The notes under the pieces were generated by a model. The model was not told the DNA's origin and did not search any database. It was given only the letters and a program-made list of their open reading frames with translations. A DNA stretch of 63,962 nt, the filler included, from Olpidium bornovanus S191 (lineage: Eukaryota; Fungi; Olpidiomycota), in the NCBI GenBank assembly GCA_017911155.1. It is 31 parts of 31 records of this genome, joined end to end, with 100 filler letters (N's around TTAATTAATTAA, not from the genome) between each part and the next. Parts side by side here need not be neighbours in the genome. Positions count along the whole stretch, not along the records: positions 30,105 to 31,936 come from JAEFCI010002993.1; 30 more parts are not named here. The stretch is one strand, 5' to 3'. Shown here piece after piece: positions 1-63,962 of the stretch. Every line of letters begins with the position of its first letter. The first letter of the stretch is position 1. A program made the translations under genes and the position numbers.

Positions 1-1486
1 CCTCCGCTCGGGATTTTGACCGGGACAAGCCCCGCGCTTCCACAAAATGGCCGGTAAGACCACAGCAGAGAAAAGACGGGGCAGCCGGCGCGCGTCAGGA
101 AACCCGCCCTGCCCGTCCTGCCGCCGCCCGCTTTCGCGGCAGCTTCCGATGGCTCGATCGACGCGGCAGTGGCCAGGCGCCCACCTTCGGGGAAAACGAC
201 GAGCGCGCGCGAGAGAGAGAAGGCGCGAGAGGGAGAGCGAGAGCGAAGCGCGACGAACGCGGCGCCCGGGACGTCCTTCTCTCGTGTGGTTGAGCAGGTT
301 TTCTCTGGAGTGAGAGGGAGCTTCGCGGCCCTGGAGCTCAAAACCCCCGGCCGGAAAAAAAAAAAAAAAAAATCCTTCCCCCGCCGCCCTGCTCTGGCAG
401 ACCAACCTGTCGTTGGGCACGACGACCGACGGCCGTGGAATCCGAGAGGTTGAGGACGGGACGGTGGGCGGGGAGACCGGAGCCGGCAGATGCTCGCCCG
501 CAATTATTTTTTTTTTTTTGGCGCTGTTCCGCCTTCCGGGGTGGGGGGGGGGGCAAAGGGACCCTGGAGAACGCATTTCGCCGTTCAAGTCCCCCCACGT
601 TGGATCCGGCCAAATTACGCTGCTGGCCACAGGCCGGGAAGTCTGGCTGACAGACGAACTTCCTGCGGCGTTCTTTATGGCTCAGTGCCGTTTGAGAAAT
701 ATATAATCCCGGTTCGAAGTCCGACGGGAACGAGCAGCGCGTCTCTCGGGTCGCGCCTTTTCGACTTCCGCAGGAAGCGGCTTGACGACTGTCCCGGGCG
801 GCGCATTTGCGAATTCTGCTGCCGATACACCCCGCCCAAACGAAACCAGCGACGCGTCTCCCTCCCGGCTATCGCGCGTTTTGGAAAAGAATGCGCGAAA
901 GTCCAGGCCGCCCTGTGGTCCGCCGCGCGGACAAAAGGTGCGGCAACTCGTCGACGGAAATTCTTCCGCTTTTTGTTGTTGTTTGGAAACGAGCCGGCGC
1001 GACGCGGCGGTCTCGGACGGGGAAATCGAAGAACTCCGCCTTCGCGGGCCGAGAACGGGATAGCCAAGGCAGGGAAACTCTGGGATGCGGCCGCGTTCTG
1101 CTTTTAGAAACGGTGGGGGAGAAAGCGGGGATAGGGGGGGGGGGAGACGAAAAGAGAACGGTGCGGACAAGCGGCTGCGCCAAACGCCGCGGCGAGTCGC
1201 CTCGCTTGTCTGACCCGGTGAAGTAAGCCGCAACGCGCGCGTCGAGCGCGAGTCGCCTCCTGCGGGGAAGAGAAAGAGCAAAGGCCAATCGGCCTGTTGA
1301 AGGACTGCTTCCCGCGCGGGGTTGGGCCCGAGGATGGCCGGCCCCGCGACCCGCCGGTTATGTACCATGGTTCTCTCTAGCCCTCCTTTGGAATTTGGCG
1401 GGCGTCAGCGCCGTTTGCGCACGCGTTGTTGGGTTGCGTCGGGCCGGGTGCCACCTTGGGGCTCCTCCCGCAGGCAAAAAAAAAAA

Positions 1487-1586
1487 NNNNNNNNNNNNNN
1501 NNNNNNNNNNNNNNNNNNNNNNNNNNNNNNTTAATTAATTAANNNNNNNNNNNNNNNNNNNNNNNNNNNNNNNNNNNNNNNNNNNN
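1487..1586. other. Artificial contig linker (first of 30 identical 100-nt linkers): 44 N + TTAATTAATTAA + 44 N
   Basis: The same structure recurs throughout the window (e.g. 2620-2719, 3815-3914, 62646-62745). The 12-mer gives stop codons in all six frames. Confidence 0.99.
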
Positions 1587-2730
1587 AGAAGGCGGTTCAA
1601 ATTGATGGTGCACAATCTACACAATCGAGAATTGTCGGAAATCGAGACACTCTCTAAATCACGGCACCGTCGCGAATGCAACCTGCCACACGCGCGGTCC
1701 AAAGGGAGTAATTTATATTTATAATAGAATTGATTCCGCATCAATTCCCAGCGCGCGACCCGATGCGACCGATCAATCGCTGACAACGCGCCGTCCTTGC
1801 GGCACATGCCGCCCAGTCTTGCGCACGCCGCAACGCCGCAGCTGGTTCCTGTCGATAGAGCGGGCGCTGCGCCCGTACGCGCTCGGGACGTTCGTCCTCT
1901 TGCTTTCAGCACGACGTTCTCTTCTGTGCTTTTTGAACACGGCCGCGGCAGGCTCCAAGGTGTTATCCGGGCCGTCCTTTGTTGAGTCATTTCCGACAAT
2001 CCTCCGGTTGTTATGCTCGCCCCCTTTTTTTCTCTCGTACGGCGGGCGGGCGGCGCGGTGCGTGGGCGTGCAAGAGAGGGCGCGCGTGCTTTTCACTGGC
2101 AGCTGCAGACTCATAATATGGTACTTTTCGAAAGTATACATATGAGTTTATAGAAATTATATATATTATACATAGATTATATTATCGGACTTGTACTCTA
2201 TACCATATCATAATCAAATCGAACCAATGAGCTTTGCCGAATGGTCTCTTGTTTTCCCCTTCTCATATTCCTCGCTTTTTTCTTTGGAAAAAGAATTTTT
2301 CCTTCCCCTGCTTCAAACATTTCGATCCTTGCCAGTTGATCGCGCCGTCCAATAATATCGCCTTGAATTGCGTTGGCGTTGTCGAATTGCTCGACCAGCA
2401 GGGGATTGCAGGAGATCGACGGAGGGCAGGGTTACCTGGGTTTCGGGCTCGCAGGGAGCGCGAGACGGTTGTAGCTGACCGGGGCACGTCACTTCACTCC
2501 TGGCTACTTCCGAATCAATAACGCCGCGACGATCGAAGCCGTGGGCCGAAGGCAAACCGGGAACAAACGAATCAACGTGGAAACGATGCCCGCGCGGCGG
2601 CCGACGCTGCCGAGCAGGGNNNNNNNNNNNNNNNNNNNNNNNNNNNNNNNNNNNNNNNNNNNNTTAATTAATTAANNNNNNNNNNNNNNNNNNNNNNNNN
2701 NNNNNNNNNNNNNNNNNNNCCGGCGGGGGG

Positions 2731-2764
<34 letters not shown>

Positions 2765-2810
2765 CCGGCGTGAGAGCATATACACCACCAACGCGGCACC
2801 AAACAAAAAA

Positions 2811-2863
<53 letters not shown>

Positions 2864-2993
2864 CCCCGCGCCCCCCCCCCCCCCCCCCCCCCGCTTCTGC
2901 CTTTCCTCCTCTTCCGACTAACGGGAAGCGAGCGAGAACACCGGGCCCGCGCTGAAAAAAGATGGCTGAAAATTTTTTTTTTCTTTTCTCTAG

Positions 2994-3814
2994 AGCGGAC
3001 GTTCCGTGGCGTCTTTTCGCACCACCAAACCTGCCGTCAGCGGCGACGCGATGCTGAGCGCGGTACAGCTGTCGAAGGAAGGGGCGACCAAAGAAGTGAA
3101 GGGGAAAAACGCCGGAGAAGGACCCGCAGGACGGGGACAGGCCGCCGAAGACACGACAGGGCCGAGGGACAAGGGCCAGGTGAAGCACGCGCGGGTAAAG
3201 AGAACCTACCTTCCGGACGCGGGCTGAAACGCGCGCGTTATTATTATTTTTATTATTGCGTTTTGTTGTTGATGTTGTCGTTGTTGTTGTTGTTGTTGAT
3301 CGAGCAGCGGAACGCAACGCGGCCGTAACTTTCTTTTCTCAACTCCCCCCCCCCCCCGGGAAAACTAAGCACCTCGATTCCAAAGGAAAGCACGAGGCCC
3401 GCAAGCAACTTCGCGCCGAGCGGGCCGCGCAGTGGAAGCAGCTGTTGAATTCCAAGCCCGACGAGCACTACGAAGACCCCAAAGACGTGGCGGCGATCCG
3501 TTACGCGGAGACCCACATGGGCGACTACAAGCTCAAGTCGGGCGCCAACTACATCGTCCCCGAGAGCGAGCGGGTCGACGCCGACAAGAAGAACCGTCAG
3601 CTGGTGCTGCTGCACGTCAGCCTGCTTGATCTGAAAGAGGTGTGCACGGGAAAAAGGGGGGGGGCGGGAGGGAGGATGACGTTTGGTCAGCATTGCATGG
3701 GCGGGCTTATATTTGGCCGGTACTGAGATCTCGTCGACGCCCAACCTGCAACAACAACGACCACGACGGGGGCGTCTCTGCACCCAAAAAGCATTTCAAC
3801 GTCAACGTTCTGAA
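2994..3814 (+). CDS. CFAP44: Cilia- and flagella-associated protein 44 (WDR52), internal coiled-coil fragment, spliced
   Basis: Exon ~3361-3639 reads KPDEHYEDPKDVAAIRYAETHMGDYKLKSGANYIVPESERVDADKK, matching the CFAP44 motif YEDPKDVxAI...MGDYKLK..PDY.VPE. GT donor at 3640. Last exon HFNVNVL runs to the contig end. Confidence 0.85.
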
Positions 3815-3914
3815 NNNNNNNNNNNNNNNNNNNNNNNNNNNNNNNNNNNNNNNNNNNNTTAATTAATTAANNNNNNNNNNNNNNNNNNNNNNNNNNNNNN
3901 NNNNNNNNNNNNNN

Positions 3915-6486
3915 CATGAAGGCGCTTCTTCCTCCCGCTTACCGCCCTCGCTGTCGCTCATTTCCAGGGCCGCGCGCCTCATCAGAATGTGCATCACATC
4001 GTCCTGTTTCCGGTCGCCCGTCTTTGGTGTGAGCATTCGCTCGTCCGCTTTCTTGAGTTTAAACTACAGCAAAACAAAAAAAATGTTGAGAAGTCAGCGG
4101 ATTCGCCCGAGAAGCTCCATCTCGCGGGCTCCATTAGCACGCAAGAAGCAGAATGCGAACGAAAAAGGCAGCAAAAACCGAAGCTCCCGGCCCGCTTGCA
4201 CAGCGATGACTGCTCGCGCTAACTGCAAAAAAAAAGAAGAAAAGAAAAATTGAATTGCCGGAACCCACTTGTCCACCTCTGATGCTGCTCAGCAAGTTGT
4301 TGCGGCCGTCAGCTGGCGGCTGGGGTGACGGGGCGGTGGACACCTTGACCGCCGACGGCGCGCCGGAAGGCGGCGCCGGGGGACGCAATGCGCCTGACGG
4401 GGGCGGGGGTGGGGGGGGGACTCCCATGCTCGATGGCGGAGGTGACGGCGGCACCGGGGCCCCTGCAAACGCCGGCGGCAGAGGCGGAGGGGGTGGCACC
4501 CCTGTGACAGTCGGCGGCCTTGGGGTCGGAGGCGGCGGCGGCGGCGGCGGCGGCGGCGCACCAATTATGGACGGCTGCGGAGGGGCCCGTTGCAGTGCGG
4601 CCGCACCGGGGGGTAAAGGCGGAGGCGGAGGGGCGCCAAATCCTGGAGCTGGAGGGGGCGGGGGGACACCAAATCCTGCCGTTGGCGTTCTCGGCGGAGC
4701 GCCAGGTGCTGGAGGCGGGGGCGGCGGTGGAACACCCAGCGACGGGGCAGGCGGCGGAGCGCCAAATACCGGAGGAGGGGGAGGCGGCGGGGCAGCGAAC
4801 GACGGGGGAGGTGGCGGAGCGCCGAATGCTGGAAAAGGAGGAGGCGGTGGAACAGCAAACGACGAGAGAGGCGGCGGAGCGCCAAATGCGGGAGGAAGGG
4901 GGGGCGGCGGAGCAGCGAACGGCGTGAGAGGCGGAGGGGCAGCAAACAACGTGGAAGGTGGTGGAGCGCCAAATGCTGGATGATGCGGCGGCGGCGGAGC
5001 AGCAAAAGGGGGCGGCGGCGGAACGCCAAATCCCGAGGGAACCGGAGGTGGCTGAGCGCCGAGCACCGGCGCGGGGGACGGCAGCGGAGAGGCGGATCTC
5101 AGGAGCTGGGGCGGGGGTCCGACAGCCGTTGTCGTCGGCTGCTGCGGCGCCACGGTCGCAGGGGCCGCGGCATTTTGGATTTGGGCGAGCCCATGCGGCG
5201 GAGGCGGTGCTGCCGCAAGGGTCAGAGCGGCAGCCGCGCCGTCCAATGGCCCGGGTACGACCTCCCACGGCGACATTGGACTCAATCCCTGCGGGGCCCG
5301 GGTGGCTGCATGGTCGGCCGGTGACAGTCCTTGGCACGAGCTCTCGGTCGAGATGACAACGGCGCTGGACGCCCCGGGTTCATTCAACATCTCCTGCGAC
5401 TTGGCCAATGCGGCCATCTCGTCCGTAGAGCTCGTTATGATCACTTCGCCGGCGGAATTGTAGCGCTTGACAGTGACGGCTTTAACCTTCCTGAGTTTCT
5501 TCGGCCGGTTTTTCTATTCCGAACCCCGCCAAAATGACGCGTCAGCCCAAGCGGACAAGAGCTACCTGAATCAACATTTCTCGTACCCTGTTCGCCTTCT
5601 TGTCTTCCTTTCGCTGTTTGCGCAGCGCCTCTTCTTCTTTAATCATCAGCATCTTCCACTGCTCGACAAAGAACTCCGGATACGAGTAGAACTGAAACCG
5701 TTTAAACACACATTTCAAATGTCGTCCCCGGGACACTCGTGTGTTAAATGTGGGCGAGACGACGTGATTGCGGACACCGCGAACAGGCGATGAATTGGAC
5801 ACGAACCCTCATACAAGAATTTCCGTCTTCCCGGAAGGCACTGAGCAGATCCAGGTCGGGAGGCTTCTCGCATGTTTCGTTGTACAAGGTCATCACAACT
5901 GGATTTGCGGTGGACCTCGCAAACGTCGTAAACGAAATATCGTACTTGGCCCGCCAAGCCATGCCTGCACAAACGAGACGCCCGGAATGCGCGGTGAGAG
6001 GCGCTAGTGACACCTGAGCCTTGGTCTGTGCCCGATGGCCAACTCACGCTCTGCGGGAAGCTCGTTTGTGGTTATGCCGCGCTGGATCGACGCTTCGACG
6101 CCTGGTATGGCTTGCTCGAGCTGCGTTACCCGGGCCCCCAGGTTATTGAGACGCGTCACTGTGCCAGTGCAGATCATGGCAAGGTCTTCAAGAAATTTGG
6201 GATTTTGCACAGAAGGGACAAGTTATAGACACGTGAACAACGTGTGAACAAGTTTTCGTTTACACGAAAAGAACCGGAGCGTGCAACACCCACCTTGGAA
6301 TATCTCCCCCGAAACCTTGGACAGCTGGCTGAGCTGATCGATGACTCTGGTGAGCTGGAGCAGCGATGTGGCATGCATGACCTCTCCCGGCGAATCGCCT
6401 GCCAGCGCATGGTCAGGACCCTCGCCGAGGTAGTGCGGTATGTGCGCCGAGACGGGCGCCTGTATGTTCCTAGTTGTGAGCGGCAT
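3915..6486 (-). CDS. SCAR: SCAR/WAVE actin nucleation-promoting factor, multi-exon, nearly complete
   Basis: ATG at 6486 (MPLTTRNIQAP). SCAR homology domain TSLLQLTRVIDQLSQLSKVSGEIFQ, CEKPPDLDLLSAFREDG, FYSYPEFFVEQWK, followed by a basic region and a long proline-rich region. WH2 DGRNNLLSSIRGGQ|FKLKK is split by an intron. Central/acidic segment DDVMHILMRRAALEMSDSEG. Confidence 0.93.
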
Positions 6487-6791
6487 CGATGGGTCGGGAG
6501 AGGGGGGAGCGGCAGCGGGCTCGCTTGCCGACTGGGTCCGGGAGACTCTTGTTGCGGCAGGCGGGCGGCGGTCGGTGTTTCCGAGAGCCCGCGGAGGAGG
6601 GCGGCGGCCGGTGCGCGGGGCGTGGTCGGACGGATGGGCGGAGAGGAGGACGGATGGCGGGCGACCGGATGGGGGAGGGAAGAGGAGCGGGTGTGGCGTG
6701 GGTGGGGTGGGCGCGCGCGGTTTTTTTTCTTTTTTTTTTTTTTTTTTTTTTTTTTTTCCCCCCAAAACGGGTTTTTTTTTTAAGGGGGGGG

Positions 6792-6837
<46 letters not shown>

Positions 6838-8364
6838 AACCGCGCAACCGTATGAACCAGGCCTTCGCTTCCAAGGAAGCCCAGGCTGCCCGGCACCCGA
6901 CGAAGAGATACACATCCCCTGGGCGGCGATCTCCCGCTGCGATCACCTGTGCTACCTTTGAGAGGCGAGCATGACATCATCCGACGCCGGGTCCCCGATG
7001 TCTGCGACATCTCCGGCACGCGGCGGCGCCTCGCGGGAACTAGCACGCCCCTCCCGCCTGCGCGACGCAGACCCGCTCCCCCTCGGAGTCCCAATCAATC
7101 GTAAGGCCGAAGGCGTGTCATGAGCGGAGCGTCAGAACTTGTGTCACCGAGATGTGCGTCAGCGAAGGTCTGGTCTGGCCGAAGTCAGCCCGACCACCAG
7201 GGGGTTATCAGAAACGTTGGCAGGCGGGTGCGGGACATTAAAATTGCCGGCGTTGCGGCTGAGCCGGGGTCGCGTTTAACAAGAAGGTCACAAGACCCTA
7301 TCCTCCCTGTCTTGGCTCATGGCAGGCTGAGCCGGTCGGGGTGAAAAGATTTCGGCGTGGGCACACGGCCTTTCGAAATTCAAAAAACAGTTCGAAATTT
7401 GGCAATCAGAACTACCGAACGTGTTAATGCGGCTTTTCTCCACAGACCCTAAGCCGTTGTAGAGACTCGTGTGTACAACTGTCGGAATCCAAGGTAGTCG
7501 TTGCGAGATGGGGTACGTCACATAAGACGGCTTGATTGACTGCGTGCATGNNNNNNNNNNNNNNNNNNNNNNNNNNNNNNNNNNNNNNNNNNNNTTAATT
7601 AATTAANNNNNNNNNNNNNNNNNNNNNNNNNNNNNNNNNNNNNNNNNNNNCGGAATGGGAAACATAATCGCAAAAGAACGAAAAGAACAGGAAAAAGGGG
7701 GAAATTCTGGGCATTGCCGACTTACGGTTCCCGTCTGACTGTCTTTGCGACGGCGGGGATCGTTGGGCATGACTTGGATGAGACTTGGAGTAGATTCCGT
7801 TGCTCAGAGGGAGGCGAGACCGCGGGAGCGGTGATCCCATGTGCCGAGAACAAAACAAAAAGCCCGTGGGCCTTGTGATGCTTGGAAAAAAACAATAGTG
7901 ACGCCACACCGCCGTCCGTCGGAGAACTCTCTCCTCCCCCTTTCCAGCAGCGAGAGACGACGGTCTTCCGAGGGGAAGGGGAGGGAAGGGTGCGCGCCTG
8001 TAAACGTTTCGGCGTTCGCGCGGTAGGCCGACCGGGTGCTGGAAGGTGCAACCCGAAGGTGACGCGCCCAGGGCCGGGGAAGTGCGTGTGTTGTGCGTGT
8101 GTTGTGCGTGTGCGTGTGAAGGGGAGTTGCCGCGCGTCTTCGCGGTTTGTTTGTTTGTTTGTTTTTTTTTTTTTTTTTTTTTTTTTTTTCTTTTCTGCCG
8201 CGCGCTCGTCACCTGTTTGGGCTTTTGACGGCGGGGGAGGCTTTAAAGAACCGTTATGCGCGTTTTTCGACAGTGACACTCGCCGTTTTGACAGAGTCAC
8301 GCCCCGCCGGAAAGAAGCGTCCTTTTTTTTATTCTCTCTCTCTCTCTCGTTTTTTGCCTCCGGC

Positions 8365-8827
8365 ATGAGAAAGGCCCACGCTCCGTCGCGACGTCTTCCG
8401 GCGGTCCCCGACAGCAGGGAGGTGTGCGGCGCGCCCGCCGCCGCCGCCGCCGCCGCCGCCGGCGAGACCGAACCGAAAGCGGCGTTTCCAAAGTTCCGCT
8501 CGCCGCTGCCGGAGTTTCGGAGTCCCCTCGCGGGCAGGGCCGGCGCGGGCGGCGCCGGGACGAGGCCGGACGCCTCTTCGTCGTCTGCGCCGTCGCCCGT
8601 CGCCAAAAAACCGAAGGTCTCGGACGAAGGCGCCGGCGCGCCGCGCTCCCGCTCCGCGCCGAGCGCGAACGCGGGGCCGGACGCGGTTCCGGTGGCGGGA
8701 CGACCGCATGGCCGTGCCGTGCCCTTTGATGCCGCAGCAGACTCGCCGGGTTCCGGGGAGAAGCAGCCGGCGTGCTACAACGTTATGTGGTGGGGGTCTG
8801 AATCGGTTTCGTTGAGGGCGATCGAGC

Positions 8828-8859
<32 letters not shown>

Positions 8860-10088
8860 TTAAAAATCGTTCCCGGTTGAAAAAAAAACACACGCTGTAG
8901 GCGCAAGCCTTCGAAAAAAAAGGTGAAAGATCATTCGGTCACAGTCAATTAATGAGTGTGAAGACTGAGTGATGTCAATGTTCACTTTTTTGGACTGCGT
9001 TTTGGGTTCCAGCATAAATCATGGGATGGTGATGGTGCGTAGACACAGCAAAGCGCATATATGCACTTAGCGGCCAGGGTGCATTGAGTTGACCGGCATC
9101 ATCATTAGGGATACTCGTCGTTTGCGGAAAACGCTGCGTCCTTTACAACAAAGACGGCTCTCAGTGCGTTTTTGTCTATTAAACTTTGCGGGCGGCGTGG
9201 CCGTTTTTCTACTTACCGCCAGTCCGTGGAAATCTACAGAATTGGCCCTTCAGCCCCTGTTAAATTTGAGTCCTTGTCTGTACGTCCGCTGCGTTTGCGA
9301 TGTCAATGGGAGATGGGATTCTCAAAGCTATTTCTTTCTTAAAGGAGGGTGATCTCATTGTAGTGGGGGCCAAAGAGGTCGAAGTAAGCGTTGAAGTTCG
9401 TTCCGAGAGAATGCTCGTTGTTTGGAGCGAGTTTGACCGTACCTGGCACGATGAAGGTTGACCGTATCTGGCACGATGAAGGTGGATTGCAAGTTCGACA
9501 CTTCGTTGTATACATCCGGCCGGTGTTTTATGGCGTCGCTGCCCTCGTTAGGTATGTGTCGCGGTGTGTCATCGCCAGAAGTGTCACGTGATTTTCTCAG
9601 TTTCGATTTTTTATAGTTGCCCCAGCTCCGCGAACCCCGTACTCGAAGTTCAAGCTGGATTCTGGCCTTGCTGGAGCTAGCGGGGCCGTGCGAGTGAAAC
9701 CTGTCGTCGCGATTCCGAGACATAACCCTGACGCCGAAAACGCCTTGATTATGCCCAAGCCCTCAGCTGCACACGAGCTTCTCTGGAACAAAAAGTGGGT
9801 GTTGGTGGCGCTACATTGCGAGTTGCAGAATGCACATGATCCCTGATTGACGACGGGGCGCCGCACAGGAAGCGACCCGTCACCGATGTGATTATCGACC
9901 CAATACTTTGTGTTCACCTTCGCCCTCACCAACGTGAAGGCGTAAAGGTTTGTTTGGGTTCCGCGCGCTTGATCTGCAAAAATGCGACGGTGGTCCCTTA
10001 CATCACCGCCCCCGGGAAAGTTCTTGTATGAGTGCGTCATGGGATACAAGGAGTATGACGGTTGCGGCGCCATCCTTGCAGACGAGAT
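8365..10088 (+). CDS. RDH54: RDH54/RAD54B-like SWI2/SNF2 translocase, 5' part, spliced
   Basis: Start MRKAHAPSRR. Spliced YNVMW|RKPSKK|HKSWDGD; LIVVGAKEVE|VDCKFDTSLYTSGRCF; PRHNPDAENALIMPKPSAAHELLWNK; DVIIDPILCVHLRPHQREGVK|FLYECVMGYKEYDGCGAILADEM. Confidence 0.92.
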
Positions 10089-10257
10089 GTACGTTGCGTT
10101 TTGAGACTTGCGGAATGCCAACGTCCGTCGTACAAGTTTTGCTGAGCCCCTGTTCGCNNNNNNNNNNNNNNNNNNNNNNNNNNNNNNNNNNNNNNNNNNN
10201 NTTAATTAATTAANNNNNNNNNNNNNNNNNNNNNNNNNNNNNNNNNNNNNNNNNNNN

Positions 10258-10823
10258 CATGCGGCTCGACCCGATCACCTGGGTCGTCGCCCTGGACAGC
10301 AAGGTAAGACATATATGTCGGCTTGTGCGGCACAGGCCCATTCCCCTGGCTCACAGGGGAACTCGGGCTCGTCGAGACCTCTGCCGTTTTTAACATTTTC
10401 CGGTTTTGAATTATTTTTTTTTCCGCCATTCCCCCCCATTTCGGCCCCCTTTCCTCATAAAATCCCTCCCACCGTCCTCCGGCACAGGGCTGGGCGCGGG
10501 GCGAGCTGTACCTGGACGACGGCGAGACATTTGCGTACAAGCGGGGAGAGTCGGTGCACGTCGTCGTGACCTTCTCGGGAGGGGCAACGTTCCGGTCCGC
10601 GCCTTCCGCGGCGACATCTCCCCCGCCCGCCGCGCTCGCAGCGGTCCGCGTCGAGCGGCTGGTGGTCATCGGCCTGGACAGCCGGCTCCGCAAGGCGGTG
10701 CTGAAATCGGCGGCGGGCCCCAAGCGCGAGCTGGAGGTCACCCGGGATTACGGCGGCGACGCGGCGGTCGTGAAAGACCCCCGGGTGTGGGTTGGAGAGG
10801 AGTTCGAGATAAACTTCACGTGA
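10258..10823 (+). CDS. ROT2: GH31 alpha-glucosidase, probably glucosidase II alpha subunit, C-terminus
   Basis: MRLDPITWVVALDSK|GWARGELYLDDGETFAYKRG...VERLVVIG...VKDPRVWVGEEFEINFT*. GT-AG intron ~10303-10485. Confidence 0.8.
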
Positions 10824-11489
10824 CAGAACGACATTTTTCCCGGGACGGGGGGTTTTTTTTTCCATAACCCTGCCTCGCCGTGGGCCGGAGAGAGATGATC
10901 CAGATCGAATCTACTCCGCCCCTCCGCTCCGGCTGGTGCATGATTTAAACGCAAAAAAAGGCAACTATGAACAAATATGGGTTTCAGGCTTCTGTTTTTT
11001 TCAAAAGTTGTGAGGGAGGGGGAGAAGCCGTCGGTTGACGGGCCCTTGCGCGAGATAGGGCGCCCGGATCTTCTGCCGCAAATCAGCGTCCACGGGGTGA
11101 GCAGGAGGGTGGGGGCGGGGGGCGCGTCACGACACAGCGCGTGCCAGGCGCTGGGGCGCACAAAACATGGACAAAGGCCATGATAAAAAAGAAAAAGAAA
11201 GAAAAAAAAAACCGGGGTTTATTTCCGCAGCGCTTTCTCGGGCCCGCCGACCCGAGCTGATGGCGCGCTCGCTGAGCAGTGGAGTGGAAGACACAAAAGC
11301 CCCTGGAAGAGACGGGCGGCGGGGCGGAGGGGGTGGGGTGGAGTGGGGTGGAGGAAGCGGCTTGCAAAGGAGACACACGGACGGATGCCGGCGCGGCGAC
11401 CGATTGGCCGAAACGCGGTGGGAGGAAAAGGGGTATGGGAGGGACGAGACCATGGGGAAGGGAGAAGGAATCAAAAAGTACACAGATGA

Positions 11490-12911
11490 TTCAAGCTCCA
11501 CCGGTTTCCGCCTGGCTGCCTCCCAGGAGTGCCGTGGACGCCGTGATCATTGCGGTCAAAGACCGGCACCGCGCCGACCTACGGCGCGAAAGTCATTCGA
11601 GCCCTGTTGGCCTCGACGTACCCGTGCACATGACGTATTTGCCGCGGGCCGGAGGGACGGGGGCGCGAGGAGTGAGAGGGGGGAAACGACGTTGATCCGA
11701 AGTGCCGGACGAGGTGTGAACAAGGGACGAAAGGACGGGGAACGGGAGAACGGGAGAACGGGGAGTGCGGGGCAGAAGGAAGGACGGATCGCCTTACCTG
11801 GAGGAGGTCGATCGCCGTCGGACAGCTGCCGAGGACGATGAGGACGAGCACAAAAGGCCGGGCCGCCCGCGAAACCGCCCGTGTAGCGCCGTGCGGCGAA
11901 GGCAGCCGGCACGGCGATGATGGGCGACGCGGCGAGGCGGATCGGCCGCCGGCCGGCGGAGCCGCCGCCGGGCCTCTCGTCTCGGGGAGGCCGGCGGGCC
12001 GAGACGCTCGACGGCGCCGCGCCCTTCCGCTGCCGCCGCCGCCGGCGGTTCCGCGCGCGCCGCCTCTCGCCGGACGTTGCTTCCGCGCCTGGCGGCGGAC
12101 GACCGGCGTCCGCCCCCGCGGCAGCCTCCTTTGCCGGCGTTCGCCGAGGGCGGCGGCGTGGCCAGCTCTACGCCCAATCGAAACGGTATGGAAGCGCTGC
12201 CGCGCTGCGCGACGGCGAACGTGAGGGAGGGATGCAGCGGGGCGACCGTGCCGACCAGCACCGCGGCGAGCGTCGACACACTACGGGCGCCGTCGTCGTC
12301 GCCTCCAAGAAGGCTAGCGCGCACGCCGGGAGTTGTCGCCGAACCGCCGCATCGGGGCGAGTTCGGCCGCCCTCGCCGGGCTCGCGAGCGACGGAGCGGT
12401 CCGCACGGCTTTCCCGCGAGCGGAGTTTCCGAGGCGGGCGAGTCGTCGCCCTTCCGGGGCGGCTCGGGCGGAAGCTTCGCGGAAACCCCTGGGCGAGTTC
12501 CGCAGATCACGACTGTCCTGCCGTGTTCCGACGGACGAAGACCGTCTGCGGTTCCGAACTCTCGTCACCTTTGTGCACGGTCCTGTCTCCTTTCACGATG
12601 GGCTGGTGGCTGTAGCTCTAGCAACTCCGAGTCCGAAAAAACCTGATGGACGTCATTCCTCTTAGGACGTCGACCGATAGCGTAAATTCCAAACGTTTAC
12701 GTGCGTGAGCTGGCTCCCGGAAGCGGCCGGGCGCAGCGGGGACAGCCCGAGCCCAATTCATCGAGGCAACGACGTGCTCCGCGTTGTCGCCCATGCCCCA
12801 GTACAGCACGCTCACGGTTTTCGACAAGCTCAGGCTCTGCATGAGGGCAATGGGCTGGCTGGTGGAGTTGGTGAACATCATGCTGACGATGGCGATACGT
12901 CGCTGGGACTC
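11490..12911 (-). pseudogene. Decayed PIN-LIKES/auxin-efflux-carrier-family (Mem_trans, ECM3/YBR287w-like) membrane transporter
   Basis: Motifs in family order: FTNSTSQPIALMQSL, RGMTSIRFF, LAAVLVGTVAPL, GSASIP..LGVELA, FVLVLIVLGSCPTAIDLLQ|IRHVHGYVEAN. They lie in different frames, with an in-frame TAG (FAP*VGAVPV) and a CAA in place of the expected CAG acceptor. Confidence 0.65.
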
Positions 12912-13011
12912 NNNNNNNNNNNNNNNNNNNNNNNNNNNNNNNNNNNNNNNNNNNNTTAATTAATTAANNNNNNNNNNNNNNNNNNNNNNNNNNNNNNNNN
13001 NNNNNNNNNNN

Positions 13012-14150
13012 CCCGCCAGCAGCATGGTCAAGGGATGCCCCACCTCGTACACCATGGTGCCGTGGCACCCGACCTGCAGGCACCTCCTGCCGTAAACGGA
13101 CATCATCCGAGTCCGCGCCCCGCAGGCGGAATCGTCGCAGACGAGCCAGCCATCGATGTACCGCCGGGCGTGTCGGCGGATTGCGCAAACAAGCTGCCAC
13201 TCGAGCGACGCCAGCGGCCGCGCCCTCCCGCACGCGAGGTTCGGGCAGTCTAGCCCGCACGTGAGAACTTGTGACGCGGGTGGGTCGGAAGCCCCTGCTC
13301 TTGCCGTCACTCCCTCGACCTCGCCCTTCTGGCCGCAATGTCGGCACGAAGGCGTGAACCGCTCGACGTTCTTGAACCTTTCCGCATCCGACATCTGCGA
13401 ATCCAAGGTGTACAGCTCTTCTGCCGGACGCGTTGCTGCGACTGCGAAGCCCCGGAATTTCGAAGGGTCAAGTCCTACACGTCGCATATTCACGTGATGT
13501 TAGCTTCCGGGACCTCCGCCGAAATCCCGCTGCCGGAAAGCCCAATAAGGAGCCCACCTAGGCAATCGGCGATCCGGACTGCGTCAGTGCCGTCTATTGG
13601 GTCAAGCAGCCGAGCCACCGGAGGGTGAATCTGATTGTTCAGGTACCATTCATAATCTGTTTATCCAGACGCAGTCAGTCGGAATACACATAACGGCCGC
13701 CTCCGCTTGAAAAAAAAATCCCACCAATTTTTAGCTTGCTTTCCGCTTTCCGCAGGTCATCGGGATGACGGGCGCGCGAGGCCGAAGAGTCGTTCTGTTC
13801 GCGGTCCGCTTTCGCTTCTTCCTCGCATATTACGTACGGGATGATCTCCCCTACTTGGACGTTAAGGCCCCTCGCTTTCATCTGCAGCGCTACGGTGACG
13901 TGAGGCTGCGAGTTCTTGTCTGGATAATGTTCGGGCGCCTTGCTCAGACTCTAACCTCGGCAACAGAATTGATGGGCAAACCGTGAGAAATCTGAATCCA
14001 CGCCGCCCATAAAAATCGAAAAAAGAAACGCAGTACCTTGTTGATGATGAATTTTTCCAAGGGTACAGCTTCTTTGCGGACATCTTCCGCAACATTGCTG
14101 AGGTGCTGGTGGATTTCCTCCACAGCCGCATCTCGGTTCTCGCTTGACAT
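13012..14150 (-). CDS. POL1: DNA polymerase alpha catalytic subunit, C-terminal part with zinc-finger CTD, spliced
   Basis: [10 protein letters not shown]|[61 protein letters not shown]|LDPSKF, CRHC...[20 protein letters not shown]...RC. Confidence 0.96.
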
Positions 14151-14252
14151 GANNNNNNNNNNNNNNNNNNNNNNNNNNNNNNNNNNNNNNNNNNNNTTAA
14201 TTAATTAANNNNNNNNNNNNNNNNNNNNNNNNNNNNNNNNNNNNNNNNNNNN

Positions 14253-16486
14253 GGGCAGATCGCGAAAGCCCTCTCCCACACGGAAGAGTCTGGCAAAACC
14301 GTTCTGCAGCAGAGGTAAGCCGTGGCGACTTTTGTCGCCTCGCCGCGTTTTGCGGCTTTCGTCAGGTGCATGCTCACCACGTTTCTATTGACGAAATTCG
14401 CAGGGTGGACCAACTGGCACTGCAACTTCTTGCATTTGCCGTGCTGCTCGCTGTGATCGTGTTCTCGGTCAACCGGTGGGATATCACTCCGGACGTTGCT
14501 CTGTACGCCATTTCGCTGTCCATCGCTGTGATTCCTGAGGGTCTCGTCGCAGTCATGACCATTACGATGGCTGTCTCCGTGCGTGCCATGGCTAAGCAGA
14601 AAGCCATCGTGCGGAAACTGAGCGCCTTGGAAGCGATTGGTCAGGTTTCCAACATCTGCAGCGACAAGGTGCGTCACGTCCGCCGCGGTTTTCCGGTGGT
14701 CTCGCGATGGAAGAGGATGCGGCGCTGTTGTGCTGACGATTGCTGTTTCTCTTTCCAGACCGGGACGATCACTCAAGGACGAATGGTGCTGTCGAAAGTC
14801 CACCTGCCTGGTGTGGGCGACTTCGATGTCACGGGCGAAGGGTACAACCCAGCAGGCGAAATCAAGCGCAGCGCCTCTGCTTTGCTGTCCCCGAAGCGCG
14901 CCGGAGCCGGCCGTCCGACCGACAGCAGCCCCCCTCTCTCCAAGGACGAATACCCGGAACAGCTCAAGCGCCTCGCTCGAGTGGCAGCTTTGTGCAACCA
15001 GGCGGTGCTTCGCAAAAGCGCCCGCCCTCAAGCGGCGTCGGTCATCGACATGGACGGTGACGATGAAAAGGCGGCGGCCGGGTGCGCGCCGCCCGCGGCG
15101 ACGTCGGAGAGCACTCTTCCGGTCGGCAGCGAGGAACACTGTTCGGAGAAGGGAGGCGATAAGGAGATCCGGGACGGCGGGTGGAAAGCATTTGGCGACC
15201 CCACCGAGTGCGCCATCCAGGTGTTTGCCACCAAGATCGGAATGGGAAAGTCGGATCTCATGGCGGAGTACGAGCTCATTGCCGAGTTTCCTTTCGAGTC
15301 GGCGATCAAGCGGGCCAGCGTCATCGTAAGGCGTAAAGAGAGCCGGGAGGTGTTTGTCCTGCTTAAGGGCGCGACCGAGCAGGTCATGAGCAAGTGCAGC
15401 GGCGTCGACGAGGCGGCAATACTCGGCCAAATGGAGGGCTTGGCGTCGCGCGGTCTGGTAGGTTCCGGCGCGTTCTTTACGACCGACGGGCTTTGATGAG
15501 CCGCGGGAGCTGAGAAACTCGAAACTTTCGTTTTGTGCCGGGAAGCGCGTCCTCGCTTTTGCGCAACGTGAAGTGCCCGAAGGCCTCGCCGACAGCGAGC
15601 TGCGCTGCTGGAAACGCGAGGACGCCGACAAGGACATGACCCTGCTCGGCCTGGTCGGGATTTTCGACCCCCCTCGGCCGCAATCGAAAGCGGCCATCCA
15701 GACGTGCGCGAAGGCGGGGATCTCCGTCCACATGCTCACGGGCGACCACCCGAAGACCGCAGCTGCGATCGCGCTCTCCGTCGGGTTGATCAGCAGGGCC
15801 GAGGCGAAGGCCACCAACTTCGCGTCTTTCCCCCCGCAAGCTTCGCCCGGGACCGGGCTCGAGCTGTTCCGGTCCATCACCATGGCGGCGGAGGAGCAGC
15901 CCACGGCGAACATGGTCATGACGGCCCAGGAATTTGACGCCCTGACAGACAGGGAAATCGACAGGCTCTCGCATCTGCCCAAGGTCATCGCCCGGTGCGC
16001 CCCGCACACGAAGACGCGCATGGTGGAGGCTCTTCATCGCCGGCAAAAGGTGGTTGCCATGACGGGAGACGGCGTGAACGGTAACGTCCTTCGCCTTTGT
16101 TTTCGTTTTTTTGCGGGTCGCAATCTGGTGGGGAGGGCGGGAGGGAAGAGAAGCTCCGATGCTCAACGGCTTTCCTTTTCGCTGCCCCAGACGCCCCCTC
16201 CCTCAAGGCCGCCGACGTCGGGATCGCCATGGGCCTCGCGGGCTCCGACGTCGCCAAGCAGGCCTCCGATATCGTGCTCACGAACGACAATTTTGCCACC
16301 ATCGCCAAGGCGGTTTTCGAGGGACGTCGCATTTTTGAGAACATCCAGAAGTTTATTCTGCATCTCATGTCCAGTAAGCGTCGTGACCGTTCGGGTTTGG
16401 CCGACGGGGTATTATAGGCGCAGGGTTCTCCGCCGGCAACTTGTTGACTCGAACTCCGCCTCTCCCGTTTTGTCCGATTCCAGCCA
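14253..16486 (+). CDS. ENA1: Type IID P-type ATPase (ENA Na+/K+ efflux pump), internal fragment, spliced
   Basis: IPEGL, ICSDK|[45 protein letters not shown]|[31 protein letters not shown]. The [11 protein letters not shown] and VIARCAP motifs are typical of ENA pumps. Confidence 0.92.
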
Positions 16487-16586
16487 NNNNNNNNNNNNNN
16501 NNNNNNNNNNNNNNNNNNNNNNNNNNNNNNTTAATTAATTAANNNNNNNNNNNNNNNNNNNNNNNNNNNNNNNNNNNNNNNNNNNN

Positions 16587-17581
16587 CCCCCCCCCCCCGG
16601 ACCAACTCTCCCCGGCGAAACCTTTTGCAACTACCTCCTCGGCTCGTTTGCAGACATTCCGAGCTGTGAGGCTTCTTCCAGCGCCTGGTGCAAGTTCGCT
16701 TTCACCGTCGCCCGGCGCGGGGCGTATTTGCCTTTCGTCCAGAAAAGGGTGGTCCAAGCGCAGTACTTTAAGGACCCCACGGACATACCTGCCTACCTTC
16801 GAGGGAACGTGTTCCTGCCGGATGTGAACAATGAGGACCCCCAGAGCCGCAAGCCCGAGTATAAGGCCCGCCTGGTGTCCCTTAACAAGTTTGTCATGAT
16901 CCGGTTCTCGGAGGACGTCACCGTTGTGCCCAAGAACAGTTCGGTGGGGGGCGCTGTTTTTTTGTGCTTCGTTGAGGAAAGACGATTTGGTCGTTTGCAA
17001 CGAGAGCGAGAGAGGACATGCGGTTTCTGCGTGGATCGCAGCACGTAGAGTTTTGCGCCATGAGAGGGGCCATCTCCGCGGTTTCCTGGCAAACTCGTGA
17101 TATATATATATATATATACGTTAACTCAGACCTGTTTGGCTTCGGCCGACCAGTGGTTTGGCTTCGTCAAGTACGAGGACGGCGTTCTGGTTCCCGAGCC
17201 GCTGCAGGAAAGCGAGCTGTATAAGCATGTACGGCCGCATGCGGCGAGGCGGTCCTTTTTTTTTTTCCCCCGTTCCCGTCACTATGCCGTCTCTGAGCAT
17301 TGCGCAACGCCTCATTACAACTCCCACGAACTTTCCTTTTCGTTTTTCAGGACTGGTTGGGCCTCCGCGAGCTTGACGAGCAAGGAAGGCTGATCTTCCT
17401 GGAGGCTCCGGGACCGCACGTACGTTGCTCCGCAAGGCGGCAAAACAACACAAAGAACAAAAAAAATCGGAGTTTCACTGTTTGTAATTCACCCCTTTGC
17501 CGTCGCAAGCAGATGCGGATTGGCGTGGACTACTTCCTCAACGAGATCGTAAGGCCCTATCTGGCCGAACCGGTCGGCTGA
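16587..17581 (+). CDS. PPT1: Palmitoyl-protein thioesterase 1, C-terminal part, spliced
   Basis: VQKRVVQAQYFKDP...YLRGNVFLPDVNNE...YKARLVSLNKFVMIRFSEDVTVVPKNSS|WFGF...LQESELYKH|DWLGLRELDEQGRLIFLEAPGPH|MRIG. Confidence 0.93.
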
Positions 17582-18499
17582 ATCGGGTGCGTGGGGGGGG
17601 GGGGGGGGGGGGGGGGGGGAAAAGGAAAGGNNNNNNNNNNNNNNNNNNNNNNNNNNNNNNNNNNNNNNNNNNNNTTAATTAATTAANNNNNNNNNNNNNN
17701 NNNNNNNNNNNNNNNNNNNNNNNNNNNNNNCCGCCGCCGCCCCCAGCAGTCATCGTAGCACCCGGTCGCGGACAACCGCCGCCGTCGCCCTTCTGTCGTC
17801 GACCTCCGCCTCTTTGGTCCCCGTGCCCCTTGCTACCAGCGAACCTTCCTCGGTGGCCGCGCCCGCGCCGCCATCTGCCCGCGGGTCTTCCTCGGCGACC
17901 GTTGCTCCCAGCGGGTCTTCCTCCAGCGGCAACGCGTCGGCTCCCGGCTCGGTGGCAGCTGACACGCCACCCGCTCCGTAGTCGCAACACTACTCCTTTT
18001 TTTCTTTCCTTCCAGAGGGAAACAAAATAAAAAAACCGTGAGTATGGTGAAATTTCGAGATCAAGTTTTGGAATTTGGTCTTGGCATTTGGTAGTTGAAA
18101 CTTGATCGCCCTGCCTCCTTCATTCCAGATCCCCGCCATCCTTTCCTCGCCTTCAACCTGACGTTTGGAGCCTTGAGGCACCACACTCCCTCTCATCGAC
18201 CGAACCGTCCATAACGCCGCAGATAGCACTGTCAGCAAACGTGGTCGATGAGCGAGTATGGTCCGGTCCCGAATGCGTCCTCCGGCAACCTTCCGCGTCC
18301 CACGCTGCACGATTTTTTTTTATTTGTCCCGAGTCTCCCGATGGGTATCCAACGATCATAGACTGCCTACATATCCTCGACGAGGAATCAGGGCGTCGTA
18401 GTTGAAATACGCTCGTTGTGTGCTAATCGTGCATTCTTGAGTGCAGGTCTGTTTCTTCTTCGTCGCGTCCCAACTCGTCTTCTTCGCTGAGCTCAGCCT

Positions 18500-18991
18500 C
18501 CAGCGGGGTCGGTTCCGTTCGCATCTCACCAGTTTGACAGCGGAACAGCCGGATCTGAGTTCCCAAATATCGAGTCTTTAACGGGGTTCCATCCAGCTCA
18601 CGAAAGACATAAGTTCAGGTGTCTCGGTTTACTTCGTCCACAACATAGGGCCTAAACCACCGAGGCAAGAGTTTCCGCTCTGTCCAAAACTCGTTGAATA
18701 TTTGATCATTTCACACTAAAACCCACACTCCGGGTTCAATGGTTTGTTCCCGTGTCGTTCGGGCTGAGTCCACCATCTCCTTTGCCTTTTTCCCGTTCTT
18801 TCTCCAGTCGCTCCTTAGCCCGTTCAAGCTCGACTTTCCGTCTTTCTAGCTGCCTGAGCCGCAACGCAATAAGCTCATCCGTCGTACAGCCATCCTCCCA
18901 TGGTAGGCCTGCCCAACTTAGCATGTCCATGTCCACCGGGAAAGACGGGCGCGTTCCAGTTAGTAGCTCCGCTGGCATGTACCCGGTCGAT
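18500..18991 (-). mobile_element. Ty3/Gypsy integrase C-terminal remnant (pseudogenised)
   Basis: STGYMPAELLTG..FPVD..LSW...TTDELIALRLRQL, then PGVWVLV*ND...KLLPRWFRPYVVDEV...*TYVFRELDGTPLK. Two in-frame TGA stops at 18711-18713 and 18615-18617. Confidence 0.8.
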
Positions 18992-19255
18992 TGTTGGTAC
19001 TCAAGCCCTCACTGCCCTCAAAGTAGTTAGCCCGAACCCCAAAATAAACCAAACACAACAAAAACCAAACCACAGGTTATGAGCCCAACGACGCCCCGCC
19101 CGTGAACCATCCTACCATCCATCCTTCGTGAACTCTCCCGAAGAGCGTGAACGCTCCCGAAGAGCGTGCACCATCCTACCATTCTTCCTTGCGCTCCCGA
19201 AGAGCGCACCAACCCTTCCGCGCAGCCCCGCCGCCTTCCGCTGCTGCGCGCCCGC
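18992..19255 (+). mobile_element. Short LTR (18992-19074, TGTT...CACA) + Ty5/copia-type PBS GGTTATGAGCCC (19075-19086) + start of internal region
   Basis: TG...CA ends, AATAAA inside, exact GGTTATGAGCCC directly after the LTR. The same PBS and downstream AAxGACGCCCxGCC occur in reverse at 30996-31021. Confidence 0.7.
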
Positions 19256-20129
19256 NNNNNNNNNNNNNNNNNNNNNNNNNNNNNNNNNNNNNNNNNNNNT
19301 TAATTAATTAANNNNNNNNNNNNNNNNNNNNNNNNNNNNNNNNNNNNNNNNNNNNCATGCGCGCTTATGTTATGAATAATGTAATGTACGTTAACATTCA
19401 TAATGTTTCGATTACAGTAGACAGTGAGGGCGTGGTGATTTATTTGGAGGTGACGCACGACATTCACGCTGCCACATCCGGTGTCAAAATTCAGATTTCT
19501 GTGTTCGACTCTTGCTCTCGGATTTGATGCCAATTGAATTGCAGCTGCCAAATCCGCTGCCAATTTTTTGTTTTTTTTTTTTATTTGAATGGAAATCCGG
19601 GCCGCGGGCTAAGAGCGAGTAGATTGCTTCCAACCGGGCTTTCGGTGCGCGCTTGCCATGCCGAGCTTGGGGTCCTCCCAGAGAGACGACAGGTTGGCCG
19701 TGCTTTTGACTGCGTGCGCCGCCCTGGCCCTCGTCGTCGTGCGGGGTGGACGGGGATGGTTGTTTGTCGCACGTGGGATTGAGAGCTTGAGATCTGAGAC
19801 GACGGTGGAGCGAAGGCTGGCAAGGCCCTCCTCCGCCGCGCCCGGCGCCGCTTCCGAGCGAGGCTGCAAAAGCTGCGCGCTTTGACGCCTCCCGGCGGAC
19901 CCCCCGCCAAAACGCCCGCGATCTCGGGCGGTCTCGTTCGCCGTCTGGCGCTCTCCGCCGCCGGCGCCCGCATTGCGTTTTCCCTCGTCGCCTTCCTCGT
20001 GCTGCTCGTCCGCGCCCACCAAGCGCCCAACAGCACAGACCCCCTCTCCCCCCTCATTCCCTCCTCCCGCTCGCCCGATCCGGCATTGGCGCGCTCTGCG
20101 TGAACCTGGGACCCGCAGCTCTTCCGACG

Positions 20130-21020
20130 ATGGATGGTAAGTGCGGGCGTATTGGAAACAGCTGCCGCGTCGCGCCCAATCGGCCGCTGACGACGGCTTT
20201 TGCACTGCAAAAACGGCCCAGCCGTGGTCCCGCGAACGCGGGTGAATCTCCACGGGGACCTCCATTTTGAGGCGGATCTTGACGCCATCAAGAACGAAAA
20301 CATTGATCTAAAAAAGGCCGTCAACGAGCAGCAAGAGAAATCAAAAAGGTTTGCGCGCCTCTCACAGATATTCGCTCGTTCAGGGCCGACCCGCAGCCGG
20401 CGCGACCGCTTGACCTTTCCTGTTTGCTTTGCAGGCTTCTCACCAAATTGAACAAGTTGACGGAAGATCTCAAAAAGGCACGCTCGGCAAATGCCAGCTC
20501 CTCCGGCGGTCGAGGTAATTCTGAGGGAGGGGCGTCTTGGCACGCGCACACGCCATGAAACATCGGCTTACGACTGGACGAATTTTTCTTGAACCGTCGT
20601 CGCGGGGACATTCCCGCGCACACGCTTTCCAATACTCTGTCTCTTTCATTCGCCGGATTTGCGTACTCTCGAAAGAAAAGTCATCGTGCGACCGCGCCGT
20701 GACGTGGAGACCGAGCACCTAGTCGACGACCTCCGATCGCAGATCGCTGAGATGAGCAAAAGTAACAGCACGTTGAAAAGTAAGGTGAGAGCACTGTGCG
20801 TCCATTTCCCCTCTCTTTGCCGAGTTGTTGAGTTTTGAATAGTTATCGATTTTGGAGTTGGCGATCGCCTTGTTGCCGATCGCCAGGTCGTCAGCGTCAC
20901 TGACTATTCCTACAACGAAAAAATCTCTCCTGGACCGCAGTTATCATACTTTAAATCGCTGCAAGAGGCTCAGTCCAGAAAGCGTTCGCCGTACGATCAC
21001 GTCGGGCCTCGAATCGATGG
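20130..21020 (+). CDS. RPGRIP1L: RPGRIP1L/fantom ciliary transition-zone protein, N-terminal coiled coil, spliced
   Basis: ATG GAT G|GTAAGT; ENIDLKKAVNEQQEKSK|RLLTKLNKLTEDLKK...RRDVETEHLVDDLRSQIAEMSKSNSTLKSK|LSYFKSLQEAQSRKRSPYDHVGPRID. This parallels the RPGRIP1L N-terminus (ENILLK..KQEDKIKRMATKL..RDVEMEEMIEQL..TPYNNVQSRI). Confidence 0.85.
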
Positions 21021-21602
21021 TGTGAGTTTGGTTTTTGTGTGTTTCGCCGCCATGNNNNNNNNNNNNNNNNNNNNNNNNNNNNNNNNNNNNNNNNNNNNTT
21101 AATTAATTAANNNNNNNNNNNNNNNNNNNNNNNNNNNNNNNNNNNNNNNNNNNNCATGAACCATACCGTACGGGCGCTCTTCCGATCACGGCAAACGGTC
21201 GGTGAATTGAGTTTTCTTTCGTGAACATTGCGGGCGTTGCAGGAGAGCTGCACAAATTGGGAAATGGGCGTTTCGATTTTCTCAAAATGACCGTTGGCTG
21301 CAAATGGCCCCTTTTGTGGTGATCTGCGGGAGCAACCAGGACTGGACTTGTCCGACAGACGGTTACGACCGCGGTCGATTGGAGTTGCATTCCCCCGATG
21401 TGCGCCGTACGCTTAATAACCCAGCAACCGAATATTCAATGTCTGCGCGAAGCGTCGCTCAGAAGGACCTGAAAGTGGAACCACGGCTCAAAGCAGGCCT
21501 GGGAGGGGGGGGGGAGTTCGGAGGGCTGAAATAGATGACTCTTTCTTTCAAGTCCAGAGGTAGCCGCTGACGATGCGGGACCACACTTTCCAGTTAAACA
21601 CT

Positions 21603-22371
21603 CTATAAAGGCGGAAATGGTTTCAAGGGAACAGGGAGTTTTTGCCGGCTGAGTTTCGTGATCCGTCCATTTTTCCAACAGGAGCAGATTCCGTGTTCCA
21701 ACACAAATTTTCCAATGCGAGCAATGCCGTGTCCGCGTTCCAACTTCGTCCTACCATCCCCACCCACGACGCAAACACACAAAACAAAAATTTCACCATA
21801 CCGTTTGCCTTGGCCCTCCCCTCCGGCTCCCGCGACGACGATGAGGGGCATGAGGTGGTCCGCAGCGTGCGGCGGGTGACATTCCCGAGCCTGAGGCATA
21901 TTCTCCCAGGCGGCGAGCTTTTCCTCTCTCTCGCGGCGGGTGGGGGCCTCGCAGGCTGCCTGGAGGGCGGTTTCGAAAGGCTCGTTGCTGGCGCGTCCCT
22001 CGGCGGGCCGCGCGTCGCGGAAATGCCTGCGAATTTCCGGGAGGTTGTGGTAGGTCATCCCCGAGCCGACGATGGCGACGCCCTCGTCGCGCAGCGGCTC
22101 GAGAGCGGCGCCGACGCGCAGATGGGCGGCGGCGTCCTGTGACGCCAGGATGCTCATCTGGACGACAGGGATGGCGTCCGCCTCCGGGTTAAGTAGCTTC
22201 AGTGGCACGAAGACGCCGTGGTCCCAGTTGCGGCTGGGGTCCAGCATCGCGTCGATCCCCGCCGCCTTGAGCAGGTCGAAAACCCGCTTGGCGACAGAAG
22301 GCTCGCCGGAGACGTCGTACGTTATCTTGAAGGATTCGGGAGGGAACCCACCTGCGTTGACGGGAAACAAA

Positions 22372-22407
<36 letters not shown>

Positions 22408-23087
22408 AAAAATTCGGGGTGATCCCTCCTTCTTTTTTTTTTTTCCTCGGCGTTTTTCACTTCTCGGATTGTCTTGGTATCGGGGTGGGGGAGGGCGGGG
22501 CCAAGTGCACCGCGCGGGCAGTGGTTCCAACCCTTCAGGCGACCGCGTCCCGTCCCCCAAACGCCCTCGCCTCCGGGATTGGACTGTTCGGATGAGGGGG
22601 AGGAGGGGACGAAGGGGCTGAGGGGGAGGGCGGGCGGGCGGGGTCTGGGGGGATGGGCTGCTTGCTCACTGTAGTCGTACAACAGCTCGTGCTTTTCGCC
22701 CGAAGATATGGTCGGCACGTCGGTCTCCCAGTGCGCCGTGACGAGGAGTATGGCCTTCGGCCGCGGGTCTCGGAAATACGATCTCGCCTCCCCCATCAGC
22801 CATTTCACCAGGGGCTCGTGGCGCGGGTCGCCCAGAAGCGGCAAAGGTCCGCCGCCTGGAGCGTTGGGGGTGGGAGGGAAGGTGGCGGCGGCCGAACGGC
22901 GAGCAGGTTCAGAGGACCGGAGGCGGGCGACGTAGGCCGACGGGCGAGGGGAAGACCCGCCGGAGGCGACAGGAACACGTCCTCTGCCACGCTTTCTTCC
23001 CCTTTCCCGACTTCTTCCCCCACCCGCCTTTGCCTTACCGTGCGGCACGAACAGGGCCGGCGCCCGTCCAGTTGCTTCCTTCCTCAT
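21603..23087 (-). CDS. LigB-family extradiol ring-cleavage dioxygenase (DODA/YgiD-like), spliced; 3' end uncertain
   Basis: MRKEATGRAPALFVPHG|GGPLPLLGD, AILLVTAHWE, LLYDY|.GFPPE, RNWDHGVFVPLKL, IPVVQMS, GVAIVGSGMTYHNL, HPPHAADHLMPL. Confidence 0.93.
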
Positions 23088-23596
23088 GGAGTGCGCTCTT
23101 TCCCCGCGATTTGTAAGAATGGGTTCGGCACGGTTTCCAACGCTCGACGGCCGGAATAAATAAAAAATAAAAAACCATAAAAAAAATCCAAAAAAAAAAT
23201 GCGGGGTAGGGAGCCGAAATGTTGTAAACAGTATGATGCGCTCTACGGGTCACGTGACCATCCACTTGCTATTGCTGGAGGAGCCGGCGCATCCTCCGGT
23301 TTCCTCCCTTCGGTTGCGAACAGCAAACAAAGGAGAAGACGGGAAGAAGACGGGAAGAAGCAGAGAGCGAATCGCAACACGAAATAAGACGTGTCACGCG
23401 TTATTTCCGGGCGCGAGCTAGGCCACTTTCTTTTATCCTTACCGCATCCTCATACACTGCCCACGGTAGGCGGAGATTTTTTTCTGCGCAATATTCCGTG
23501 GCGGTTCATTGGCACGGCACGTAGAACAGGAGTCCCTCCCACGGGCACGTTTGGGAAGGCTTTTCCCTCCCACTGGACGCCCCTGCCTGTGACCAT

Positions 23597-23772
23597 CTGA
23601 GGGGTACTCCTGATGCCCAAATCCGAAGTCTCGCGCACCTCATAGGATATACAAAAACGAGAGTCAAACCCCTCCACAGGAGACCCATTTTGGTCCGGAT
23701 TTGGAAATTTTCACTAAATGTTTTTCCGGATCAAAAGCAATCCGTTTTCGACTAGCCGAAACAATTGATGAA
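23597..23772 (+). repeat. Interspersed repeat family C, copy 1
   Basis: Aligns by eye to the reverse complement of 32850-33015 (shared CTGAGGGGTACTCCT, AAAAACGAGAGTCAAAC, CCATTTTGGTCCGGATTTGGA, GTTTTCGACTAGCC). Confidence 0.85.
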
Positions 23773-24724
23773 AACTTCGAATAAGGGGTAGGGCTCATCG
23801 CATCATTGTACACTTACCCGTGGCGGTTATTGGCATCGGTTGTTGGCCTCGACCTGATAACATGCCTTGAACGGGGGAGAAAAGTTTTGCCGGACGCGAA
23901 ATCACCGGGAAGGATGGAGCGGCTGCAACAATGCATGCAGCCATCTCCTGTAAAGAATTACCGATATCCGGAGCGGAACTGTCCGTAGTGTTGGCTTCGA
24001 GTTGGGGTAACTCGGGGCAACTCGCCCGAACTCGCGAGTCGGGCAGTGTTCGAGNNNNNNNNNNNNNNNNNNNNNNNNNNNNNNNNNNNNNNNNNNNNTT
24101 AATTAATTAANNNNNNNNNNNNNNNNNNNNNNNNNNNNNNNNNNNNNNNNNNNNCATGTCTCCCCCCCCCTTTTCTCACCGGCTTTCGCACAAAAAAAAA
24201 AAAAAAGGCACGCTCCCCGGCCAGTTCTGAAAGAGACATATTGATCGTTATCCTGCCTCGCCCACTTTCCTCCTCATCTTTCCTCCGCCGCAACTTCCCG
24301 CCTCTCCTCTCTCTCTCTCTCTTCCCTCCCGTTCTCTCGGGCGGGCGGACAACACCTCTCCCCAGGTCCACCCCCGAGCGCCGGCGACGAGAAGCGCGAT
24401 GCAAGGCCCTGGCAGGGGAAACGGAGAGAAGCGGAAGAGGAGGTTGCCGGCGCCGGCAGGCCCTCGGGGAGAGGGCGGCCCCGCGCGCGGCGAGAAAGAA
24501 GTCAGGGGGAGAGAGGGAGAGGGAGAGGGAGAGAACAAAGTCCGCGAGAAAGGAACGTTCGGAAAAGGGCGGGGACCGGGACGGGGGACGCGGAGAGGCA
24601 GGGAACGTCACGTCACTTTCCGCCGGGCCGATTTTGCGTTACAGAGAGAGATCGCTTTGTGTGACTTACAACCTCCGACCTCCGACGAATCGCAAAAAAA
24701 AAAAAAAAAAAAAAAAAAAAACCA

Positions 24725-26069
24725 GCTTCGCTTGTGCCGCGTTCTGGGACTGACGGCGTCCGTGTCGGGATTCGCCGCCAGCCCCTCCGATCCAGACGTC
24801 TGCGCGTACGCGGCCGGCGGGGTGGTGGTGGTGTATAATTTCGCCACCGGTGTCCAGCAGTGCTTCCTTTCCGCGGCGTCGTCCGAGCACGTCCCGCACG
24901 CGACGAGCCTCGCGGGCGGCGGCGGCGGCAGCGGCGGCGGCGGTGGGGGCGGCTCTGCCGCGCGGGAGAGCCATGCGACGCCGTCGTCCTCTGGCCTCCA
25001 CTCGGTTTACGGCCTCGGGTCGGGGGACGACGGCGGCTCCAGGTTCCGGAGGTCGGGCGAAGCGCCCAAGCCCGTATCGTGCCTGGCGTGGTCGTCGAAC
25101 GGCCGGCACTTGGCCTTTGGGGAAATCGGCCACAAGCCGCGCATTCTCATCGCGGACGTCCAGGAGCGCACCGTCGTCAGGACAATCTGCGGCCATAAGT
25201 TCGCGGTTTCCGCGCTGGCATTCTCGCCAAACAACCAATACCTTGCATCGTTGGGATTCCAGGTAAGCCGAGCAGCGGCGAACGATATGATTGTTCCGTT
25301 GTTTCCCCGGCTCTTTTCATGTTTTGCTCCTACGGTTGACGCTCCGCCCCACGGGAATCTCTCTCGAGCATGACGGCACCCTGTGCGTCTGGAACTGGAA
25401 GACGGGCGCAAAGGTCGCCAGCAACAAGGTCAGCGCGAGAGTGCACTCCTTGAGGTTCTCAGGCACAGGCTCGTGCGTGGTCACCGCCGGACAGCGCCAC
25501 GTGAAGTTTTGGTACCCCGGGTTCCCGGCGGAGCGCAGATCTTGGGCGCCGCAAGGGCACGGCCAGGCCGCCGCTCACGTACTCGAGGGGCGGTCCGCGG
25601 TTTTGGGGGAACTCCGAGACAACACGTTCGTTGACGCGGCGTTCGAGGCCGGGAAGTCGGAAAACGTTTACTGCGTCACAGCTGCGGGGCAGCTGTGCAT
25701 GTTCACCGAAAGCCGCGTGCTGGAGAAATGGGTTGACCTGAACGTAGGAGAGTGGATGAGTCATTTTTGTCGGCCGGCGGTAAAACGTCGTCACGACGGC
25801 GGCTGGTTGACTAATCTCTTGCGCCTTCTCCCGTTGAAAGGCGAAGCGCGCGTCGTCCGTGTCGGTCACGCACAATTACGTCGCTTGCGGCTGCTCAACG
25901 GGCATCATTCGGTTCGTTTCGCTCGGTCACACGGCGATCTACTCACCGCATGAAAAAAATTAAATCACGTATACATTCCGTAGCCTGTTCGAGCCGAGCT
26001 CCTTGAGGCATCTGTGCACCTTGCCGCAGGCGCCCGCGCTGGACAAGGACGCTACGTCCTCGACGTCCG
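24725..26069 (+). CDS. WDR62/MAPKBP1-family WD40 protein, N-terminal part, spliced
   Basis: LCRVLGLT...AYAAGGVVVVYN, GEIGHKP, HKFAVSALAFSPNNQYLASLGFQ|HDGTLCVWNWKTGAKVASNKVS, VTAGQRHVKFWY, LEGRSAVLGELRDNTFVD, RVLEKWVDL. Confidence 0.92.
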
Positions 26070-26216
26070 NNNNNNNNNNNNNNNNNNNNNNNNNNNNNNN
26101 NNNNNNNNNNNNNTTAATTAATTAANNNNNNNNNNNNNNNNNNNNNNNNNNNNNNNNNNNNNNNNNNNNCCCCCGCGGAGGGGCCCGCGGCCGCGCGGGC
26201 GCTTCGTTCATCCGAC

Positions 26217-28796
26217 ATGACTTTGGAACCCGGCGACTCCGCCGCCGCGGCAGGGGCGGCTCCGCGCGGTTGCCAGTTCAAACGGGAAACCGCGCGGGCG
26301 GCCGGCGAAGTCGACGCCGCCGCGTCTCTCGGCTGCGGAGAACAGACGGTCGACCGCACGCGCGGCCCCGCAGGTGATGGCGGCGGCGCGGACGGCGCCG
26401 TCGGCTCCGAGGTCCCCGCGCCGCTGGCGGCGTCGACTCGGGCGCCGGACGCGGGGCCCGCGCCGTCTACCGAGATCGCGCCGGAAATTGCCGCGGACGG
26501 CGCTGATCCCGAAATTTTGCGCGAGGACCGCGACGGCGGCGCGGACGGCGCGGACGGCGCGGAGACTCCAGAAGACAGCGTCAAGTCGAGCTCGGAGAAA
26601 GGCACGCCTGGTGCCGGCGTCTGCCCCGCTAACCGAGCCGCTACGGCGAATTCTGAGGGAGCCGGCGAAGTCCGACTGCCGCAAACGGCCCAAGGGGCGA
26701 AGGCGTTTACAATCGATGGCAGGGCCGTGCCGGACGTCGACGAATCCATAGTCGATTTTCACCCTAACGGGACTCTGCGGTCGCAGAGGGAGTTGGAGGT
26801 ATTGGTCCCAGAGGAGTACAAAACGGCCTCTGGTATGGTCCCGCGCAGCTACCAGCTGGAACTGTTCCAGAGGGCTCTCAGGGGAAACTGTATTGCTGTG
26901 CTGGACACAGGGTCGGGGAAGACCTTTGTTGCTGTGCTGTTGGTTAAGCACATGTTCTCGGAGGAGCTGGTCAGGCGGAAGTCGACGAAGCAAGTGGGTA
27001 TCGATTCCTCAAGCTTGACCGCTGTCCCTTTTTTTTTTTGGGTGGACCCGGCGGCTGCTCCGTGGAAGGCCTTCGGGCTTCGCGACGCGGGCGCCACGTG
27101 CAGACAGGACTACTTCCGAACACGACTTAGAGCGTGCGTCGACGGGGTCTTAACCACCTTCACGGATAATTATAGAGGCGCCATACCTTTTTTCTGGTCC
27201 CGACCGTCCCGCTAGTCCACCAGCAGGCACGCGTCCTACGCGCTAATACCCCGGCGGTGGTCAGGGAGCTGTCCGGTGGCATGGACCTCGACCTCGAGAG
27301 CTGGAATGTCGAGATGTGGCAAATGGAGTTCGAGGTCACCGACATTTTCGTGTGCACGCCCCACGTCCTGTTGTCCATGTTGAGGAAGGCTTTCATGATG
27401 ATGGAGAAGGTGGGCTGTTTTGCAGGGGCTGTCAACGGTCTCTACCGCGCTGGCGAAACTGATCTGTCTGTGCATTTGCACTGCGTTCCGGATGATAGAT
27501 TAACCTGCTCGTCTTTGATGAGGTCGGTACGAAGTGTCTGTTTTCGGTGCATAAAAGAAGCTCTGAACCCCCTGCGTTTCGCTGACGTGCTCCCGAGCAC
27601 CCCTGGGAAATTAGGCTCATCATGCGCGGAAAGTAGGTACAGGCGAATATAACGGCGAGAGAGCCCAGATTGATTGTTTACTGATCATGTCCGGCGCTAC
27701 CCAGAACCATGCCTAGTATGCTTGCGGCGACTCGTCTGGCCAGAAATGTTTGGAGAATATGTAGCTGACCGACCACAAATCTGGTGGAATTTTGGAAAGC
27801 AACATGATCATGATGGAGTTTTATTCGCAGTGTCCTTCGGCAAGCAGGCCAAAGGTTTGACGGTTTCCGCGTGCTCGTACAGCGAAGCGCCAGATTCATA
27901 GTGACCGGGCGTTCAACTGCACAGATTTTCGGGCTCACCGCGAGCCCAAGCAATTCCAAAACGGGGGTTGATGCTTCGATTAAGCAAGTCGCTTGCGTTA
28001 TTTGATGCTCTAAGCTGTGGGCACCGCCGAGGCCGGTACTAAATTGCTTGCCGATCGCCTCGCCACAGGGAACTCGAGCAGAACCTGTCCGCTCGGGTGT
28101 TCACTGCGACGAGGGGAGAAGACGTTCTGCAATTTATGTACCGCCCGGAGGAAGACGTAATCCGGTACGCCGCACCGCGAAAATACGAAGCCTGTGAGTC
28201 TCCGCTGTACGAGGAGCTGGTGGCCAAGCTCTCCCGCATTTCCAACTCCAAGGTGAAGAGGATGCTATCGGATGCGGACTGGACGTTCAAGAACCTGGGC
28301 CCTTGGGCTGGCACGCACGTGCTCGTGACGGCGCTAAGGGATACGGAAGTGAACACCCTCGACAAACTGCCTTCGTCCGTTTCAAATAAGGGAGGGAATA
28401 AGGCGGAAAGCGGCGAAGATGAGGGCGCTAGCCGGTGGCGCAAGGAGGGCCCTAACGTTAATCCGTTCACCGAGGAAGAGATGAAATATCTCCACGAAGC
28501 CATTGACACCCGGGACAGTCGTCCCGAGCTCGCGCCTCGCATGAATGAAAATTCGTTGTCGCCGAAACTCATGACCGTCCTCAAAGTTTTGCAGTCGTTC
28601 TCGCTGGTGCCGGAATTTAGAGGTAGAATATTTTATGGGTCGTGCTGTTCCCTCTGCTTCTGCCGGGCCGATATGCAATTGGCGGAGTGACGGGTCCCGT
28701 GTGGATTGAAAGCAAATGCTAAGGTCGGAATTTCTAATCTATCCCGTTCTTTGTGAAGGTATCGTCTTCGTCGAGCGCCGGAGGACGGCAAGTCAG
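26217..28796 (+). CDS. DCL: Dicer-like protein, N-terminal DExD/H helicase region, spliced and 3'-truncated
   Basis: [88 protein letters not shown], |GIVFVERR. Confidence 0.9.
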
Positions 28797-28896
28797 NNNN
28801 NNNNNNNNNNNNNNNNNNNNNNNNNNNNNNNNNNNNNNNNTTAATTAATTAANNNNNNNNNNNNNNNNNNNNNNNNNNNNNNNNNNNNNNNNNNNN

Positions 28897-29236
28897 CATG
28901 CAGGACCTCACCGGAGTGTCGGTGGGAGTCCTGAGGCGGATGTTGGAAAACGACAAACTCGTCAAGAAAATTAAACTTGTACGAGTTCAAGATAAACCAC
29001 GGCCGCAGCGCCAAAATGGTATCGTGCAGCAAGGGAGGAACGAACTTCGTGATAGCGATCAATTACAAAGAGTACGACGAAAACCCGTCTTCATCCGCGC
29101 GTTTGCCGAATTCAAAAACGGCGACAACCAAGCCCTGGCGAAAATGCTCAGGAACTACATCGTCACGGTCCCGGACGTGTCGTACCCCACACCTGCCATC
29201 TACAAAGTACTCAACGAGATCGAACACCTGGCGTAG
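28897..29236 (+). CDS. Intronless ORFan, interrupted by two compensating homopolymer indels
   Basis: Best reading: ...LVKKI(N)LYEFKINHGRSAKMVSCSKGGTNFVIAINYKEYDENP(V)FIRAFAEFKNGDNQALAKMLRNY...EIEHLA*. No homologue recognised. Confidence 0.45.
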
Positions 29237-29324
29237 GCGGGCCGTAAAAGGCGACACCGGAGGCGAGTCGGGCTGGTGTCACTTCTTGCGTCCGAGCTTG
29301 ACCGCGCGGAGACGGTTGATCAGA

Positions 29325-29662
29325 TCAACCCTTCCTGTCTTCCTTGATAACGGGCGCCAGGTTTGGGAGGCCCACGCTTTCCTTTACCTTTTCCCCCAGC
29401 AGTTTGATACACTTCGCCAAGACGTCAAAGTCCTGGTCGCTTTCGCCTCCTGATAGAAGTAAGCGTACATCTCGGTGAGGTGGATTTTCGACATTTTGAC
29501 GAACACCGGAGGCAGGCGGAGCGGCGCTTCGACCCCGTCTTTTGAAGTCCGAATAGTGTAACCCTGGTAGGAATCGAGCTCGAGTTCCTTGAAAGTGGAA
29601 TCCGCCAGGCACTTTTCGAACTCCGACAAGTCCTCGTTCGGAAAGCGCGATTCCCCCGCCAT
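29325..29662 (-). CDS. Intronless ORFan with one probable frameshift
   Basis: Start context AAAATGGCG; MAGESRFPNEDLSEFEKCLADS...YAYFYQEAK. A one-base shift continues as SDQDFDVLAKCIKLLGEKVKESVGLPNLAP...*. Confidence 0.45.
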
Positions 29663-29729
29663 TTTGACTTCACAACCGCCCGATCACGGACGACAACCAG
29701 AAACATATTTTAAGACCGGCCCCGTCGCG

Positions 29730-30004
29730 TCACTTGATCCGCGTATACCGGCCTGTCTCCTCCAGGCACGCGGTCAGCACCTCCCTGCAGTCCCGCTCTC
29801 CGTAGATATCCGACAGGGGTTCTATCACGCTGGTCCGGTCGTTAACTGTGCGGAACAGGAACGGTGCCAACTCAGGATTCTTTTCCAGCCGTGCTCGAAA
29901 CCGCTGGTTCAACTGCTCCCCCGGCAGCAGAGTGTGAAGGGGTGTCTTTTGTTCAATAAGGTAATCGTCATTGCTCCAAAGCACAGACACGATGGAGCTG
30001 GAGG
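29730..30004 (-). CDS. Intronless ORFan, open at the contig end
   Basis: SVLWSNDDYLIEQKTPLHTLLPGEQLNQRFRARLEKNPELAPFLFRTVNDRTSVIEPLSDIYGERDCREVLTACLEETGRYTRIK*. Protein-like composition, no homologue recognised. Confidence 0.45.
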
Positions 30005-30104
30005 NNNNNNNNNNNNNNNNNNNNNNNNNNNNNNNNNNNNNNNNNNNNTTAATTAATTAANNNNNNNNNNNNNNNNNNNNNNNNNNNNNNNNNNNNNNNN
30101 NNNN

Positions 30105-30459
30105 CCCCCCCCCCTGACTGCCCCCGCACCCCCCCGCACCCCCCCGCACCCCACCGCACGCAAGAACTCGGAGCCCCGCGTGGTAACCGCGCGGGAAGGG
30201 ACCGGACGCACCGCGTCGACGGACGCGACGTCGAAGGACGGCTTTGCCGTCGACTTGCCTTCTGCTCGACGTCGGCGAACATAAATAGCGTCCCTCCCGC
30301 TCCGTAACTCGATTTCGAACCCAACCTTACCTTAACTTTACCGACCAAACTTTTACCTTCCCCTTTCGACTGCACTGGCAGCCCTCGTCACCTTACCTGT
30401 AGCTCCTTGCACAGACCTGACGTGGGAGAGGAATAGACGTTTAACCTTGCCGCAGTACA
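30105..30459 (+). mobile_element. LTR-like interspersed repeat family B, copy 1 (ends ...CCGCAGTACA)
   Basis: Its reverse complement matches 43817-44150. Homology stops sharply at TGTACTGCGG in both copies. Contains ATAAATA. Confidence 0.75.
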
Positions 30460-31119
30460 GTTGTCGTCTCCAGAAACTGCAGTTCGGGAAAACGTGGGAA
30501 ATCGTCTGGAAGCTTGAGCATGTTCCTCCCTGACCTCAGCCTTTTCCCCCGAGACCGCAGCTCGTGAGGACATGGAGGGCGTCGTAGAGGTGGCTCTTGG
30601 ACTCATTGGGGCACAGCGGAGGGCTCGGCGGAGGGCGCAGCAGAGGGCGCAGCGGAGGGCGCAGCGGAGGGCGCGCAGGGGGCGCAGCGGGGGGGCGCAG
30701 CGGAGGGCGCGGCGGAGGGCGCAGCGGAGGGCGCGGCGGAGGGCGCAGCGGAGGGCGCGGCGGAGGGCGCGGCGGAGGGCGCAGCGGAGATGCGCGCAGC
30801 GGAGGGCGCGCAGCAGAGGGCGCAGCGGAGATGCGCGCAGCGAAGGGCGCGCAGCAGAGGGCGCAGCGGAGGGCGCGCAGCAGAGGGCGCAGCGGAGATG
30901 CGCGCAGCGGAGGGCGCGCAGCAGAGGGCGCAGCGGAGGGCGCGGCGGAGATGCGCGCAGCGGAGGGCGCGCAGCAGAGGGACGGCGCGGTTACAGGCAG
31001 GGCGTCCTTGGGCTCATAACCTGTCGCGTTTTGTTTTCCCTTTTATTTCGTTTTGGGGTGCGGCGTGGGAAGTAAAAGTAAAAAGGAGGAGGGGAGCGCG
31101 AACGAAACAAATTGTAACA
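30460..31119 (-). mobile_element. Nested short-LTR element: 98-bp LTR (31119-31022), PBS GGTTATGAGCCC (31021-31010), GC-rich tandem array, possible gag start
   Basis: On the minus strand: TGTTACAA...AATAAAA...GCGACA followed directly by GGTTATGAGCCC. It interrupts the Copia integrase just before SLWVEAW. Confidence 0.7.
30613..30980. repeat. GC-rich degenerate tandem repeat built from ~9-12-nt units (GCGGAGGGCGC / GCAGCAGAGG / GCGGAGATGCGC)
   Basis: Directly visible reiteration over about 370 bp. Confidence 0.9.
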
Positions 31120-31936
31120 CCTCTCTCTGGGTTGAAGCATGGCGCACTGTGGTATACGTGTACAACCGCGTACTGCATTCACACCACGGTAAAGTCCAGC
31201 TCGAAATCTTGATGCCGCAGATGCCACCGATCATGCTCGCGCACATGCGCGTATTTGGCTGTGTGGCATTTGCGCACTTGACGAAGGACGAGCGGGCGCA
31301 CAAATCATTGCCTACGTCGGAGAAAGTGATCTATGCTGGATACGGCTCCACCACGGGCATCTATCGCTTTTGGCGGCCCGTCGCCAATGAAATGCTAGAG
31401 CGCCGCAACGCTGTTTTCCATGAAGACTGTCGCTATGATCTCTCGGAGTTCAACTTTGCCAAGAAAGAGCAAACCGTCGGCGCCGATGGTGACATCTCTG
31501 ATGAAACCTCTTACGAAGTCCAGCGGATCCTCTGGCACCGTATCAACGACGACAGTGACCCTGAGTCTCGGATTCGCTGGAAGGGCTTCAACTCTTCGCA
31601 CGACACTTGGGACCCACTAGACAATCTTGACGGCTGCTTGCCGAAGCTTCACGCTTGGCACAAGGCACGTCGTCATCCACTTCCTGCATGGTTATCTCCC
31701 TTGTCGGAACCGATAACCTTTGTTGGTGAGGAGCACTCAGCGTGCCCACGGTACGACCTCAAGCCCCGCACCTATCAAGAGGCAATCTCTCGCCCCGATG
31801 GACCACGTTGGGATGCCATGATGCGGAAGGAGCTCGTTTTCCTCGCGGAGAATGGCATCTTTCGCCTCATCCCGCGTCCCGAGACGACATTGAAAGCCAG
31901 ATGGGTTTTCAAGTTGAAGCTGAATCCCGACCTCAG
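31120..31936 (+). mobile_element. Ty1/Copia pol fragment: integrase C-terminus + chromodomain + start of reverse transcriptase, one open frame
   Basis: SLWVEAWRTVVYVYNR...HMRVFGCVAFAH...YAGY...YRFW...NAVFHE (Copia integrase tail); YEVQRILWHR...RWKGF...DTWDPLDNL (chromodomain, 31512-31664); KPRTYQEA...RWDAMMRKEL..LAENG.FRLIPRP...ARWVFKLK (Copia RT start). Confidence 0.92.
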
Positions 31937-32849
31937 NNNNNNNNNNNNNNNNNNNNNNNNNNNNNNNNNNNNNNNNNNNNTTAATTAATTAANNNNNNNN
32001 NNNNNNNNNNNNNNNNNNNNNNNNNNNNNNNNNNNNGCATGAGCAATTACCCCGCTAGGTACTGCGCACACCGTCTGAGCACGCTGTCGACGGCAACGGC
32101 GAATCAGAGATGGCAATCGTCCCGCTCCGGCCACACCCCTTCAAGGAGCATACCCCTTCAAGGAGCATACCCCAGATGTTCGCCCTGAAAAGTATAAGCC
32201 GGATAAACGTCCTGTGACCCGGAAAAAAAGGGGGGTGGACAAAAAAGTATGGCTACGCTTGGTTAACGTTTTACTCCAGCGATCGTCCCGTTTTCCGGGT
32301 CGCTTATAGGCGCTGCAGCGACCTCCTCCACTGCTCGCAAATCCAGCTTGTTAAATGTGAGAGATATGGCGGAAGTTGGGTCACGCTCCCCTGACCAGGT
32401 GACTCGTTGGAAGGATGCCTGTGATGCAATCTGAGCGGTGGAGCAGGTAACTCGGGATGCGCCGGAAGTTTTCCGAGCAGGTCCAAGCCAACTGCTGGTA
32501 ACACGTTGCGCGTGCCCTTGTCTGGGACACCGGGCCCGTCGTGCTTTGTGGGTCGGAACTGAAGGAGTACACAGGCCGCGGAGGAATTAGACGCCCGCTA
32601 CGTTCTGCTAAACGGCGACTGCTGTAACATCGTGGATGCATCTTTTCCCACCTCCCCACAACCTAACGGCAGTTGGGGAAAAAAGAACGGGACGGGGGGA
32701 CCTCCCTTCGCAACCGCCCCTTCCCTCCGTCCGCCCGGAAGTTTCGCCTGGCCGTAATTTTTTTTTTTAAAAAAAAGGAAAAGTCCTGGGCGACTCGCTC
32801 GCGATCGGGGCGCCCAACTTCGCCGCACCTGCGAAGGGACCCCAGATTC

Positions 32850-33015
32850 TCATTGATTGTTTAGGCTAGTCGAAAACAGGCTGTTTTTGGCCCGGCAAAA
32901 CATTTAGTGAGAATCTCCAAATCCGGACCAAAATGGGCCTCCTGTGGAGTGTTTGACTCTCGTTTTTGTGTATCTCGTGAGGTGAGCGAGACTTTGCATT
33001 AGGAGTACCCCTCAG
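32850..33015 (-). repeat. Interspersed repeat family C, copy 2
   Basis: Reverse-complement match to 23597-23772. Confidence 0.85.
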
Positions 33016-33484
33016 GAAGCCACAAGTAGGGGTGCCCCGTGGGAGGTGTTTACGTTCCTAAAAGTGGCCCGTACGGTGGAACCTGCTGGGGACCAGTCCC
33101 TCGTAACGGTGGACGGGATTATGTTCGAGCATGGCCCTCCTCGGCCNNNNNNNNNNNNNNNNNNNNNNNNNNNNNNNNNNNNNNNNNNNNTTAATTAATT
33201 AANNNNNNNNNNNNNNNNNNNNNNNNNNNNNNNNNNNNNNNNNNNNCATGTGGCAAATAGGTATTCCGCAGCGGCCAGGAAATCAACTTCTCAGGGGCTT
33301 GATCGCCGGTTATCTCTTTCTTGCTTTACGCCTTCTCCTTACAATCGCAACCCGGCACCATTTGGGACCAGGAGGCAGCAGCATTCATTAACGCGTATTT
33401 GAATCCTCTGCTTGACAAACCGATTTTTGGGGCAAAATTGACAGGTTTGAGGACTCTGAATACAGTGATCAAGTCATTTGACAC

Positions 33485-33600
33485 CTGAAAGTGTTATACG
33501 GATTACGGCAATCCGCAAGATGTTGGAACCTCAATCTCGATACCGAGCTTCGCCGCTTGGGATTTGTGGCTGTTCAAGGAGAACCGGTGCATCTACGCCT
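33485..33600 (+). mobile_element. Ty1/Copia reverse-transcriptase remnant
   Basis: LKVLYGLRQSARCWNLNLDTELRRLGF...GEP. Removing one G restores EPCIY. Confidence 0.75.
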
Positions 33601-36600
33601 TCCGCCGCCTGGCTCATATCTGCAAACATCACCGCCCGATCTCTCAAGGGTACAAAGGGATCCACAGGTGGTTCTGGCAGACGCGCCACTAAAGACGGTG
33701 TCGCGTTTGGGCGTCTGGTTTTGGTTTATCCGGGTGTGCGCTCATTGAAAGAAAAGAAGCAAGAGCCCTACCTACACACACCCCGCCTCAAGAGCATACG
33801 GAGCAAAGATACGGCAATGCTGAGACGGTGCATAAAAAAATGTAAGGTAGAAGAGAATGATAAGGCGTGATGGAAAAAAAACCATGAAAAGGAAAAGGGC
33901 GAAGGCAGTGTCCAACACGCTTGTCCTTGACGTTGACCGGGGGGGGAAGGGGGGCGGGGGGGGGGGCGTCTTGACGGAGCGCAACACGAAGTAGGACTTG
34001 GCGGCAGTGCAGGGACGTCGATCAGTTCGCCGAATCGCGCACGGTCTGTTGCCGACGTCTCTAGTTCACGCGGACGCGGCGTGCTGATGGCGCCAAAGGC
34101 CGAGCGTGAGTTTCCTCTGCGCGGCACCAAGTGTGCTGAAGACGCTTTAGGATCTGCTGGCCGGACGCAGTGTGATTGCGTGAGGCAGATGCCATCTGGA
34201 ACCCGGAGGATTTGCGCGCCGTGGATGTACTTTGAGGGCGCCAGTCACAGCCAAAGGGCGCGTTGCGTGTAGGACCCGCAGGTAGTGAGAAAGGATGGAT
34301 GGATTTGGGACCTGTAATTGTAATATCATCGACCGAGATCGCCAACAGAACTAAAAGAGAAGAAAAAACTTACTCAAACTGAGCATCTGACGCGTTGGTG
34401 TCATTATTTGGTGCCGGCTTTGTCGCCCGTCTCGCGCTGTTGCAAAGAAAAAAGAGACACCGGGGCGGAATCCCAGAAGTACACAGCAAAATTCCAAGAT
34501 TGAAGCGTAGAGTCGCGATTGCTAGGATAGTTGTTCAGCCTCTCCCCGACGCGTTGACGTTCGGACGCGTCAAAATCCCCCCCCCCCCCCCTTCCCCCCT
34601 CCCCTCCCCCCCCCCCCCCCCCCCCCTTCCCCTCCCTTCTCCCCGAAAAGGCGAGACGCTCCCCACCCCACAGAAAAAAAAAAAAAATTACCCGACGGCG
34701 CCTCGACATTTTCGCCCCGACGTCCGAACGAAAAAAACCGAACGAAACCCCCCTCCCCCCCCCTCCCAAGTCCGTCCCGGAGAAATCGTAAGATAGAGAA
34801 CTGAGATAAGAAGAGACCAGGCGACGGAAGCGGAACAGGGTGATCAGGCCGGCCGCGGCGCGCAAAAGCGCGGCGCTGCAAAAAAAAGGGCGCCACCGTG
34901 AAGACAGAAAGTCAGGGAAAGTCGCGGCGGCTGTGGCGGCAGGATTTCGGTCGAGGGCGCTTGGGAGTTAGAACCGGAGTGAACTGGAATATGTGCGGAG
35001 TTTTTCGCAAAGACCCAAGCGTTGCCGCTCCACTGCCCAGAATATCTTTTTATAGCGCCGTGCTGCGTCGGTGGCGTAGAAAATAGAGCTAAGGTTCGCC
35101 ATTGATGGGGAAAAACTCCAATATCGGCCAATTCTCGGTCCAGTTCCAGCAACGTGCCGTTTGTCAGAGGCCGTAGAACGCCTTTGGGAGAAAGGAGCAC
35201 CCGGTCCGGATGTGTCGAATTTTTAACTTGTTCCGTATAGATCGGTCGATCAAGTGTAAAGATTTCGTTGTTGCGGGATTCGCTGGATCCTCCTTTTTTA
35301 TTTTTTTCTTGTGTTGTCTGTTTGCGGGATTCACGGGATTTGCAGGGGGAAGGGTGGAGGGGGGGGAGGGGGGGTTCAGCGGGATGTACGGGGACGGCAT
35401 TACTTCCGCTTGTCCCGCCACCGACGAGCGCGGACCCTCGTCTTGTTTTTTTATTTTTTTTTTTTTTCTTCTCTGTGATCGCATCGGACAGCCTCTTGTG
35501 TACTTTAAGACGGCTTCGCGGCTCCGCGCCGTCAGCTTCGACCTGAAAAACCGCACGCCGCTCCTCGGAGTGCCTTTTTTTTTCCTGCCACTTATTTGCC
35601 GCGCCTGGGCGTTCTGCTGGTGATTTCCGACCGCGTCTTCTAAGCGCCGTGTTTGAACGGCTGTCGATCTCCGGACCCTTTTTTGCGGTTGTGTGTGCCC
35701 CCCCCGCAAACCTCTCGTATTTTATATATCCTCGCCATCAGCTACGATTGACGCAAATTGAAATAGGGAGCGGAAAGAGGGGGAGAGGGCGGGGACAGGG
35801 CGGACGGACTTCGCGAGGTAATCGCCCCAGCCCCGCTTCCCCTGTTCTGGTCATGGCCCCTGCTTCTCCCAAATCAGTACCTGAGTCGGCTTACCAAATC
35901 AGTACCGTACAGTCGGCAGCCGTAGCTTATTACAGTACCAGCAGCATTGACCCCCTTTTGCACCACTGGATGGCCAGAATGCATCCATCGCCTGCTGCAG
36001 ATGGTTTGTGGTCGTTTCATGGGGAGAAGCTCAGAATCCAGGACTGGAAAGCTAGAGCACTTTGCCGGAGGCAGCTTCCAACAGCAGCCGGTTGAGGTCA
36101 TGATTTTCTTTTTTTTGGCACGAAGATTGATGCGCGGCTTCCGTGTTCGACAGGTCTAGAGGATGCGGTTACGAGGGGTTAAGCGGTGACGACGACGTGA
36201 CGACGAGAATCTCACGTTCACAGCATCGACCGGACACCTGGCAGCGTCGTTCTGAACGGCATCGTCGACAGCAAACTGGTGCTGACAACGTGGCACACGG
36301 TGAGCCTTTTCAGTTTCTGTCTGCACAGAGCAGGGCGCCCCGACGAGGCCGTTGCAAAGCACCGAAGCGGCAATCCTTGGGTTGGTGCCAGAAAATGAGA
36401 TCTCGCAGAGAAGCCTTCCCTTTCGTCTTTCTCACGTTCCCCAAACCGCCCACTGGTGCGGTTCCTGTCCGAAGCGAGGTCGAGCATACCACACCTCATA
36501 TTTGACATGACGCTGGAAAAATCCAGTGGACGCGATGCTTTCCACTGGTCGCGGTGGTTTTATTCTTTCGATTTTTTTTTCGCTACTTCCGAGCAAGGAT

Positions 36601-36627
36601 CTGTCAGTCCTCCCTTTATCCTCCGGC

Positions 36628-36990
36628 TCAAAACACGTACGAACCCTGAGCGAGCGGCAACCGGTCCGCCACCGCGGAATCGCACTTGACACCGTCCGCC
36701 TTGACTTCGTAGGTCTCCGGGTCGACGCGCATCCGAGGTAGGTACGAGTTGAGCTTCATGTCTTTCTTGCGGACGGCCCTGCAGCCGCGCACGGCCTCGA
36801 TGCGCTTCCGCAGGCCGTACGACGCCTTCACCGTTGTCAGCGACGAGGCCGACACGAAAACCAGCGAGGACATGCCCGCCGCGCCGGCGCGCGCTCCGAA
36901 CATCGGCCGGCAGATTACCGGCTGAGTCGTCGGAATCGAGGCGTTCGCGTCGCCCATTTGTCCGCACACCACCACACCGCCCTTCAAGAC
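36628..36990 (-). CDS. URE1: Urease, C-terminal end
   Basis: LKGGVVVCGQMGDANASIPTTQPVICRPMFG...DMKLNSYLPRMRVDPETYEVKADG...LPLAQGSYVF*. Confidence 0.96.
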   Translation of the reverse strand, partial: VLKGGVVVCGQMGDANASIPTTQPVICRPMFGARAGAAGMSSLVFVSASSLTTVKASYGLRKRIEAVRGCRAVRKKDMKLNSYLPRMRVDPETYEVKADGVKCDSAVADRLPLAQGSYVF

Positions 36991-37126
36991 NNNNNNNNNN
37001 NNNNNNNNNNNNNNNNNNNNNNNNNNNNNNNNNNTTAATTAATTAANNNNNNNNNNNNNNNNNNNNNNNNNNNNNNNNNNNNNNNNNNNNCATGCCCCGT
37101 GTACGACGCTTGATTAATGTTCTTAG

Positions 37127-37214
37127 GCACAGCAAGCGCGTCACAATCCAGCCGAAGGACATCCGTCTTGCCTGCCGCCTTCGCGGGAATCGTTCGGTGG
37201 TGATAGCTTCATAA
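37127..37214 (+). pseudogene. Histone H3-like C-terminal exon, divergent or decayed
   Basis: After a TTCTTAG acceptor: HSKRVTIQPKDIRLACRLRGNRSVVIAS*, versus canonical HAKRVTIQ/MPKDIQLARRLRGERS. Confidence 0.75.
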
Positions 37215-38506
37215 GCGAGATCCCGGGGGGTCCGCAGAAGCAAAAGGAATTTTCCAGCTCCCGCTGAATTTGCGTTTTCTTCGCACTCCAGATCACAACC
37301 CCAATTTGTGGCATAATTTTCCGAGCTGCCGCCGGGTTGCGCACTCGCCTTTGAATTCTCTCCGCCCCTGCTCCCTAACGTTTCTTGCAATCTGGAGGCG
37401 CATTACACGTAAGGCCTTTTCCTCTCTTTTCACCTACAGAGGTGTTTGTATGGCGCTGGAGCCGTACAGATGTCCTGCACGACAAACAAAAGACATCAGT
37501 TCCAGAGCCGGGCGGTTATCTTTTTTCCGGGGACGCCAGAGCCCTTTTCGCCGCCAAAGGTCGTCCGCCGCCCACCCCACCCCGCCCCCTTCCCATACCG
37601 GCAAACAAACATGAACGGCCCTCATGTAAGTCTGGATCGCCCGAGACAAACCCAAAAACAAGAGGCGTGGTGAGCCGGGCAAAAGGAATTTAGAGGAACT
37701 TGCGGCCGGCCGTTTCTCCTTTACGTTGTTGCACATCTATCGGAAAACAAGCGCGACTTTCCTTTGCGGCTGGCGGTCCGAGGATCGACAACCCAACCAC
37801 AAACAAATGTGTGTCGAACTCCCCTTCGTCCTACCGGGGGACCAAGCGGGCACACACCTTCCTGTCCTTGGCCGCTGGAGAGGGGCCGTTGGGTTGTTGA
37901 GCGGCCGCGAAAGCTGCTTCCGCAGTTCTCCGCGAGAGCCTTTTGCAATTGGAACGCGTGACGCCGTGTAATCCGACCGGCCATCGCACCCCTCCACCAG
38001 AATATACAGCGCTTCCCCCGGCTGTCGGTGTGCGTATTTTGCGCGCGACAATGGCGAGCGGCGGGAGAGGGCTAAGCTTTTTTTGCCCATTTCGATGCGG
38101 AACAAATGCCGTAGATTTCGCGACAGAGGAGGACAGGAGGGGTCTGCGGGCGGGTACCGCTAGCCCGGAACAAAAGGAAAACAAAAAGAAAAAAAAATTC
38201 TGCAGCGCAATTGCGGGCTGTGGCGCGATGATGAATGGTCCCGCCCCTGCTGTCCTTTGGCAGAGGGCTCGAATGTTACGCGTTTCTCGCTGTGCGCCGT
38301 TCTAAAGAGGACAGGAACGCGTTAAGCGCCTCGAACGTGATGTGTGCGCAGCGAGCTCGCAAACCGGGAGGCCGGCCGGGGGGGGGGGGGGGGGGAAAAA
38401 GAGGNNNNNNNNNNNNNNNNNNNNNNNNNNNNNNNNNNNNNNNNNNNNTTAATTAATTAANNNNNNNNNNNNNNNNNNNNNNNNNNNNNNNNNNNNNNNN
38501 NNNNCG

Positions 38507-38559
<53 letters not shown>

Positions 38560-38606
38560 CCTACCCGGACCCACCGGAAGGGGCGACTGCGCCCCCTGGT
38601 CAAAAA

Positions 38607-38646
<40 letters not shown>

Positions 38647-38701
38647 ATAATGCCGCCGCCACGCAAAGGAGGAGAGGCGGCGGCGGCGGCTTCCGGAGGA
38701 G

Positions 38702-38790
38702 GTGGAGGAGGAGGACGAGGACGAGGAGGAGGACGAGGACAAGGAGGTCGAGGAGGACGAGGACAAGGAGGCCGAGGAGGACGAGGAGGA
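38702..38790 (+). repeat. GAG/GAC-rich acidic low-complexity tract (EEEDEDEEEDEDKEVEEDEDKEAEEDEED)
   Basis: Codon-like trinucleotide reiteration. The parent gene was not identified. Confidence 0.5.
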
Positions 38791-39169
38791 CGCCGGCCTG
38801 CCGCCAACCGACGCCCCGCCTTCGCGCCCGGCAGCGCGATACCCGCCGAGTTGCTCCAGGACATCGACGCGAACGGTGCGCGCCGTCTCGGGTCGCGCCG
38901 CACTCTTTCTTCTTCCCCTTCATTTTGCTCACCGCCTGTATCGCCTTCGCGCGGAAACAAGCAGGGCGCGAGAACAGCGACGACAGGACCTTTACGAGGT
39001 TCCGCCTGGGAGCCGTCAGGTCACGGAGAGAAGAACGGAAGACAAAGAAACTTTGCAAGAAGCGTCCGCCGACGCAGGTAAACCCCCGGCTTTTCTTTTT
39101 CTCCGACGATGACCTCCGACGATGCCCACACCCCTTGTCTTTGCGCTGAGAAGGCCTTCTTCCCGGTCC

Positions 39170-39651
39170 GCATGTTATCGGGTTTTATAGGCGAGGCCCG
39201 GCAAGAGAAAATCGGACGACGTTGGGGCCGACTCTCCAGCGCCGCCCGCGTCAAAGAAGGTCAAGGCGAGCGAAGAGTCCACCTGCGTTGCGCAGGCGGC
39301 GTCAACGCCCAAGGAAAAGAAATGCGAGCAGCCCTCGTCGGCGAAGACGGTGCTCGAACGTTTGGCTAAAAAGAATCCCGAGTACTATGCCCTCCTTGAG
39401 TCCGAGCGGCTGGTGCGGCCCCTGTCCGGCGCCGGCGCCGACGACAGGGAGGAGAAGGAGCTGCGGAGCCTCGAAAAGAAACTGGGGATGAAGAAGGGTG
39501 CCGCGCTGTCAAAAAAGTTTAAAGAGGACGGTCTCAGCTTCCTGCTGGACGGTCTGGACTTCGGGTCGCGCGCGCTCAAAGCCAAGGCCGGTAGGGGGCA
39601 GGACAATATCGATCAAGACCTCGCGGACGAGAGCGACGCTACCGACATGTC
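39170..39651 (+). CDS. SGD1: SGD1/NOM1-like nucleolar MIF4G-domain protein, N-terminal fragment
   Basis: LERLAKKNPEYYALLE...DDREEKELRSLEKKLGMKK...SKKFKEDGLSFLLDGLD resembles the NOM1/Sgd1 EI..LEKKL...F..DGL..LL motif. Start codon uncertain. Confidence 0.7.
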
Positions 39652-39901
39652 NNNNNNNNNNNNNNNNNNNNNNNNNNNNNNNNNNNNNNNNNNNNTTAAT
39701 TAATTAANNNNNNNNNNNNNNNNNNNNNNNNNNNNNNNNNNNNNNNNNNNNGGGGGGGGGGGGGGGGGGGGGGGGGGATAAAAAGGTCAGCGGGCGGCGC
39801 CACGATCAAGTGAAGGAGGGGAGCGTTCCGTTCCCGGTTGCGGCCCGAGAGCCCCTCGCCCGCGCGGTAGCGTTTTCAAATCCCCGCCCCCGGGAAAATC
39901 G

Positions 39902-41495
39902 CTAACCTTTCCAGACGACGCCGCCGATCTTCCCGGCGTCCTCCTTCCGCTCGCTCAGGCCGCGGCCGCCGGTCACGACGAAGATGTCCTCCTTGATGCG
40001 CTCCCAATCGATTACCATCTCGCCGCCGACGAGGAGCGCAGCCGACGACTCCAGCGCGGGACCCTGCAACCTCGCAGCGTAGTCCGGCGGGAGCCACGAC
40101 GGAATTGTAGACGACGGCAAGGTGTGAGATGCTATTTTTTCAAAAAGGAAAAATAAAAAAGGAAAAGATAAAAAGAAAACATTTTTTTCCAGCGGGGAAA
40201 AAAACAAGGGGAGAAGAAATGAGGGAGAGGGAGAAAAAGAAGGAGGAAAAGAAGAAAACGAAGGGGGGGGAAGGGGGGGGGAAAGGAGAAAAAGACGGGG
40301 GAAAAAGAAAAAACAGGCGGAGATAAAGGAAGAAAAAAAAAAAGAGAAAAGGCAAAAAGGGGGCGGGGAAAGAAAAAGGAAATAGAAAAGAAAAAGGGAA
40401 ACGAGAAAGGGAAAAGAAATTAGAAAAGAAAAATGAAAAAAGGAAATTAGAAAAAACGAATTAAAAAGACGCGGTTGCGGAGGAAAAAAAGGATAAAAAA
40501 AAGAAAGAAAGAAGAAAGAAAAAGAGACACGTGGTCGCGTCATAGACCGCCCGCCGAACCCTTCGCCTCCCCCTCCACCCCATTCTTTCCTTCCCTCCAC
40601 AAGCCGACCGCCTCTGAACCAAAACTCCTAAAAAAGTCTTTCCCTTACCCGCCGCGAATTCCATTTGGATTAGCCGCTGGCGTTCGACGGGAACGGACGG
40701 TACGCCAAAGTCGGACTCCGTGCAGGCGACGGAGACCACGTCGTCGTCGTCGTCGCCGTCGGGCGAGGAGGCGCGGGCGTTCGCGAAGCGGGGGAAGGGG
40801 GGCCGGTGGCCGGCAGCAGGCAGGAGCGAAGCGAGCGGCGGCAGGGTGCAGCCGGAGGAGGGGTCCACGGCCATGGCGGCGCGGGCTCTCTTTCCGCCTC
40901 CTCCTCCTCCACCTCGCGCCCGGGAGAACGAAATGTCGGCGGGGCCCCCGCCGAAAAACCGCTGCAGCTTGCCGCCGGCATCCTCGTCGGGGTCTTCGGC
41001 ACCGCCGTCGTCGTCGTCGCCGCCGCCGGCGCACCCCCATCTCCCGGTCCTCCTCCTCTTCCCCCTCCTGGCGGTCCCGGCGTCCCGCCCGGGCGGGCCC
41101 GCGAGGGCGAGAAGCCGTCCCGGCGACCTTGTGTACAGGCCGTAGACGCCGCGCACGACGCCGAGCGCGAGGCATGCGGCGTCGGGCCCGCGCCCGGAAC
41201 GCCGGGGGCGGGACGGCGGCGCGGTGACGCGCGGCTTCCGCGACGGCCGGGCGGGCGCCGCGGCGGGGGCCTCCGGCGGCCCGAGAGCGGCGGAGCGTGG
41301 GGCGGGACGGGGCGGGCGGGGGCGGGGGCGGGCGGGGGCGGGGTCGGCGGCGAAGCGGCGGAGGTCGCGGGCGGAGAGGCGGCCGACGGGAACGGCGCCC
41401 CACCGGGCGGGGTCGCAGGGCGCGGCGGCGGCGGCGGCGGCGGGCGCGTGTTCTTCTTCTTCTTCTTCTTTGGGCATTGCGGGCATTGCTGGCAT
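39902..41495 (-). CDS. Hypothetical protein, at least two exons
   Basis: Long GC3-rich frame (CDPARWGAVPVG...LALGVVRGVYGLY...FGVPSVPVERQRLIQMEF|GT) plus a terminal exon (LPSSTIPSWLPPDYAARLQG...VIDWERIKEDIFVVTGG). No family recognised. Confidence 0.45.
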
Positions 41496-41549
41496 TGCGG
41501 GAATTGCGGGGGGAGGCGAGGCGGGGGCGGGTGCCGCCTCGTTTTTTTT

Positions 41550-41581
<32 letters not shown>

Positions 41582-42103
41582 TCTCTCTCCCGTTTTACGT
41601 TCTGGTTGAACTTATCTTTTTTTTTGACTTTCCCCACCCCTTAAAGCCCCTCCCCCGCCCCCTCCTTCTTCCCCCTCCCCCCCCCCCCCCCCCCCCCCCC
41701 CGTAAACTCCCCCTTCCCCCCCCCCGCCCGGAAGTTTTTTCGATTCCCCTTTGTTTTCTTCCCCTTGTTCCAACGCCCCTGAGGGATTTTCCTCCCTCTC
41801 CCCCTCCCGACAAATCCGCCCCCCCCCCCCTTCCCCCCCCCCCCTCCCCCCCCCCCCACCCCCGCCCCGCACCCGCGGAACAAAAGAGAACCTCGAAACC
41901 AAAGGCGAAAAAGAAAAAGCCGGAAAAGCAAGAAAGAAAAACGACCGAGGCAGCGCCGAANNNNNNNNNNNNNNNNNNNNNNNNNNNNNNNNNNNNNNNN
42001 NNNNTTAATTAATTAANNNNNNNNNNNNNNNNNNNNNNNNNNNNNNNNNNNNNNNNNNNNCATGAATACATCTCGTTAAACAGTAAAAAGACTATTTTAA
42101 GAG

Positions 42104-42765
42104 ATGGATACAAAACAAGATAAAACAATAGAAAACAAAGGTTAATTACCAAAATTCTAAAATATACAGATTGTGGTCAGACCAAAGTGACTGTTTGTAC
42201 ATTGGGGCAACTACACGAAGTCTGGCACAACGATTTTCTGAACATATGAGCGATGCACGGAAAGGTATAACTAAAACTCATCGACTGATGAAAGGGCACA
42301 TAAATATTCGTATTGAACTCATTGAAGAGTATGCTTCGGAGAATGTTGAACAATTTACGAGCACGTGAAAGTCATTTTGTTCGTCTTCATAAAGATAAAT
42401 TAGTAAATCAAGTAATTCCAGCACGGAGCCCTAATCAATACCATGCTGAATGGTATAAATCCAATAGAGACAAAATTATATTACAAGGAGCAGCATACTA
42501 TAAAGCAAATAAAGACATAATTCTAGCACGTAATAGGAAATAGAAAAAAGCAAATAATGACAAATTTGCAGCATATCATGCTGAATGGTATGAAGCAAAA
42601 AAAGACAAAATTCTAGCACAAGGAGCAGCATATCGTGCTAATAACAAAGAAAAAGAGAAAATATGGCATGTGGTATAGCGTGATAAAAATAGGGATGAAC
42701 TCAACAGAAAGGAAAGAGAAAGATATGCAGCCAAAAAGGCTCAACCTATTTCTTCTTCTTCCTGA
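42104..42765 (+). pseudogene. GIY-YIG endonuclease with Y/A/K-rich helical repeat tail; frameshifted and with stops
   Basis: (V)NYQNSKIYRLWSDQSDCLYIGATTRSLAQRFSEH...IELIEEY...LRARESHF...VNQVIP, then repeats YHAEWY..K.DKI..QGAAYY/R. One-base shifts near 42140 and 42357, plus two TAG stops. Confidence 0.85.
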
Positions 42766-42970
42766 AACGTTGTTTCTCTCTAAATTCTTTAAGTAGGTCT
42801 TTTGCCCTAATATTCTTTACCGGCTCCCAAGTGGCCTGACTTAATGGGTACCCCTCATATAACAGTAGATAGTTCGTTTTTTTTCCAAGTTTTCTTCTAC
42901 CAAGTATTTTATTAATAATATAATACCCTTCATCGTCTGGTGCAGGATTGCAACTTTCCCTTATATCATT
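42746..42970 (-). CDS. C-terminal chromodomain of a decayed ORF
   Basis: In-frame LYIINKILGRRKLGKKTNYLLLYEGYPLSQATWEPVKNIRAKDLLKEF...*. The upstream part is frameshifted and cut by the LTR at 43134. Confidence 0.8.
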   Translation of the reverse strand, partial: NDIRESCNPAPDDEGYYIINKILGRRKLGKKTNYLLLYEGYPLSQATWEPVKNIRAKDLLKEFREKQRFRKKKK

Positions 42971-43133
42971 ACTTCGGGTATAGTTAGCAACAAATTATCA
43001 ATCTCCCTTTGAGAAGCCACAGTGCGTTCTTTGACTGCTTGTTCCTCTGGTGTCAGAGGGTCCATGTAGAGGGGGTCAGTATTGTTGACCACTAACAGGT
43101 CCATTACGATGTAGACCCCTTTCCTTATATTCA

Positions 43134-43812
43134 TGTCACGGCGCGCACCTCGGTGGCGTCAAACCCCTCTTAGCTGCGTCAAACCTCTCTTGAGAGGGCA
43201 GCTTATGAGCGCCGTCATGTGACCTAGAAATCGCCGAGACCACTAGACACACCAGTGTATCTAGTCGCGAGTCACGTGACCATCCAGATCAAGACCCAGA
43301 GTACAGTGTGTATAGTGAGCGCAGGCGTAGTAGGGGTAATACTGGTATATCGGCGAATCACCACCACGCCGCGGCCTTCGGAGTATTAAGGAATAACTTC
43401 GAGCCTGTAACCAGTACCTAAACCGCAATGTAGGCTTCACCAGAGATTATATAGAACGTCCAAGCCTAACGCCAGTACCGGAGCCGCAATACTGGATATA
43501 GCGCACCGGCGCGCGCTACACTCTCTAAAACACACACCGTATGACCGCGCCAGTGCCGACATTAGGTCGCGCCTATATAAAGCGCCAATCACTACGTACC
43601 TTTAGAAGTGGAACTCACACGCAAAAGCCTAAGCATAACACTCTACTACATCAAAACGCGTAGTTTCCAGATCCAGACTCCCAGACTCCGAATAGGCTCC
43701 AGATAGTCTAAGCCTTTAGCTAGACAGCTTATTCCCAGATCCAGAGCCAGAGCTTTGAAATACGAATCTCCCAGATCGCGCCGCGCGCAGATTCTGTACT
43801 TTGATTGTTACA
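43134..43812 (+). mobile_element. LTR (679 bp), family A
   Basis: Starts TGTCAC and ends GTTACA (imperfect terminal inverted repeat). Contains CTATATAAAG, no ORF, followed by TGGT (possible truncated PBS). Confidence 0.7.
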
Positions 43813-43816
43813 TGGT

Positions 43817-44150
43817 TGTACTGCGGCAAGGTTCACAGCGTTATATTCCTTTCCCTCGTCAGGTCTGAGACGGTGCTACAGGTAAGGGGACGAGGGCTGC
43901 AAGTGCAGTCGAAGGGGAAAGGTCGAGGTTCGAGTTGAGGTATGTTGGGTGGGGGGGCTGAGTCGAGCTACGGAGCGGAAGGGACGCTATTTATGCTGGT
44001 CGACGTCGAGCGAAGGCAGAACGACAGCTTGCCGTCGTTCGACGTCGCGTTTGTCGACGCGGTGCGTCCGGTCCCTTCCCGCGCAGTTCCCACGCGGGGC
44101 TCCGAGCTCGTGCGTGCGGGGGGGTGCGGGTGGGGGGGGGGGCGGGGGCA
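43817..44150 (-). mobile_element. LTR-like interspersed repeat family B, copy 2
   Basis: Begins TGTACTGCGGCAAGGTT on the plus strand; reverse-complement match to 30105-30459. Confidence 0.75.
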
Positions 44151-44570
44151 GTGGGGGGGTTACGGTTGATGGGGGATTCTCACGTGCGGCTCTGAGGGGG
44201 TGAAGGGGGCAAGGGGGAAGCCCTTCGATTGGCGGGCTTCGAGGGGGGGGGAAGGGGGGAAGCGCTCTTCGATTGGCGGGCTTCGAGGGGGGCCATTCTA
44301 TTGGTTGACCCTCGGGTTCGGGGACCGTCCTGCCCTCGATCCCGCCGCCGCCGCTTCCGCCCTTTGACCGCCTCTCGCCCATCACTCTGCGCCCTTCGCC
44401 CGCTGTCGAGCTCAAAAGCCGTGGTTCGGCGTCTTCGAGACGACGGGGAAAAGAAGGCAGGTGAGTGGAGCCGAACCCGCCGGGGGCCTTTCTCGAGCTA
44501 GGGACCGGCCTCGTCGAGGCACGCTTTGGTTTCGAAATAGCTCAAGGACCAAGCTCCGAGCTTCGCGTTC

Positions 44571-44796
44571 GGGAGGGCCGCGCCGACGCGCAACCACTGC
44601 ACTTCGAGAGGGCCGCGCCGATGCGCAACCGCTATACTTCGGGAGGGCCGCGCCGACGCGCAACCGCTATACTTTGAGAGGGCCGCGCCGATGCGCAACC
44701 GCTATACTTCGAGAGGGCCGCGCCGACGCGCAACCGCTATACTTCGAGAGGGCCGCGCCGATGCGCAACCGCTATACTTCGAGAGGGCCGCGCCGA
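44571..44796. repeat. 35-bp minisatellite, 6 full units plus a partial one, running to the contig end
   Basis: Unit GAGAGGGCCGCGCCGA(C/T)GCGCAACCGCTATACTTC, head-to-tail with no spacers. Confidence 0.97.
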
Positions 44797-45159
44797 NNNN
44801 NNNNNNNNNNNNNNNNNNNNNNNNNNNNNNNNNNNNNNNNTTAATTAATTAANNNNNNNNNNNNNNNNNNNNNNNNNNNNNNNNNNNNNNNNNNNNCATG
44901 GACAAGCGAAAAAAAAGGACAGGCCGTTTTAACCTTGGATGATTTCGCAAAGAGCCTAATAGCAATAACGAATAAAACGAACAGGGAGGCAAACAGCCAA
45001 GCACAAAAAAACTTGGAAAACAGAGAGGGGTAAACGGAACACGGAAACGAGTGGAGACACAATCGAGGCTAATAAAATTCTCGGCTGATGCTTCAATGCA
45101 ATCACAAGACAATCAATCGGTAGGGGTAAAAGGTCCCCTTGCCAGGTTTTTTCCTACCT

Positions 45160-46085
45160 GCAAAATCTCGTAAAGCTCGGCGTCGGCGGCAATAGCGTCC
45201 TCCTGCAGCTCTGCCGCCCTGAACTCGGCCCTTCGGAGACACCACCACGTGTCGGCGGACTGCCAGAGCCCGCGGGGAATGGCGACAAGACCGTAGCCAA
45301 GGAATAGGACGATAAGGGTAAGCCCCCAGGCGTTTGACGCGGCCATGACGACAGCCCGAAGGGCGGCCGTGGTATCGATCTGCTTCTTGACCGCGATGTA
45401 AACGAGCAAGGACCCTCCCGCTAACCCTGCGGCGAGGTAATATACAAGATTCGCTCGCAGGGCATCGCGCAACTTCGACCGGAAATCGAAGCCACCCGAG
45501 GAGATGTAGGCCTGCAGGACCGGGATGGTACCCCAGGTGACGCAAAATGCGCTCCAATATATCGCGGACCACATGCCGTGAAGCTCCTCTTGAGAGACAT
45601 AAGCGAACGGCGCCCGGCGGACGCACTCCGGCGATGAGGAGCATTTGTCGTAGACAGTCTGTCGCGATTGCGTTTCAAAAGGCCCAAACAAGAGCAGATC
45701 GCCGCCACAGATGCACACGTCAAAAAAACCGCGGCGGCGCGGAAGCGGGGGATCACAGCAAACATCACGCAGAAAGCGGAGATCAAAAAGAGGGTCAAGC
45801 GCTTCACATGCTCCCGTACGGCTACTGGGACGCTTTCTCTTCCCCCACACCTCCATCCCTTTTTTCTTTCCTCCTCCTTTACTTTTCGTCCTCCCGCAAA
45901 TTCTGACGCACCGCGCTGATGTCCAGAGACAGCAAGAACGGCACGCAGAAGGGGCCCAGCCAGGAGACGAGCGCGACAAGCTGCACGAAGTAGGGAGCTG
46001 TTTTCCTGTTCCCGTAGCTAGTGAGAAGCGTCACCACCAGTCCCAACACGGCGAGACCGCCCAGGAGGACCGGCGTGGGCGACAT
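45160..46085 (-). CDS. LMBRD2: LMBR1-domain membrane protein (LMBRD2-like), N-terminal part, spliced
   Basis: MSPTPVLLGG...VSWLGPFCVPFLLSLDISA|...MWSAIYWSAFCVTW|GTIPVLQAYISSGGFDFRSKLRDALRANLVYY...MAASNAWGLTLIVLFLGYGLVAIPRGLW. Confidence 0.88.
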
Positions 46086-46519
46086 AAGTTTTACCCCGCT
46101 CGAGTTCCCGTTTGCGGCCTTCCGAAGCCTGAGGGCGTGGTGGCGGCGTATGGCACATGGATCACGTGACAGGTTATGTGCTTTTAAGACATGTCCCGCG
46201 GGAGTGGGTGTCACGAGCAGCCGAGTGGACCCTTTATGAAGTAGTAAGCCGGCTCGCGGGNNNNNNNNNNNNNNNNNNNNNNNNNNNNNNNNNNNNNNNN
46301 NNNNTTAATTAATTAANNNNNNNNNNNNNNNNNNNNNNNNNNNNNNNNNNNNNNNNNNNNATTCGGGAATGATGTGGGGCGCGTGAATACCACAGACCCA
46401 TTATAAACCCTAAGACGCGCACGGGTGAGGGTTCGACTCCCTCTCAAATTAGCGCCTTTTACTTCTCGCCGCCATTTTTTTCCCCTTCGTTTTTTTTTTT
46501 TTTTTTTTTGCGGGCGGCG

Positions 46520-46955
46520 ACCTTGCCAATTTCGGGGTTCTATCAGAGGAGGAAAATTTGCTATTGGTTATGTCGTCTTCTATTACAGATCCTGCATGTC
46601 GTGGAGATCAGTGAAGCAATCAAAGCATAATTTTCTTATCTACGGAAACAGAGCTCGTTACACCGTCAAACGCCGTGCAGGGATAGACTGGTTGCGATCC
46701 ATACTTCAGGTAATCGAAGGTGACCAACCACATGCCTGATCGATAGTCAATAGGGAGTCAAGCTCGTGACAAGCAATCAAAAGTTAAGTCATCCATTGAA
46801 GCGCACTGATGTGAAGCGCTTCTATGTTCGTGTACAAGTGCAAGACGAGACGATCGCTGTACACCCCATCGCCACATCAGCCAATGTTGCTGGCGTCTTT
46901 ACCGATGGGCCTCCGAAGCCGAGTTTTACACAGCCCGTTTCTTCCCGTGGCCTTA
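46520..46955 (+). mobile_element. Ty1/Copia RNase H remnant (frameshifted)
   Basis: IGYVVFY..SCMSWRSVKQS / IIFLSTETE / DWLRSIL / NQKLSHPLKRTDVKRFYVRVQVQDETIAVHPIATSANVAGVFT, a decayed form of SW.SKKQ..VALSTTEAEY...HIDVRYHFVRE...N.ADIFTK. Confidence 0.75.
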
Positions 46956-49900
46956 CTTTAATTCTCCGTGCCCGAATCGGGCACCTTCTCTGTTTCCGTT
47001 GCCCTTTTTCCAGTCATCCTTTTTGTTCGTTTCCTACGGCGACGACTGGAAATGTTGGAATGTACATCAGGGCCAGTGGGTGAAGCCCCACCATCTTCGT
47101 ACTATATACTACGTTCCTCCGTAAGACACGTGAACCCGGCACCATCGCCGGGCACACGAAAACAGAACAGAAATTCTGCCGGAATTTCAACGGCCGTAAG
47201 CGCCATGGGGAAAATTGCGTAAAGGAACCGTTCTTCCCACACGTCAAACTGGGAAGGAAGGCCCTGGCACATGGGACCGTTGTTTTTTTCCTGGGACTCT
47301 TGCTGCCATATGTTGTGGAAGCGGAGGTGAGCGTGCAGAGCTGGTTTGCCTGACGCACGGCACGTTCGAAATGAAACCACCGGCAAGGTGATCGGCGCAC
47401 CCGGCATCGTCGGACCTGCAAACGAGTGAGGCCAGAACGGCGTCCAAACAGCATCCGATGCAAGAAGCATAATTGTCGTGGAAGTTGACGCTCTGTTTTA
47501 TCGCCAGGCTTCCAGACGGCAACGAAGTCAACCGGCAGCTGCTCAACGGCGGTGCCAAAGCTGGCTGCCGTTGGGGCCTGCACGAAGATCAGCGTCAGAG
47601 GGAGGTTTCGCCGCCGTCGCGGACGGCGGCTGGGCGAGCGAGCTGAGCAGACGTACGACGGCATTGAGGAAAGTTCCACGCCCGGGCGTCCGCCGTGGAG
47701 GAGCGAGTTCAACGGCTGGGCGCCCGCGGGGGAGGAGCGAGCTAGTCGCCTGGACGCCCGCGGGCGAGAAGCGAGTTTTTTGGTTGGACGCCGGTGCAAG
47801 AGGATTGGGCTCGACGGCATGATGGCAAGGCAACTGAGCGACTATGGCGGCAGTCAGGTATACAAAGCAGACGCAGAAGACCCGCGGACGGCATACGCCG
47901 AAAGTGGGGGGAGTCGAAGATTAACCCAAGCCAACGTGGCAGTGCTGCGAGAGGGATGGTGAAGAGACCACAAGGTGCCGGGCCATCGTGGGAAACAAGG
48001 AAACTGTGGGAAATTGGCAAAGCGGTGGTATAACCGCCAATAAACACACCAGCATCGTCACATTGTATATGTAGCAAAGCGGCATTATTGCATGTTGAGA
48101 AAGCAAAGCTTCCGAAGGATACAGTGCTGGGCACCTAAACCAGCGCCGCTAGCTGGTCGGACAAATATATATTAGTGCTTGTAATAATACACATTACCCT
48201 GTGATATTGGTGGCAGTGCCGGCGCATGTGCGAGGGCAGTGCCGGCGCATATTGCCGGATGCGGGGCGGCTGCGGGGCGGCTGCAGGGCAGCGAGCACGG
48301 AGGGAAGGGAGGGGGAGTAGGGGGGGGGGGAGCGGCGGGGCGGAGGCTGCATGAAAATTAATTTTTGCGCCCGTTCGCCCAATGACCGCACCCTGAGCCC
48401 CTCTCCCCCCCCCCCTTTTTTTCCTTTCACCGTCCCCCCCCCCCGCGGGAAATTCGCGCAGCCCAGACGCGTCCCCATTCCGGAACGTTTCTCCCCCCCC
48501 CCTCTTCTTAAAAATAGGAAAACCCCGTCGGATTCGCGCACGGCGCGTCGCCCTTTCACCCCCGGCGCCCTAAACACACGAACAATTTAACCTGCGCGCG
48601 CCAATCGCGGGCCCTAACGGTGAGTGCGCTGGGGGAGGGAGCGGAGGGCCAGCGGGCCGTCGCGCGCGGACGCCTCGCCTGGGCCCCCCGCCGTTGTCCC
48701 GCTGGCGGGACCCCTCGCGGGTATAAAAGGCGTTCGCTGCCCCGCCAAAATCCCGTCTGCAGCCCCCCCCCCCCCCCCCCCGCAACGCGGCGCTATAACG
48801 CGTTCCCCCCAAGACTTCTACAAGACCGCACTCTCTTTCTCCCTCGCCGACAACCCATTTCCCTCCCCTCCACCTCGCCTCTCCTTTACCCCACGCGCTC
48901 GGGGATTAGACGGCCTCTCCCAGAAGAGGTCCGAGCGAAGAAAAGAAAAGAAGCACCCCGCCACTCCCACATGCGGCGAGGACTGCGCGTCCTCGCGGAC
49001 CCGGTGCGGTCCCAGACCCCGGCGGATCGGGCAGGCCACCGGCAAGCCCTGGGGACTCCCGGGAAACCGCTTTGGCGCGCGCGCGTCGGCNNNNNNNNNN
49101 NNNNNNNNNNNNNNNNNNNNNNNNNNNNNNNNNNTTAATTAATTAANNNNNNNNNNNNNNNNNNNNNNNNNNNNNNNNNNNNNNNNNNNNCCCCCCAACC
49201 ATCACCGCACTCAACTCGCCGCGGAAAGACCAACGGCGCCCGCCGCCGCCGATTTCCCGCCGTGCTACGGCGAACTCGACCATTCTCCTCCTCACAGACG
49301 AAAAGCGCATGATGATTTAAAAGCCAGTTTGATTAATTCAAGATTAAATACATTGCATTGTACATTGGATTGTATAGTTAGAGTTTGCAAGATTCAAATT
49401 TGATTGTTAAAAGTTGAAATTATAGTGCGATGTGAGTTGTACTGTGAAGTTGCATACATTGGTGTTTCGGGGAAGGACGATGGCGTGGAGTGGCAGTGTA
49501 TTCAAAATAGAGGAAGTGGGGGGGGAACCTCGGACCTCCGCTCCGAAAAGCCTCGGCTGCCTACGTACCCGGTTGCCCGGGATCAAAGGTTTCGTAGTTC
49601 TATTTGATTATTAAAAGTAAAAAAAAACTTATATAAGGGGAGGGCCGAAAAGCCCCTACATAAGTACATTTTGAATTGGGAAGGAGAGTGTGGGCAGATG
49701 GAAAGGTGAAGAGAGATGTGGTGATGGGATGTGGTGAGGGAATGCAGGGGGGTGCAAGGTAATCAAGGGAAAGGTGATGAGGGAAAGGGAGGGAGCGGAC
49801 GGGAGAGAGGTATGAGAGAGGGAGGATGGAACGGACGGGAGAGAGGTACGAGAGACGGAGGAGGAGGAAAGGGGGAGGGGGACCGAACAAACCTTCCGGA

Positions 49901-50414
49901 GTCCTAGGTGAGGGGCGGGGGAGGGAAGCGCTCGCACCGGGAAACTCTTCCGGTGGTGGGGGGAGCACCCCGGCGGCGGCTATACCTGTAACCCGGTGCT
50001 CCCGGCCCGAAGGCCGCCGGCGGTTCCGGCCGCCATTCGCCCTTGCCCCGAGGTGCCACTCCGCCCGGGTCCGCGGCCGAAGGCCTGTATGGAAGGGCGA
50101 AAAGGACGAAAAGGACCAAGATCAGCTCAATTGAATCAACAAAAAAAAATAGAAAAAAAAGGACGAGATGAAAACAGAAGAAAAATCACACCTTAGTTGC
50201 GCCGCGACGATGTTTAGGCCCTGCCGGCTACAACCGGTCTTAGGGACCTGTCGCGGGGCGAGAGCGGTTTTGACACTCCCGGGCGACCTCCAGGGGATTG
50301 CGGGCGGCCGGCGCNNNNNNNNNNNNNNNNNNNNNNNNNNNNNNNNNNNNNNNNNNNNTTAATTAATTAANNNNNNNNNNNNNNNNNNNNNNNNNNNNNN
50401 NNNNNNNNNNNNNN

Positions 50415-50451
<37 letters not shown>

Positions 50452-50565
50452 GGGGGGCGCTCATCGCGACGCGAAAGGAAAGCAAGCGCCCGGAAGGAGG
50501 TTCAAAAGCCAGGGATTTCCTCCCCACCCTCCGCGTTTCTCAGTTTCCTCCCTCGACTTCTCCAG

Positions 50566-51180
50566 CGTGACCACGTGGCTTGACTCGCAGACCGGTCGAC
50601 GCAAGTACTGCCCGATCTGCAAGGCCCTGTGCAGGGAAACCAGTCTCGTCCCGCTGTTTGTGGACTGGGCGTCTTCAGAGGAGACAAGCAGGCCTGCCCA
50701 AAAGGTGACCCGCGAAAAGCCGCCCCACCCCGCCACCCTCTCCGCCCCGTCTCGTCCGTACGTCCGGTCGCGACCAGGGAACCTCACCCGCGGCTCGTTT
50801 TTGGTCCGCCGTCGCCGGTTGCCCCGGCCTCAGGCGGCGCCCTTCGCCGCTCAGGTGTGGAAATTGGTGCGGGTCTTCAGCGACAGGGCCCAAAGACTCG
50901 GCCGGGACAAGGCCGACTTGCTGCTGGACAAGAGCAAACTCCTTGCGGAAATTGAGGCGGCCACTGCAATGCTTTTATGTGCCCGCCAGTCGTCGGCCGC
51001 GCTCGCGGCGGATCTGAAAAAGCTGCGGCACTGCGCCAAGACCCTCACGGACGATCGCAGGATTTTGGCGAAGTACAGTATCCGCGCTGTGCCGGCCGCA
51101 ACAGCAAAAATGAAAAATTAAATGCCTGCCCGTGTCGCAAGGGGGAACGGGGCTTGGGAGTGGGGGCGGGGGGGGGGGGG

Positions 51181-51245
<65 letters not shown>

Positions 51246-51420
51246 AGAGGGGGGTCGATCCTTCTGGCCCCCGGTCCACCCAAAAGCTCACGCGCACACG
51301 TTGTTGCGCCCACAGGAAGCTCGCGGATGCATTGTCGGACGCCGCCGAATGGAAAGAAAGGGCCGCGGAAAAGGACGCCGCGCTGGCGGGACTGGCGAGC
51401 GGCGAACTGCCGGAGGAGTG
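50566..51420 (+). CDS. RING-finger protein with coiled coil (TRAIP/RFWD3-like), partial, spliced
   Basis: Second half of a RING (VTTWL...YCPICKALC..TSLVPLFVD) followed by coiled-coil exons. Confidence 0.55.
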
Positions 51421-52975
51421 AGTTACGCGCCGGGCCTGGAAATTGACGCGCCTGTTTACGGCATCGCCGGAAGCAGGGCACTCGCGTACGCGCGTCCTGC
51501 TTACGGAGGGGAAAAACGCGCAGGTGCATGGATCTCGACCCGCCGCCGCGGTCTCTGGCCGGAAAATTTAAGCTCGCCGCGGCCGCCGGGACAGGGTAGG
51601 CAAAAAAAGCAAAAAAAAAAAAAAAAAAATTAGGATTATTTGGCTTCCGCGCGGCCAGCGCGCGCGCGCCGCGTCTGGGGCAGCCGGATATCACACCGCC
51701 CGCGCCGAGTATCGCTCATTTACCCGGCTTCCCGGCAGTATCCCGAGGGCTCAGCCCCTGGGCCCTCATTCGCGTTTAGGTGGGCCTCGAACTGAAACGC
51801 GGAGAAACGCGGGAGATTCTTTTTTTTTATTTATTCGTTCCCTCCCGAAATCCCTGTTTTTTCCGCCGGAAGGCCGGAAAAAGGAAGAAAGATATTTGCG
51901 GGGTTTCCGCGCTAAAGAAGTGGCGGATTTTCTTTTCCCCCGCTCTCTCGGCCCGTCCATGTTTCCATCTCCACCGCAACAGGTAACGCCGCATAAGGCG
52001 CGACGACAGCGCTTTCCCAAATTCGATGGACGAGAGAGGACGCCCCCTGGTCTTTCTGCCGTCGTAGGTCAGCGGGCACTTCAACACCCCCCCCCCCCCC
52101 CCCCTCCGGGCCTCCCACCACCACACCCAGCATTTTCCGTTTATTTGGCCTGTCAGTCGAATTCGCATTTTTTTTTTCCTATCGAGCTACCCGTGTTTGC
52201 CGGGACGAATGCGATCAAGCGTCGGAACCTGTCCACTTGCACCGGGGTTTATTTTCTTTTTTTTTTTAAAAAAAAAAAAGGAGGGGTGGGTGTGTGTGTG
52301 GGTGTGAGAAAGAGGGGGGGGTGGGGGAGGAAAGGATTACGGGATTCTCGATTTCAACGGCGCGACGCGTGTTTTTTATTTTTCTTCCCTTCCTTTCAGG
52401 AACGAGTGCCGACGCGCGTCCCCGGCTGAAATCGGGGCTGGTCCGGCGATCCCCCCCCCCCCTTAAGCGCATCGGGGTTTCCCAAACGGGAGCGCCGTTA
52501 TCCCGTCCCGTCCCGCCCACCGCACATCTCGTCCTCCGCACCGCATAACAACACCCACCCCCTCCACACACACACACAATCTTCGGCAGGGCGGTTCGCG
52601 TGAGGCCGCCGACAAGAGTCGCCCCCGGGCCGCCCTTTTCACGAAGGACGAGCGGGAAATCACTTCCAGACGGGCCTCGCGCCCTGATCACGACGATCTT
52701 GCGACAGGTTACGTACCACCCCTCCCTCCCGGGAAAAACGTCGGCTTCGTACACGTCCGTGGTGCCGAAAGTCTTTCCGCGGGGGAGGGAAGGGGGGGGG
52801 GGCCTCTCCTTCTTTTTCCCCGTTTTTGCACGCGCCTCTCAAGCGAGAAAGGGAGAGCTGACCATCCCGCCTTTTCCCGCGGGAGAGAAGCCGCGCGGTC
52901 GTCCCGCGTCCGACTCGTCGTCGGCGAAAGCACCCCTTCTTGGCCAACGCCAAAAATTTCCCCCCGCGTACAACG

Positions 52976-53020
<45 letters not shown>

Positions 53021-53176
53021 CGAAAAAAAAAAAAAAAAATTCCCTTTTCCCCCCCCCCCCCCCCCCACGCCCCCGCNNNNNNNNNNNNNNNNNNNNNNNN
53101 NNNNNNNNNNNNNNNNNNNNTTAATTAATTAANNNNNNNNNNNNNNNNNNNNNNNNNNNNNNNNNNNNNNNNNNNN

Positions 53177-53869
53177 CATGGGCATACAGGCAGGTAAATT
53201 GAGTGTTTAGGAAACAGTAATATGACGCTACGCGATGAATAAACAAAAAAATAGGTTGCGCTACCTTTGCAGGCGGAGCGCGTTGTTGCAAAACGGTGAG
53301 GCTCGAATCCGTTGTCTGGAAAACTGAACAACCCTGAGGCGTCAGTACTCCGTGATGCGACTTCCTTGCCAACAACGGATTTTCCGTCAATTCACTTGTC
53401 CGGAAGTTTTTGAGCAACCCACGTAACGCTTACTTTCAAGATTGGTCGTTAGCTTCCGCCCTTCGAAGGTTGTCCCACCCTCGTACGCATCAGCACCGGC
53501 AAACGGCAGCACGCTGGGATCGTCGAGGAAGCCAACGCGTTCAAAGCCCAAAGTGGAGACGAACAGGTCCACGGAGAGCTGAGCAACATTACCAATCGAC
53601 ACCGAGGGCTATTTCGGAGGAGCAACGCGCAGCAAAGCGTCAGGCGCATCTAGCGCCACAGCTCAGAACGCAATTAAAACTTAGCGAACGTCCGCCAGCA
53701 GCTGAGAGACTTCTCGAAACGCCGCACGGCCTCCGCCCCCGGCCGCCTCGGTCTTCCTTTTAGGTCGTACCAGCAGCAGCACGCTGCCCTCCAGTCTGCG
53801 CGCGTCGTAACCTTGCGACGGGACGAACGTGTCCACGGCGGAAGAGGTCCGGTGTTCGCCCAGCGTCAT
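53177..53869 (-). CDS. PSMG2: Proteasome assembly chaperone 2, N-terminal part, spliced
   Basis: FVPSQGYDARRLEGSVLLL|PSVSIGNVAQLSVDLFVSTLGFERVGFLDDPSVLPFAGADAY...TTNLE|VFQTTDSSLTVLQQRAP, parallel to the PAC2 motif FVP...L.G.TL..PAVSVGNVGQLA.DL. Confidence 0.88.
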
Positions 53870-54511
53870 CTCCACTTTGATGGCTGACCGTCAACGATCT
53901 TCTCGGAGGTCCCTTCTCCCGCGCCCTTTTTCGTTATCTCGTTCGGCCGGGTTTTCTTTTTCCTTTTGCTTCTCTCTCTCCGCCTGTTTCCTTCGCGGGG
54001 TTTGGGCCGTCCACCGGCGGAATTTTTTTCTTTTTTTTTTATTTTTTATTTTTTATTTTTTCCGTTTTGGCGATCGATTTCCGGGCGGCGCTGGTCAGAC
54101 TCCGGACGCCCAGACGGGGCGCGCGCTCGTTTTGCCGGCTCGAGCCACGCGTTTGCCACGACCCCTATCGGGTCCAGCCGACCTCTTCCCACCATCTGTG
54201 ACGAGCGAGTAAGGTTCGACGCGTCTCTGGCGACAGCAGTTTCGGTCGCTCGTAGCGAACGCGGCAATTTGATTCCTGTGCCGGCACCTGCCATTTCTTT
54301 TCCCTCGCTTTTTCCCGAAAATCTTGGTCTCGGAAACCAAGAGCGCACGACCTCGCGGAAGGTCTTGATCTCGCTCCTCAAGCGGCCAAAAGTGAATCAA
54401 CCGGAACATGANNNNNNNNNNNNNNNNNNNNNNNNNNNNNNNNNNNNNNNNNNNNTTAATTAATTAANNNNNNNNNNNNNNNNNNNNNNNNNNNNNNNNN
54501 NNNNNNNNNNN

Positions 54512-56094
54512 CATGATTTGGGACGGAGGACGAGAATTGGACGGAAGACGGCGCGTGCCCGATGGTAGAGGACTTCGTGAGATGTTAGCCAGAGCCACAC
54601 CGGCGCCCATATTCACGAACTTCTTACGCTTCTTCGATGAAGCTCGTCGCGTACTCGCCCAACGACTGCAAAACTATTGACAGCACACGGCCAAAAAGTA
54701 AGTGGTTGGTCGTCACGATTACATGGGCCTTGAAAAAACGCAGCAAATGAAGACCTGGCTTTCCCCGGTACTCACACGTCTCGCCCAGACAATAAAACTG
54801 TTGCACAACCAGCAGCCACAGTGCGAGCGGCAGGTAAGGGAGGCACACCTTAAAATCGAAATTGATACTACGCAGCACATCCTCCTCGGCACGGATTAAC
54901 GTGGCGTGCCACTTCCTATATTCCTGGTAATCGGCGTGTACGCAAAACAAGGAAATATAGGCAGGAATAAATCGGCCGTCATTTTGTCAAGAAACTTTCG
55001 GCCTTGTCTTCCACATAAAAAAAGGAGAAAAAGAATAAAAACGACTCCGCAAATCTGAACGACAAACTTAGTCTAATTTATAGAAGCAAACTCACATGAT
55101 CATTCGGCGTTAACAGCTTGTACTCCGCCTTCCGCGCGTGCTGTACAATTCGAGAGATGAATTGGTCGATCGGAATGTGCCTAGGGTTCTCCTCGGACTT
55201 GCACGATATCCACAAACACGCCGCGGCAATCTCCTTTGTTGTGTCGATGCCCAGTGTGTCGGGGGCCCCTTTTTTTTCAGCGAGCGAACCCCGCCTGTTT
55301 CTCTCGGCCGACAGCACGCGGGTGGGGGAATGGCTTCCACCCCACTTACAATGTAATGATGGAACCTAAAGGAAGACATCATGTAAAACCTGTGCAAAAA
55401 CATGATAGCTGTCGAGATGGCTGTAGTCGGCCTGCGTTCAAGAAGTTGCAGTAAGCCGAGTAATGACTGCCATGACTTTGCTTCTTTGGGTTGGCGCTTT
55501 TTCGGAAAAGATGCCGTCGACTTACACTTCGAGGTCTCGCCCAATAGCTTCAACGTAATGCACCCCGCGGTGCCTATAGTAATTTTCCGCTTTCGGCGTA
55601 AACCCGTCTTTGGCGCTCGGCGTCGAATCAAACAAGTCAGGTGAGAAGAGCCAGTCCGACTGGTTCGCTCGGATGGCGTACTGTCGCATTGTTCGCATCG
55701 GGTCGGTCCGCAGCTTCTTGGGATCCAGGTGAGCCGGCAGCGTTGCCCACGTTCCGGTGGTCGCTGCGGCAGACGCCGCCTCGTCCTGAGGCGGCTCCGG
55801 GGTTTTCGCCGAAGGAAGGGTGGATACGGAGGGGGGAACGTCCTTTGGCGGCGGCGGCGGCGCCGGGGGGCCGGAGGACGCGAGTGGAGAAGTCGCCCTG
55901 GTCTGATCTGAGGAGCCGGAGGTGGAAGAGTTGGAAGAAGACGAAGAAGCCGCGTTCGCGTTCGCGGCCGCGCCGTTCGCCGCCGCCGACGAGGGAAGCT
56001 GCGCGGCTCCCGCCGGGCGCCTGGCTTTGGCGGGGCGCTTGGGCACGGCCGGGCGCCTGCGGGAAGACGCAGACTTCGAAGCCGCGGGCGGCAT
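54512..56094 (-). CDS. Transcriptional cyclin (cyclin T/K, Pch1/Bur2/Ctk2-like), spliced
   Basis: WLFSPDLFDSTPSAKDGFTPKAENYYRHRGVHYV, ISTAIMFLHRFYMMSSF, EIAAACLWISCKSEENPR, EYRKWHATLIRAEEDVLRSINFDFKVCLPY. Confidence 0.88.
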
Positions 56095-56334
56095 GGTGCT
56101 GCGCGCGTTGCTCTTATTCGTCGCGTTGTTTTGATTTGTTTTTTTTTTTTCTCTCTCTTTTCTCCCTTTTTTTTCTTTGTCCGTTTCTGGAAGTTCGGGG
56201 CGCGGGTAAAAAAAAAAAAAAAAAACGTGAGAAAGAACGGGGGAAAGAACGGAGAAACGTGAGAGGGCGCGGCGGAGAAAGAAAAAGGGGCCGGGCCGGG
56301 GGGAACGAGAGGCGGGGGGAACGAAGGGGGAAAG

Positions 56335-56380
<46 letters not shown>

Positions 56381-57952
56381 GGAACAACGCGGGAGAAAAG
56401 GCCCGGGCGGGGGGGCGGTTCCGCGCGCGGAGCCGCCGGTGACGCGCGGCGGGGCGCGAAACACGCTCTCGTCCGCGACCGCCCGGAACGGTTCCCGACG
56501 GGAAACGCACGCCACACCGCCCCCTTCCCCCCCCCCCCCCCCCCCCCCCCCCCCGCCCCCCCCCCCCCCCCCCCCCCCCCCGCGGAGCCTTTACCCAAGT
56601 CCTCGTCGGCAGATAAATTCTGCTTCTGCCCCTCCAGGCCTGCATGCCCCCCACCCCCCCGATCATCCGCTTTTGGCCTTCGCCTTCAAACGACCACCAT
56701 CATTGGTTTGCGCATCTTTGAATCTTACAGCTTTTTGCCTGGATACCAGGCGAGGCGCACTGTAATAGTCCGTCTTACGCCCCGGAGAAGATAGAATACG
56801 CCCCAATTCCAAGATCTCGCTGCCTGCGTCCTTTGGCGAAGGCAGGGGCGTCTGTCCACTCTCTCAGTTAGGCCGGCTGAAGTGAATGCGCCAAAAAAAA
56901 AAAAAAAAAAAAAAAAAAGGAACAAAAAAAGCGGATCCTCTATACTGCTTCGCTTTGCTTTTTTATGCCGGTGACTTACGACGTTCCTCTTTCCAGAACG
57001 GCATGCAAAAAATTATGTTTGGCAAACGCTGAGAGCTCTTTGACAAGCCGTCACGTATGTAGAGGCCCGCAGTATCCAACGTGGGTCACTGATCGCACGG
57101 CAGGATGGGAAAGGGGGNNNNNNNNNNNNNNNNNNNNNNNNNNNNNNNNNNNNNNNNNNNNTTAATTAATTAANNNNNNNNNNNNNNNNNNNNNNNNNNN
57201 NNNNNNNNNNNNNNNNNCATGAGAGAACCGGACACGATCCAATTTCACGAAACATCTTCTACCCCGTGTCCAAAGGGAGCGACATACCAACATATTGGTC
57301 GTCGCGACCTAGCAAACGGTATCAGTTTCTTTGCTGTAAACTCACGACTATTATTTAACTTTAATATATATCTGCTGTTTCCGGCTAAATGAAGAAGCTT
57401 GCCGTTCGTCCAGCCGGCAACCGGCAACTGAGCCTCTTCCCGATATTTCGCGCGTACGAAATCCGGCTCAAGGAGTGCGACTGTGTGCTGCGCACTGGTT
57501 TTACGTCCTTCTGGTCAAGTCCCTTGTTTTGCTACTCCATCACGCTTACTTCGGGGAACGTGTAATAAACCGTTAATCCCCCAAGCGTGAGGGGCCTCAT
57601 GCATGTCCGAGAACCCTCACAAAAACCCGAGGTTCGTCCAGAACTGTCAAAACTCGTCGGAAAACAGCCAGCCAATCCTCCCGTCGCTAGTGTACGTCAA
57701 GTGCCGCCAGGCCCGCCTAAGAAAACGGCGAGTATTCTTGTAGAACATAAGCGGCAACAGCATTTCGTCAAACGTGCGGGAAGAGCGTCCAAACTATCCA
57801 ATGCTGGCCAAGTTTTCTTTCTTCTCTCCAGCCGACAAAAGCGGTTACAGACGGGAGGGGAACGAGTTATCATCGCACACACCCGCGAGGAGAGAATCAA
57901 CGGAACGGCGTCACTTTTCCGGGGGCATACAGCGGCCTCACACCGCAATTCT

Positions 57953-58411
57953 TCACGCGTCGACGGCGGTTGCAGCGGCGGCGGCGGCGGCGGCGGCGGT
58001 CACGCCGCGGAGGCCGTCGTCCTTGCGCTTCGTCTGCTCGAATTGCTCCCGCAGCGCCGCCAGGTGCCACTCCAGCTCGTGGATGGCGGCTTCCTCGGCG
58101 TCGCGCTCCTTTGAGAGTCTGAACTGCAACTCCAGCCCTTCTGTGAGCTGTTGGCCGATGGCGATCCAGAGGAACATGTTCAGGAAGGGGACAACAAGCT
58201 TGTCCTCGTCGGAAAGCGGGGGGTTCTCGAATTTCCGCGAAAGGCGGAGCCCCGGGGCCGTTTCGGTGGCCGTGTTCCGGATTGAGGTCGGAAGCCGCCG
58301 GCACGGCGGCAGCGGGCGACCGACGGCCGCCGGCTGCGATAGGTGAAACCTCCAGGCGACCCTCAAGGAAGAGTAGGCCGCTGCAACGCGGCCCAGCGCC
58401 GCATTCTCCAT
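57953..58411 (-). CDS. Hypothetical protein with possible mitochondrial-type leader and C-terminal coiled coil
   Basis: Intronless GC3-rich frame: MENAALGRV...VVPFLNMFLWIAIGQQLTEGLELQFRLSKERDAEEAAIHELEWHL. Confidence 0.4.
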   Translation of the reverse strand: MENAALGRVAAAYSSLRVAWRFHLSQPAAVGRPLPPCRRLPTSIRNTATETAPGLRLSRKFENPPLSDEDKLVVPFLNMFLWIAIGQQLTEGLELQFRLSKERDAEEAAIHELEWHLAALREQFEQTKRKDDGLRGVTAAAAAAAAATAVDA

Positions 58412-59866
58412 GTGGCCCTTGCGGGAGGCGGCGTCGTCGGTTTTTGCGGGCGCGGCGAGTGGCTCCGGCAGGTACACCGCCCGGTACCGGAAACAAGAAA
58501 ATAAAAAGAAAAGAAAAATTCCTCGCCGTTTGCCAGAGCCCCAGAACAAAACCGCCGAATGACGCCTTCCCTTTGTCCTCAACACCCTAGCTTTTCCCCG
58601 CTTCCCTGCATTACTTTCTGACTGTTTGGCATCGACGACACCGCCAATAGTCCATTTCACCCACTGTAGATGACATGCCTCCTGGCGTTTTCCGTCGATG
58701 TTCTTGACCGACTCTCCCTCAATCGTTTCGCCATAGTCAGCGGAGGCGAAGCGGCTCTGTTATCCCCGGCCGTCACAGTCCAGCCGTGTTGCTGGCCATA
58801 ATGTCCCCCCACTCCCCCTCCTCCGGCCACGGTCGGTGCGGTCAGGCGATTCTCTCTCATCGGAATCGCCGGAACGCAAACGTCGGCGTTCGCCCTGACG
58901 ATTACTTCCCTCGAGAGAGATGTGACGGCCATTGCCTTCGCTGTCGGGCGCTCTCACTTTTTCTAATTTTTTTTTTTTTTTTTTCAAACGCGACATTTGA
59001 CGGAGTTCAAGCCGCAAAAGGGGTTTTCCCGCAAGTCGCAAAAAGCTTCTGGTCGTTTTTTCCTCATTGGTCAAACGGCTCAAGTCGTCACGCTCGTGAA
59101 CGTCATCCGGACGACTCGGCGTTTCACGAACTGCGGGAGAACGAGGCTGTTGAGAGCGAAGGAGGTGCAGCTGCTGGCCTGCAGAGAGCTGCTTACGGGT
59201 CGGGTTGAACGGCTCGACTCATGTCGGGAGCGTTTGGGGGCAAACTTCAAGCAGAATTGGCAGCGCAGTCCAAACATAAACCTCCTTTCACGCCTAGCCG
59301 CGCGGGTTTTGCAAAGAGCGAGCGCGTGAATCTAACGCTCTGCTCGAAATCCGCGCGCGAGAGATTTTTTTTTTTTCAAGTTGTGAGATCAAAAAAATTT
59401 TCCGTGTACAAAAGATGCCTGTGGTCCGCGGGATCTCAGGGCGCCGGCAAGCCTCACGCGACAGAACATTCTTCCTTTGTCTATGGTCCGTGCCGCATCT
59501 GGTCCGGAAGCCTGCCGGGCTCCCTGGGGCGCCGTGCGAGCCCCGCGCAGATTCCGCTCCCTGTCGCCTCCGCCTCCAGCATTCACCTTTCCTCGTCGGC
59601 GCCGATCCTGAGAGTTTCCGTCGAGCGTGTCCCGCTGGATGGTTTTCCCATCCCCGCCTCCAGGGGGACAACCGGGAAACAGCGTTTGCGCCAAGGCGCG
59701 CGCGGGCGCGCAAACCGTTTTTGTCCCGGACGCCCTGCCCCGCGTCCCTTTCTGCCGCCCTCTCTCTCCAGTCTCTGCGCGGGGGAAAGAAGAAGAAGAC
59801 GAAGACGAAGGTCCGCTGCAGAAAACTTACCTTCGCGGCCTTGCCGCTTCTCGCCAAAAGAAGCCT

Positions 59867-60883
59867 ATGGCGGCCCGCGCTTTTTTTCTTTTCGCCGTCG
59901 TCGCTCTCACAGCCGCTTTCGCCGCCGCCCTCCCCGCGGGTCTCGATCCTGCGCCGCCGACTCCGCCGGTCGCGTCGCCCCGCTCCCTGGTGGTGCTCGG
60001 CGACAGCTTGTCGGACGACGGCAACACGTTCCGCCTCACGAACGGCACCTGGCCGCCGTCGCCGCCGTACGCGCGCGGCGTCTTCTCCGACGGGCCCGTG
60101 TGGGCCCAGGTGACCGCGGACCTGCTCGGCGTCCGGCTTGACTCCGCGGCCTACGGCGGCGCAACCACCGACAACCGCGTCGTGGTGGGCAAGACTGGAC
60201 CCGGCTCGAACGTGACCGTGCCGAGCGTGTCCGAACAGGCGGACACCGTGTTCGGCGCCGGAGGCAGCGAACAGGCGGAAGCGCCGGCGCGCGGCGGGGC
60301 GTGCCGCGCGCTGGCGGTCTTCGCGGGGGGTAACGACCTCTACTTCGACGGGAGCGCCACGGGCGCGGCGGCGGCCGCCCGGCTCGTCGGCGTGGTTGCG
60401 AGCGTCGGCGACGTTAGGTCCTGCCGGCTGCCCACTCTGATTTTCGAGCTGCCCCCGCTGGAAGCCGTCCCCGCCCTCGCCGGCCAGGCGGAGCTGAAGG
60501 AGAAGGTCGGCCGGTTTTCGCGCGAGTTTAACGCCGCTTTGCGCAAGGAGCTGGCCCGAGCAAACCTCGCCGCCGCCGGCGCCTGCAAGCAGGTCCGCAT
60601 CTTCCCCACGTTCGAATTCTTCAAGGAAGCGTCGGCACGTTTTCCGGATAGCCGGTCGGCCTGCCTCAACACGACCACGATGATCCCTTGCGACAGACCC
60701 GACCAGCACGTCTTCTGGGACCAATTCCACTTCTCGACGGCCTTCGGTGCCTTCTTGGGCGCGGCCGTCCGCAACCACCTCTGGTACGGCCAGATATCGG
60801 CTCAGGATTCTGTTTCGCGCGTAATAAAAGGCAGGCGGCCTTGTCTTACAGTACGAAGCCTTATATTTTCGACAGCGCCTTAA
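59867..60883 (+). CDS. Secreted GDSL/SGNH lipase/acylhydrolase, intronless
   Basis: Hydrophobic signal peptide; block I LVVLGDSLSDDGN, FSDGPVW, block II AYGGAT, block III AGGND, block V VFWDQFH. Confidence 0.93.
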   Translation: MAARAFFLFAVVALTAAFAAALPAGLDPAPPTPPVASPRSLVVLGDSLSDDGNTFRLTNGTWPPSPPYARGVFSDGPVWAQVTADLLGVRLDSAAYGGATTDNRVVVGKTGPGSNVTVPSVSEQADTVFGAGGSEQAEAPARGGACRALAVFAGGNDLYFDGSATGAAAAARLVGVVASVGDVRSCRLPTLIFELPPLEAVPALAGQAELKEKVGRFSREFNAALRKELARANLAAAGACKQVRIFPTFEFFKEASARFPDSRSACLNTTTMIPCDRPDQHVFWDQFHFSTAFGAFLGAAVRNHLWYGQISAQDSVSRVIKGRRPCLTVRSLIFSTAP

Positions 60884-62296
60884 CCACATGNNNNNNNNNN
60901 NNNNNNNNNNNNNNNNNNNNNNNNNNNNNNNNNNTTAATTAATTAANNNNNNNNNNNNNNNNNNNNNNNNNNNNNNNNNNNNNNNNNNNNAACGAATTTA
61001 AGGTATCGCGAAGCGATTTGTCCGTACGCCGGATCCATTTCCCCGCCGGCGGGGCGTGCGGGCGGAAAAGGGAAGTAACGGAGTATTTCCTTTCTCCGTA
61101 ATTCAGCATGCGCCCGACACCGTTTTTCTTTCTTTGTCGTTGTTTTCTCCCAGACCGCAGCCGGGCGTGCGCGCTCCGTCGGGCGTCGCATTTTTCGCGC
61201 GACGCCTTCGTTGATCGCCGCGTCTTAAGAGAAGGGCGGAAGGGGAACCCCTGCTGCGTCCGGGAAAAAGGTCGCGGCATTTTGCCGCCGCTTGCCGTTC
61301 CTCGGCGGCGCCACGCGTTGATTAACTCAAGAGTCGAGCGCCGCTGCAGCTCGACGTCGACGGACCCCGGGCCACCTCGAGGGGGAGGGGGAAAGGCCGC
61401 TTTGGCCGGCGCCCGTTTCCGCGGGACGTCCGGCCTTGCGCCGGTAACTCTGTCGCGACGCCGTGGTACATCCCTTCGGGTTTTTCTTCGGAGCGCTCTG
61501 GGCCGCGTCGCCGAGGTCCCCCGGGCGACTTTTTCACCCCCAATCCCCAAGGCGGTCAGCGCGCGGGAGCGGCAAGGCGGTTCGCCGCGAGCTCCGCGCG
61601 GTTTACGCTCTTAGCACTCTTCACCCTTCCCCTCCATCCCCCCACCACCACGACTCACACGCCAGCGCTGTGCCCGGCGATAAAGCGCGCGGGGATCGGA
61701 GCGGGGGCAGGGCCGGCGGCCGGGTCATTTGTTTCTTCCGCCAATCATGCCCGGTGGACAGCAGTCAAACCCGGGAACAAGGCCGCCGGCGAAACACACC
61801 TCCCTTCAGACAAACAATAAAAAATTTCGCGTGTTTCTGTTGTTTTTTTTTGGATTTGCGGGGGAGGGGGAACGGGGAGGGGGGGAGGATGGGGGATGGG
61901 GAAGAAGGCATTCTGCGCGGGTCGCGCGCGCGTACCGTACAAACGCGAACCGGGCGATGGGCGCCCGCGGTTCGTCCGATGGCCTCGCCCGTGTAGTTCG
62001 GCTGCAAACGTGATGTTCTGATCGAATACCCGCTTCCCGAACGTGACGCGCGTGACGTCACTCGGAGAGGCACTCGCGCAAATTCCGGCTCGGCGCGGGG
62101 GGATCCCGTCGTCATCGCTTCCGCCCTTGGTCGCCCGGCTCTCGCTTTCTCTCTCTCTCCGTCAGATCAAAACCTCGTCCGCCGAAAGCACCCGCCGGGG
62201 CGTCCGCGTGCCAACCCGGCTCCACGGGCCGCCTGCTTCCTTTCCCCTTCCGCAGATTCCTGCGTTTCGCCGGCGGCGAAGCATCCGAGAAGGATA

Positions 62297-62645
62297 ATGG
62301 CCAGGACCAAGGCAACCGCCGTCAAATTCACTGGGGGGAAGGCTCCGGCGAAGCCGGCTGCTGCGGGGAAACGTCGTCGGCCGAGGCAGATGCCTAAAAC
62401 CGTGCGTTCCAGGTGTGGAAAACAGGGAGGGGGGGTGGGCGCGCGCTCAAGGGTTCGTTTTCTGCGACGCGGGCGTTTTCGGGAAACCGGAGACTTTTTG
62501 CCAAGAAACTCATTTTCCGTCTATTTTTCTTTTTCCTTTTTTTCTGTTTCTTTTTTTCTTTTCCTTTTTTTTGCCCTTGTGAAATTCGCAAGGTATCCGA
62601 AGTCTTCCGAAATCCTCATTCCAATCCTCCCGTTTTGGCGGGTGG
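62297..62645 (+). pseudogene. Histone H3-like N-terminal part, divergent or decayed
   Basis: MARTKATAVKFTGGKAPAK...; near the contig end ALVKFARYPKSSEILIPILPFWRV, versus [25 protein letters not shown]. Confidence 0.75.
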
Positions 62646-63547
62646 NNNNNNNNNNNNNNNNNNNNNNNNNNNNNNNNNNNNNNNNNNNNTTAATTAATTA
62701 ANNNNNNNNNNNNNNNNNNNNNNNNNNNNNNNNNNNNNNNNNNNNAAACCATTTTCCCCCTTTTTTTTTTTTTTTTTTTTTTCCCGGTTTTTTTTTTTTT
62801 TTTTTTTTCCTTTTTTTTTTTTTTTTTTTTTTTCGCTTTGGCGCGGGCGGCCGGGTCAGCTTCGCTCCTCCTGCCCCACGGCCCTCTGCCGTCCGAGCTC
62901 GTCGCTGCGAATGTGATTTGTTCTGGAAAGAGAAAGAACGAGGGCAGGATTTTTCCATCTCGCCGTCGAACTTTATTTTATTTGTCCGTTTCTCCCGGCT
63001 GCTTGGCGAAAAGTTTGCCGTTCCGCCGCGCGTTTTTCCCCCCGCTGGCGTTCCCCCTCCTCGGCCGCGAAAATCTCTGCCGCGTGCTGAACCCACCCGC
63101 CCCCCTCCCCGCGCACGCGTTCCGCGCAGCAAGTGCCCACCGGGCGCGAACCGCTCCCATCCCCTACGCTTTCGTGGACGCGACCTCGCCCGGCCCCACC
63201 TCTCCCCCCGAAACCCGCGCCTGCGCGTTCCGAAAGAAGTCGCTCCGCCCGGGATTTCCTTGGATCGGACAACGGCGGGCACCCGCCGCGCCAAGCGAGT
63301 TTGGCAGGGCCGGCCGAGCTGCGCGTCGCGATTCCCGCCGCTTGCTCCCCCGCCCGCGGCAGGGTATTTGGAGGAACCGTCGCGTTTTTCGGCGCGGCCC
63401 GCCTTTCCGCGCGTCGGTGGATGCCTCCGCTCAAGCCGTTTCCGTTCGTGGCTTTTGATTACAGAAGACGCCGGTTCTGTAAAAGGCAACGTCCGATTAC
63501 TGGGGACCCGCGCAGTAAATCTGCTCGCTTGATGTCTCCAGCCTGAG

Positions 63548-63962
63548 ATGGGCTGCTCTGTGAGCCAGGAAGAGAGCGACAGGAAGAAAATCAGCAACGC
63601 GATCGAGAAGGAGTTAAAAAAAAATCGTGTTGCACAGAAATACGAGGTGAAGTTGTTGCTCCTCGGTAAGGGGCCTTAACGTGACGCAGGTCTGCGTCCG
63701 AACGCTGTCAATCCGGCGTGAGCCTTCTTGCCTAACGGCGGTATCCTCTGCGGACGTCTTCTGCTGCAGGGGCCGGAGAGTCCGGCAAGTCCACCGTCCT
63801 GAAGCAGATGAAGCTAATACACGACAATGGATTTAGCGACGACGAGAGGGTGGCAGCCAGAGAAGTCATATTTTCAAATATCGTGCAATCTATGCGCGCC
63901 ATCCTTGAGGCGATGAAGTCGCTGCGTATACCGCTCGAAAACGACGCGAACTTGCCCCATGC
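63548..63962 (+). CDS. GPA1: Heterotrimeric G-protein alpha subunit (Gi/Gpa1-like), N-terminal part
   Basis: MGCSVSQ (myristoylation/palmitoylation motif)...EVKLLLL|GAGESGKSTVLKQMKLIHDNGFS...IFSNIVQSMRAILEAM. Intron 63666-63769 with GTAAGG donor, CTAAC branch site and CAG acceptor. Confidence 0.97.

What the first reader, a model, noticed from the sequence alone, without database searches (positions are those of the whole stretch)
31120..31936. Ty1/Copia retrotransposon carrying a chromodomain between integrase and RT
Seen: one stop-free frame with Copia order (integrase tail HMRVFGC...GY...YRFW...VFHE, then RT start PRTYQEA...WDAM..EL...RWVFK). In the normally unstructured linker between them lies YEVQRILWHRINDDSDPESRIRWKGFNSSHDTWDPLDNLDGCLPKLHAWH (31512-31664), a chromodomain with aromatic residues at the three cage positions (Y, W, F). 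Known: integrase-linked chromodomains define Ty3/Gypsy chromoviruses and help target heterochromatin; I am not aware of an established Copia lineage with one, but cannot check the literature. Inference: an independent chromodomain capture placed at the integrase C-terminus after polyprotein processing, i.e. a chromo-Copia lineage that may read H3K9me.
Basis: partly seen in the sequence, partly recalled or inferred. Interest (0 to 1): 0.88.

Follow-up and report, generated by a model that had tools for sequence, protein, structure and literature searches.

The report
Copia retrotransposon fragment carrying a chromodomain
This is a dead, front-truncated copy of a Copia-type jumping gene whose integrase ends in a real chromodomain (a reader of methylated histones); the design is genuine and shared by a diverse family, but it was already described in diatom Copia elements in 2009.

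Summary
One stop-free frame (31122-31936, +) reads Copia integrase tail (Pfam SH3_retrovirus, E 5e-18), then a chromodomain at 31512-31664 (Pfam Chromo, E 2e-11, 44 bits against a cut-off of 25), then the lead-in to the reverse transcriptase. The chromodomain has aromatic residues at all three cage positions. Its model superposes on H3K9me3 and H3K27me3 readers at about 1 A.

It is not a one-off. At least 14 of the 150 best cluster representatives in a 1.84-billion-protein library, from four independent sources, have the same order. Two are from the fungus Olpidium bornovanus. The chromodomain is as conserved as the flanking enzyme parts; the linkers are not.

The novelty claim fails. Ty1/Copia elements with a chromodomain at the integrase C-terminus (CoDi-A/CoDi-I, diatoms) were described by Llorens et al. 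2009 and cited again in 2017. Whether this family belongs to that lineage or is a separate capture could not be tested, because no CoDi sequence was available.

This copy is a relic. Gag, protease and the integrase core are absent, and a GC-rich 12-bp minisatellite lies upstream.

Tethering of integration to methylated histone H3 is inferred by analogy with Ty3/Gypsy chromoviruses, not shown. Verdict: new member of a known kind, moderate interest.

The parts
30105..30608 (.). Flank upstream of the element fragment. It is non-coding as far as can be seen, with no remnant of gag, protease or integrase core in any frame.
   Evidence: Six-frame translation; tblastn with the N-terminal parts of seven full-length relatives gives nothing better than E 0.4 here; no tRNA.
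30121..30159 (.). C-rich 10-bp tandem repeat (3.9 copies) at the piece edge.
   Evidence: Tandem Repeats Finder; partly complementary to the G-rich minisatellite (pair I1).
30609..30981 (.). GC-rich 12-bp minisatellite: 28.5 copies, 82% G+C, with a higher-order period of about 53 bp. It lies 140 nt upstream of the truncated element.
31122..31936 (+). Fragment of a Ty1/Copia-type pol gene, running from the integrase C-terminal region through a chromodomain to the start of the RT. It is broken once, by 5' truncation. There are no stops and no frameshifts in the 271 visible codons. The 3' end is cut by the edge of the piece.
31236..31433 (+). Integrase C-terminal SH3-like barrel (Pfam PF25597 SH3_retrovirus).
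   Evidence: E 5.3e-18, 65 bits; model pLDDT 80-89 with five strands.
31437..31508 (+). Linker 1: poorly conserved, acidic at its end, predicted disordered.
   Evidence: pLDDT below 50; mean identity to relatives 10%.
31512..31664 (+). Chromodomain (PF00385) with aromatic cage residues Y131, W153 and F156 (numbered in the 31122 frame).
31668..31763 (+). Linker 2 between the chromodomain and the RT. It opens with a short proline-containing motif shared by most relatives and is otherwise variable and predicted disordered. It is a candidate location of the integrase/RT protease cleavage site (inference).
31764..31934 (+). N-terminal lead-in of the Copia reverse transcriptase. In relatives it runs directly into PF07727 RVT_2.
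   Evidence: Alignment A1 (27-49% identity); RVT_2 present in relatives; no direct Pfam hit in the window.

Best explanation
The piece holds a dead, 5'-truncated copy of a Ty1/Copia-type LTR retrotransposon. It belongs to a diverse lineage whose Gag-Pol polyprotein has a canonical chromodomain inserted between the integrase C-terminal SH3-like domain and the reverse transcriptase.

Shown here:
- the domain order;
- the chromodomain fold and intact aromatic cage;
- the same module at the same position in many divergent relatives, conserved as strongly as the enzyme parts around it.

Inferred:
- there it binds nucleosomes carrying methylated histone H3. H3K9me2/3 is most likely, because the nearest solved relatives are Clr4, CDYL, Chp1 and HP1. 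H3K27me3 is not excluded;
- this steers new insertions into silent chromatin, as reported for Ty3/Gypsy chromoviruses.

The design is the one already described for diatom CoDi-A/CoDi-I Copia elements. This copy can do nothing itself, because it lacks gag, protease and the integrase catalytic core.
For: - **Domains in the window:** Pfam SH3_retrovirus and Chromo are both well above their curated cut-offs.
- **Similarity to solved chromodomains:** the sequence matches methyl-lysine-reading chromodomains in PDB, with the cage columns aligned. The model has pLDDT 85-91 over the domain. Foldseek matches H3K9me3- and H3K27me3-bound chromodomains at rmsd about 1 A.
- **Relatives:** 4406 hits in the representative library. 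Of the best 150, 14 have the order integrase tail, chromodomain, RT. Eleven of the 14 were scanned with Pfam: ten are confirmed and one (P0011) has no Chromo hit. Full-length members read gag, Pol_BBD, gag_pre-integrs, rve, SH3_retrovirus, Chromo, RVT_2.
- **Independent sources:** NCBI (Olpidium bornovanus), JGI, ENA and Logan. This excludes an assembly chimera.
- **Conservation:** mean identity to the query is 35% for the integrase tail, 36% for the chromodomain and 39% for the RT start, against 10% and 20% for the two linkers. The cage is kept in 11 of 13 sequences.
- **Truncation:** no upstream pol or gag remnant in the piece. The closest relative has the integrase core directly upstream.
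- **Literature:** a chromodomain on a Copia integrase is described in PMC2774666 and PMC5348765. Targeting by chromovirus chromodomains is cited (Gao et al. 2008).
Against: - No binding or insertion-site data exist for any member.
- The integrase/RT cleavage site is unknown, so the chromodomain could end up on the RT.
- The source organism of the piece is unknown. No near-identical copy was found in the protein word search or in the metagenome, genome and viral contig scans, so copy number and genomic distribution cannot be judged.
- The RT part is identified only through relatives.
- One member of the closest clade (P0016) lacks the chromodomain. One has lost all three cage aromatics and one carries a deletion inside the domain. 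The module is therefore dispensable for at least some copies.
Confidence: 0.78

Rival explanations
1. Separate origin: this family, linked to the fungus Olpidium, captured its chromodomain independently of the diatom CoDi-A/CoDi-I elements and of Gypsy chromoviruses. Copia elements may even have gained the module several times.
For: - The only named relatives are from a fungus, Olpidium bornovanus, not a diatom.
- With the chromodomain left out, the flanking integrase and RT stretches put the chromodomain-bearing members into at least three separate groups among ordinary Copia elements. The chromodomains' mutual best hits follow the same three groups.
- P0016, in the query's own group, has the same gag and pol but no chromodomain.
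- No paper found mentions Copia chromodomains in fungi. The 2011 fungal survey reports chromodomains only in Gypsy elements.
Against: - No CoDi sequence could be obtained for comparison.
- The tree rests on 156 columns, with 49-75% bootstrap support for the query's group, so the separate groups may simply be unresolved.
- Most relatives come from unnamed samples that could be stramenopiles.
- Even if true, the architecture and the proposed mechanism are already known.
Confidence: 0.4
2. Same lineage: the fragment belongs to the already described CoDi-A/CoDi-I clade or its wider, older radiation. On this view there was one ancient capture, and the fungal copies reflect a broad or horizontally spread distribution.
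For: The module, its position and its superfamily are identical to the published description. The chromodomain is positionally homologous across all members aligned here.
Against: There is no direct comparison. CoDi-I was described as diatom-specific. The named hosts here are fungal.
Confidence: 0.3
3. The chromodomain does not tether the integrase to methylated histones. After processing it belongs to the RT, or it acts as a protein, RNA or DNA contact module, as proposed for chromovirus chromodomains that lack cage residues.
For: The cleavage site is unknown. Linker 2 is as disordered as linker 1, so either could hold it. Some members have lost cage residues.
Against: The cage is aromatic at all three positions in the query and in 11 of 13 members. 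The nearest solved relatives are all methyl-lysine readers. In yeast Ty1 and Ty5 the targeting determinants lie at the integrase C-terminus, the same position (own knowledge, not tested here).
Confidence: 0.15
4. Artefact: an assembly chimera, or a single accidental insertion of a host chromodomain exon into one dead copy.
For: The piece is short, the copy is truncated, and no reads were available.
Against: The same junctions occur in at least 14 divergent proteins from four independent data sources, several of them long open gag-pol frames. The chromodomain has diverged in step with its flanks.
Confidence: 0.02

Closest known systems
CoDi-A (Llorens et al. 2009), also called CoDi-I (Maumus et al. 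2009): Ty1/Copia elements of diatoms
   Same: [quoted passage not shown]
   Different: They are described only from Phaeodactylum and Thalassiosira. Here the named relatives are from the fungus Olpidium bornovanus, and the closest relative is only 40% identical. Relatedness by pol phylogeny could not be tested because no CoDi sequences were available.
Ty3/Gypsy chromoviruses (for example MAGGY and the Tcn1-like elements)
   Same: A chromodomain fused to the integrase C-terminus. The presumed role is to direct integration to heterochromatin through methylated H3 (Gao et al. 2008, as cited).
   Different: They belong to a different superfamily, with the order RT, RNase H, integrase and an RVT_1-type RT, so the chromodomain is the C-terminus of the whole polyprotein. 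Their integrase tail carries the GPY/F or Tf2-1-type SH3 module (PF24626 in hits P0165, P0168 and P0169). Here it is PF25597.
Chronos Ty3/Gypsy elements of oomycetes (Ustyantsev et al. 2017)
   Same: Another documented case of an LTR retrotransposon integrase gaining a chromodomain convergently.
   Different: Gypsy superfamily; they also carry an archaeal-type RNase H; they are restricted to oomycetes.
Ty5 and Ty1 integrase C-terminal targeting domains (yeast Copia elements)
   Same: The targeting determinant sits at the integrase C-terminus of a Copia element and tethers the integration complex to a chromatin or transcription factor (own knowledge; not tested here).
   Different: These are short peptide motifs that bind Sir4 or RNA polymerase III subunits. 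They are not a folded histone-mark reader.
CopiaMBD elements of arthropods (de Mendoza et al. 2019, PMC6673714)
   Same: A Copia family that captured a host reader of a repressive chromatin mark, proposed to guide insertion into silent repeats.
   Different: The captured module is a methyl-CpG-binding domain, not a chromodomain. The family is restricted to arthropods.

Membership tests
Ty1/Copia (Pseudoviridae) LTR retrotransposon | pol order with the integrase upstream of the RT, in one frame | tested here: met
   Integrase tail (PF25597), then the RT lead-in, in one open frame.
Ty1/Copia (Pseudoviridae) LTR retrotransposon | Copia-type RT (PF07727 RVT_2) | tested here: inconclusive
   No Pfam hit in the window, because only about 28 residues of the profile region lie inside the piece. 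All relatives aligned through this stretch carry RVT_2 at E 1e-43 to 1e-72.
Ty1/Copia (Pseudoviridae) LTR retrotransposon | gag, protease and integrase catalytic core present | tested here: not met
   Absent from the piece in all six frames, so the copy is truncated. They are present in full-length relatives and directly upstream in the closest relative.
Ty1/Copia (Pseudoviridae) LTR retrotransposon | LTRs, primer-binding site, polypurine tract | tested here: not met
   No long direct repeats other than the minisatellite, and no tRNA-related site, in the 1.8-kb piece. The 3' part lies outside the piece. One relative contig (L004) has identical 127-nt ends.
Chromodomain (PF00385), methyl-lysine-reading type | Profile match above the curated threshold | tested here: met
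   44.1 bits against 25.1, E 2e-11.
Chromodomain (PF00385), methyl-lysine-reading type | Three-stranded sheet packed against a C-terminal helix | tested here: met
   Strands at residues 133-141, 147-153 and 162-165, helix at 166-182, pLDDT 85-91. Foldseek TM 0.8-0.94 and rmsd 0.8-1.0 A to HP1, Chp1, Rhino, MPP8 and CDYL2.
Chromodomain (PF00385), methyl-lysine-reading type | Three aromatic cage residues | tested here: met
   Y131, W153 and F156 align with the cage columns of Clr4 and CDYL. The cage is kept in 11 of 13 family members.
Chromodomain (PF00385), methyl-lysine-reading type | Binding of a methylated histone tail | not testable with these tools
   No experimental data exist for any member.
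CoDi-A / CoDi-I chromodomain-bearing Copia elements | Chromodomain at the integrase C-terminus of a Copia element | tested here: met
   compared with the description in PMC2774666.
CoDi-A / CoDi-I chromodomain-bearing Copia elements | RT/pol phylogenetic placement with CoDi1-4 and CoDi7 | not testable with these tools
   No CoDi sequences could be retrieved. The supplements hold images only, and the word-indexed protein search returned no diatom member.
CoDi-A / CoDi-I chromodomain-bearing Copia elements | Diatom host | tested here: inconclusive
   The source of the window is unknown. The named relatives are from Olpidium bornovanus, a fungus. All others come from unnamed samples.
Ty3/Gypsy chromoviruses | Gypsy pol order (RT, RNase H, integrase) with an RVT_1-type RT and the GPY/F module | tested here: not met
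   The integrase precedes the RT. The relatives have RVT_2 and PF25597, not RVT_1 or PF24626.

The most novel reading that the evidence does not exclude
The fragment represents a Copia clade of early-diverging fungi that gained a canonical H3K9me-type chromodomain independently of diatom CoDi-A and of Gypsy chromoviruses. The module may have been gained or lost repeatedly within Copia: there are three sequence groups and one chromodomain-less close relative. That would make integrase-chromodomain fusion a recurrently convergent solution for insertion into silent chromatin.
Probability: 0.4. Interest if true: 0.55.

Novelty: new member of a known kind. Interest (0 to 1): 0.35.

Why it matters
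Integrase-linked chromodomains are the textbook hallmark of Ty3/Gypsy chromoviruses, and the Copia counterpart is known from a single, rarely cited diatom clade. This finding shows that the Copia version is not a diatom curiosity. It is a diverse set of families, some with long open gag-pol frames, and it reaches at least one early-diverging fungus.

If a proper pol phylogeny shows separate origins, it adds another case of convergent capture of a repressive-mark reader by retrotransposons, alongside chromoviruses, Chronos and CopiaMBD. It would also give annotators a reason to stop using 'chromodomain' as a Gypsy-only classifier. The window copy itself is an inert relic of no functional consequence.

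Tried and rejected
- **Word-indexed protein searches.** The search with the window protein found nothing. Searches with alignments A1 and A2 returned mainly host chromodomain proteins or ordinary plant Copia elements and no further named chromo-Copia members. They were of no use for taxonomy.
- **Contig scans.** Scans of metagenome, prokaryotic-genome and viral contigs for close copies found none. The alignment was too divergent to be used for such a scan.
- **CoDi-A/CoDi-I sequences.** Attempts to get them from paper supplements failed: no CoDi term in the text held for one paper, and images only for the other two.
- **Sequencing run SRR10938843.** It holds the three closest full-length relatives, but a literature search did not identify it. 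The Olpidium contig is only about 69% identical to the contigs from that run, so they could not be equated.
- **High-scoring multi-chromodomain hits.** Hits with 3-7 chromodomains and no integrase or RT match appear to be host proteins; the one cluster with named members includes an Aedes aegypti protein. They rank high only because several domains add up, so they were rejected as relatives.
- **First distance tree.** It gave invalid distances and was discarded. It was redone with capped Poisson distances.
- **NCBIfam.** No hit, as expected for a prokaryote-oriented library.
- **An intron instead of a truncation.** Rejected, because no upstream coding remnant exists in any frame.

Full report
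**What is in the piece.** The usable sequence runs from 30105 to 31936 (1832 nt, 62% G+C). A frame that opens at 31053 stays free of stops to the piece edge. Similarity to retrotransposon polyproteins starts at about 31107-31125. From there the frame reads, in order:
- the last helix of an integrase core and the Copia-type integrase C-terminal SH3-like barrel (Pfam PF25597, 31236-31433, E 5.3e-18);
- a 24-residue, poorly conserved acidic linker;
- a chromodomain (PF00385, 31512-31664, E 2e-11, 44.1 bits against a curated cut-off of 25.1; alone E 7.8e-13);
- a second variable linker;
- 57 residues that in relatives lead straight into the Copia reverse transcriptase.

**The chromodomain is canonical.** Against PDB sequences the best matches are Clr4 (E 4.7e-09), CDYL, Chp1, HP1/CBX5, CDYL2, Rhino and MPP8. 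An AlphaFold2 model built on alignment A1 gives pLDDT 85-91 over residues 130-190. It has three strands and a C-terminal helix. The SH3-like barrel scores 80-89 and both linkers fall below 50. Foldseek against PDB returns only chromodomains at the top, many solved with H3K9me3 or H3K27me3 peptides, at TM (target) 0.8-0.94 and rmsd 0.8-1.0 A over 52-57 columns.

**It is a lineage, not an accident.** The word-indexed search found no close relative. An exhaustive HMMER scan of 1.84 billion cluster representatives gave 4406 hits at E <= 1e-3. Among the best 150:
- 14 have a chromodomain between the integrase tail and the RT start. Ten are confirmed by Pfam: P0001, P0002, P0003, P0004, P0007, P0008, P0010, P0013, and P0069 and P0080. 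Pfam on P0036 shows SH3_retrovirus followed by Chromo.
- The rest are ordinary Copia elements, or proteins with several chromodomains and no integrase or RT match that rank high only by summed domains. The one cluster of these with named members includes an Aedes aegypti protein.

Full-length members read gag, Pol_BBD, gag_pre-integrs, rve, SH3_retrovirus, Chromo, RVT_2 in a single frame of 1457-1701 residues. Each of these proteins represents a cluster at 50% identity, so the family is old and diverse. The closest, P0001, is only 40% identical to the window.

The members come from NCBI, JGI, ENA and Logan assemblies. This rules out a chimeric contig. Two carry an organism name, both Olpidium bornovanus S191, an early-diverging zoosporic fungus (genome paper PMC7865070). 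Three divergent families (P0001, P0003, P0004) come from one unidentified run, SRR10938843.

**The module is under constraint.** In alignment A1 the chromodomain sits at the same position in all 13 sequences. Mean identity to the window by region is:

| Region | Mean identity to the window |
|---|---|
| Integrase tail | 35% |
| Linker 1 | 10% |
| Chromodomain | 36% |
| Linker 2 | 20% |
| RT start | 39% |

The three cage positions are aromatic in 11 of 13 sequences, and the core tryptophan is kept in all 13. P0011 has lost all three cage aromatics, and one Olpidium copy carries a deletion inside the domain.

With the chromodomain excluded, a distance tree of integrase tail plus RT start (117 proteins, 156 columns) groups the window with P0001, P0002, P0003, P0004 and P0007, plus one chromodomain-less element, P0016. 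Bootstrap support is 49% strict and 75% relaxed. P0107 with P0080, and P0008, fall elsewhere. The chromodomains' mutual best hits follow the same three groups. This fits either several gains or losses, or an unresolved short alignment. I cannot tell which.

**State of this copy.** Nothing upstream of about 31107 resembles gag, protease, the integrase zinc-binding domain or the catalytic core in any frame. In the closest relative, those parts lie immediately upstream. The pol gene here is therefore broken once, by 5' truncation. There are no stops or frameshifts in its 271 visible codons, and its 3' part lies beyond the piece. Upstream there are 140 nt of unremarkable sequence, then a 373-nt G-rich 12-bp minisatellite (28.5 copies, 82% G+C). 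A C-rich decamer repeat lies at the far edge. No LTR, primer-binding site or tRNA-like feature is visible. The copy is a relic.

**How it most likely works.**

Shown: the architecture, the fold, the cage and the family-wide conservation.

Inferred: the protease cuts in linker 2, leaving the chromodomain as the C-terminal module of the integrase. There it binds methylated H3 tails (H3K9me2/3 most likely, H3K27me3 not excluded) and biases insertion toward silent chromatin. The basis is the analogy with Ty3/Gypsy chromoviruses, for which the papers read here cite Gao et al. 2008. From my own knowledge, the integrase C-terminus is also where Ty1 and Ty5 carry their targeting determinants.

I put about 0.95 on the identity of the parts and about 0.6 on the tethering mechanism.

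**Comparison with what is known.** The literature held here does:
- Llorens et al. [quoted passage not shown]
- Maumus et al. 2009 define the same elements as CoDi-I (PMC2806351).
- Ustyantsev et al. 2017 list chromoviruses, CoDi-I and their new oomycete Chronos elements as the chromodomain-bearing LTR retrotransposons (PMC5348765).

The architecture and the mechanistic idea are therefore not new. What appears unreported in the searchable literature is its presence in fungi and its breadth. A fungal LTR survey mentions chromodomains only for Gypsy elements (PMC3248453), and targeted searches found nothing. Whether the family belongs to CoDi-A could not be tested, because no CoDi sequence was retrievable.

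**Verdict.**
- Observation: confirmed.
- Interpretation: partly supported. The lineage is real, the novelty claim is refuted by prior description, and independent origin remains open.
- Novelty: new member of a known kind.
- Interest: 0.35.
- Most novel surviving reading: an independent fungal capture, probability about 0.4.

Noticed in passing
window 30609-30981: G-rich 12-bp minisatellite: 28.5 copies, 82% G+C, higher-order period about 53 bp. It lies 140 nt upstream of the truncated element. Whether it has anything to do with the truncation is unknown.
   Followed up: partly
window 30121-30159: C-rich 10-bp tandem repeat (3.9 copies) at the very edge of the piece. It is partly complementary to the G-rich minisatellite about 540 nt away.
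   Followed up: no
relatives P0002, P0003, P0004, P0008, P0011, P0016: The gag of these Copia-order elements matches Pfam PF03732, and in three of them also PF19259. Both families are named after Ty3/Gypsy-type capsids. The usual Copia gag families are not matched; only P0069 gives a weak PF14223 hit. This may be a marker for the lineage.
   Followed up: partly
L001, L003, L005 (Logan run SRR10938843) and L006 (SRR10938823): One unidentified sequencing run holds three divergent chromodomain-bearing Copia families. Two of them have long open gag-pol frames of 1600 and 1701 residues. This suggests several co-existing and possibly recently active families in one host or community.
   Followed up: partly
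relatives P0011 and P0017 (Olpidium bornovanus, L002): P0011 has non-cage residues at all three cage positions (no aromatic at two, tyrosine in place of the tryptophan). The Olpidium copy P0017 has a deletion inside the chromodomain. P0016, in the query's own group, has no chromodomain at all. The module is therefore lost or degraded in some members.
   Followed up: partly
alignment A1, directly after the chromodomain helix (window about 31668-31690): A short proline-containing motif is shared by about 7 of 11 members that cover this stretch, inside an otherwise variable linker. Its function is unknown; it could be a processing site or a docking site.
   Followed up: no
L004 1-127 and 4976-5102 (JGI 3300055048): Identical 127-nt sequences at both ends of the contig that carries the full-length relative P0008. 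The most likely cause is overlap of the two LTRs in the assembly.
   Followed up: no
L001 (closest relative): The integrase zinc-binding and core domains are called as a separate gene just upstream of P0001. The closest relative's pol is therefore interrupted once.
   Followed up: partly
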